From Octopus sinensis (taxonomy: Eukaryota), in NCBI RefSeq assembly GCF_006345805.1, contig NC_043012.1, positions 48,174,001 through 48,238,000 of the forward strand: a stretch of 64,000 bases of DNA, read 5' to 3'. Position numbers and translations under genes: made by a program. Below are positions 1 through 64,000 of the stretch, one piece after another. Numbering within the stretch: position 1 is the stretch's first letter; each line of letters begins with the position of its first letter. The notes beneath the pieces are model-generated. The model was given only the letters and a program-made list of their open reading frames with translations, ran no database searches and had not been told where the DNA came from.

Positions 1-793
1 GAAAGAAAGGTCGGGTTTAGCGGAACACCGGTCATGTGGAAGGAGAAGAGCGAAGTAGGGGGCAGAGGAATTGCAGAATTAGGGAGGGACACAGCACTAT
101 GAGGAAGGTGAGGCCATAATGCCAGTCCAGAAGCCAGTCTACATGAGTCCAAATACTTGAATGTATGCCGAGAGATTGTCTTAGCCCGTTTGCCTTCATA
201 TTGTTGATTTCTGCATTCATTATCAGTGTGTTTTGGCGATTTAAATAAGAGTTATTTCCAGCAGGGAGACATACTTTGTATGTCCTTTGATCTGTGTTCC
301 TTTCCTCTCTGTTCTCTCTTTCTCGTCCCTCCCTAATTCTTCAATTCTTCTGCCCCCTACTTCGCTCTTCTCCTTCCACATGACCGGTGTTCCGCCAAAC
401 CCGAACTTTCTTTCTTGGTTCGACTGCCATTCGTGTAGCATTTCTTATATTCCTTCACACGACTTTCATCCATTACTTCCTGCCATAAGGCTTCACTTTA
501 CACACGCTAGCTTAATTTAACTCGTCCTTAGTCGAAAGACACATGTTCTTAATGATTGTTGTTTGTGTTTGTAATTATGTACCATTTCTCCATTTTTTCG
601 TCCTTGTTTTCGCATGCATTCACTTGCTTTATTCCAAAGAATCTAGTGTTACCTGGCGAAACTGCAGGGATAATCTGGAACTCGACTGAGGATAGAAAAC
701 TCCGAATGATCCGCCTTTGTTTTTCTCTGTCCTTCTTTGTATCGTCTAACTGTCCGGATTTTTTCTTGTCGCCTGTTACGTTCTTGTTCCAAC
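1..793. mobile_element. PLE-associated non-coding repeat with terminal inversion (left arm probably continues outside the window)
   Basis: 1-90 is the reverse complement of 325-414 (4 mismatches in 90). ~555-793 aligns by eye with ~63655-63945, downstream of the GIY-YIG remnant. It ends in a (TA)n tract. Confidence 0.6.
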
Positions 794-799
794 ATATAT

Positions 800-864
<65 letters not shown>

Positions 865-867
865 GGG

Positions 868-899
<32 letters not shown>

Positions 900-1802
900 T
901 AATAGTATAAAATACAATTATACTTAAAGGCATGGAGACGACCATGCCTATAGTACTTTAGAACTGGTTCACATCGTGGTTGCGAAGCGAACTTCTAAAC
1001 CATTCGACCACTTAGCAGATTTATGAAAATTTTGATACCATTTCATATTTTATGGTTATCATCATCATCATCATCATCATCATCGTTGTTGTTGTTGATG
1101 TTACAGTTTCAAATTTTGGCACAAGACCAAGAATTTTGTAGGAATGGGGCTCGTCAATTACATAGACACCCCCTCTCAATACTTGACCGCTACTTATTAC
1201 ATCGACCCAAAAGAATGAAAGGGGTCGATAAATAAGTATCAGTCAAGTACTGCAGTCGTTGTAAATGACTAGCCCTTTCTGTTCACAATTCCTTAGATCA
1301 TGCCATAATTTGAAACCATTATGCTGATTTTCCTCGATTTAAATATACAATATCCAAATCTCATTGGAAAATTCCTATTTCTTGCATGTAAATACGTAAT
1401 TTCTTTATTTCAAAAAAAAAAAAAATTCTGCTTCGTACATATTTCTTCCCGATACAGTTTTCGTTTAACAAGGAAATTCTTTTCGCATCGCAAGTAATCC
1501 TCCTTTCGCAGTCATATTCATTGTAAATCATAACTTTTATTTCAAGTTCATTAGTACTATTTTTTTCTTTTCAGAACAGTCCTTCATAAATAATAATTTT
1601 CACTTTTCCATGGAATTCTTCCAAAATTTCCATTAAGCATTCTTTTTCAATCAGGTCTATTCTAAATAATATCACCTCCCTTTTCAGTTTTATCGACATT
1701 TTCTTTTTATATTCAGCGAAATCACTCTCGAGAAATACCACCTTCTATTTCCTTTCCTTTTTCTCATACATACATACACACATACACACATACATACATA
1801 CA

Positions 1803-1838
<36 letters not shown>

Positions 1839-1905
1839 CGTATATATATGTATATATATATATACATACATATATATATTTATATATATATATATGCATA
1901 CAGAT

Positions 1906-1943
<38 letters not shown>

Positions 1944-2136
1944 GTGTGTGAGTGTGTGTGTGATAGTTATGTATGTATATATATTTATATATGTCCATAT
2001 ATCACGATACACTTAATCCAATATCAATGCTAATTAATGTATCTCGAACGTGGCATCTTCTACGCTAGTAATAATACTATTCAATGCTAAGAGATACATT
2101 TCTGAATATGCTCATATGTACAAGTATCAAAATATT

Positions 2137-2167
<31 letters not shown>

Positions 2168-2719
2168 GTCTAACAAAAATATATTCTTTTTATGTATACG
2201 TGTGTGTCAGTGCGTTATAGAATCGGTCTCTGAATAATCCACTCCGTATACTTGGGGAAACCTTTATAGCATTAGATTCGATTCTGCGTTTTGCCACAGA
2301 ATTTACAATTCAATCATGTGCACAACAGAGATTATATCGAATAAACGGCCGTTGTTCACGTGATAGTTCAGTGTTCTGATTAAAACTTTCCGTGAGTGAG
2401 GCCTACAAGTACAGCCAAATTGAGTGCCAAAAATGTACGATGTCTCGGTTCGAGATGGCGTAAACTCTTCTAATAGCAGTTTTCACAGCTGCATATTTAA
2501 CCTGGAATGATCGAAGAAGACACACCACGAGGCCTGAATATGCAGAATTTAGCCTAACTGTTAAATTTCTAACAGAGACTTTCTGTACGTGTCATATTAC
2601 GCTATTTCATCTGAATCCTTCTATTAATTTCATTGCATGAATATCTTTCCTTTCAATGTAACAAACAAATTATTTCTCAATACATGAAGAAGCCTTCCTT
2701 GTTACAACTTTATTGAGGG

Positions 2720-3000
2720 TAGCCTTATAACTAGTAGCGAGTACAATGATTCATAAGACTCTATGAAAGTAGTTCGAATTCTTATTTGAACAATTCATTT
2801 TTTTATATGGGAGAATATTTACTCGTATCTAAATTTAATATAACATCCAAAACGTGAAGTAAGAAGAGTAGCAACGGTAATTCGTAAATCTAATTATCTA
2901 AATAGCACTATAAATCTTAAATCCTATTAGTTCAAATTATCCGTTAGTTCGGCGTAACTACTGGAGAAATATGCAAAAAAGAAGGTCTACAACATAAATT
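2720..3000 (-). pseudogene. Possible highly decayed PLE reverse-transcriptase fragment
   Basis: Minus strand gives LHVLDVILNLDTSKYSPYKK..NKNSN, resembling the PLE RT motif FLDVTLNL.TG.Y.PY.K..N..SNHP. Many stops. Confidence 0.3.
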
Positions 3001-3450
3001 CCAGTACTTCCTCAATTCAGCGCCTTTGTAAAAATTTATGGATACAGCAAACACTTCGTTTCCGTTCTTTATAAAACAGAATCGTTTATCAAACAATAAA
3101 AGGGATTTCCTTGCATACATAATTATCCTGATATCGGATTCGCTAATTGGTACGTAATTACTGGCGAAAGTTATGGCGAGCTGAAATTCTATTACGCTGA
3201 ATTGAAATGTTGTTTATCTTCGATACAGTTGAATCATTCTATTATAGAAGCACTGTTGTTCCATAATGGAAGGTAAATGGCTTCTTTTTTTCGTTCTACG
3301 TATGACTGAACATATGATATGCTTTCTGATCACATTTAACTCGCTTTGGGATGGGTTAATTAACCTTTATTTAGGGTTGCTGATGAATATACATTCATAT
3401 ATAAACGTATATACGTACATACATAAATACATATATGCATACGTGCATGC

Positions 3451-3483
<33 letters not shown>

Positions 3484-4149
3484 TGTATGTATGTATGTAT
3501 GTATGTATGTATGTATGTATGCATACATGAATTGCAAGCACGGTGGAGACGTCTCTACTGCAGTCTTTATGAGTTCAGTCTCACTTCTTGGCATTTTGAT
3601 AATAATTCTTTCATATATACTGGTCGAACCAAGTCTTGTGAGTGACACAGGGTGGAAGGATCGTCTGTAGCTATATTTCAAAGGACCTAATTCCTTCCAA
3701 GTTTATACCTGACAATTACCTTAAGGCAGCAAGTGTGGGTGCACTATTTAGACCCGTACACTAATTCACTGAGTAAATTATTCTGATGAACGTACACCTA
3801 GATATCCATCGTCAAAACTGGTGAGGGATGCACTTACTTTATGTGTACTGTATATCCATCTATTTATCTATCTGTCTATTTATCTATTTATCTATCTATC
3901 TAATATATATACGTGACAGTGCATGAGAGTACATATCCGCATGCATGTGTTTAATTAGGAATGAATGTTTGAATGAATGAATACGCCCTTTATCACAGAT
4001 TGGTGTGTAGGCCTCACACACCAATATTCATCAGGGTATAGTCTCGTGCTGCAAACGTGCACTGTACCAGGCTTCTTCACTTCCACTCCTTAATGTTATC
4101 TTCAGTTTTGCTGGTTATGAATTCGTTTCCCACCCACCCAGATTTGAGC

Positions 4150-4700
4150 CCTGATAAGTTGACCCCAAAATGATCAGGACTCAAATCTGACTGACCATCA
4201 CCATAACCTTTCGTTCCGCTCTCAACTACATCAAGACTAAAGTATTTGCTCTAGGAGTTGCTTAAACAATCATCAGTACTTGTCGGTGGCGCATCATTTT
4301 CAGTAACCGCTGTTTGTTGTCTGCTTCTTTCAAGATTCATACTTCACACCCCTACAGATCAGATCAAGACTTTAACAGCTTTCAGATCGATGCTTTTGAT
4401 GGATGTGGTATCTCTCCATGTGTACTTATGATTTCGGAGGAGTTCTTCTTGTACCAAGGCTTGCTCTGATTCTCTGGGCAAAGTTCGGTGTTTCAACAAC
4501 TGATCCTAAATATTTGAGTTCGTTAACCTGGGCTAGTTAACCTGTTGGCATCATACTGTAAGCTACTCTGATTCCCTCGTCACTGCAATAATGGTAAGCT
4601 TTTATTGCTGATCTGCAGCTGAAACGCACTACACATCCAGAGGTCAGCCGTCGAGATGGCGATCAGTTAACAGCGTAATGCTGGTGCATACACAAAGAAA
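4150..4700 (-). mobile_element. Decayed RTE-clade LINE, RT C-terminal region
   Basis: Minus-strand fragments LAQVNELKYLGSVV and GCEV*ILKEADNK resemble the RTE motifs F.YLGS and YGCE.W.L...D. Frameshifted. Confidence 0.5.
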
Positions 4701-4923
4701 ACAGGGTTCATGTGCTGATCTCTGTGTGATCAGTAAAGTAAAGAGTTAAAATGGCAGATGAAATAAGATGCGCATTTCGAACTCCTTTCCTGATCTAAAC
4801 CAGTCAGTAAGCACTAACGTATCTGGTTTTACGATAGAACATTTCTCGGTCATTATATATCTTCGTCCATTTGAGCAATCACCCAAACTTTGACCTTAAG
4901 CATTTATTTCAATATCTCATTGC

Positions 4924-5052
4924 TGTCTGAGGTTGACTTTGCCTTTCAATCTTCTGAGGTCGATAAGTTAGTACCAGTTCATCATTGGGTCGATGTAATC
5001 GATTTAACCCCTCTCCACGCCACGAAATTGCTAGCCCCAAAATTTCAAACCA
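4924..5052 (+). mobile_element. SINE family B, partial
   Basis: GAGGTTGACTTTGCCTTTCAATCTTCTGAGGTCGATAAGTTAGTACCAG matches the core of the 22889-23301 copies. Confidence 0.7.
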
Positions 5053-7036
5053 ATATTTTATTCATTTTATCAAAGAACATATTTCTATTGCATATTTGTT
5101 GCAAGGAAGAAATCATTCACTGTCAACTGCATTGTTGCCAAGTACAACAGTGCTATTCATTCTTTTCTTTTCATTCACTCATTGGACTATGGTCATGTTG
5201 AGACACCATCATGCTGAGCAATTTTGCAAAAAGGTAACACCGTTGATTATATTACCTCTTGTACATATTCTGAACCCGAAACCACAGGGTTGTAAAGCGA
5301 AATTCTTGACTACTCAGCATTAATGAGGTATCTGGTATTAAAATTGTAAAGAGAGAAATTTTTTAGAAGCCTTCACGTAGGTTCCACTTACACATCAAAG
5401 GCAGAGCTTGGACACAACTTAGATTTCACCGATTCTGCCTAAGAATTAAGAAGGGGTTACACGTTTCTACGGAATTCCTACGAAATCGCATAATTGCATT
5501 AGCAGATAATTCGGTTGACGAGCAACTGACTTCTCCTTGTCAAACGACGAAAAACCCTCTACTTATTTGGTTGACTAGTATACATTATATATCCATAAAC
5601 ATTTGCCTGGCAAGGGTCTTTGATATCCTTAGTGAAGATTTCTTCCAATTTATTGTTGTAAATGCTACGTGAATAATGTTCCCTTGAGTCATGCATTTCT
5701 TAATAATTTCGTGAAGTTATGACTCAGTGTATGGATTAAGTATTTCCATGTGCTCTATATAATCTACTTACATGGGTCGTTAAATTTAGTTTTGCGTCCA
5801 AGATGTGTAGATTATGAGCATAAGATAATCCTAGTTTCTGGTATTCGAACATTTGATTTTCTAAATATGATTTTCTAAAATATTGTTGAAGAAATCTGTA
5901 ATTTTTTTCTTAAACACTTTTGCCATCAAATCTAGACTCTGTAAAGAAGTTATCCAGGAAAAAATATAATCTCTAATACTTCTACTTATAAATGTCTAAT
6001 AATAAAATTTATGTAGAATATTTTAGCTACAAGAGAAAAATATTGCCATATAAATCATGGTTTTCCAGGAAAAAGGGAAAACTTAACTAAAAAGATTTGC
6101 ACTGAAAAGAATGCAGAGCTAAGATTGAAGACGGAGAGGAGAAGAGAAAACAACGATAGCATATGAAAATTCTAAACAGAAACTGCACGATATAAACAAG
6201 GAAATATTGATTAAAAGAAAGAAAAGAAAACAATAGCATTTATTTACCAATTTATATTGATAAGCAATTAAAATTATTTATAGAAAATTCTATATTTAAA
6301 AAGTCTAAATTTTGTGCCGTAAGCGTTTATTGGTACGTTATTTTATGCCAATAAAATGATTTGTGACATGGATTATATTAGCTAACGCGTACTTCTCTCC
6401 CCGTCTTTTATTTCAGTGTATCATTAACTCAGTTTCGTGACACAACTATCAATTATTTTTCATATTATTTTACTTCGTATTGATTCATCTAACTCGGCGA
6501 CGAAAACAAAAATCCACAACAACAAGATGACTGTGAAACAGAATGGCTCCAATAATTTATATCAAAGTAAAGTCACCAGGATCAATACATTTACTCTGAT
6601 CAAAGACGCAGACCTCAAGACTCTAAGTCTATTTGATCTTCGTCAGCATCGGTGGCTAATAGATCATAACTTATTTATAAAATCTGGAGTTTTGATTTTA
6701 ATTCTTAAAAAAGCGCATAAATCTGCCGGGCCAATCGAACCACAAATTCATAAACATACACTCACGTATATGCATACACAAGTGTACAGAGATATTTAAT
6801 AAATACATGGAAGCTTCGGCTTGTACGTCTTTTTCCGGCTGTGCCAAACGTGGATGCATTTTTTGTTTTTTTTCTTTTTTACTTTCTATAGTTTTGGACA
6901 AATTTTGTTAACGCACAGATGAACGAACTATGTATACCCACATACGTAGATATATATAAACACATACATACATACATACATACACATACATACATACACA
7001 TACACACACACCCACACGTATACATATATAAATATA

Positions 7037-8140
7037 CAGGGTACAATGGCTAACTTGTCATCTCATATTTTTAATTACGTGTGTGCGCGTTGTTTATTTT
7101 TGATTTTGTTGACTACACAGTACAGTAGGGTTAGATGGGCACCGTTTTCAGAAAGAATTGGATGTGTGTAATGGTAGTTACGAAGGTACAGTAGCTCAGA
7201 AAACTCACTGATCGTTCTAATAAGAAAGGAATTCATGAATTTCTTGCTGGGATCCAGGCCATGATTGACAATGATCCCTCCAAGTAAATCGGGTCTACTG
7301 CCAGGGACATGGGAGTGTCTGAGCTTCTTATCAGACATGTAATACATGAAGATATTCAGCATTCCTCATAGAAGATGAGAAACGGCAAATACTTATCTCA
7401 AGCCGTCAAGGACAAGAGGAAAGACCGCTCGACGAAGCTTTTGAAGAAATCAAGCATCCTCGCCAACCGAACATGCTTTGGATTTTACTCAGACGAGAAA
7501 TTTTTCTGCCACGATCAGATGGTGAACACACAGAACAACTATTGGCTTGCTGTGTCTCCAAAACACGTACCGACTACTCGCTAGCGATGGTGATGTTATG
7601 CCCTCATTCATCTTCCTACACATCGCTCAGACTAAAAACGGCAGCCTACACCAAGTGCCTGGAGGAGGTAGTGCTGTCCTGGGTCAAGAGGGTGGCTGCT
7701 GGAAGACACTATGTCTGGCAACAGGACTCTGCACCATGCCACACATGCAGTTGAACGCGGTCATGGCTGGCTGACAGATTCTACGACCACATCACCTCTA
7801 ACATCCGGCCACTTAGTGCTGCAACCTCCTTCATTATTATGTGTGGGGCTCAGTAGAGCGAGAGACAAAACTCATTGTAACATCAAAGATAAACTGAAGG
7901 CAAGGATTATGGCAGCATTCACCAACTTAAACAAAGAAACAGTCCAGAATAGTTGCAGGAGAGTCCAAAGTAGTCTGGAGGCCGTGGTTAAAGCCAAATG
8001 GCGATTTTATTGAATATATTTACTCTTTAGTATTTCGAGATATTTTTATATAATTTTGGTAAATATATCTGTTAAAATGAGACGTTAATGTTATTTTCAT
8101 TTTGGCGTAATTTAGACGATAATTTACTCACGGCACGCTG
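7037..8140 (+). mobile_element. Decayed Tc1/mariner-superfamily DNA transposon (maT/DD37D-like)
   Basis: TA-flanked degenerate TIRs (cagggtacaatggctaacttgtcatct versus reverse complement cagcgtgccgtgagtaaattatcgtct). Transposase motifs FYSDEKFF, YVWQQDSAPCHT and CNLLHYYVWG are split over frames. Confidence 0.85.
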
Positions 8141-8186
<46 letters not shown>

Positions 8187-8289
8187 AGTACATACATATG
8201 CATATCGAAAAGTATATGTGCATCTAGGGGTTGATACACATATGTATTGCTACATATATTTTAATTATTTTTCATAGATATTCATGCAT

Positions 8290-8324
<35 letters not shown>

Positions 8325-8349
8325 TGTCTGTCTGTGTGTGTGTGTGTGT

Positions 8350-8600
8350 GGCTGACCTCCTCTCCATTTCAAGGACATGTGCATACGTAATATGAAGGCC
8401 ATGAGTATGAATACCGAAACCTGAGAGAACATGGCAAAAGACGTTCCTGCTGGAGACAAACGCTGAGTACCGCCTTGATTGAAGGAGAAGATCGCATACA
8501 TCAGACAGCAGAGGAGATGCAGGGAGACTGAACCACCAACAAACGACCAACCGAACAGCCTCATTTGCGAACGTTGCAGCCGTGACTGTCACCCAGGCAT
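8350..8600 (+). mobile_element. RTE-clade LINE 3' ORF fragment
   Basis: Translates as G*PPLHFKDMCIRNMKAMSMNTET*ENMAKD..WRQ, matching the RTE C-terminal pattern GRP..RFKD..K..WE..A.DR..WR. Confidence 0.7.
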
Positions 8601-9234
8601 TTCCCTTGTCCCGTACTTCTGTTAACCTAGGTCACATAATAAAATTTTATGTAAGAATGCAAGTTGTAAATGTTTCAACATCCGCACACCTTTTTTCCCG
8701 ACGGTTGACAGTACATTTGCACGAAGACTTGCAGTACACTATAATACAATACACGAAACAAAAACAGTTACAAAACGCAATGGAAGAACGTTAGCTTGAC
8801 AGCAGTTATATGGTGATATCTATATCATACATCATTCGGTGAGAAATAAAAGGTGAAGCCATAAAAACTAAATACAAACCAATATTCAACTCACAACTAT
8901 GTCACAAGTGAACCAGCGTTAAGTGTTCTATAATTTTATATATGAACTCAGCAATCTTATCAGTTAACTGTATTCTTGTAATTTTTGTGATCTAGAAAAG
9001 CGTGCAGACAAAACGTCAGTATTACCATTCATAGCATTCTGATAACTGGGCAAAATATATTTTGAAACGCTAATGAAGTACAGCATTGAGGAATGGTAAA
9101 CTGGTATAGAAGAAACAAAGGAATCATCATGAAAACAGTTTAATGAGGACGATTGGACTCGAGTACAATGCTGGTTTTAAAACAACACACGTTCACATAA
9201 GCCTGTGTACACACGCGCTTGCGCTATATATGTA

Positions 9235-9975
<741 letters not shown>

Positions 9976-10556
9976 CTTACATATTAATGCCTAGATACAT
10001 ACTTATTTTGTACGCGTGCAGTGTATGCACGTAAGTTCAGTGTATAAGGTTCATGAATAACAGAACGAAGAAAAATGCGTGTTACAATGTGAGCCAACAG
10101 AAGAATACGGAAATTCCTGCTCGGAACCGCTGGAAGGAGCGAAACTGTCGGAAGTTGCCGAAATTGTAGTGATCTTCAGTCGACAGCTGCTGAAGAGAAT
10201 GTCCCGCAGTGCCAATTGTATGCAAATGAATAATAAATAGAGAAAGACACATAGAATGTAAAAGACAATTTATTTATCATATCTCTGCATCTTTTTCTTA
10301 ACTTGCTGTTGCTCCTTAGGTCTCCCTCTCCCTTCCACTCTCTCCCTCCTCCTACTGTCTCACTCACTCACTCACCGCTTTCTCATTAAATCTGCATCTG
10401 GTTCATTCGCCATGCTATTTTCCTCGTTTTCTTTCTCTTCCCTTCCACCCGCTAGCTTTTCCTACTACCTCACTTGCATTCTCTTCTTTACTTTCCAGTG
10501 TCGATGCATGTATGTATGTATGTGTGTACATAAATATAAGCATATATAATATATAT

Positions 10557-10559
<3 letters not shown>

Positions 10560-10617
<58 letters not shown>

Positions 10618-10621
10618 CGTA

Positions 10622-10669
<48 letters not shown>

Positions 10670-10670
10670 A

Positions 10671-10716
<46 letters not shown>

Positions 10717-10735
10717 ATATATATATATATATATG
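10560..10735. repeat. (TA)n + (TATC)n microsatellite
   Basis: Direct inspection. Confidence 0.95.
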
Positions 10736-11105
10736 TGCTCACATGCAAGCCATACGTAAATATATACATATATGTATGTGCCGATGTATGTTTGTGCTTA
10801 TGTATATCAATAAGCATTCGTAGTATAAGATGTAGACTCAGTTTTTTATTCCTTCTTTCGCATTATTTCCGTCTTAGTCTTTCTGTCAATTTCGTTTCTT
10901 TTTACATATCATCCAATCCATCTTCCTCAGTCTGACGTAATCTTTAACCATCCATTCACATACAAAGAAAGACACAAACACACTTACACACATACATGCA
11001 CACACACTTTATTTTTCTTGCTTTCAACTATTGTCACTTTCTGTCTTTTTCTTTGTCTTCTCCTCTCTCAATCTCTCTTTATTTATCTTTATCTATCTCT
11101 CTTTC

Positions 11106-11199
<94 letters not shown>

Positions 11200-11824
11200 C
11201 AGGCAGACAGACAGACAGAGTTAGACAGATGGATAGATAGATAGATTTATGTATATGTGTGAGTATATTATATATATGTGTGTGTTTGTGTGTCTATCTA
11301 TTTATCTATGCATCTATCTATCTACCTATCTATCTATCTATCGCTCTTTCCTCTGATATTAACTCACGCAACTTCAACCTCATTCTCTCTACGTCTTCCT
11401 TACACTATCTCTCCCTATATTTCTTACTCGCCTTCAGTCACATCTTTCTTATCAAGTATATCTTTCTCTCTATTTCTGTTTCCCTTCATCTCCTTTTCTA
11501 TTTTTCACCAGCTTCCCCTCGAGTGAGTTAAGTCCTTCTCTCACACACGCCTTCAGCCTTATTCACACTCTCTGGCACCCTATGTCTCATCCTATCTAAA
11601 CCCCTGCCACTCTTTCCATCTTTCTCTCTCCTCTCTATATTTGCCTCTCGATCACGCATACATTCAGTTTTCTTTCTTTCCTAGAACCTCGTGCATCTGG
11701 AACTCTCTCTCTCTCTCTCTCTCTCTTTGTACATGTCTTTCTTTCTCCGATATTTCTCATATTTTCCCACTATCTTTAACTCCTACTAATTCATTCTCTC
11801 TCTTTGTCTGTTTCCTCCTCTCCC

Positions 11825-11932
11825 TTCTTCTTCTTCTTCTCTTCTTCTTCTTCTTCTTCTTCTTCTTCTTCTTCTTCTTCTTCTTCTTTCTTCTTCTTCT
11901 TCTTCTTCTTCTTCTTCTGCTACTTCTTCTTC
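11825..11932. repeat. (TTC)n microsatellite
   Basis: Direct inspection. Confidence 0.95.
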
Positions 11933-12654
11933 TTTATTCCATGTATCTCAACATCAGCAAATCAACAGCAACTACGAAACAGCAAAAATAAATGATATAA
12001 AAACCAACAGCAAACAACATGAGAAAAGTCAACGACAACGACGTGATAGGGTTAAAGATCGAGGTCAGTATGGAACCTGGAATCCTGCTGACTACAGCGA
12101 GGTCAAGTAGATGATAAAACAATGTCAGTATCATCGAATTTGCCATCCAAATCGATTATTTGCCTTCTCTACTCTCAGACAATTTGCTTTCTCTTACATC
12201 TTCCAGCTTCCTTTCTCTTTCCCTTATTTCTTTCCATCTTTTTTTCTTTTCGAAGCCTCATCCTCTCTCTCTCACTCTCTCTTTTCCCTGCTCTCTCTCT
12301 CTCTTGCTCTCTGCTCTCCTTTCTCTCTTTCCCTCTTTCCGTTCTTTTCTCAACCATTCTTTCTTACATTCTGTGTTATTTCTTTCTTTTATGTTCCTCA
12401 GTTCTTTCTGCCTGTCCTCCTTTCTTGCTTGCTTGCTTGCTTTAACTCTTTCTCCCCTGCTTTCTCGCTTTCTTCCTTTCTCGGTCGCGTGTCTTCTATC
12501 TTTATTCCTCCCTTCCTTCCTTCCTTCCTTTCCCCCTTTCTTGTTTGCTTGCATTCTTATTTCGTTATCAACCCTACACTTCTTCTCTCTTCAATTGTCC
12601 CTTCCTCTCTCTTGCTAACTAATTCCCTTGTTGTCCCTCTTCTAACCTCTCTCT

Positions 12655-12693
<39 letters not shown>

Positions 12694-12761
12694 CCCAACT
12701 CTATGCCTATACTTTCTCACTTTCTTCTCTGTTTCTCTTTATTTTACCCTCCTCATATTAC

Positions 12762-12935
12762 CCAGCTTCTTTGGATAGATCTGAAGTAAAAAGCAGTGTA
12801 AATAGCTTCCCAAAGAACTTCTCTCCAGTGCAGTAATGTCGATGTTGTTATCATTCTCAGAAGCTGATTTAAAAACTCTAATTAAATGTGCGCAGTGTAG
12901 AAATTTCAGAGATTCAGCATTCTGAGTAAAAAGTC
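12762..12935 (-). other. Candidate internal exon (174 nt, phase 1-1), product unrecognised
   Basis: Minus-strand acceptor ccattgtcttcag|G and donor CTGG|gtaata. Open frame GLFTQNAESLKFLHCAHLIRVFKSASENDNNIDITALERSSLGSYLHCFLLQIYPKKL. No homology recognised. Confidence 0.2.
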
Positions 12936-13253
12936 CTGAAGACAATGGCAAGCGCCGGTACTTAAGAATGAATGCTTAACGTTACGAGGAGAAACTTGTG
13001 GGTCAGAAGAACTACAGTAAATGCGACAGGGAATTGACAGCTCTGAGAAGCGGCAGCCACTGCAGTAGTGAATGAAAAATAAAAAGGTGGAAAAAAAAAA
13101 TGGGACACACGTTGGAGTGTGTTTGGTTTGCGTTTGAATGCCAAGCAGTCGGTTCGAGTTTTTAAAGATAGATTTTTCTAAAGGTTCGAGTTTATAAGCT
13201 GTTTGATCACTATTCCGTTGTGAGTTCTTACTGGAGCCTGAATGAAAATATAC

Positions 13254-13272
13254 GATAGATAGATAGATAGAT

Positions 13273-13338
<66 letters not shown>

Positions 13339-13339
13339 G

Positions 13340-13370
<31 letters not shown>
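13254..13370. repeat. (GATA)n microsatellite
   Basis: Direct inspection. Confidence 0.95.
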
Positions 13371-13830
13371 GCTGTGGTTTTGTGATGAGAAATTTGCTCT
13401 TCTACGACATGGTTACGGATTCAGTCCAACTCCGAGGCATCTTAGGCAAGTACCTTTTACTATAGCCGACCAAAACCTTATCAGTGGATTTGGTGGACAG
13501 AAACTGAAAGAATCTCGTCATATATACATACATACAAACATACATAGGTACATAGCTGGAAAGATAGAAATATAGATAGACGTGTGTGGATGTGTGTGCG
13601 TGTGTGTGTGAGTGCGCACTTCTTTGTGTCTGTTTTTGTCCTTACTAGTACCTGAGAACCGGTGTTGTTGTATTTAAGTCCTTGGAACTTACCGATTCTG
13701 CAAGAGACTGATGGAATAAGCACCAGGCTTTAAATATTCATAAGTATCGGGATCGATTTGGTCAACGACAATTCTTCAAGTCAGTGTCCCAGCTGGGCCG
13801 TAGCCTAATGATTCAAAGAAATTATTAAAA
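13369..13830 (+). mobile_element. tRNA-derived SINE family A (diverged)
   Basis: Head GCTGTGGT..CATGGTTACGGATTCAGTCC, GTGGATTTGGTGGACAGAAACTGAAAGAA and the tail are shared with 29068-29522. Confidence 0.8.
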
Positions 13831-14269
13831 AATGCATACACACACACATGCGCGCGCATTATTTCTGGATAAGATTTTGTTTATGTATGTTTCTCTTACT
13901 CATTCTTCCTTTTATTTCAACACAGACACGCCCACTTTTTTCTCTTCATCTCTCTTTCTCTTCATCCGTTTTTTCTTTTATCGGATTTGTCTTCATTGCA
14001 TAAATTCTAACAACCACTTTTTCTCTCATTATGTCTTTCCGTATCGGTCGCTCTCCTTTTCTCTCTCCACATAGTGCGTGTCTCTTTCTCTCACTCTCTC
14101 TCTGTCTCTCTTTCTGTCTCTCTCTCTGTCTCTCTCTCTCTTTCTGTCTTTCTCTTTCTGTCTCTCTCTCTGTCTCTCTCAACCTCTCTCTCTCTCTCTC
14201 ACACGCACACACACAGATACACATTTTTTCTTGTTTTCTTGTTTTCTTGTCTTCTTTTACGTTCATAGG

Positions 14270-14337
14270 TTTTCTTCTTCTTCTTCTTCTTCTTCTTATT
14301 ATTATTATTATTGTTATTATTATTATTATTATTATTA

Positions 14338-14374
<37 letters not shown>

Positions 14375-14405
14375 GTCATTATTATTATTATTATTATTCT
14401 TATTA

Positions 14406-14439
<34 letters not shown>

Positions 14440-14459
14440 CATCAGCATCATCAGCATCA

Positions 14460-14512
<53 letters not shown>
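14270..14512. repeat. (TTC)n(TTA)n(TCA)n trinucleotide block
   Basis: Direct inspection. Confidence 0.95.
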
Positions 14513-14594
14513 CCTCTCTACATACATTCCTCTCACTAACACACAGTTTTATTTCTTATTACTTTCTCATTCTCCCTGTCTCTCTCTCCCCCTA

Positions 14595-14646
<52 letters not shown>

Positions 14647-15054
14647 TCTTTCTCTCATTTCTTTTTTCCTATCTTTTCTATTTTTTCTTGTTTGTCCTTT
14701 CAAATTATTTAAAGCTTAGAAACACTGACAATATGTCTGTGGTGTTTGCCCCATTGCTCACAGACTAAAACCAGAATACGTTCTTGTTTCGCTTCACTAA
14801 CTCAAGAGAAAAGACAAAAACCTAACAGTCTCCACTATTGAACACCTCTCAATCATTAATTAACACTATTTATTGGTGATGAATATTTCAGACGACTGAC
14901 ATCTCTCACTCATAATATCTCATTCTTAATTCTGTCATTGAAATAAAGGTCTATTTTTATGTTTTCAATATATATCTTTAGTTAACGCGTACCTCCAGAG
15001 TGGTACTAATACTTATAAAATTTAAAGTCTCATTACTCAGCGATTATCATTATT

Positions 15055-15506
15055 ATTGAGTGAGAGAAAAGCGCATGCCATCAAAGTGACACTGGGTGGG
15101 GTACAAATAAACGATGCCTGATATAAGCATCATGACTACACGTTTGATAAGAGTACACCAGGCACATGCATCACAATCATAGGTGCGCAACATGGTGACC
15201 TCATCTCGAGATAAACAGCGCATGACCTTGCAAATGGGGCCCAGTTAGAATTTTCTTCACGTCGAGTAGCTCATCCCATTCAAGAGGTCCCTGAATAAGG
15301 TTACTTTTAAAGATGATGAACAAAACACTCATGTTTCCAGATGTGAATTATTCAGGCCCCAAAGAATTCCTCTCAACACATGGCTATGATGTTCCCCACT
15401 ACATCTGCTCGTGATCAGAGATGCACATATTCTCAGCCACTAAGGGACAGGCTCAACTGGTTATGGTCAAACAACTGACAAGCAAATCTGTGGTATTGAG
15501 CAGAAA
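15055..15506. mobile_element. Interspersed SINE-like repeat, family not assigned
   Basis: Complex ~450-bp block bounded by (TTA)n tracts. It resembles a recurrent octopus repeat from memory only; I see no second copy in the window. Confidence 0.4.
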
Positions 15507-15527
15507 TTTTTATTATTATTACTTCTG

Positions 15528-16135
15528 AGCCGGCGAACTGGCAGTATCGTTAGCACGCTGGGCAAAATCCTTAGCGGCATTTCGTCTGCCGCTACGTTCT
15601 GCGTTCAAATTCCGCCGAGGTCGACTTTGGCTTTCATCCTTTCGGGGTCGATTAAATAAGTACCAGTTACGCACTGGTGTCGATATAATCGATTTAATCC
15701 GTTTATCTGTCCTTGTTTGTCCTCTCTAGATTTAGCCCCTTGTGGGTAGTAAAGAAATAGAAATGGTATTTCGTCTGCCGCTACGTTCTGCGTTCAAAAT
15801 TCGCCGATTTCGACTTTACATTTCATCCTTTCGGATTGGATTAAATAAGTACGAGTTACGCACTGCGGTCGATGTAATCGATTTAATCCCCTCCCCTAAG
15901 CTGCCCTTGTGCAAAAACATTGAAATCATCATTTTTTTGTTTTTGTTAAGGGAGCGAGCCGGTAGAGTTTTTAGGGCGCTGGACGAAATGCATGAGGTCT
16001 TTCGCCCGTCGAAACGTTCTGATTTCGAATTCCGCCCGATGTCAACTTTGCTTTTCATCCTTTCGACTACTGTGGTTATTGTAATCGACAAACCCCTTCC
16101 CCACAAATTTCATACCTTGTGACTATTGCAGAAAC
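15528..16135 (+). mobile_element. SINE family B cluster (full unit, tandem partial unit and a third diverged copy)
   Basis: Head GGCGAACTGGCAGTATCGTTAGCACGC..GTTCAAATTCCGCC. Core CTTTCATCCTTTCGGGGTCGAT is repeated three times. Confidence 0.85.
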
Positions 16136-16137
16136 GA

Positions 16138-16171
16138 TTATTATCAGTATTATTATTATTATTATTATTAT

Positions 16172-16209
<38 letters not shown>

Positions 16210-16251
16210 TAGTAGTAGTAAGTAGTTGTAGTAGTAGTTATAGTAGTAGTT

Positions 16252-16301
<50 letters not shown>

Positions 16302-16310
16302 CGCAGCAGT
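16138..16310. repeat. (TTA)n(TAG)n microsatellite
   Basis: Direct inspection. Confidence 0.95.
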
Positions 16311-16574
16311 AGCTGTAAGTCGTTGAGCTGGCAGATTTAGAACCCTTGGTTCGATAAAATAATTACTAGTTAAGTAAGTACTTGGCTCAATGCAATCAAC
16401 TAATCTCTTCCTCTAAACATATTGAGGGATATACTACTTAGTAGTGCTGATACGTTACTGAAGGCAATTCTAAAAAAAGACATGTTTAATGTCATACGAT
16501 TTTTAGCTATCACAACTCATCCGAACACTGGAGTATTTGTACTTTAATACGTGACTTGTCACTTTGTCATATAG

Positions 16575-17406
<832 letters not shown>

Positions 17407-18077
17407 CTTATATGAACAATATAAAATGATTCATATGTATGTACATATTAATGTGTCCCTATTTATACAAAAGAAATAAAGATGTATATATCTGAGATAT
17501 ATGTGTATGTAACTGAGCAGCAATTAATGATTAATTAGACATGTGTATAAGTGATGTAATGAAAACTACAGAAATAATTCATGAATATCCTGGGAATTTT
17601 AAAATAGCTGTTCCTATGCAAGCAAGTTCAAGAGCTACCAAATTCTATGACTCATTTTGCTTTCAAAATTCAAAAAAAAAATATATATACATATTACGAA
17701 TGCTTTATATATATGTATGTGTGTGTGTGTATGTATGTATGTATATAATCTATATATATGTATATTCATATATTTATATATACATATATGTATATTTATA
17801 TATATGTATGTATGTATATATGTATACACACGTTGTGGCTATATCTATATCCATATACTTGTATGTATACATGCACACATGTTTATATATATACATATTT
17901 ATATCTCTGTGTGTGTACGTATGTATGCATAAATATAAATGTGCATGTATACGTTGTATATATATATATATATTATCTATATTTGGATGTATAAATACAT
18001 ACACAAACATATGGACAGATAGGTAGGTAGGTAGGTAGGTAGATACATAGATAGATAGATAGATAGATGATAGATAG

Positions 18078-18120
<43 letters not shown>

Positions 18121-18186
18121 AGCATACAGACATAAAGAAGGCATAATATAAAAACATATATATATAATATATACGTTATACATATG

Positions 18187-18235
<49 letters not shown>

Positions 18236-18690
18236 ATATACACATTCATATACTTACACATATGCATTAGTGTGTGTGTATGTATGTGTGTGTGTGTATG
18301 TGTTGTTTGCGCATAGCGTTGAATCAATATCCAAACTCTATTACTTGGCAAGGTTTCTTTGGGAACGTAATTATTATTCTATGTTAATTATATTATCTAA
18401 CAGAAATATTTTCTTTTCCTTTTCATGAACATTTAATAAGTTTATTGAGATATTCGAAGAATACCAAATGTGTCTTATAGAAGATAGCATTCTGCAATCG
18501 ACCATCTCTTTGAAATCATCCATGTGCCAATAAGTAACAGATCGATCAGTCGAATCTTGAAATTTCTCTGACTGAAAACAACACATATTCACTTTAGTGT
18601 CCTTATTTTTTTCGTTCATTTATGCTAGCATCAATTACCATCATTTAATTATATTTCTACGAAATAAATACTTATGAGAATTATGTGTAG

Positions 18691-18734
<44 letters not shown>

Positions 18735-18768
18735 GATCGAACGCCACGCATCCTTTTCCAAGTAAGTT

Positions 18769-18918
<150 letters not shown>

Positions 18919-19328
18919 TATATATATACACATATATATATCTTACTATATATATATTTATGTGTGTGTGTGTATAAATGAATATATATATATATACACA
19001 TGTATGCATATGTATATGTATATATGTTGTATAGTGAAACTGTACACCCTTCCCGGTAAAATAGTAGCCAGTCATTATAAGTACACCCGTAGCCGGTTGA
19101 CATAGGAAAGTCGAAAGTCAAGAGTACGTGTAAACTGTGTTGATAGTTGTGTCTGGACAGATACAATAATTATACTGTGATACTTTGAAGATAATGACAC
19201 TGTACGATTTGGGTTGTACAGTGCCTGTTAGAGCCATTCTTTTGACAAATTTGTAATATGTCAGAGAGACAAACGTCGAGAAAAGACTAATTCAACAGTG
19301 GCAAAAGACCGCTTTACAACAAGATATA

Positions 19329-19705
19329 TTAGGTTGGCAACTAAGCACCCACCGTTTTTTAAAATTTTAATTTTTTATAAGGTTTACTAAAAAATAACAA
19401 CTAATTAATCAATAATGTATTCCCTCTCGTTGTTTACAACTTCTTCCCAACGTTCAACAAGATTTTCAATACCTCGTTAGTAGAAGTCACCTGGTTTCGA
19501 CTCGAAATATTGATTCAACCAAGCTCTCAATTCTGCATCAGTACTGAACGAAACTCTGCACGTAGCGTTTGAAAGAGATCGAAAGAGGTGGAAATCTGTT
19601 GGTGCTAAATCAGGAGAGTACGACGGGTGTGGCAGCACTTCCCAGCCATGCGTTTGCATGGCTTCCTTGGTCATATTGGGGACATGTTTGAGCATTCGAT
19701 GCACC
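19329..19705 (-). mobile_element. Mariner (DD34D) 3' fragment with one TIR
   Basis: ORF 19477-19707 contains WEVLPHPSYSPDLAPTDFHLFRSL. A TA-ttaggttggcaac mariner-type terminus lies at 19329. Confidence 0.9.
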
Positions 19706-20099
19706 AAAACTCAAGTGCGTGCATCAATTCGCTCGTAGAATCTTTGGGATATCTTACAAATCTTCACTGTACCACTAATGGACTGGACTCGGCAATTCGT
19801 GTCGATTTCTTTTGCTCTTCAAATCCTAGTATTTATAGGTTTTTCTGTAAATTTGCAGATTCACAGCCTAATAGACTTAAGATGATAGTAACAAATAAGA
19901 ATTTATACAGTGGCTACAAGTAAGTTTCGCATTAATTCGCTATAAATGTTCTGTTTCACTTGGACTTTTACTGGTACATTCACATTCACTGGGTGGCTGT
20001 CCTCAACAACAGTGTATGTCTGTTTTTCCCTCTCCCACGGAGCAATATCAGGTCTGTTTTTTTTTTCCTTCTTCACCAAATTGCTGGTTTTACTGGAGT

Positions 20100-20480
20100 C
20101 TTACACCAGCATAACTTATGTATGTCATTATGTTGGTAGGAGTACTGACACTGCAAACATTGTGGACCACTATTTTATTGAAATCTTCGAGTTATTCTGC
20201 TGTAATATTCGTTAGTATCACGTGTTTTGTTACAGGTTCCAATTTAAGATATGTTTTCATCAATCCCTAGACACATGTAACATTCATTATCAGGTATAAG
20301 GGAAACAGATGAAGATGTTGCTAGTCTGGTTAACGGTTTTCCCGCTTTTCACAACTACGTAACAACATTTATCCTGATCAAACTCCAACCCTATATCCTT
20401 TGAGAGTGTTGTAACCGGGTCAAGGTTCTTTTTCATCTCGCGTATATTTTTGCATATAGCGTCAAGTCAGCCAAAATGTA
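20100..20480 (-). mobile_element. R4/Dong-clade non-LTR retrotransposon RT fragment
   Basis: Minus strand reads LADLTLYAKNIREMKKNLDPVTTLSKDIGLEFDQDKCCY, then YMCLGIDENIS, NEYYSRI and FNKIVVHN. This resembles the R4-clade pattern DDLKLYA..FS.DIGM.FG.DKC..YKYLG. Confidence 0.65.
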
Positions 20481-20732
20481 GCAGTGTAGTTTTTGTATTT
20501 CTGTTTATTTATCAACCAGTGAGATATTCTTCATACTTCCTTAACATGAATGGCAAGGGGTTTACAGAATGTATAAGCAACAACACAGAGATGTATGTAT
20601 GTATGTATGTATGTATGTATGTATGTATGTATGTATGTATGTATGTATGTATGTATGTATGTATGTATGCATGTATGTATGTATCTAAGTGTATGTATGT
20701 AGAATGTATGTTTATATATACGTGCGTATGTT

Positions 20733-20767
<35 letters not shown>

Positions 20768-21596
20768 ATGTTTGTGTATATTTGAAGGAGTGTGTGTGTA
20801 CTGGTGTTTTGTGTCTATAAGCGTTTTTATATGAAAGCCATTTCGAGCATTATAACGGATACAAACATCTATCTGATTTTACTTTTCTGTGTCTTTTCCC
20901 ACACACATACATACATTGTATCGTTGACAGACTCATATATACATTGTATACATTGCGTCGTTGTTGAATTTAGTTGGGTTCAAGATTACTACATAAGGAA
21001 ATTATATTGAATCCATCATACAAATCGATACTACGGGCGTTGGTGTGTTCTTCTGATGTAAATGGGAGTTAAACTTAGCTGAGCTGTACATGCAATCCAC
21101 GGAGCTATATTTGCAACACAAGTGCTACCTCACGAAACTCATTAACCGTACGAGTCACGTACAGATCGAAGTTCATTATGGTTGAGTTGTTGCAGCATGA
21201 TAGACAATAACTCATCGAGAACAATGCTTTTCAATAAACATGTGAAATTGGTTTAATATACATTTGACTTTCCAAGTATCTGCTAGCCGTCAAAAAGGAA
21301 CATCCACTGATGACAGCAATCCGATGTCTCTGACATTTAATAAAGAGATATAGCTCACGGCTTTCATATCTGGAACTTTTCATTTCGACAAAGGCTTTGT
21401 TACATATGGAGTATCTTAAGTGCTCTGTATATAACAGTAGTATGTGTATACACATACACACACATAAACACACATATACATTACGTACAGCCATATACAT
21501 CTAGCATTGTCTGTCTGGCCTGTCTCTCTCCCTCCATGTATATAGATGTGTGTGTGTGTGTGTGTGTGTAGATAAATAGACGTAGATATTTTAACT

Positions 21597-21775
21597 TTTA
21601 TCGTTTACTTGTTTCAGTCATTGGACTGCGGTCATCCTGGGGCATAATCTTGGAGACTTTTTTGTTTTGTTTTTAATCTGATGAATCGACTCTAGTACTT
21701 ATTCGTTGTTAATCCTGGCACTTTTGTCGGTCCTCTTTTCTCGAACCGCTACATGACGGAGACAGGACAACACCT
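21597..21775 (-). mobile_element. SINE family A 3' half
   Basis: TTACTTGTTTCAGTCATTGGACTGCGGTCAT is the reverse complement of the family A tail. Confidence 0.75.
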
Positions 21776-22436
21776 TACATTGTGGAGACGGTACGTAGCA
21801 TAGGGGAGCGAATAGGCGAAAACTGGTGGTGGTTCAAAGAGGAGAAAAGCTCCTCAGCGCTCTACCAACGCGCTAAAATACAACACAGAGGCACGGTTAA
21901 TAATATAGAGGTTATTATTAGAGCATAGAATACAAACGACACTTAGATTACAGAAGCCACACTCAGAGTAATAGATAAACTGAGCTTCAACAGAAAACAC
22001 AAATGAAGGAAAAGAAAAATGACATAGATACAGTGTAAGATACACATCAAAGGCAAGCATGCACATAATTAAGATGAAATATAAAGGAGATAAATAAGTA
22101 GACAAAAGGGCATAGCTACAAACAGTATAGTAAGCAAACCCACATACTCACACACAAACATGCATACAGTAACCTCACAAACAATAGCTACAGTAACAAC
22201 ACGAAAAAGAACAATACCAACAACATGAACAACAATCACGATGGCAAGAATATGAACGAACACAGAAAGATGCAAGAACGATATAAGGGTCAATAATAGC
22301 GGCAGCAGCAGCAGTAGTAGCAATAAAGGATGAAATTTAAATGCAGGGAAGGTCAATATACCAAGTATTGGTATCACTAAGAACAACACTAACGGTAACA
22401 ACAGCTCAAACAGTACAGTGGGCAAGCCCATAGTAA

Positions 22437-22670
22437 TAATTCTGAAACGTTCTCCTCTGATCAGACACACACATATAGATGCATAAATACATAGATACAT
22501 AGATACAGACATACACACAAACAACCAGATAAATAGGCACATAGATGGAACAGTCAAACACAGTTGTCCTTCCCCGCCTTCAACCATACACGCGTACATG
22601 TATTGCATATTTTCTTCATTTGCATGAAATCCAAGGCATACTCAAAGACATAATCCCAATCTCCATTACA
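22437..22670 (+). repeat. Dispersed inverted duplication, copy 1 (partner 27502-27731)
   Basis: Near-identical reverse complement. ORFs 22545+ and 27328- share SNTVVLPRLQPYTRTCIAYFLHLHEIQGILKDIIPISIT. Confidence 0.9.
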
Positions 22671-22888
22671 TACCCATACAAAACACATAGATACGCGAAG
22701 GCAAACGCGCGCGCATACACACACACTTACACACACACACACATGCATGCACGCACGTGACCACACACTCACACAGATACAGACGCAAACGCGTGCGCAA
22801 ATAAGGATAGACATCATAGAAGAACGGCATGGACTAGGTGAAGAAGGATACACGCGGATGGGAAGGGTAGATGATAAGGCAGATAAGG

Positions 22889-23301
22889 TGGGCGGGCTGG
22901 CAGAAACGTTAGCACGCTGGAAAAAATGCTTTGTGGTATTTCGCCCGCCGCTGCGTTCTGAGTTCAAATTCCGCCAAGGTTCACTCTGCCTTTCATCCAT
23001 TCGGGATCGTTAAATTAAGTACCAGTTACGCACTGGGGTCGATGTAATCGACTTAATCCCTTTGTCTGTCCTTGTTTGTCCTCTCTGTGTTTAGCCCCTT
23101 GTGACTAGTAAAGATATAGGTATTTCGTCTACCGTTACGTTCTGAGTTCAAATTCCGCCGAGGTCCACTTTGCCTTTCATCCTTTCGGGGTCGATTAAAT
23201 AAGTACCAGTTACACACTGGGGTCGATGTAATCGACTTAATTCCTTTGTCTGTCTTTGTTTTCCCCTCTATGTTTAGCCCCTTGTGGGCAATAAAGAAAT
23301 A
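22889..23301 (+). mobile_element. SINE family B, head plus tandem-duplicated body
   Basis: tRNA-like head and GTTCAAATTCC B-box. The body restarts at GGTATTTCGTC at ~23119. Confidence 0.9.
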
Positions 23302-24063
23302 TGATGGAAAAGGTAGTTGAAGGGGTCACAGATGTGTGGCGGAAGATTTCCAGACAATGGATATAAGATAAAACATTTTAACATGCATTGCGTAGATTGC
23401 ATAGTTTAGTTTAAAGACAAGAATTGCACATACACACAAAAATATTTGAGTTTCAGTATTAAATATACGTATGTGAATATGTGTATACGTGAGTATGTAT
23501 ATGTATATTCGCATACGCATATCCACTTCTATAACTGAAAATGTAAAGCATGCAGAGTAACAATTAGCCAATACAAAACTCATTCGATCTACATAAAGAT
23601 ACTCGTATTCTTACTCAATTACAGCATTCGATCTCATTACTTTGACCTCCATATTAACCTAGTTCTCTTAACCACTATAGCTGCTACCCTACAAAATATG
23701 GAAACAGAACTGGCTCACGCCAACCTACCTAGATTAACTCCATCCTCTGGTGCTAGAAATCAAGGAAAATATGATTAAAACAAATTACTAAGCCCAATTA
23801 CGTATTCTTCATTGAATTCCACTTGACCGATCCTTTATCTGGTCGCGTACCCTGCTAGAAATAACAAACGCATTTTCTTTATGGTCAAATCCTAACATCT
23901 TAAAAACTTTATAATTTACATTAGTGACAATATTGACCTAAATACGCTAAATGTATCGATTATAAATTTGGTTTGAATGTGCTGATTTCTGGCTAAATTT
24001 ATAATACTTCACTTGACCCGCTTACTATATATATATTTATATATATTTACATATATTTACATG

Positions 24064-24131
<68 letters not shown>

Positions 24132-24324
24132 GGATGTGTATGAGCATGTTGCGTTGTATGTGATTTTTCCATGTAGTATGTCTTGATAGGTGCAGGCGTT
24201 CTTACAGTTATATACGTACCACGCGCACACACACACGGTATGTATATACATATATATATTTATATGAGTGTATGTGTAAAAATATACATCATATATTTAG
24301 ATATACACATGTGTCTATGTATAC

Positions 24325-24371
<47 letters not shown>

Positions 24372-24874
24372 AGTGTGTGTGTGTGTGCGTGTGCGTTTTT
24401 CCCTATATTCGTTTATGCATAAATCAAGTACGATCGGTACATATTCGTTGAAAGGAAATCCTTAGTTATATTCGGAATATATAGAAATACATAGAAAGCT
24501 CAAAATATTTCTATACCTTCATCTCATTGACATTTAACACAGCATTCCTCGTCTTTCGGGGTCAGGATGACCTTCATAGAACAGGCTTTGTAATTGTTGT
24601 TCTTGCAACTGCTGCCGCTGCTGTTGATGCTGCTGCTGCCGCTGCTTATATTATTGTTGTCTTTAGGTGTTGTTGTTGGTGTTGAACTCCGACCTATTTT
24701 TTTCTGCTTGACTGCGATTGGTTAATATCGAGAATAAGAACGGCTTGCTTCCGAGACAGCAGAGTCTTGTAAGCGGTTGGGTATTCTCAATCTCAGTGTA
24801 AATCTGATAAGAATAGGAAGCAATAACAAAGTCGACAGATTAATAATGATGATAATACAAGAAAAAGAAATATT

Positions 24875-25335
24875 GATGACGACGACGACGACGACGACGA
24901 TGATGATGATGATGATGATAAAAACAATACTGATGATGATAATATTAGTGGTGATGTTGATGGTGATGATGATGATGATGATGATGACGACGGCGACGAA
25001 ATTAATAATAATAATATTAATAATAACAACGTCGACGACGACAATAATAATAATAATAACAACAACAATAATAATAATAGTGTTTTTATTGCCACAAGGT
25101 CGTTGGGTGAGGGGCATTACAAGACCATAAAATAACAACAATAGTAATAAAAGTAGTAGTAGTAGTGGTGGTGGTGGTGGTGGTAGTAGTAGTAGTAGAA
25201 ACGATAATAATATTGATGAAGAAGGGGGTGATGATGATGATAATGATGTTAATGACGAGGATGATGATGATGATGATGATGATGGTGACGGCGACAATAA
25301 TAATAATAATAATAATTATGATAATGATGATGATG

Positions 25336-25383
<48 letters not shown>

Positions 25384-25470
25384 GGAAGAAGAAGAAGAAG
25401 AAGAAGAAGAAGAAGAAGAAGAAGAAGAAGAAGAAGAAGAAGAAGAAGAAGAGAAGAAGAAGAAGATCGT
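24875..25470. repeat. Compound trinucleotide field (GAC/GAT/AAT/TAG/GAA)n
   Basis: Direct inspection. Confidence 0.95.
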
Positions 25471-27164
25471 TAATACTACTAATAATAATAATGATAGCAA
25501 TAAGAAAAAAGTCTTGTTCTCACATGGGTGACGGTTTGGGATGACATTACAACGGCATATTAGGGACATGAACAAAAGCAACAACAACAACAACAACAGC
25601 TTGCAGTAGCCATTACGGCAGCGACAACAGCCATAGTTACAGCAGATAGGTGAAAAAAATAGAATCTGATTAATGTATCTTTCGGAAATATTTTTTCTAA
25701 ATACCTTTTCTTTTTACATTTTTTTTCCTGCTTTATTATTATTTTTTAAGGAACTAGAATTAGTAAGGTTTTATTTAGAAGACAAAAGATTGGTGCGTAT
25801 GAGTATGTATGTGTGTGTGTGTGTGTGTGTGTGTTGTGTGTGTGTGTGTGTGTGTGGAGGTGGATTTAGAAGGCTTCGTGAAAATTGTACTGGTGATGCG
25901 TTACTTATAGCAGAGATGGAAAATATCGTGAGAGGAAGTGAGTAACAGAATAATGAATAAGAATAAAATATAGAAAAATTTGAGTTAAAATGGTTAGGGA
26001 AAAAAATAATAATAATAAACATTAAAAAAATTTAGATAAAGGATAAAAGAGATAAAGCATAAAGATAAAAGAGAGAATCGGGTAGAATAATTGGTTTATT
26101 GGTAGTTATGGAACCTCAGATTCGAAGGATTGGAAGAATGGTACGGATGGGAAGGAAGTGACTGAGAGAGAGAGAGAGAGAGGATAGAGAGAGAATGGGG
26201 ATAGAGAGAGTTGTAGAGAGTGAAGGAGAGAGAAGCTGGTGAGAATGTCTCACATGCATGCCCTTCCCCAAGAGCTCTTAAATGAAACTGCTCCGATCTA
26301 AATTTGAAAGATGCGTGAGACGTGACATCAGCTCACCTGCAGACAGTGAAAGAGGAGGGAGCGGCAGTAGTGATGGAGGAGGTGGTAGTGGTGTGGTGGT
26401 GGTGGTGGTGGTGGTGGCAGCGGAGGCAGGGGGGATAGCGGGGCCGGCGGTGATAACTAGTGATGGGGGTGCTGGTAGTGGTAGCGGTAATGGTGGTGGA
26501 AAAAAATGGGGGTTGGGAAATAAGAGAAATAAAATGAGAGATAGAGAGAATAATAAAAGGAAGCAAGAGTTTTGTGCTTATATTGTTTCATTTATTTTTA
26601 TGGAATGATTTTTTTTGCTGTGTGTGTGTGTGTGCTTTATATTTTTTTACGTTTGAGCGGAATATAAAAGATAATGAGATTGTGTGTTTGTATGTAAATC
26701 TTTGTGTGTGTTCGTGTGTGGTGCGCGTGTACGGAAGAGGGAGTGTATGTGTGTGCATGTGTAAGGTAAAAAAAGATGCTGGGGCTTATGGGGTGGAAAA
26801 CAAGGGACACAGTAAGAGACACAGATACATACATACATACATACATACATACATACATACATAAATACATATATGCATGCAAATACTCAAATATAACGCA
26901 CAGACGTAAACCTATGACTACATACACACACACATGCATATACATACACATATATGTGTGTGTGTGTGTGAGTGTATACATATGTAAATACATACAGACA
27001 CGCGCGCGCTCAGACACACCCTCACACACAGACATACAAACGTATGTATATGTATATATATTTCATCTTTTACATCTTTCAGCCATCAAATTACGGCCAT
27101 GCTGGGGCACCACCTATATTTATACCTAAATAGATATACACATACAGTTAAAGCAATGCAAGCC

Positions 27165-27318
27165 TATACCCACGTATAATATTATATATATTATACGTAT
27201 ATATTATATTATATATATATATCATATTATATATATATACCCACGTATATATTATATTATATATATATCATATTATATATATATATATACCCACGTATAT
27301 ATTATATTATATATATGT
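27165..27318. repeat. AT-rich minisatellite, three ATACCCACGTATA-anchored units
   Basis: The motif recurs at ~27166, ~27237 and ~27287. Confidence 0.8.
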
Positions 27319-27501
27319 ATTGTATATCTAAATATATATGAATATAAATAAATATTTTATAAATGTATGTGCGCGTGGTGTGTGTAGGCAATTAATCGGG
27401 TAAAATACCCATGGACGCCAGATGCTTACGGATAGTATTAGCAAGAAAGAGAGAGAGAGAGAGAGGGAGGGAGAGAGAAAGTGAGAGAGAGAGGGGGCGT
27501 G

Positions 27502-27731
27502 TGTAATGGAGATTGGGATTATGTCTTTGAGTATGCCTTGGATTTCATGCAAATGAAGAAAATATGCAATACATGTACGCGTGTATGGTTGAAGGCGGGG
27601 AAGGACAACTGTGTTTGAATGTTCCATTTATGTGCCTATTTATCTGGTTGTTTGTGTGTATGTCTGTATCTATGTATCTATGTATTTATGCATCTATATG
27701 TGTGTGTCTGATCAGAGAACGTTTCATAATT
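27502..27731 (-). repeat. Dispersed inverted duplication, copy 2
   Basis: Reverse complement of 22437-22670. Confidence 0.9.
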
Positions 27732-28314
27732 GGTGTAGAATAGAGTGAAGTAGAGAACATTTTAGAGAGAGGGTATTGGAATTTAGAGCGGCATGGGGGG
27801 GGGGGTTCTTTTAATTGTGGGAAGATAGAATGAAATAATGGAAGTATATATGTAGAGGAGGGGTAAGTTGCAGTGAGTTAGGAATTGAGTTGAAAGAATT
27901 TTTAGAATTTTATTAAATAGTTAGACGGCGGAGAATATGAAAAAGAAAATTGAATGGGCAAGGAAGAGGGGCATGCATACTCTCTCTCTCAAACACACAC
28001 ACACACACACTCATACACCCACATATACACGAACATATATATAAACAAATATATACATGTGCTTGTGTGTGTGTATTTTTTTTTAATTGTCACCCATTTT
28101 ATTGCGGCCATGCTGTAGCTTTACCTTGAAGAATTTTTAATCGAATGAATCGAATGAACCTTTGCATTATTTTTATTCCAAGTACTTATTTATCGGTCTT
28201 TTTGCCGAACTGCTAGTATACGGGGAATACAGGGGACTATGGCTTAGTATATATGTCTGTTTTTACATCATTGTAACACGCTACTTAAATGCATTTAACT
28301 GGCCTCTGTTACAA

Positions 28315-28499
28315 TATTGTTATGTCACCTGTCTTCGGCATTTAAAAAAAATTTGCATGAAATGTTTTGTAATCTTACATAACACACACAACACATATAC
28401 AAACACACAGACGGTCACATACACACACACGCACACAGACACACACACGCAGATATTTCAAATTTTAAAAAAATGCCGAAGACAGGTGACATAACAATA
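28315..28499. mobile_element. MITE (Tc1/mariner-like, TA termini)
   Basis: Perfect 29-bp inverted repeat TATTGTTATGTCACCTGTCTTCGGCATTT (28315-28343) and its reverse complement (28471-28499) around a CA-rich spacer. Confidence 0.75.
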
Positions 28500-29067
28500 A
28501 GCAGGTGTATTAGTTCAACGCTCGGGAAGAATGGAAAAGTTATTGATGTTTTGAGCCTACGCTCCTCGACAGAAAAGAATGAGAAGAAAGAAATGGTGAA
28601 AGAAAACAAAAAAACGAAGAAAATAAGGCGCGAGAAAAAAATATAACAACGGGCTACTTTCACTTTCCATTGACCCAAACTACTCAATAATTTTAGTTGC
28701 CCCTAGGATATGGTTACCCCATGGCTAAGGTGCAGCGCATTGCGACTGAGTCCAAACCACGTAGTTGTGAAACAAATTTCTTAGTAACAGTGCTACACCG
28801 ACATCCATATTACTTTAATTCTTTTCTTAATGTATTGAGTATTTTTTTTAATTTAGGTCTGATTGCTTTCATGTGCTTTCAAAAGATTAGTCACACTCTA
28901 ACCGACACACAAGAACACATAATTGCATATATATACGTATATACATATTAATGTTTAAATACAGTTATATATGTATAAATGCATATGTACGTGTTTAGGT
29001 GTATATATGTACATATATGTACATATATGTGTTTAGGTGTATATATGTGTACATATGTACGTGTTTA

Positions 29068-29232
29068 GGCGCAGGAGTGGCTGTGTGGTAAGTAGCTTGC
29101 TAACCAACCACATGGTTCCGGGTTCAGTCCCACTGCGTAGCATCTTGGGCAAGTGTCTTCTGCTATAGCCCCGGGCCGACCAATGCCTTGTGAGTGGATT
29201 TGGTAGACGGAAACTGAAAGAAGTCTGTCGTA

Positions 29233-29300
<68 letters not shown>

Positions 29301-29522
29301 GGTGTGTGTGTTTGTGTGTCTATGTTTGTCCCCCTAGCATTGCTTGACAACCGATGCTAGTGTATTTACGTCCCCGTTACTTAGCGGTTCGGCAAAAGAG
29401 ACGATAGAATAAGTACTAGGCTTACAAAGAATAAGTCCCGGGGTCGATTTGCTCGACTAAAGGCGGTGCTCCAGCATGGCCGCAGTCAAAATGACTGAAA
29501 CAAGTAAAAGAGTAAAAGAGTA
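29068..29522 (+). mobile_element. tRNA-derived SINE family A, full-length and well preserved
   Basis: A-box TGGCTGTGTGG (29078) and B-box GGTTCAGTCCC (29121). Internal TA/TG microsatellite. Tail GGCGGTGCTCCAGCATGGCCGCAGTCAAAATGACTGAAACAAGTAAAAGAG. Confidence 0.92.
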
Positions 29523-29668
29523 TATATATAGGGAGATGTACTCGCATAGCAAGTGATTTGATCTGAGATCGTGTGCTGAAACGAAATCTATTGCAGCGTG
29601 GAAGGTGTTTGTAAGCCATTCAAGAAACACACAAAAGCCGTTCGATTCACTTCAACATTTAAGTTTAA

Positions 29669-29718
29669 TTTGTCAAAATATTTTCGTCGGTAAAATCCGC
29701 GACCTGTTCACTGACAAA
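29669..29718 (-). ncRNA. Candidate variant minimal type I hammerhead ribozyme (G3-C8 core) in a PLE-type terminal fragment (29531-29738)
   Basis: Minus strand: UUUGUCA-GUGAACA-G-GUCG[CGGAUUUUAC]CGAC-GAAA[AUAU]U-U-UGACAAA. It has a 7-bp stem I, a 4-bp stem II and a 1-bp stem III with a palindromic tetraloop. Confidence 0.5.
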
Positions 29719-29735
29719 AATCCGTGCTGCGTCTA

Positions 29736-29778
<43 letters not shown>

Positions 29779-29781
29779 CGA

Positions 29782-29930
29782 AGCGCATTCGTGGCTGTGT
29801 GGTAAGAAAATTCTGCCCACCCACATGGTTCGCGGTTCAGTCACACTGTGTGACATTTTGGGCAAGTGTCTTCTACATTAGCCTCGGTACAACCAAGACC
29901 TTGTGACGGAGACTGAAAGAAATCTGGCGT
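29782..29930 (+). mobile_element. SINE family A 5' half
   Basis: GTGGCTGTGTGGTAAGAA..CCACATGGTTCGCGGTTCAGTC..GGGCAAGTGTCTTCTAC. Confidence 0.8.
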
Positions 29931-29933
29931 ATA

Positions 29934-29986
<53 letters not shown>

Positions 29987-30072
29987 TGTATATGTATATA
30001 TATATACACACATACATATATGTTGTGTATAAATATATATATATATATATATATCTATATATAATCATATGC

Positions 30073-30103
<31 letters not shown>

Positions 30104-30112
30104 CGTGTGTGT

Positions 30113-30257
30113 GTCATTTGACTGCGGCCATGCTAGAACACTGCTTTTGTCGAACAAATCGATCCCATGACTCATTCTTTATAAGCCTAGTACTTATCAC
30201 ATCGTTCCCTTTTGCCGAAACGCTAAGTTACGCGGATGTGAACACACCAACATCGTT
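30113..30257 (-). mobile_element. SINE family A 3' half
   Basis: GTCATTTGACTGCGGCCATGCT..AAGCCTAGTACTTAT..TTTGCCGAAACGCTAAGTTACG is the reverse complement of the tail. Confidence 0.8.
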
Positions 30258-31427
30258 TATCATGCATATATATACATGTGCGTCTGTGCACGCACACACA
30301 CACACACAAACATATATATATATATATGTATATATCACCGTGACCGACTAGGCTATCAGATATTGCTACACATCGCTGGTCACAATGCGTTTCGCATTGT
30401 TTTAGCCTTCAAATGACGCCATCCCGCTGGCTAAGCGAGCAGGCCAATATATATATATATATATATATATATACGTAATATGTATATATATATATATGTA
30501 TTACATATATATATATATATTTTTACAAACACACACTCACACACACATTTGTATGTATCTAATTAAGTAGCAGCGCGAGAGGGGGGTAGGAGTATATATA
30601 TGGACTATGTGTAGGGGTGGAGTAGAGTCTCAAACTGAATGAAAGTTGTGTTGGTGTTCGGGTATATTAGTATTTATGTGTGAATGAGAAGGCGCGATTG
30701 TTGGTGCATTTGTTGCGGTTGGACGCTTCTTTGTGTCTGTTTATAGCAGAAAGATGATAGACTCCATGTATATTGGTTTACGTACGTGCTTATGCACGTA
30801 AGCATGTATAAGGGTAAGTGCGTATTTATAGGACACTCAGGTCTGTTTGTACGAAGTGTTTATCTACGTGGCACTAAATGAAGGCGGGTATATATTGTAT
30901 CGCATTCGGGTGTCTGTAACTACCTGTGAGGGCGGATGTGTATTTAAAAGACCGTCTGATGGAAAAGATTGAGTGTGTGTGTGTGGTGTGTGTGTGTGTG
31001 TGCATTGTGCGCCTCCGGGTAGTTAAAGAGAGCGTTTATGCATGTGTAAGGGCAGGTTTGTATTGTGAGACAGCTGAAGAGCAAACAACGATATATGTAG
31101 ATGAATATGTGTATGTGTATGGAAGCGTGAGGGTAGCGGGTATCAGAAGGGATGACTGCATATGTGTGTGTGTGTGTATGTGTGTATGCGTCTGTGTGTG
31201 TGTGCGTGTATGGAGAACGTATACGTATAACAGTCGTATCAGAAACATTGAACGCATATTTGTGTGTGCATGTGTATGTGCGTGTGTATGTGTGTGCGCG
31301 CGCATATGGAGAGTGTATACGTATGACAGTCGTCTGGCAGATTGTGCGTATATATATGTGTGAGTGTGTGTCTGCTCATATGCAAATATATATGCATATT
31401 ACATACATACATATATATATATGTATG

Positions 31428-31473
<46 letters not shown>

Positions 31474-31507
31474 ATATGTATATTGTATATATATTAATAT
31501 TATATAA

Positions 31508-31548
<41 letters not shown>

Positions 31549-31576
31549 ATATATAATATATATATATATATGATAA

Positions 31577-31625
<49 letters not shown>

Positions 31626-32512
31626 GTATATGTGTACATCTATATATATATATATATAATATATATATATTATTACATCTAAATGTATGTTTGTATGGGT
31701 ATTTTTGTAACAGTCAGGTGGCAGGAAGGAGCGTGTAGGTGTTTGGGGAAGGGTATTTTCATAATAGTCGGGTGGCAAACCATGTGCGCAAGTGCGTATG
31801 TTTGTGTGCAAATTATGGTGATGAGGGGAACAAACAGAGACGTATCTATGTGTGTGTGGCGTATGTGTGTGTGTGTCTGTGTGCGTATGCGCATGTGTGG
31901 GAATGCATATGTGTGTGTGTGTATAGGAGGTGCTTCGATAATAGTCGGGTGGAAGACAGTGTTTGCATGAGAGGTGGGGGTGTTCTTGTAACAGACATGC
32001 TATGTGCATGTGTTTGTGTTTATGTGTCTGTGTGTGCATGTGTACGTGTGTATCAATCTGTCTGATCATGTGTGTTTCACAGAATGCATTTGTGGGTATA
32101 TGTGTGTGAGTATATGCATGCAACTGCATGCACGCGCGCGTGACCATGAGCGTGTGAGCCAGAGAGAGTACGAATAAACCGAAATTGCATTATTGCGTGT
32201 ACGTGCGATTGAATCAGAGCGTCTCTATGTGAGTAGTAGTAGTAGTTAGTAGTAGTAGTAGTAGTAGTAGTAAGTAGTAGTAGTTAGTAGTGGTGGTGGT
32301 GGTGGTGGTGGTGGTCGTCGTCGTCGTCGTCATAGTAGAAGTAGTAGAAAAGAGCGCAAAACAGAGAGAGAAAGGGAGACAGAAAAGAGAGAAAGAGAGA
32401 GAGCAAAAGAGAGAAAGAGAGAGAGCAAAAGAGAGAAAGAGAGAGAGCAAAAGAGAGAAAGAGAGAGAGCAAAAGATAGAGCAAAAGAGAGAAAGAGAGA
32501 GAAAAAGAGAGG

Positions 32513-32545
<33 letters not shown>

Positions 32546-33004
32546 AGATGGATTATGTTGTTTGTAAATGCATCTGAAAGAAAGTTATTCACAGTAAAGG
32601 AGGGAAAAATTGAGCGCGGGAGACGATTATGCAGAAATAAGTTTGAAGGGTCTACGTGAAAGTGAAAGAGGGAATAAGAGGGAAAGTAAATATGAGTGAA
32701 TGTAAAAAGGGAGAGGAACAGAGAAAGAGAGAGAGAGTGTGGGTGTTGTAGAATCAGTAATGATTTGTAGAGAGAGTGATAGAAATAATAAGCGAAAGAC
32801 AGACAGAAAGAGAGGGAGGGAGGGATGTGTAGAAGAAATTCGTGGACCCAAAACTAGAGAATGAGTTGAGGTGAATACGTGAGCGAATGATTGATTGTGT
32901 GAGGGGTTGAGTGAGTAAGGGAACAAAGGCATGAGTGTGAGCGTGAGAGTGTGACTGAGTAACTGAATAAATCAATCGCTGAGTGTGGTGTGGTGTGTGA
33001 GTGA

Positions 33005-33176
33005 CTTAGTGAGTGACTGAGCGAGTGAGTGAGTGGGTGAGTGAGTGAGTGAATGAGTGAGTGAGTGAGTGAGTGGGTGAGTGAGTGAATGAGTGAGTGA
33101 GTGAGTGGGTGAGTGAGTGGGTGAGTGAGTGAATGAGTGATGAGTGATGAGTGAATGAGTGAGTGAGTGAGTGTGA
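33005..33176. repeat. (GAGT)n microsatellite
   Basis: Direct inspection. Confidence 0.95.
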
Positions 33177-33183
33177 GCTTATA

Positions 33184-33588
33184 GGCACATTGAGTGGCTG
33201 TGAGTTAAAAAGTTTGCTTCTCAATAACATGGTTATAGTTCCAGAGTCACTGTCGGCTACTTACCAAAGACTTATGAGTGAATTTGGTAGATGGAAACTG
33301 AAAGAAGTGTGTTGTATATATGCAGATGTGTGTGTGTTTGTGTGTTTGTGTGTGTCTGTGTATATGAGTGTGTGTTATGTCCGTGTTTGTCTCCCACAAC
33401 CGTATGATAACTGGTGATAGTGTGCCACGTTCCCGCAACCAAGCAGTTCGACAAATGAGGTCGATAGATAAGTACCAGGCTGAAAAACAAAATAAGTAGT
33501 GGGGTCGCTTCCATCGATTAAAATTTAAGGATTGCACCAGCATGGCCGCAGTCTAATGATAGAAATAAGTAACAGAAAATGATAAAAG
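33184..33588 (+). mobile_element. SINE family A (diverged)
   Basis: GAATTTGGTAGATGGAAACTGAAAGAAG and the CCAGCATGGCCGCAGTCTAATGA tail. Confidence 0.8.
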
Positions 33589-33679
33589 ATCTCAGTGGGT
33601 TTAGAAGTGAGGGTGTTTGAGTGTGTGTTAAAAATGTGAGTGAGTGTATGAGAAAAACACGAGTGGTGGGATAATGCGA

Positions 33680-34152
33680 TTGAGTGAGTGAGTGAGTGAA
33701 AGAGTGAGCAAAACGTGAAGGAGAATGTGAATGAATGAAGTCTGTGAGTAAGAATGAGTGTAAGTGAGTGAAAGAGTGAGCAAAGAGTGAATGAGAATGT
33801 TAATAAATTAAGTGTGTGAGTGAGCAAAAGTGAAGGAGAGTGTGAATGAATGAAGTGTGTGTGAGTGAGTGAAAAAGTGAGCAAAGAGTGATGAAAATGA
33901 ATTGTGATTGAGAATGCGTGTGTGTGAGAGAAAAAGTGCGAATGAGAATGAATGAAGTGTGTGATTGAGTGAAAGAGTGAGCAAAGAGTGAATGAGAATA
34001 TGAATGAAGTGTGTGATTGAGAATGAGTGTGAGTGAAGGAGAGAGCAAAAGGTGAAGGAGAATATGAATGAATGAAGTGTGTGAGTGAGAATAAGTGTGA
34101 GTGAGTGAAAGAGTGAGCAAAATGTCAATGAGAATGTGAATGAATGAAGTGT
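33680..34152. repeat. Degenerate purine-rich minisatellite of irregular period
   Basis: Recurrent GAGTGAAAGAGTGAGCAAA..GAGAATGTGAATGAATGAAGTGTGTGA units. Confidence 0.8.
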
Positions 34153-34932
34153 ATGCGTTAATGAGGAAATATACAAGTTAGCGTGTTTCTGATTGACAGG
34201 ATGAAAGAGTGAAAGAAAATGGGAAATGAGAGAAAGTGAGTGAGAGAGAGAGGGGGGAGGGACAGAGATGAAGAAAGAGAGAGAAAGAGAAGTGAAGAGA
34301 GAAAGAGAGGGGAAAAGAAAGAGAAATTATGGGTGGTTAGCAGAGAGGATCTTACATGGCATGTGACATCAAGAGATAGGGGATATGAAAAGGGTTAAAT
34401 AATGGGATGGGGGTAGGATCATAGAGTTGAGATCACAAAGACAGGATGTGGGGTGGCGATTCAATACACAAATGTAAACATTAAAACTCAGACGTGTTAG
34501 GGGTCTGGGTAAGGGACTGAGGCTAGACAATGTGATCGATACAGACAAGGGTAAAACCGATGCGGAGGTGTCTGGAAGGATTGTTGCGAACAGTGAATGC
34601 AAAAGCGTGTGTTTGCGTACGTGTGTTTGTATTGGGGGTTGTTTGTTTTGTTGTTGTGTGTGTTTGGTGGAGGTGTGCTTATGACAGGGAATCAGGGAAC
34701 CAGGGAACCATGGAACAGAGGGTGGATGGTAAGTTGGATCAGTGCAGGAACGGAAGGCTGTTCTGGAAAATAAGCGATATGTAAATAAAATAAGAAAAAA
34801 AAAATGATTACTTCAGTGACGTATGGATGAAAGAAAAAGACTGATAGCAAATGTACACACGCACAAAAATGTACACGTGTGTGTATGTGCGGGTGTATAT
34901 GTATGTATAACTATACATGTGTGTGCCTGTGT

Positions 34933-34967
<35 letters not shown>

Positions 34968-34970
34968 TAC

Positions 34971-35044
<74 letters not shown>

Positions 35045-35482
35045 GAATGACAATACTTATTTATACATGCATATATATACATACATACAAACATATGTAC
35101 ATATATACGAACATACATAAATGCATACGAACACACACACAACACATACACACACACACATACACACACACACATATATATATATATATGTGTGTACATA
35201 TATACGCATGCATCCATAATAATTGTCTGCTTTGCGTTTGCTTTCATGACCCATCCACAATCCAGTGATATGTTTATGTGAATGTGTAGGAAAGCGAGTG
35301 AATTTGATAGAAGGTAGACAACACTTTACGTCTTTGCAGTTAGACGCTGTTAAATACCGTATAATCGAACAGGTTAATGCACTATTTTCTTCGGTCTACT
35401 TGAAACTTTTAAAAAACCACCATGCATATATACTTACACACACGCACACACACTCTCACACACTCAGGCGCATACACACACA

Positions 35483-35552
<70 letters not shown>

Positions 35553-35554
35553 AT

Positions 35555-35826
35555 ACAGGGATGGCACTCCATCGGCTACGACAACGAAGGTTCCGGTTGA
35601 TCCGATCAACGGAACAGCCTGTCTGTGGAATTTACGTGCATGTGGCTGAGTACTCCACAGACATGTGCTCTCTTAACGTAGTTCTCACAACTCATTTTTG
35701 CCAGCTGAGTGGACTGGAATAACATGAAATAAATTGTCTTGCTCAAAGACACATCGCGTCGCCGGGGATGGAACTCATGACCTTGCATTCGTGAGCTGAA
35801 TACCCTAACCAGTAAGTCAAACGCCT
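35555..35826 (-). mobile_element. tRNA-derived SINE family C
   Basis: Minus strand has the head TGGTTAGGGTATTCAGCTCACGA..GAGTTCCATCCCCGG, then TGTGTCTTTGAGCAAGACAATTTATTTCATGTT. A related head lies at 58975. Confidence 0.75.
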
Positions 35827-36826
35827 ACACACACACACACACATATATACACACACATACATACATACATACATACGTACATACATACCTACATACATAC
35901 ATACATGCATACATACATACATACATACGTACATGCATACGTACGTACATACATACATACATGCATACGTACGTACATACATACATACATACATACATAC
36001 ATACATACATACATACATACATACATACATACATACATACATACACATGAGCAAAAACCTCGCAAGATTTCACTGGTTAAGATGCATCGTTTCTTACACC
36101 GGTGGTCTTAATAATCCAACAAAAGCTGATAGCTCAAGGAAATATATATCTTTGTGTGAAATCGCGTACGCGTCCATGAGGATATATATATGTACATATC
36201 TACGCATATATACACATATATATATGTCTACATAAATACATTCAGGCATACATACGCACACACATATATACAGGTATGTATTAATTTCGAGACTCGCATG
36301 AACATCTTTCTCTCACTCATTCATTTATACAAATATAAATTTATACAACATTAGTCATACATCCTACTATTTGGCAACTAGTTGTTGAGCACTCACTGTG
36401 AGTAAGTATCTCGAACAGAGGAAGTAAGATGTCCACGTGCGTCTAGTTAGGACATGTATAGCTCCTAGCCATTTTAAAGTTCCTAATTGTATATCCTTCC
36501 TAGCGAAGCTCGCTGGAGGTATTTTCTATTTCTCGTTAAAACACGATTTTCCGGTTGTATGTAAAATGCTCTTTTCGTTCCCCTTGTGTGTTCCAGACGC
36601 TTTATAATTAACCCCTTATGCTGACTTATATATGCATACTCATATATACATATTCATATAGTTATATACCAACGTATGTGTGTGCGCGCATCCTTATATG
36701 CATGCATGTATGTACATATATTTATATATATTTATCTGTCTGTCTATCTGTCTGTCTGTCTATCTGTCTGTCTATCTGTCTGTCTGTCTATCTGTCTGTC
36801 AATCTATCTGTCTGTCTGCCTGTCTG

Positions 36827-36879
<53 letters not shown>

Positions 36880-37331
36880 ATATATATATATATATATTTA
36901 TCTAAATATATATATATACAAATAGATGTATACATACACACACAAACACACGCATGTATGAGTATATATATATATGTGTGTATGTGTGTGTGCGTTTGTG
37001 TGTATGTGTGCGTGCGTGTGTGTGTGTGTTTGTGTATATAGATACAATAATATCGAACAGTGAGAATGAGTGCTGACTCCGCATTGGTGGATAAATATTC
37101 TTTATTCGTAGGATAACCAGACAACCATTGTTTCCATGTAGGTAGAGATACCTCTCAAAAACTATTCAGGCCTGCCACATGGGCGTTGAATTTCGTTTAC
37201 ATGTTGGATAAAATCATCGGCGATGGAGACGACCAAGAATGTCCCATGAGACATAATTGAAGACTTACAGAGTGATAACTCTCTCTACATGAAACTAATG
37301 GTAGTCTGGATATTTAAGGAAGAATACATAA

Positions 37332-37590
37332 GCGTGGGTGAGTGGTAAGAAGCTTGCTTCCAAGTTCAATTCCACTGTGTGGCACCTTGGTCAAATGTCT
37401 TCTACTATAGGTTCGAGCCGACTAAAGCCTTGTGAGTAGATTCGGTGTGTATGTTTGTGTGCGTATGTGCGTGAGTGTGTGTGTGTACACACACACACAT
37501 ATACATAAATATGTATATATGTTTGGGTTTGGGTTTTCCTTCCATCACCGTATGACAACCGGTGTTGGTGTGTTTATGTCCCTGGAGCTA
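37332..37590 (+). mobile_element. SINE family A, truncated at the mariner insertion
   Basis: GTGGTAAGAAGCTTGCTTCC..CACTGTGTGGCACCTTGG..GACAACCGGTGTTGGTGTGTTTATGTCCC stops at the mariner TIR. Confidence 0.8.
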
Positions 37591-37594
37591 TATA

Positions 37595-38866
37595 TCAGAC
37601 TGAGTAAAAAGTAAGCAACGTTTTGAAACATCAAATTCATCACGCTATATTTCACTAATGCGGGAGTTTTATTCATGATAGTAAGTACCATTACAATCAA
37701 CGCGTTTTTGCAAACGAGTTTCTAGTTTGTTATTTCTGGTAACATAAAATTCTGGAGTTTTGGTTGTGATGAACGTTTAAACGCACTTTCAGCATCGGTT
37801 TGATTTTTGAACTCCTCCTCTTCTCTCACGGGAAACCATCAAGGTGCTTGAAAAAATGGTAGTCGGTATGAGAAAGGACTGGGGAATAAGCTGGGTGAGG
37901 AAGAAGTTCGTAGCCCTCAACTTCTGGAGCGTCATTAGTGAAATGTGTGGTCGAGTATTGTCATAAAGAATAATTGACTCACTTTTGGTGACTAGTCTGG
38001 GACGGAATAGTAGTAGTTTTTCGTTCATTATGGCAATTTCATGGTAATATCTTTCAGCCGTAATGGTTTTTCCAGGTTTTAATAAGTTATAGTGGATGAG
38101 TCCAGCGGTGCCCCACTAATAAGTCACCACAAACTTGTCTTTGAAGAGCTCGGGTTTAGGGAAGATTTTCAGTGCTTCATTTTGGTGAAACAACAACGAA
38201 GAACGATTTTGTTATTGTACAGAATCCACTTTAAATCGGTGGTTACAAGTTACAATGCGGTCGAGAAACGGATCGGTCTGCTTACGGAGAAGAAGCGACG
38301 AGCAAATTTGATACCTGCACATTTTCTGATTTTCATTCAAATCCTGTGGTACCCATTTGCCGAGCATTTTTAATTTTCCGATCGCATGCAAATGGCTGAA
38401 GATAGTTTTCTGGCTAACTTGAAGTTCTTTTGCCAGTTCTCGACTGGTTTTACGTGGATCTTTCTACAATTGACCGTCATCGATGACAGGCGTCCACTAC
38501 GCTCGCGATTTTCAAGGCTTAGGTCTTCACTGTGAAATCGTCTAGAACATTTTCGAACTGACCACTCACTGGTCATTTCCTCACGAAATCTTTCGTTGAT
38601 ATCGTGAGAAGTTTCAGTTGCTTTACATCCTTTTTTCAAGTTTCACAGCAAAATTACTCGAATATAGCGCTATGGCAATTCCATTTCAAATGATTATAAC
38701 AACGGGGAAAAAAAATCAACGTTAACTTATTGATGCATTTGGGCAAAGCTATATCTATATTATCAGAGAATTGCAATAGAATGTATAAAAAAAACTGAAG
38801 ACTCTGCAAAAATCCGGTACAAATTCTTCATGGGTCAAAACGTTGCTTACTTTTTACTCAACTTGA
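37595..38866 (-). mobile_element. Full-length but decayed mariner transposon (1272 bp)
   Basis: TA-flanked ~32-bp TIRs (tcagactgagtaaaaagtaagcaacgttttga / tcaaaacgttgcttactttttactcaacttga). Minus-strand fragments KKGCKATETSHDINERF..SLENRERSGR, PFLDRIVTC and ILYDNTRPHISLMTLQKL. Confidence 0.92.
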
Positions 38867-38885
38867 TATATGTATGTGTGTGTGA

Positions 38886-38934
<49 letters not shown>

Positions 38935-38937
38935 TAC

Positions 38938-38993
<56 letters not shown>

Positions 38994-39085
38994 GTGGATA
39001 GAGAGATATTATATATATATATATATACGTATATATACATATATACATTAATATATATATATATATATATATAGATATATATATA

Positions 39086-39128
<43 letters not shown>

Positions 39129-39243
39129 TATATACATATACATATATATATGTGTGTGTATGCATGCGCGTCTGTGTGTGTATATGTATATGTATATACA
39201 TATATATATACATACATATGCATTAATATATATATAAATATAT

Positions 39244-39770
39244 TACAAAATTAGAGAATGGAGAAATATACTTAAATCAGTAAAACATCAACTATCCGAT
39301 GATACTCAATCCATACTTTAATACACCATTACATATGAGTAAAGGCAATACATAAAATGAAATGAGATATACAGTAATAGTAAAAAGATAAAGAGATAAG
39401 TAAAAATTTTCAAATATAATATTTGAAAATTTTTTACTTATATCTCTTTATCTTTTTACTATTACTGTATATCTCATTTCATTTTATGTATTGCCTTTAC
39501 TCATATGTAATGGTGTATTAAAGTATGGATTGAGTATCATCGGATAGTTGATGTTTTACTGATTTAAGTATATTTCTCCATTCTCTAATTTTGTAGTATT
39601 AATTTACGGTAATATTATTACCTTTACCCATATAATGCAATAGATGAACTGATTGTTTGACAATTTTTAACATCTATGTATTAATTTTGTTGGGTACCTA
39701 TCTAGCAGTATATTGGATATATATTATCCCATGGTGGGTTGAACTTTCAACCCCTATCTCATTTTATAAT
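39244..39770. mobile_element. Fold-back insertion in (TA)n (PLE-type 5' inversion)
   Basis: Arms of ~175 bp (39244-39417 / 39419-39595) turn at a single base. The right arm continues to 39770, and this extension resembles 47080-47238. Confidence 0.7.
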
Positions 39771-39804
39771 ATATATAAATATATATATATATACACACAC
39801 ACAC

Positions 39805-39844
<40 letters not shown>

Positions 39845-40695
39845 ATGGATAGACAGGAGCATCTTCTCTGTAACTCGAATGTTGCGCGATGATTTAGATC
39901 CTTCAGAAGATTAGCGATATGTAAATATACCGGCATTTTATTTATAATGGATGTATTGCAAGGTTCCTTGTATGCTTTCAAGTGTTTGACATATATTTTA
40001 GTCGCGTATCAAATAATATGTAATGTAGAGTCCTCTCAGAGAACAAAAGTATCGATTAGACAACTCAAAATACACATTGTGAGATGCATGCGTTTAGTTA
40101 CCTCAAACTTTCTTACACACACACACACGCACACACACACACATAGACACTCTCACACACATACTCACACGCACACATACACACACACACTATTGTATTC
40201 TTTTTTATGGCATAAACAAATGGACAGGCATATGAAACGCATCCCACTTTCAGCAATCCATATTCAGAAAAAAATGGATTTTTGTCCATTAGAGCATGTA
40301 ATATTTAAAACAAAATCGTAGTACATTACAAAACTACCTTAGTCATAGCAGAAATCATTACTGTATATAAAAAGTAAATTAGTAATACATCTGCACACAA
40401 AGCAAGAAATCACGATAGTGAAAATATCTTGCATGATTACAATAATAAAACATGCATGAAAAACCAAAGCAGACTACAGAATAGATTTTATAAACAGCAA
40501 GCGTCTGTCATAGTTTAGCATAAAGGATTGCAAGAAATAATAATGATGTTTATGGAAATATTGTGGAGTCAAATTAGCTAGAAGCTACCGTCTGGATTAA
40601 AATTAGTCTATAATAGTGAGCGACAGGAACAAAATGTCTTTAAGAGAGGACCAACATTGTATATAGGACACTTGATGATATATATATATATATAT

Positions 40696-40825
40696 AACAA
40701 AGTTGAGTTGTGGGGTATCGCACGAGTGGAATTATATACGAAAGAAGGTTTGGAAATGCAATTTAAAAGATGTTTATTTACAAGTAAATAAACATCTTTT
40801 AAATTGCATTTTCAAACCTTCTTTC

Positions 40826-40832
<7 letters not shown>
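40696..40832. mobile_element. Short fold-back insertion in (TA)n
   Basis: 49-bp arms 40733-40781 / 40784-40832 (1 mismatch) with a 2-nt loop. Confidence 0.7.
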
Positions 40833-40857
<25 letters not shown>

Positions 40858-40860
<3 letters not shown>

Positions 40861-41036
40861 GGTCCCGGGTTGATTCGGGGTTAACCACAGTAAATAAGGT
40901 ACTCAATACATAGCAGAGTAAAATTAATTTATTATATAGAAGGAGCTTCTACAGGACTAGAACTGTTTCATTCAAGAGAAATCTTCCTGAAGATTTCTCT
41001 TGAATGAAACAGTTCTAGTCCTGTAGAAGCTCCTTC

Positions 41037-41045
<9 letters not shown>
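40858..41045. mobile_element. Short fold-back insertion in (TA)n carrying a truncated hammerhead core
   Basis: 57-bp perfect arms 40930-40986 / 40989-41045. The plus strand 40987-41020 reads CUGAAGA-UUUC-UCUU-GAAU-GAAAC-AGUUCUA-GUC. Confidence 0.65.
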
Positions 41046-41123
<78 letters not shown>

Positions 41124-42694
41124 CGATGTATATTAAAGCTCTCATCAGAAAGAAAATAATTTAACATTAATGCCCACCCTGGAATAAATTCTAGCTAGAA
41201 GTGGTTTTAAGAAAACTCTGAAATAAATAAATTAGCAAATAAAAAATATTAAAAAAAAGCACATAAAGTAAAACTAGAAAACTGATCTTGTATAACATTT
41301 ATCGTTGTAATAATGCATCCGGAAATATTACCAAAACTCATCTCACATTGTAAATACGCATTTTCTGCTTCCTGCTGATATATCACTTCATCATCGACAA
41401 AGAAAACAAAAGAAAAAAGTATTAGATCTTCTATAGCTGTAGGGAAAACGTAGTACTACAAATCTCTGACCACAAACAAAAATCTATAAAGAGTAAACTT
41501 ACGCGAATACTGTCGTTGAGACATAACTAGATGGATTTTAGATAGATATTACCTATCTAAGGAAATTGTATCCCCAGATATTGAATCAATCGTTTGCACA
41601 ATGAAGGCAGATATTTTTTTTAACTGAGAATACTTTTAATCAGAATAACCTGCACACCATTTGCTCTGGTCCACAAATATGTGCAATGCCACGTTCCTTT
41701 CGAAATATGTTTGGTTTTTCAAAGATAAACAAGAAACTAATCTAAATAGAACATGTAATATTTTAGTAAACACATTGGCACGTAGCGGCCTCTGTTGCTA
41801 CAAGAAAACTCAGGGTCTTTACTATACATGTCCATATTTAAATATGATAGAAATAAATTTCTCATCGTGTTTCCATGTCTCAAAAATATAAACATCAAGA
41901 ATCCGAAGCTATTCCTGTGCCCATTGACTTTTAATGCCACCTGATTGAATAGTCTCGACATTTTGTGTTAAGAAGCTCGAGACGAAAGACCAAGCTAAAA
42001 TTTGAGCTAAATATTGATTTTTATTATCAAGACTGGAACAGTTTCCTCCCCTTAAGGAAGCTATTTTCATGTCTGTACTCCACTGAAAGTATTTTCAGTT
42101 GTGAATTGCAACCATGTACACGAGACACATGTGGTAGATGTTACCCAATAAGTCAGGCGCGTCACCGAGTCTTCTTGAAATTAGAATATGCTTTTCGTAA
42201 TAAAACAAAAATGTCCATCTGAGAGACACAGCATTCGTACAACTTACAGTAACGACAAATACACCCACATACATTTAATAAATAAAGCTTACCTACTAAT
42301 GTGTGTGTGTGTGTATCTTTCTGCCTGTGTGTGTCGGTCAAAATTTACACCCACATAATTTCAAACTTTTATTCAACTGGAACACAAAGCTCGTAGATTT
42401 AGCGAGTAAACGGTTGAATAGACCAGAGATACGCATAAGGTCAACGTAATGCTCAGTACGACGGTGAGGAGATAAGGCACAATTTATGCGCCAGGCTTGC
42501 ATACAGTTTCTGTCCAGTTTCATTCTTAAGGCATAATGGGCCCGAGGCTAGAGAAAAGACACTTGCTTTGAATTAACTGACATGCTTCGTGCGCTGAGTC
42601 TCATGAATGTAGGAAAGTATTATACATACATCATACATACATACATACATACATACATGCATACAAACATATATATATATATATTATATATATA

Positions 42695-42755
<61 letters not shown>

Positions 42756-42864
42756 GCAAGCTTTTAAATATGGTTTTGGGATGTTCTACAGTTTTAGTGA
42801 TAAGGTGTTTAATAATATTTTACCAAATACTTGTGCACTATTCCATGTGACAGCGATTGTTTTT

Positions 42865-43180
42865 CATTTTACTTATCCCCCAGATCAGATTTATCAAGCA
42901 GATTTATGATGAGACATGTTCCTGCCGTGACCATCCATCTTTTACCTCTACGGTATGTATTAGATATATATTTTTATAATATCTGCTGCAGGCCGGGAGA
43001 CCGAAGCATTCAGTCGTCCGTCAATGAAATTTATGGAAAATCTACAAAAGATATCTAGATATTATTCATCTGGGACTGTATTATGCAATGTGCCATCACT
43101 TTCTTTAAAAAGTAGGGCGGCATTAAGGGAGATTTCTACGACTATTTCTTACTAGGAAAGTAACAACGTGGAGTCTCCTT
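42865..43180 (-). mobile_element. Old interspersed repeat (weakly related copies at ~23840-24000 and ~53475-53650)
   Basis: Shared degenerate CTGCTAGAAATA..AAATC..CCTA..CTTAAAA-like and GGTCACGGC.GGAA-like segments, judged by eye. Confidence 0.4.
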
Positions 43181-44033
43181 CATTCGATTAATCCCATTTC
43201 ATTTCTTTAATTAAGTATTAATTTGTTACATTTTCCTATGAAACTGAAACAGGTGTATATTTGGTGGGTGTACATACATTAGACAGATTATAGTCGATTG
43301 AAGCATACCTATGACAGTGTATATAGTGGTCAACTGGTGCAATCACTAGCGCTCCGGTGATCTTACTTTGCAGTAACCGAGCCATGTTTCTACGCCTCCA
43401 TAGAGATTAACTTTATTTTTCACTATTTTGGGAGTTAATAAATAAAATACCGGTTCTGTACTGCAGCCAGTTTTTTTCTCTTTTTCTCATTCTTTCTTTC
43501 TATCTACTTTGGAAGAAATCGGTAGTTGTCAGCACTGAGGATATACGCCAAGTCTAAAAATGCTCAAGATGTGCCATATTTCACAACGGTGCCTCTGCGA
43601 CACAAAGAAGTCGAAGGCTCGAGACCAAGCAAAGTCGGTGTATAGTTCATTGAAATGAAGTGTATATCACAGGTTTCCATGTCTTTTATTGATGATGCAA
43701 AATATGAAGGCAAAAAAAGTATACCCGCTGGCATTTGAACTCAGAACAGATATATAGCGAATACAGCTTCAATGATCACAGTATATTTTATGACAGGGGC
43801 ATAAAACTTAGCAGGGATGGAGAAGGGCTTGTAGGCAGGAGAGAACGAAGTGGAGTTTGTGTGTGTGTATGTGTGTGTGTGTGTTTGAGTGTGCAGCCGA
43901 GAGGAGGGAGTGGGAAAGAGTGACAAAGAATAGATACAACTTAAGAAATAAAGCTATAAACGAAGAAGTGAAGAAGAGAAAAAAAAGTGGAGGAAGAGCA
44001 GAAGGAAATACGTAGAAGAAGAAGGGAAGTGAG

Positions 44034-44076
<43 letters not shown>

Positions 44077-44552
44077 ATGTCAGGGAAAGAAGAAGCAAAG
44101 ATAGAAAGGAAGAAATATATTTAGCATGTATGAAGACGAGGAAGGAGAGATAGAGAGACAAGGGAAGAGGGGAAGGAAGAGGTTCAGAGATCGATAATTT
44201 CTGTTCGAGCTGTCTGATCACGTGATCCGGCGTTCCGCTTTGATATCGAAGCGACATGCAATAATGATAGCTTTGAAATGTTCGACCTATTTCCGAAATC
44301 TTCTTCCGAATTATTCTTCATGTCACACTCCCCAGGTCCATCCCCCCACCTTCCACACACACACTCTCTCTCTTTTCTCCCTTTCTCTCTCTCCCTCTTT
44401 CTTTGACTCTCTCTTGTCATGCTCAGTCGCACCATCATATCTTGAGAGAGTTCTCGTCCACTCCCTCATAAAACTTTATCTATCTCTTTCTATTACATCT
44501 ACTCTCACCAACTCTTACACAATCTTACGTTTAATTTTCCCTTTCCATGTTA

Positions 44553-44606
<54 letters not shown>

Positions 44607-44919
44607 TTGACTATCTTCCTCTTTCACTGTTTCTCCCCTATCACTCATCCTCTCTTTCTCCATCCCTTCTGCTCTCTTTTACTCTTCTTTCTCTCCTTCT
44701 GTCCCACTTCCCCTCTCTCTCTCTCTCACTCTCACACACACTATCCCTGTATCTCTAGAAATTCTTTGCAAACTCTATTGATCTTTCTCAGTCACTCTCA
44801 CCGCCTGATTATGTCATTCGATCACTTTTCCTTCTATTTTCGTCCTTCTCTCCCTCCCTGACTCCAACTAATGTATGTATGTATGTGCGCGCGCGTTGTG
44901 TGCTTACGTATATAGATAT

Positions 44920-44972
<53 letters not shown>

Positions 44973-45242
44973 CATCGATAAATAGTTAAATAGACACATA
45001 CATACATATGTAGATGCGTATGCATGTATGTTTGTATGCGTGCATGGATATATGTATGCATTGACGAGCGTATCTACTCATAAATGTGTATGGGTGTATG
45101 CATGGAAATACAAATATCTATGTGTATATATATATATATATGTGTGTGTGCGTGAATGTATATATATATATGTATGTATGTATGTATGCATGTATGTATA
45201 TATATTTATGTGTATGCATGTATTTATATATATATGTATGTG

Positions 45243-45311
<69 letters not shown>

Positions 45312-46031
45312 AATATGCAAGCATAAATATTGATATACAGAAGCTTACATACGTTTCTAAGAAAATATGTGCGCCTACGCATATCCGTTCGCACACACAC
45401 ATACTATTTAAACACAAACACTCATGTTCATAAGGTTACGCACTATCAGATTGTCTTATTCACTCAGAGACACATACACACACCAATTCATACACACAGT
45501 TCCATACACATATACATTTACCATCATGTAGTACATAGAAACACCTATTCATGAACAGCCATGTATGCTCTTTCGTGCACATTTACATAAACGCTGAGGT
45601 ATACATACACATTCACAAGATGCACAAATGTGAAAATCTTAACTGCTGCACGCACACACTGATCGCCATTTTGTTTCTCATCCGCTCATTACGGAAGCAT
45701 GTTCATCATATATGCAACCTGCTTCTTTCTAAATCATTCCAACCCCTGTGATGTGTGCTTCCGGTACATATCTCTTCGTAACACGACAAAGCAGATTTTA
45801 TCTTTTGTTTTAAGGAATCTGTCATTAACAGAAAGGACCACTATTCAATACTCCTCTCCACTCAATTCTCTCTTCTTTCTATATTTATATAATGTGCATT
45901 TTACAGTTAGGGACATGCATGTATGCTCATGCATGTCTTATATACATATATGTATATGTATAAGTATACATATGTGTATGTATGTATATATACATATACA
46001 TATATATACATATATTTATATATATATATAC

Positions 46032-46082
<51 letters not shown>

Positions 46083-46305
46083 TACTCACACATATATATA
46101 CATATATATATATATATGTACTTACATGTATTTATATATATATATGTGTGTGTGTATGTAGGTGTATATATAAGTATATATATACATACATGCACACAGA
46201 CATATATATGGGTGTCTATGTATATGCATATATATGTGAGTGTATATGTGTGTGTGATTGTATGTGTGTCTGCGTGTGTGTGTATGTATGTGTGTGTGAA
46301 TCATA

Positions 46306-46497
46306 GGCACAGGCGTAGCTGTGTGTTTAGAACCTTGCTTGCTTCCCAATCACTTTGTTCTGGGTTCAGTCGATAGAATAAATACTAAGCTTTAAAGATG
46401 TAAGTACTGGGTTCCATTCATTCGACTAAAAATTCTTCAAGGTCCTGCCCCAGCATGGCCGCAGTGTAATGACCGAAACAAATAAAGAATAAAAGAT
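46306..46497 (+). mobile_element. SINE family A, internally deleted
   Basis: Head GGCACAGGCGTAGCTGTGTG..GGGTTCAGTC is joined directly to the GATAGAATAA..CCCCAGCATGGCCGCAG tail. Confidence 0.8.
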
Positions 46498-47236
46498 ACA
46501 TATACATACATAAGGAGGATAGAGGTGGAGAAAGACAGAGTATAAATGGAAGATATTTTTATGTATTTTGTGATAGAAAAGCTCAATATATGATTGGCTT
46601 ACATGTTTGTAGACACTCAACTACCCTTGTTTTATATATTCCTATGTATACAGGTGACGAAAATACTAAACAAAATTTTGTTATAGATAAAACAGCTTAC
46701 CCTAATATAATTCGGATTACGTATATATATACATATATATATATGTTGGCATACGTTTATACATTACATATATTTCTCTAATATAGAATATATATTATAG
46801 AATATATTTTCTTTTGGAAAATTATATTTTGGAAAATATATATTATAGAATATATTTTCTTTTGGAAAATTCTAGAATAAATCTCAACAAGCAAACAGCT
46901 TAAACTAATATAAAATATTTATTGATATATGTTACCGCTAAATTAACAATGACGCATTATATATTAAAATATATATTCATGGGAGCAGTATGTATTCCTA
47001 AAAACTGGGTGCGTATTAAATAACAGCATCAAAAAGCCACAATACAACTGTATCAATGCTATGCTATTATACATATATATCTTTACCTTCACCCATTTAA
47101 TACATTCGGTAATGTAATTGCAATACAATAAAAACACTTGTGTATTAATAATTGGGTATTCTACCGGCAGTATATTGGATAGATATTATCCCTTAGTTGG
47201 TTGGATTTACAACCTCTAACTTACTTGGAATTAAAT

Positions 47237-47267
<31 letters not shown>

Positions 47268-47689
47268 ACATAAATGTGTGTGATTATATGTGTGAGTACG
47301 TGCGTCTGTTTGCATGTGTCTTCCCATACCTAGAGATTAACAGACTGTGTGGGTATATTTGCCAACCTATATATTAAATGTTCAGCAAATGGCAAGCGGA
47401 AGGTAAGGCCTAAAATTAAGTGCCTAGTTCTATTTGGTCATGGCTTTATCTCAGAATAGACACAGGCCTAAAATCGTAAAACTGAAGCAAAAACATATAA
47501 AATATAAACACATATACGAGTACATACATACATACAAATATGTGTGTGGGGGTGCGCACGTGTGTGTATGCATGCATATATGTATGTATGTATGTATGCA
47601 TTATGTATGCATGTATGCATGTATGTATATACATGTATATATATATATAATATATATATATATATATAAAATATGTGGTTATATATATA

Positions 47690-47742
<53 letters not shown>

Positions 47743-47900
47743 AAAGGGCTTAGTAAAATAAATTACTTTGCCGCATACTGAACTCGTTAGAAATAGCAGC
47801 TAAAAAAACTATTTCTAACACTTAAGAAAACCTCTCTCATATAGTGCTTGCTCAATTCAACCCAAGAAAGTATGAGGGTAGAGACATTAAAAATCAAATG

Positions 47901-47975
47901 CAAAGGTTATTTGAGTACGTACGTTTCAAGATTAGCCAAATTCGACCCTTCTCTCATCAGCTCAGAATGCCCTTG
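47901..47975 (-). ncRNA. Type I hammerhead ribozyme, copy 1
   Basis: Reverse complement of the 48660-48734 motif with an intact core. Predicted cleavage between 47916 and 47915. Confidence 0.8.
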
Positions 47976-48450
47976 TTTGAGTTTGAAAACACTGAAAATG
48001 GGAGCATACCCTTTCGGCTTGTTATCGCTTCTGAAGATCTGCTCCCAACTAACAGTGCTAGCTAACTCAAATATGCAAGAGAAAAATTTCTGTTCTCCCC
48101 TTTCCACCAGCGTGGGTTAAAATCAGCAAACACTATCTTTTTTTCGGTAAAATCCAAGACAAATAAGTAGAGAGAGATGAATTATAATTTCAACAATTGA
48201 GGGTAAAATTAATTAATTAATTAATCAATTTCACAAGTATTCAGTATGCAAAGGGACCATTTAAGGCAAATTCAAATTATTACATTATATAAAAGGGCTT
48301 AGTAAAATAAATTACTTTGCCGCATACTGAACTCGTTAGAAATAGCAGCTAAAAAAACTATTTCTAACACTTAAAGAAAACCTCTCTCATATAGTGCTTG
48401 CTCAATTCAACCCAAGAAAGTATGAGGGTAGAGACATTAAAAATCAAATG

Positions 48451-48523
48451 CAAAGGTTATTTGAGTACGTACGTTTCAAGATTAGCCAATTCGACCCTTC
48501 TCTCATCAGCTCAGATGCCCTTG
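48451..48523 (-). ncRNA. Type I hammerhead ribozyme, copy 2
   Basis: Same motif with two 1-nt deletions outside the core. Predicted cleavage between 48466 and 48465. Confidence 0.8.
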
Positions 48524-48659
48524 TTTGAGTTTGAAAACACTGAAAATGGGAGCATACCCTTTCGGCTTGTTATCGCTTCTGAAGATCTGTTCCCAACTAA
48601 CAGTGCTAGCTAACAAGCCGAAAGGGTATGCTCCCATTTTCAGTGTTTTCAAACTCAAA

Positions 48660-48734
48660 CAAGGGCATTCTGAGCTGATGAGAGAAGGGTCGAATTTGGC
48701 TAATCTTGAAACGTACGTACTCAAATAACCTTTG
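48660..48734 (+). ncRNA. Type I hammerhead ribozyme, copy 3
   Basis: UGAG-CUGAUGA-GAGA[18 nt]UCUU-GAAAC[GUAC]GUA^CUCA. Stem I is extended by AUU/AAU and CAAGGG/CCUUUG. Predicted cleavage after 48719. Confidence 0.85.
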
Positions 48735-49206
48735 CATTTGATTTTTTAATGTCTCTACCCTCATACTTTCTTGGGTTGAATTGAGCAAGCACTATATGAG
48801 AGAGGTTTTCTTTAAGTGTTAGAAATAGTTTTTTTAGCTGCTATTTCTAACGAGTTCAGTATGCGGCAAAGTAATTTATTTTACTAAGCCCTTTTATATA
48901 ATGTAATAATTTGAATTTGCCTTAATGGTCCCTTTGCATACTGAATACTTGGTGAAATTGATTAATTATTAATTAATTTTACCCTCAATTGTTGAAATTA
49001 TAATTCATCTCTCTCTACTTATTTGTCTTGGATTTTACCGAAAAAAGATAGTGTTTGCTGATTTTAACCACGCTGGTGGAAAAGGGGAGAACAGAAATTT
49101 TTCTCTTGCATATTTGAGTTAGCTAGCACTGTTATTGGGAACAGATCTTCAGAAGCGATAACAGCCGAAAGGGTATGCTCCCATTTTCAGTGTTTTCAAA
49201 CTCAAA

Positions 49207-49280
49207 CAAGGGCATTCTGAGCTGATGAGAGAGGGTCGAATTTGGCTAATCTTGAAACGTACGTACTCAAATAACCTTTG
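49207..49280 (+). ncRNA. Type I hammerhead ribozyme, copy 4
   Basis: CTGATGA at 49222-49228 and GAAAC at 49254-49258. Predicted GUA cleavage after 49265. Confidence 0.85.
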
Positions 49281-49546
49281 CATTTGATTTTTTAATGTCT
49301 CTACCCTCATACTCTCTTGGGTTGAATTGAGCAAGCACTATATGAGAGAGGTTTTCTTTAAGTGTTAGAAATAGTTTTTTTAGCTGCTATTTCTAACGAG
49401 TTCAGTATGCGGCAAAGTAATTTATTTTACTAAGCCCTTTTATATAATGTAATAATTTGAATTTGCCTTAAATGGTCCCTTTGCATACTGAATACTTGGT
49501 GAAATTGATTAATTAATTAATTAATTTTACCCTCAATTGTTGAAAT

Positions 49547-49585
<39 letters not shown>

Positions 49586-49615
49586 TATATATATATATAT
49601 ATATATTATATGTAT

Positions 49616-49665
<50 letters not shown>

Positions 49666-49689
49666 TAATATATATGTATGTATATATAT

Positions 49690-49880
49690 TTCGCCATGCT
49701 GGACCGCTGAAATCTATAAGTTTTTTTACACACCACACACACTCTCTCCCTCTCTCTTTCTTTTTTTCTATTCCTCTCTGTTATAATATACGCTTTCATT
49801 TTTCCCGAGCGTCAACTAATACACTGGCTTGTTGTTCGTACACCTGTCTTCGTAGTTTGTTTTTCTATAAAGTTCAACTA
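49690..49880 (+). mobile_element. PLE 3' non-coding fragment related to 63350-63510
   Basis: TCGCCATGCT.GACCGC.GAAATC..AAGTTTTT and CTTGTTGTTC.TACAC.TGTCTTCG are shared. Confidence 0.6.
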
Positions 49881-49901
49881 TATATATATATATATACATG
49901 T

Positions 49902-50756
49902 ATAGTAACGAAGCTAAAGCACGTAGAGTGATGTCGCTTGGCACAGATTCACCTAGACCTCTGCTATACATGAGCACTATGTTTTAACGTTCTAGCTTAC
50001 TTTTGCTATCTACAGCAGGGCTTGGAATGAAGGTCTGTAGCGTTTGATCGTCGCATTGATCATGACAGATAAAGGTGAGCAGAGAATATGCATTAAATTT
50101 TGCCAAAAGCTTGGCGATATCTGCTCAGACACTTACGCAAAGTTTTAAAAAATTTTCATCGTTCTCGATACTATTAAGTAGATTTTTAAGCAACTGAGAC
50201 CCCAGTGTCTTCTTGGTCACCTAAAAGCAATTTTGGCATAAACTTGGCAGACACGCGTATCATACCCAAAGCTTCAGTAATAATGGACTAAAGATATGGG
50301 TATGAACCATATGAACCATAATGAACCATAAATAATCTGCACATCCTCTGATAACTCACGGTTGATGATTCGACGATTTCCCCTCACAGCTACACGAGCA
50401 TCTGCGATATTTTTCTCAGTTATGCTGGTTGCGGGTATCTCAAAAGGTTCGTCAATATCGACATATTTTTGGCCTTCTTGAAAACGTCTGAACTACTTAT
50501 ACACTTGTGTTTGTCTTATACACTCCTCTCCATACTCTTTCTGCAACATTACGTAGGCCTCTGACCAGGTATGACGATGACAACTTCCTCTGGCATGGTC
50601 AAGCGACGATAACATGCTACACACGTTCCTTCCAAGTACTGCTGTAAACAGCGGAAGTGAACTAGAACATTAAAACATACAATCTATGCACAGCAGCGTT
50701 TCAGGTCAATTTGTGTCTAGCGGCTGTACTCTGCGTGCTTCAGCTTCATTACTATG
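49902..50756. mobile_element. Mariner derivative made of two convergent 5' ends
   Basis: ~49902-50070 is a diverged reverse complement of ~50585-50756. Plus strand gives MTDKGEQRICIKFCQKLGD. Minus strand gives EAYVMLQKEYGEECIRQTQVYK*FRRFQEGQ..LGMIRVSAKFMPKLL. Confidence 0.75.
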
Positions 50757-50892
50757 ACAACAGTCCGGGTACTTATTGATTTGTACTTTATTATAAAGTA
50801 CCATAACGCCAAATGTTTTGCTTATCCTTTGTGATCACTCCAAACGCCATGCTCTTGACTTATGCTCGATTTTTATCACTCTCTGTACACGT

Positions 50893-51130
50893 TTTGCGGT
50901 GTTTCGTCTACTGTTACGTTCTGAGTTCAAAATCTGCTGAGGTCGACTTTGCCTTTCATCCTTTCGGGGTCGATAAATTAAGTACTAGTTATGCACTGAT
51001 GTCGATATAATCGACTTAATCCTTTTGTCTGTCCTTGTTAGTCCTCTCTGTATTTAGCCCCTTGTGGGTAGTAAAGAAATAGGTATTTCGTCTATCTTTA
51101 CGGTCTGAGTTCAAACCCCGCCAAGGTCAC
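50893..51130 (+). mobile_element. SINE family B with partial tandem restart
   Basis: Core GAGGTCGACTTTGCCTTTCATCCTTTCGGGGTCGATAAATTAAGTAC. Restarts at GGTATTTCGTC at ~51082. Confidence 0.85.
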
Positions 51131-51416
51131 AGATATGTGACACTAAAGCTAGTAAGACGTGAAACAGACAGCTGAAACAGAGGCAACAAAGTATTGGCCA
51201 GAAGAAAGAGAGAAAGCAGTCATTACTCTTGGCTGGGCACGCTGGAATTCATCCCCACATCTTTTAACAGGACGTCAGGCTCAATTCAGACGGTTATGTG
51301 ATCTTGCAAGCGACTGTGGTCAAACCATGGAAGGCCATATATTTCGCAGACTGTTTCGGCTTTGTGCTATACAACAGGAAATATTCAGAAGTGGTTAGAG
51401 AAAAAAATATATATAT

Positions 51417-51459
<43 letters not shown>

Positions 51460-51741
51460 ATTTACGCGCTGTGAAGCGGTGGTGTTCTCATATTCTTGGG
51501 GTATGTATAATTGTTCGTCTGTATGTGCACTGGATTATATTGCACTCATGATGGGAAAAAGGGGGTTTCCTTTAATCCTGAAACCAATTGATATGTAATT
51601 AAACCTTTTCATGGATCGCTTCTGTTTATTTGTCCAAATTCGGCGCGTATTTATTGAGCTAGTTTTAAGGTAGCTAAGAAACATTCTTCTTCTTAAAGCA
51701 AGTGGCAAAGCCAGTGTGCTTATTCACATGCCCTGAATATA

Positions 51742-51795
<54 letters not shown>

Positions 51796-51826
51796 GTATG
51801 TATGTATCAAATTATATATATATATT

Positions 51827-51862
<36 letters not shown>

Positions 51863-52354
51863 ATATATATATATCATGTATATATATATCAATATATATA
51901 TACGCATGTATGTATATATATACGTATGTATGTATGTATGCATGTATGTATGTATTTATGTATGTATGTTGTATGTATGTATATATGAATATATTTATGT
52001 GTTTGTGTGTGAGTGGGTGTGTGCCCGCGTTTTTGTGTGTGTGAGACTCCGTCTATCTTTTAGTAAGGGATCACAACCCATAAAAGAGTTATAATGGCCC
52101 CTTTACAGAACCTAGGATTCAGGACAGCTACTTACGTTTCGAGGTGAAGTAAAATTAGGAGGTGTACATTTTACTGCTTACACCAACAAAATCATAGTTC
52201 TCACACTGATTATTTGTGGAGCGCCAAAAATTGCATTCTTCTTGTAGGTAATGATAATTCTTCTACCCGAAATTTGAGAATGTGTAAACATTTCTGTATC
52301 TGAATACAATGTAGAGTTACAGTAGAGGTATGGATGTGTGTATGCACATGTAAT

Positions 52355-52392
<38 letters not shown>

Positions 52393-52672
52393 CTAAATTA
52401 AACAAAACGGTTATCCTGACCTGTACTGGAGGAAGTTGAATGAGCATTGTTTATGTAGGATCAATTGTTTATATTAACATGAGCTTTAATGAAACGTGCA
52501 CGTTGATTTATCGATTGATATATGGTCTCTGCCTATTCATTTATTATATCAATAAGCATGTAAATACTTATATAAAAGAAAGTTATGACTCTCACTCTAT
52601 ATGTTAGAAAATATTTGTCTGTGAAAATAACGATAAACTTATATATATATACATACCTACAAACACACATAT

Positions 52673-52742
<70 letters not shown>

Positions 52743-55700
52743 GAGAGAGAGAGAGAGAGAGAGAGATACTGTATATATATATATATATATATATATTGAT
52801 AATTGTATATATGTGGTGCAGTGCAATCGTATTATATTCTAGCGAGATATCTAATAATGACACACACATCTTATAGATGTATACACAATTACACACATGT
52901 ACACCCTCTCTTATATTTGTATAATTATAAGACCAAATACAAATATATGGTCTCAAGTGCGATTCCATTGGATTTTTTTATAGCTCTTACGTTGTTTCAA
53001 TATACATTTTCTTCAAAGACTTTCCTGTATTGATTTTGTTTTAGTAACTATTGTTTTAGTAAGTATTGTTTATTAAAATTTATTATCCTCGAAGTTGTAA
53101 CTATGTTTTCTCTGTTATGTGGTTGATGGCATTTTGCGCTTATTCTCCATCATCATATATTCTGTGGTGTGGTATATTGATTACGGCATATAACTAAGAT
53201 TTTGAATTGAATGTTTTCGTTTACACTTCCAAACTTGAATAGGTATGAAGCAAGCTAATTATTATTCCGTCTCTTAGTACTATATCATACTGATATTTCA
53301 AATACAGATTACACATTGAAAGGAAGTGTGGCAATGAATTTTAACGTTTACTCAATGCATCTCTACGCGTGTTTCATTAGCAATAATATCTGTCACATAG
53401 CGTAATAAGATATAATCAGATTATGTCATCAGATAGTCAGGTCTCTGAAGTCAAATTCACAAGTTAGCCACTGCATAGTCGCTCGACATGCCATGAATGG
53501 CATTCAAAATTCCGTTAGACAATGCTCTATCATCTTACAAATGAAACGTTGCATAACGTGGTACAAAAAAGTCAAAGAGCAGTTGCAGTTGGAATTTCTT
53601 TAGTCATAACTTGCTCATTCCTCGATGATTAGGATCTACCTAAGCAGTACAGTAACCAGCTGATGACATAAACAAGAAAGGATTCATTTTTGACTTAATT
53701 TCTAAAAACTAATTGGCAAAAGGTATCATGCTCACAATTTGAAGGTTTTTGGAAATTCCTCGGCTCAATGAAAGTATGTTAATGTGTCTTAAAGAACGAC
53801 ATTAAAAACATCTACGGCCAACGACAAGAATATTTTCTAACTTAAGCACAAAGTTTCAAATCCATAACAGAAGGCGTATTATCAGTACCATAGTTATAAC
53901 GTGCCCAAAAGAGTGTAGAAATGCATTGAGTCATTTCTTCCATCTTTTTTTTCCCCGAGTTCAAATATCCAAGACGCCAACGCTGCCTTTCCTCATACCC
54001 TGTCCTATAAATAAAGTATCAGTGTTCTCTCTCTCTCTTTCACACTTTTAGTCTTATACTCTAGAAAGTGTTGATTGCATTCACACCTGGAGATGAATGT
54101 TTTCGCTTAGATTAAATGCCCAAAAATGTGATATGTTACAAAGTCACCCGTATGAGGCTATCAGAAGATTTAGAATCAAAGGAAGACGACTCATGCAGAT
54201 TCTAATTTTAGTGAGCCCAGACACTTTAAGAAAGTATGGTATGATTCGAGTGAGATCTGTATGCTATTTCTTGATAGGCGAATGACCACTTAAAGACTCC
54301 CACGTTGGCTCATTAAGGGCAAATTGAGGCCAATGGTAATTTGAATTTAGTGCTGTGAAGAACATTAAATTACAGTCATGCATTTAAAGCATCGGCCTTT
54401 TCTATCACTCAGCTTTAGCACCCTTATGAGAGAAATCAATAATGAATTGAAGATCAATCATCTCAAACTTGTACTCCTAGTTCGAAAATGAATTGAATCA
54501 CCTGGCTTTGCTGTTTTAAAGGAATTCCTACCACTTTCATCGCCCTGAAGTGTTCTTTACTTCTTTTTGATCGTTTTGTGTGTCATTTCTTTCAGCTTTA
54601 TGACTATAATTATTCATTTGACAATAACAAAGAGAACGTGGAAAGCATTTAATTTCTCCATCATTAGAAAAATATCTCTTGTTCTTTTCTCAAAGGAGAC
54701 TCATTCAAAAGGGTTGTTTCAGCGCTGTTAACTGGTTACTAGTGACACACGATATATTCATCTAAATCTGGGATCCCATCTTTGATCTTTTGAGCTCTTT
54801 AAATGACCATATAAAGGTAGAGGCAGAGGGATAAAATAAAGCAAATAGAAGATTGAAAAGATGAAGGAAAAGAAAAGAAGAAAAAAAAAAGTAACGAGCT
54901 TCTTTGGCATATTTCATCGTTCATTTTTGGAAATAAATTAATTATTTACGAAAATTATGGCTAAAATTATTGTTGATATGAAAACTATATTTCAAATATG
55001 AAATAAATCTGGAAATTCTCTTCTCTGAAAAAAAATATACATGGATACAGATATGAATTGGTCGTCCGTCGATTTCCACGATGATTCGATTAAATGGCTT
55101 ACTTTAGGAATTAGAGTGAAGCAGCTGAGTATTTGACAGATACAACCATTTCTTGCGTAAATCTCTATGCGAATTAGAGAGTGACATGGCTGGGAATTCG
55201 AATTATTAGTATCTACTATCCAACGGGCTGCAGTACAGTTTCAGCCTATTCTGTAAAACCTGCAAGGGTTGAGACGCCTCGAGGGTGCGATAAAAGATAC
55301 CGCACAAAAGTATCGAACGCATGACCTTATGATTGCTAAGCTTCCTTCTTAAATATTCGTAGATACTGCGTCTATGTATACACTTATACGGTGCAGATAG
55401 TTTTTGAAGCAGTCTCCTGGTTCTGAGCTTATGGTTAAAACAAGATACAAATCAGCAAAGTAGAACAAGAGAAATCACGAGAGAAAACGAGAGGAAGGAT
55501 AAAACGTAGAAGGATAAAGAAAACAGAAAATAAAGGGGAAAAGAAAAAGCTATATACAGAAGACATATTTATTCTCTCATTCTATGAGTTGTATTATAGT
55601 GAAAATGAGATCTATCGTATTTTAGTACCTACGGAAGCCTGCTTGCTTTCTTAACTGTTGATCCTCGAGATTTTTCGATAATCTAGTGACTATGACCTGC

Positions 55701-56549
55701 ATAAGCAGGCGAGACAAGTGATAGTTCTATTTTATTAACATTTTCTTTGTCATCGTTCTTGACAAGCAAGATGGCATTTGACTTTTCCCACGATGGGGGT
55801 ATTTTACCCTCCTTTATATAACGATTGAGGCGAGGATGTTCCATTGATCTTCACCTCTGCATCTTAACATTCTCTTGTAATGTCATCTTTCCCAAGAGTT
55901 TTGTTTGTTTTAGTCAGTTTGAGGGCATTTTCAATTACACTGACCAAAATAAATGGCAAAAGCAATATTGATACCAAAAAAAAAAACATAATTTATTTTT
56001 AATGCGCCCACGTGAAACCGCAGGTTCTATATCAAATTGCCTCTCTCCCTGAAGGATGTTGTTGACAACAGCTTGGAGTCACTCGCTCCCAGTCTTACTG
56101 CGTATTCTGACTCCATCCAAGTGTATTTCTGCATTCCCTCACTCAGATATATTGTCATCACATATGTTAGCACCCATAGTTGGGACCCCCTCACTAGCGT
56201 TAATAATAATAATAACTAAGAAAAAAATTCTATGTCTATTATAAATGCATTTTTGTTTATTTTTATTTTTATTTAAATCTCACCTACTGAAGAGTACAAA
56301 TTCGACCTTTATTATGTTCTCTTCGCGAAAATATTGGTCCTTTTGTCAGAAACAATTGTCTGGGAATATGAAATAAAAGCATAATCCATTTTAGCACCCA
56401 ATCTGCTTTATTTCAATTATTTGATGAAATTTATTGAACATTGTTTAATAAATTGTCTGACACTGATCATTTCTTTTAATATATATTTATGTGTGTGCGT
56501 GTGTGTGTGTGTGTGTGCGTGTGTGCGCGTGTGTGTGTATGTATGTATA

Positions 56550-57144
56550 CATACACACACATACTCACACACACATGTATATATTCCCATAAAAGCTTGC
56601 ACTTAGTGCAAGCGTAACAGTCCGAATGTTGTCGTTTGGGAAGGCATGACATGATATGTACCGTCATATGGATCAGCTGTCCAGCTGATGTGAATATCTA
56701 TTCCAATATATATATACACATACATATATATATATATATATATACATACACATATATACATACATACACACACACACACATATATATGTGCATATATGTG
56801 CGATGTAATATATATATATATATAATATATATATATTTATAGATGTATTCATATATACATACATGCACATATACATGCCCACACATACACACATACACAC
56901 ACATACTCACACACACATGTATATATTCCCATAAAAGCTTGCACTTAGTGCAAGCGTAACAGTCCGAATGTTGTCGTTTGGGAAGGCATGACATGATATG
57001 TACCGTCATATGGATCAGCTGTCCAGCTGATGTGAATATCTATTCCAATATATATATACACATACATATATATATATATATATATACATACACATATATA
57101 CATACATACACACACACACATATATATATGTGCATATATGTGCG

Positions 57145-57189
<45 letters not shown>

Positions 57190-57250
57190 GTATTTATATA
57201 TACATACATGCACATATACATGCCCACACATACACACATACACACACATA
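56550..57250. repeat. Tandem duplication, period 342 bp
   Basis: Identical unique core (CCCATAAAAGCTTGCACTTAGTGCAAGCG...ATTCCAAT). Identical ORF starts at 56636 and 56978. Confidence 0.9.
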
Positions 57251-58708
57251 TATATATATATAGTGTGTGTGTGTGAGCATATATGTATATATCTAAATAC
57301 ATGCATGTTCATTATTCATATACATATGCATATTTTTCAAATTATTTACCTGGATGCATTTGGTTGTAGGCAATTTTTTCGTAAAACTCTTAAAACATTT
57401 TCTTGCACCTACGTATTTTTCTTCCTTCTTAATATTGTTTTTTTGTACTATTTTAATTTTTACCTATTTCCATTATTTTGCATTTTGTTTATTATAAATT
57501 TTGCATTTTATTTATTCGCTATCATATATTTTTATTTTCCTGTTTGTGTATTTTCACATTCCGTTATCCAGTTTTCCCTGTATATAATTTTCCTATATGT
57601 GGCCTTTAGAAACAGACCGACGTAAGTGCCACAATTTAAAAACCGAGAAAAAAACGCAAAGTTGCTCGACTTTCAGAATGCGATATCTCGGCAAGGAATG
57701 AAGTTAGAAAGCTCGTTTTGGTCTTAAAATGACTGTGAATACCTCCTCCTCTAATCTATTTATCTCTGCATCTGAACGATAAAACAATGACTGCCTCTTT
57801 CTTATTTTGTAGAATATAGCTGTACTACGAAACGGTGAATCGCACTGAATATTTTAGCCATAATACCTAGAAAAAATATAGATATCTCCACCAAAGGTAT
57901 TGTTTGTGTTTTAATATACCAAGGTTAGAGGTTTCTAAGATAATATACAGCGTCGAGGTACAATTTTTTCAGCCGGATTTCCGATCTTATTGCAAGCTTC
58001 ACCGTTTCGTCCTTCCAACTTTTTCGGATTCTGGACACCGTGACAAAGAAAATGATATACTAAAGACGAAAACAGCCAGGATGGCACTTACGAAACTCTA
58101 TTACAAAACGTCTCATATATAATTCCCACCATTCAATTTGGCGAAGATAGTATAGCGATTTCACGACCCTTACAGTTAAACAGAAATAACTTATGAGTTA
58201 CCTAGTTTAGCGCAATCAGATTTTTTTAGTTCAATTACCAGTGGTTTGGATTACTATTCAGTTTTCTCAGGTTTATTTTGTCAAAAATGCTTTCATTTCC
58301 CATTCAAAACTGAATCCAATGTTGTTACTTTAAGATTATATCCGGAAAGAGTTTTCTTCGAAATCTACGTTGGCCAAACGTATGAAGTCGGAAACTAAAA
58401 TTATTCTCCAAACGCACTGTTATATAGTAAAGTAACTTGGTTTATAGAAATATCGATCGAAAATATATTAGTCAACAAGACGTAAAATATTCGTTGAAAT
58501 ATTAATATATTTCAAGGAAATCGATGAAACCGATTGTAACTTTTGTTAGTCATATAATAATAATTACTAATTTTACAATAAATCGATTAGTTATCAAATA
58601 ACAACTCAGTATATGCAAATTTGAGTGTTTCGATCTTTGAGTTTGTATGCAATTATAATTTTCGCCTTCGTAAATAGGATTAGAGAACCTCACAAAACAG
58701 CTTGAGTG

Positions 58709-58770
<62 letters not shown>

Positions 58771-58974
58771 AAATGAGGGAATATAATTCCAAACTTACAG
58801 GGAATAATTCAATTTAGAAATCCTTAAATCAAATTTCACAAAAAATAATATATATATATATATATAAATTAGAAATTTTAACTTTCTATAATATTTAATT
58901 TTTGTAAATGGTATTATTTAATTTTTCATTTTTGAATTGATAAAAGGTAGTTTTTTTTCTAATTTATATATATA

Positions 58975-59260
58975 TGAAAGTACATGTCTCAGTGGTTAAG
59001 GTGTTGTACTCACGATTGCGAGATCGCGGGTTCGTTGCGTTGTGTTCTTGAGCAAAGCACTTCATTTCACGTTGCTCTGCGATCATGTCGTCATTTTACA
59101 CGTGACACCCGTTGCACCTGTACAAGTGATGTCGATTTCATGGAGGCAGTGATCTCCTGTGTACACAAATATTTGATCCCTATAATCATGTCATCTGTCT
59201 CGTTGTTCGATATGAAATTATCAAACCCACATACGTCGTCTAATGCCGGGAGAGTCCATC
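58975..59260 (+). mobile_element. tRNA-derived SINE, family C-related
   Basis: CTCAGTGGTTAAGGTGTTGTACTCACGA..GGGTTCG, then TGTGTTCTTGAGCAAAGCACTTCATTTCACGTTGCTC. Confidence 0.7.
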
Positions 59261-59314
59261 ATATATATTTGGAGATGGGTAGAGATATATAGACAGATAT
59301 TTTGTATTTAGATT

Positions 59315-59346
<32 letters not shown>

Positions 59347-59699
59347 TGTATGTATGTATGTATGTATATACGCAGGAAAAAATATAGGAAACTTGTTGAA
59401 AATGCACCTAAATTTCAAACACTCGTAAAGGTTGCATTTTCAGCAACACAGTTACCTACATAGATAAATATATGCGTGTGTGTGTATGAATCCTAAATGG
59501 CAACGTACTCAGAGTGTTGCATCTGTGAAGAGGACTATCAGCTTAGAAGATAGACAGGAGAGTATAAAAATTATGTCTAGATTAGGTGAAGTAGATGATA
59601 GTGATGAAAGTATTAGAATAATTGCCAATCCGTTTAGAAATAGGGAGAAAAGGAAGCTAATTTGGGCACTTAAAGAGAGTAACAAAGTATTTTCAATAG

Positions 59700-60030
59700 C
59701 GCGGAAATTATTAGTAAAGTAAAGACATCTAGAATAGGCGATAATAGATGTAATCCTTGTGTGGAGGTAATGTACTAATTTTTTCTTCTAAATATACTAT
59801 AATAAACATTAGACAGGAACAAGCATGAGATGTCCACATCAGATTAAATATGCATTTAAACGATTTGAAGAAACATAAATTTCCATCTATAGTAATAATA
59901 CTAGTTAACACAATGATTGGGATAATTAATATTTTTGCAAATAGTGCTAAAATGATTTTAGAAATAATAACACTAATGATATCAATTGAAGGTATGAACC
60001 CAGACATAAGTGAATTACTTCTGAATAACT
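59700..60030 (-). pseudogene. Possible decayed PLE-type reverse-transcriptase fragment
   Basis: The minus ORF has FIPSID, IITIDGNLCFFK, MWTSHA, VYLEEKI and YIYYR in the order of RT motifs (SLYPSI, F.FDG..Y.Q, MG.S.A, YLEEK, YYRY.DD). The match is weak. Confidence 0.35.
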
Positions 60031-61134
60031 TATGTACTCCACTCAGTAAAATGTAAACAAAACTGCTATAATTGACTGTAATATAAATGAGCATTTTATA
60101 AACCACGATTCAACTGTAATACTGTGGTGATTATAAGACCAGAATTCAATTTGATCCAAAAAGGAACGCTATAACCTTAATCTGAATACCAACGCGGGAA
60201 GCTTGTTTGAATTAGCTCACTTTGAAAACGTCGTAAGTGATGGACCTTTAGTGAAATTGCAGCGACTAGGATGCATAATTGCATAAAGAGCAATGTGTAG
60301 TTGCTGCAATTGATACAAAAGTTGATTATTGTTATATATGCTGTGGAAAACTTATCTAATAGCGTTTTGGATGTGAATGACTCTCCCCTCTCCTCTTCGT
60401 TTTCAATTATATATATATATTTTTACAATTAAGATTCAGTTGAATTAAGGCACCTTATTAGGTCAAAATAATTTTCACACCCAAACAATATCAGGTGAAT
60501 ATCAAACTTTGTGCAGGTGCATTTGCACCCGATATTCTTACAGTGTATGCAGACAACAGGACCCAACTTAGTAAAGATATCCACTCTTGATTGTTCAGAC
60601 ACGTACTTTATATAAAATTTCTCTGTTTCCGAAATGCATAATCCAGTGTAGGTGAATAAAATATGAATACCAAAGATTTACAGATGTCAGTTCATTACGA
60701 TCGTGTCAAGCAACTCCTCTTATTGATTAATGAAAACATTACAACATTACAAAGGAACCGTTTTCTTCAGATGACTGCAACGACTCCAAATAAAAAGGAC
60801 AAGCAGTTTGTTTGTCCTCACTGGTACACATACATATTATTCATATTACTGTAAGTATACGTATTCTTTCATAATTACATTCTGTTACCAATCATTATTA
60901 TAGAGATTCACAAGACCGCATATAAGGGCAATGAATGTTCATTCTGCTTTGGATCCTATACAAAAAAAATGCATACTCTTCTTTTCTTCATCACACGTGA
61001 ATGAAACGTATCTTAATTTGTGTCAGAGTCGCTTATATAAGCATAATTGTATCGTAGTCGTTTATATGGCTATAACTGAGATTGATATTAATAAAATATA
61101 TTCAAAATGCTCCGCATCATTTCTTCTGTTCGTT

Positions 61135-61285
61135 TTTATGTTTTCAGTTCAAATGTCACCGGAGTGAACTTTACTTTCATCCTTTCGGATTCGATAAAAT
61201 AAGTACCTGTTGAGCACTGGGGTCGATGTGATTGACTTAGTCCCTCTCCTGAAATTGCTGGAATTGTGCAAAAATTTGAAAGCGA
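61135..61285 (+). mobile_element. SINE family B, partial
   Basis: CTTTCATCCTTTCGGATTCGATAAAATAAGTACCTGTTGAGCACTGGGGTCGATGT. Confidence 0.8.
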
Positions 61286-62314
61286 TTCTAATACGAGATA
61301 GTCGTGTAGGAAGGGTATTGGCTCTAAAGTTTTCACACCTTTTGAGATTTGTTTGACTGAAGCAGCTGAAATTCAGCTTAATTATACGTTACATTAACGG
61401 GAAAACTCATACAGGAACGTCAGCTTAGAACATTCAAGCACTGGAAACAAATGAAAATTGAAGTACTTAACGTCAGGTCCCATATACATACATGTGTATT
61501 TGTGAATGTATGCATATATACACCAATACTCACACAAATGCGCGCGCGTACAAACACTCACTCACACACTCACACATGTATATTTACTTCAATACACACA
61601 TATATGTGCATCTTCTGCGTTTGCACTTATGCCCTTTTAATCTATTTACTTTAATCAGGTAGTCTTAATTGATTGTATTCCCTTAACTCTATTAATGATT
61701 ATGTGAAAATAACTATATTAAAGAAAATAAAGAATAAAGTGATTTACTAATATTTCCTTTGGTGTTTTATCATTTTAATTAATGACATATGCATATGAGG
61801 ATATGAGTATATTTTCCTCTGGTGCTTCAAGATCAATAACTTTCCTATTGTGCATAGATCCAGAAAGCATTCGATTGCTTATAGCTTAGCTTTTTAGTTA
61901 ACACTCAGTATTTAATCCAGTGGAGCATATGATTATTTTCAAAAACCTAACGTTGTACGAGTTTTAAACCCAAATTTCATTTCTGTTTTAAATGTATGCA
62001 CATGTTGACGAGATCTGGTTTTAAATCGATCGGTAGTCAGACAAATTATCAAAGCGATCTTTGTTCATATGAAATGTGAAAAAACATGTACATATAAGTA
62101 ACTTCTCAAGGCACATTCTTCTGAATGACACTAAAATACACTTTTGGAATAACAACTGAATACGCAAGCTCTCTTAGCTGACGTTAGTAATTTTAATTCC
62201 TTAATGCTTTCTCATATACAAACACAAATACACGCACACACGCACACACACACATACACACACATATATATATTTGTGCATATAAATACATATATATGTT
62301 TCACACACACACAC

Positions 62315-63945
62315 ACCACTATCCACCCAGCCCTTGCCATAGCACTTCCGTGGACCGTGCCTCTGCTGTCTCTCTCCGCACCTGCCCCACCGTAGCACTC
62401 TCCCGTTCCCCTCACCTACCACCCCTCCACCCTGTCCCTCCAACGAACCATTCTATGAGCCTTCCGGCGACTCCTGTCCGACCCCTCAACCTCGCAAATC
62501 TTTTCCAACCTACCCCTTTCCTATTTCAAAGGAGCCCACAACCTGCGTGACCTCCTGGTCCACAGTTTTTTCCCCTAACCCCACCTCCCAACCTGACACG
62601 TTTTCCTGCTCCCCCTCGCTGCAACACTTGCCCCTACCTCTCAAACATCACCATCCTCACAGGCACCCAACATCGGCCCTATCATATCGCCGACTCCTTT
62701 ACCTGCACATCTAGCAACGTCATTTGGTGCATCTCCTGCTCTTCTCTGTACATCGGTCAAACGGAACTCCGCTTGGCTGATCGGTTCACAGAGAACCTGC
62801 GAGATATTAAGCTTGGCAATAACACTCCGGTCTCACGCCATTTCCGCTCTACCGGTCATTCACTATAGCACCTGTCTATGTTCGGATTGTGTTTGAATAT
62901 GAGCCATCCGGTCTCCGGCTTTCGCCGTAAACAGAATATAGTCTTCTCTTCGCTCCTTTGCACCTCTGGACTCAACTCCCCTCCTCTCTTCATCTGACAC
63001 CTACTTCCTCCCTTCACTCCTACCCAAATCCTTCACCCACCCCTACCACACCGCACCCCCACACCACAGCCCACACCACACGCCACCACACACCACTCTA
63101 CTCACTCTAGCACTGACCGCTTCCCAGCACCCACACAACACACTATCATCTGCACATCCACACACGCCCGCACCCCATCATCTACACGTTACAGACGCAC
63201 ACACTTACACACACACACACACAATCACACACGTCAAAGTCACTAGCCCCTATTCATACACACACCCGCACGCGTAACTTCGTTCTGGAATCACCAATGC
63301 TTTATTATCTCCCCTTCTTTCAACCTCACCTCTCAAACTTTTTTCTGCCCAGTCGCCATGCTTGACCGCGAAATCCACAAGTTTTTATTCTCTCTCTGTT
63401 TATTTTCTCTTATTCCTTTTTGTTGAAAAGCGTATTTTCGAAACTTAAAAGACTTACTTTCCTGAGCATCAAACTCATACACCTGCTTGTTGTTCATACA
63501 CTTGTCTTCGCCCTCGGCCATGCATGATCTATCTTTCTTGGCTCGACTGCCGACCGCCAACATATCTTATGTACCTATCCTATGTTCCTGCCTCAAGGCC
63601 TTCACGTCAGCTCAATTTGATTCGTCTTTTTTATTGGGATGGCACATGTTGTTATTTTCTTGTTTGTATCTGTAATTGTGTAACATGTTCTCCGTTTTTC
63701 GTCCTTGTTGTTGTACACATTCGCTTGCTTTCTCACAAAAGAAATCTAATGCTCTTAGCTTGGACTGTTTGTGGACAACCAGATTTGAACAGTCTCAAGT
63801 GTAACTGCCCGAAACTGTAAGGACAATTTGGAACCTTGGCTAATGAGAGAAGGCCACGAACGACCCCGTCTTTGTTTTTCCTGTCCGCCTTTGTATCGCC
63901 TATCTGTCTGGATGTGTATTGTCCTCTATTGCGTTTTTGTTCCAT
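62315..63945 (+). mobile_element. Penelope-like element 3' portion: linker, GIY-YIG endonuclease remnant and 3' non-coding region
   Basis: PLTYHPSTLSLQRTIL*AFRRLLSDPSTSQIF and FKGAHNLRDLLVHS, then the in-frame 62581-62868 stretch RCNTCPYL..DSFTCTSSNVIWCISCSSLYIGQTELRLADRFTENLRDI..PVSRHF (VIW-YIG motif). Frameshifts and stops are present. Confidence 0.88.
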
Positions 63946-64000
63946 TTTTTTTATATTTATATATACATATAGTAGCATACGTAAACATTTGCTCACCTTC

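Follow-up and report, generated by a model that had tools for sequence, protein, structure and literature searches.

The 64-kb stretch of DNA analysed here (the window) contains an insertion built from tandem copies of a ~550-nt unit, which carries type I hammerhead motifs and lacks an open reading frame (ORF), arranged as two head-to-head arms within (TA)n. The explanation that we favour, and hold to be reasonably probable, is that this is a young insertion of a many-copy hammerhead non-LTR retrozyme that was copied into (TA)n by the reverse transcriptase (RT) and endonuclease of a Penelope-like element (PLE). This explanation draws on observations of the anatomy of the insertion, the four hammerhead cores, the lack of an ORF and the occurrence of the family in other sequencing runs. 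By analogy with described systems, the unit is likely a non-LTR retrozyme and was probably inserted by Penelope-type retrotransposon enzymes. Every component has already been described on its own; the interest lies in the joining of a retrozyme unit and a PLE scar in one young copy.

Anatomy of the insertion and its hammerhead motifs

Self-BLAST and alignment resolved the insertion into two arms that share a TAAC at 48611-48614 (Table 1). The arms form an inverted repeat of 838 nt per side (47735-48572 and 48611-49448) with a 38-nt spacer (48573-48610) that is part of the left arm, and the right arm extends 101 nt past the symmetric part. The first-pass annotation had described this tandem plus fold-back anatomy with coordinates that proved exact to the base, and its figure of ~1.6 units per strand agrees with the 1.6 (left) and 1.7 (right) units measured. 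The unit is ~550 nt long, the exact value being blurred by single-base indels, and each arm contains one full cleavage-to-cleavage monomer and spans two predicted cleavage sites unbroken. Both element ends are bordered by (TA)n, as previously noted; the flanks past the TA runs are unrelated and are not reverse complements of each other, and a target-site duplication is not discernible inside (TA)n. No further copy of the unit was found in the window.

Table 1 Features of the insertion and its borders, in order of position
Feature	Position	Strand	Detail
Left (TA)n-rich microsatellite, presumed target	47620..47734	.	
Left arm, 1.6 units, 5′-truncated at centre	47735..48614	-	880 nt; 3′ end in (TA)n, unit position equivalent 48902
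Type I hammerhead 4	47901..47975	-	Core (C3) at 47960, predicted cleavage after 47916
Type I hammerhead 3	48451..48523	-	Core (C3) at 48509, predicted cleavage after 48466
Fold-back junction	48569..48614	.	GTTA/TAAC complementarity around 38-nt spacer
Right arm, 1.7 units, 5′-truncated at centre	48611..49549	+	939 nt; 3′ end in (TA)n, unit position equivalent 49001
Type I hammerhead 1	48660..48734	+	CUGAUGA 48675-48681 (C3 at 48675), GAAA 48708-48711, predicted cleavage after 48719
Predicted cleavage-to-cleavage monomer	48720..49265	+	546 nt, 34% GC
Long-hairpin cluster, 3′ half of unit	48818..48983	+	Predicted fold and family variants
Type I hammerhead 2	49207..49280	+	Core (C3) at 49222, predicted cleavage after 49265
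101-nt one-sided extension, inferred to be comparable to a PLE 'tail'	49449..49549	+	Alignment; PMC8557442, PMC3846280
Right (TA)n-rich microsatellite, presumed target	49550..49690	.	

Comparison of one arm with the other showed 2 substitutions and 14 single-base indels in 845 aligned columns, and the low number of substitutions bears out the earlier proposal of a recent insertion. The indels fall mostly in runs. In the public sequencing run X1 the state of the minus arm is found in the majority of the depth at 49067 (57%), 49162 (90%) and 49231 (77%), and in 42% and 6% at 49080 and 48923, respectively; some of the indels are probably consensus errors, since the X1 majority sides with the minus arm at the first three positions. 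An imperfect long-read consensus of this kind would also fit an assembly artefact, in which a chimeric fold-back long read merged two loci through the repeat, and such a merger would explain the unequal ends too. No strand-change joint was found among the joints listed for runs X1, X2, X10 and X12, leaving the central junction without read support in the four runs. However, these runs consist of contigs, probably from other individuals or species, in which the junction of a single locus is not expected, the flanks differ and hence do not form a whole-read palindrome, and the same geometry is common in real PLE insertions. We consider an artefact very improbable.

A descriptor of the type I hammerhead gave exactly four matches on the two strands of the window, all within the arms, and reproduced the four previously reported cores with predicted cleavage nucleotides (GUA) 546 nt apart on the plus strand and 550 nt apart on the minus strand. 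The descriptor matched 1 of 20,000 dinucleotide shuffles of the unit and none of 30 shuffled windows, counts that are to be read in light of its having been written after the motif had been seen. Helices I and II both begin with 4 bp and, past an internal loop, continue for 6 bp and 5 bp, respectively (helix II having ~9 bp in total), whereas helix III has just 2 bp, capped by GUAC, and lies within the palindrome ACGUACGU. The computed duplex between two copies of this palindrome has a free energy of -9.8 kcal/mol, compared with +2.4 kcal/mol for the monomer hairpin, in keeping with the dimer-type helix III that had been postulated; as modelled, helix III is of the dimer-type design described for metazoan hammerheads (PMC4209133). 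The pair 10.1-11.1 is G.U instead of the canonical G-C, and hammerhead 3 has two single-base deletions relative to the other copies. The isolated hammerheads fold no better than shuffles (z of 0.01, 0.75, -0.05 and 0.46). A search with the Rfam covariance models, which had been proposed as a check of the motif, returned no hammerhead family at the gathering score or at E<=10. Rfam miRNA matches at the centre of the element were rejected as merely reflecting the palindrome.

Stop-free frames within the arms reach at most 91 aa. No Pfam match to RT or GIY-YIG was found among the 251 stop-to-stop frames of >=55 aa in the window that passed a low-complexity filter; the element thus lacks the RT and GIY-YIG ORF of an autonomous PLE. 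A protein search with a 69-aa sense frame against longer proteins gave nothing at E<=1, which is weak evidence, and no tRNA genes were found. The description of the unit as non-coding and retrozyme-like is upheld by these results, and the counter-proposal of a simple truncated PLE end was set aside because only ~550 nt, without an ORF, lie between the tandem copies. The GC content of the unit (34%) is under the 45-50% ceiling of non-LTR retrozymes, and each arm has two type I cores in tandem, where retrozymes have at least two. The predicted monomer is highly self-paired, as are those of retrozymes: its folding z is -5.18, with none of 100 shuffles folding as well, and 60% of it is paired when it is modelled as a circle.

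Several other repeats are present in the window. The minus strand at 37792-38642 carries the remains of a mariner/Tc1 transposase, broken up over three frames (Pfam HTH_48, E 1.5e-5; Transposase_1, E 1.3e-7; HTH_Tnp_Tc3_2 below the cut-off), and its pieces are the sole above-cut-off Pfam matches among the 251 frames. Right beside the insertion, 153-nt imperfect inverted repeats (75% identity), 548 nt apart, surround a stop-ridden frame at 49902-50755 that we take to resemble a mariner N-terminus, and this is probably a deleted mariner. Two short ORFs at 7473-8013 (plus strand), which have no Pfam match, resemble the C-terminal part of a Tc1-like transposase. Copies of a SINE-like dispersed repeat, 80-88% identical, are located at 4923-5007, 15580-15738, 15769-15889, 22954-23097, 23123-23280, 50901-51060 and 61168-61243, and one pair of them makes a 184-nt tandem at 22935-23286. 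This dispersed repeat, the Tc1/mariner relics and the abundance of microsatellites are reminiscent of an octopus genome.

The unit family in public sequencing runs

Seventeen of the 24 listed runs contain 0.29-0.64 of the sampled unit words (8 studies, 6 organism labels). None of the 24 is recorded as RNA, X10 and X12 being RNA by guess only, and runs X18-X20 (small share) and X21-X24 (zero) were left out of use. Contigs of four runs (X1, X2, X10 and X12) were aligned onto one permuted unit (48800-49346), giving 7,546, 788, 55 and 8 aligned contigs, respectively, which cover 29 of 29 bins in X1, X2 and X10 and 23 of 29 in X12. Many copies are indicated by the thousands of variant contigs in X1 and the 788 in the 40.5-Mb X2, depth not being the same as copy number. 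The unit is a diverse, many-copy family across several organism labels. A single contig of X12 (48951-49047) reads across the joint between two units at 49001, and among the loose ends listed at least one contig each of X10 and X12 continues into (TA)n after place 49002, which is the same end as the right end in the window. A TA-rich loose end at 48892, close to the left-end site, is seen in at least one contig of X10.

Other irregular contigs were also recorded. Foreign sequence continues just beyond the 3′ end of the unit at loose ends of X2 and X12 (49002-49016), a lead to sister subfamilies or to an autonomous element. At least one X10 contig skips 49024-49284 (261 nt, hammerhead included), at least one skips 48851-48956 (106 nt) and at least one goes back 514 nt; these possibly represent shorter or differently built subfamilies. 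Joints that go back 546 nt were rejected as evidence of tandems or circles, as they fall at the chosen cut point inside the unit. Searches of metagenome, genome and viral contigs with two exact unit patterns gave 0, 0 and 0 matches for the first and 1, 0 and 0 for the second, the single match (L001) being rejected as a relative as it is 34 nt only, is without CUGAUGA and looks like chance. A distant blastn search of a phage collection gave no match. No prior description of the family was found in the open retrozyme, hammerhead, Penelope and octopus-repeat literature, a scope outside which Repbase, Dfam and subscription journals lie, and repeat libraries may well already include the family, classed under Penelope or as unknown.

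Depth along the unit is uneven. In X1 it is 0.36-2.5 million from 49237 round to 49027, leaving out the two edge bins of the aligned stretch (0.19-0.21 million), and 0.02-0.21 million over 49028-49236; overall it is ~10-fold greater from 49240 to the unit end than over 49010-49236. This contrast implies that most relatives have only the hammerhead-to-end part and differ upstream, and they could include autonomous pseudo-LTRs (pLTRs). The nucleotide at the cleavage site (49265 equivalent) is U, not A, in 79%, 85% and 93% of the depth in X1, X2 and X10, respectively, and position 10.1 (49229 equivalent) is U in 27%, 59% and 84%. Due to this GUU majority and the U at 10.1, many family members may cut poorly, and judging from these motifs the dominant GUU subfamily may carry a weaker ribozyme than the copy in the window. 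The GUA form accounts for ~0.26 million at 49265 in X1, in line with the lower depth figure, and looks like a minor subfamily beside the GUU majority.

These family data bear on a second explanation, in which the element is a non-autonomous PLE that has lost its interior. The hammerhead would travel as a passenger in the pseudo-LTR, and linear transcripts of tandem copies would serve as templates, with no need for cleavage or a circle. Its sole difference from the retrozyme explanation is whether the ribozyme is used. Depth in the runs is far greater over the ~310 nt from helix II to the 3′ end than over the other ~230 nt, as would be the case for a common pLTR with a subfamily-specific body; GUU is the majority form, the arms cross two cleavage sites unbroken, the short helix I and long helix II resemble those of PLE hammerheads (PMC4209133), and Poseidon of Anolis inserts in vitro without its hammerhead (PMC11167929). 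On the other hand, nothing has been lost from the core, helix III has kept its palindrome and helix I its extension, the fold of the whole monomer is far better than that of its shuffles, variants that keep pairs occur also in the less shared part of the unit (49125, 49201 and 49214), and no coding relic was found by frame, Pfam or protein search. We regard a deleted PLE as unlikely, although a serious candidate.

The distribution of family variants over the predicted fold was compared with random placement. The invariance of the hammerhead core was not taken as evidence, with ~1 variant expected in its 13 positions. Of 43 variants, 40 comprise 24 at unpaired positions, 11 that keep a pair and 5 that break one; the 5 pair-breaking variants among the 40 listed compare with 11.6 expected (P 0.005), and 3 among the 25 frequent variants with 7.4 expected (P 0.02), P values that are optimistic due to the variants being unphased and partly clustered. 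The pair C48864-G48936 varies on both sides to U-A, and G48854.U48946 varies to G-C. This pattern is suggestive of selection on the modelled RNA fold.

Formation and transcription of the locus

In the proposed mechanism, tandem copies would be transcribed and the two hammerheads of a dimer would pair through the palindromic helix III and excise a monomer. A host ligase may then circularise this monomer, and within the resulting structured circle a single ribozyme would be weak. The PLE enzyme would nick (TA)n and prime reverse transcription at one of two AT-rich sites that lie ~100 nt apart in the unit, and synthesis would proceed beyond one unit, which either a circle or an uncleaved multimer would allow. 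The new strand would then fold its 3′ end (TAAC) back on a GTTA 42 nt upstream and copy itself into a head-to-head palindrome, the resolution of which would leave a 101-nt tail on one side. The TAAC at 48611-48614 is complementary to GTTA at 48569-48572, the nearest of the 7 GTTA sites in the left arm; this complementarity and the location of the spacer in the left arm point to a form left by a strand end folding back and copying itself, and the near-equal arms and short loop fit the same expectation. Of the textbook marks of a PLE-type insertion, the head-to-head inversion and the (TA)n surroundings are present, and the tail on one side has a longer counterpart in the 101-nt extension. A linear uncleaved multimer fits equally well as a circular template, as the passage of the arms across two cleavage sites could result from a religated circle or from uncleaved RNA. 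A pure self-copy cannot yield a second arm longer than the first, and under fold-back the 101-nt asymmetry thus requires trimming or a template switch to be assumed. Against the retrozyme explanation as a whole stand the lack of an Rfam hammerhead match, the G.U at 10.1-11.1 and the length of the tail (101 nt as opposed to 30-40 nt).

The asymmetry would be explained without trimming if the same element and enzyme had acted by twin priming from both target strands, the two cDNAs being joined via the 4-nt TAAC microhomology. Twin priming is known for the 5′ inversions of L1 (bioRxiv 2024.12.14.628481), each end of the insertion has an AT-rich site of its own that shares microhomology with (TA)n, and among the loose ends listed the right end is seen again in X10 and X12 and the TA-rich end at 48892 occurs in X10. 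Two independent cDNAs would, however, have had to terminate at lengths of 880 and 939 nt and at unit positions no more than 42 nt apart, and the GTTA used is the nearest of the seven. Twin priming is improbable in our assessment, yet deserves to be weighed. Far less credible is an origin at the DNA level, by tandem duplication of a resident copy and its inversion by fold-back break repair without retrotransposition: short-loop microhomology fold-back is a general outcome of repair and the arms are almost identical, but the inversion ends at the element ends, the flanks are unduplicated, and both arms begin inside the unit and terminate in (TA)n.

It had been suggested that transcription from either direction would excise a monomer. 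Folding does not agree with this suggestion, as a transcript entering from the flank makes the antisense arm first and the symmetric 1,714-nt transcript is predicted to be 98% paired (-1445 kcal/mol), covering and so burying both sense hammerheads. The companion prediction of ~840 bp of double-stranded RNA (dsRNA) is matched by a modelled duplex of ~838 bp. Read-through from the flank would, by this folding, produce long dsRNA and no monomers, and monomers could be released solely from transcripts that start near the centre. Given the ~838-bp hairpin expected from read-through, this copy would more probably supply silencing dsRNA than monomers. A wider proposal, which we put forward only tentatively and consider doubtful, is that an active, very-high-copy family of ribozyme circles, each ~550 nt long and apparently belonging to a cephalopod-like genome, multiplies by rolling-circle reverse transcription that PLE enzymes carry out, and that its insertions routinely form fold-back palindromes that act as its own dsRNA silencer. 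If this were true, no earlier retrozyme family would have revealed both its mobilising machinery and its template through insertion scars.

Comparison with known retrozymes and PLEs

The question in the field is which enzyme mobilises animal retrozymes and whether the circle is the template. PLEs are strong candidate movers according to PMC7229834, and to the PLE-retrozyme case a 2026 preprint (bioRxiv 10.64898/2026.07.22.740005), as far as its accessible text goes, adds only co-occurrence and pLTR homology, retrozyme consensus sequences matching PLE pLTRs in Xenopus. A young ORF-free hammerhead concatemer with a PLE scar provides anatomical support for mobilisation by PLEs, and a many-copy family would permit statistics on ends, arm lengths and spacers that bear on circle versus linear multimer and on fold-back versus twin priming. 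Two findings from such systems weigh against the retrozyme explanation: 8 of 9 predicted Xenopus retrozyme dimers showed no cleavage in vitro (same preprint), and Anolis Poseidon, also in vitro, can insert without its hammerhead and takes mainly uncleaved RNA as template (PMC11167929). In cephalopods, Octopus vulgaris is reported to have 6.8% Penelope-like DNA and 31 recently active families (PMC13282606, whose supplement does not mention hammerhead, ribozyme or retrozyme), and 235 Rfam hammerhead_1 matches are reported in the giant squid (PMC6962438).

Metazoan non-LTR retrozymes (PMC7229834; 2026 preprint) are, like the unit described here, tandem, non-coding, low in GC and present in many copies, with a structured monomer and a type I hammerhead per unit that has a weak palindromic helix III; traits that fit this unit are also given in the review PMC7761336, and one axolotl family likewise has a weak base of helix II. 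The unit of 546-550 nt is longer than the 150-450 nt of PMC7229834 and within the 51-972 nt of the preprint. In contrast to these retrozymes, each arm has only 1.6-1.7 units and the arms are inverted head-to-head, and cleavage and circles are predicted here; the word 'inverted' has no occurrence in the main text of PMC7229834 and, in the searched text of the preprint, appears in one reference title only.

PLE hammerheads as described in PMC4209133 share the short helix I, long helix II, palindromic 15.2-16.2 and dimer-type design. They differ from the present motif, which has a 2-bp helix III with a tetraloop and is without the extra base between 9 and 10.1 and the G10.1-C11.1 pair, both conserved according to that paper. 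In Schistosoma, pairs of hammerheads on opposite strands are found 100-700 bp apart, and circular templates were proposed for copies of more than a unit (PMC4209133). Non-autonomous PLEs of the Chlamys type, e.g. MRC1 of Chlamydomonas, are likewise ORF-free, multicopy, head-to-tail and moved by PLEs, but belong to green algae, and most Chlamys elements are without canonical hammerheads (PMC8557442).

In its geometry the locus resembles insertions of EN+ PLEs (Penelope/Poseidon, Neptune and Hydra), which combine a partial tandem with an adjacent inverted, 5′-truncated copy, head-to-head, with a tail at one end, a (TA)n target and a hammerhead in the repeated end. In contrast to these, the present insertion has no RT/GIY-YIG ORF, both of its arms exceed one unit, and its one-sided extension is 101 nt as opposed to a tail of 30-40 nt. 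Head-to-head inverted pLTRs with an optional tail are the common form of Penelope and have been interpreted as self-priming (PMC3846280), and a curation guide gives this picture as well (PMC8969392). The same inverted geometry with (TA)n targets is described, and ORF-free multicopy derivatives are noted, in PMC8557442. The geometry is less surprising than the first-pass annotation had rated it, being the usual form of PLE insertions (PMC8557442, PMC3846280).
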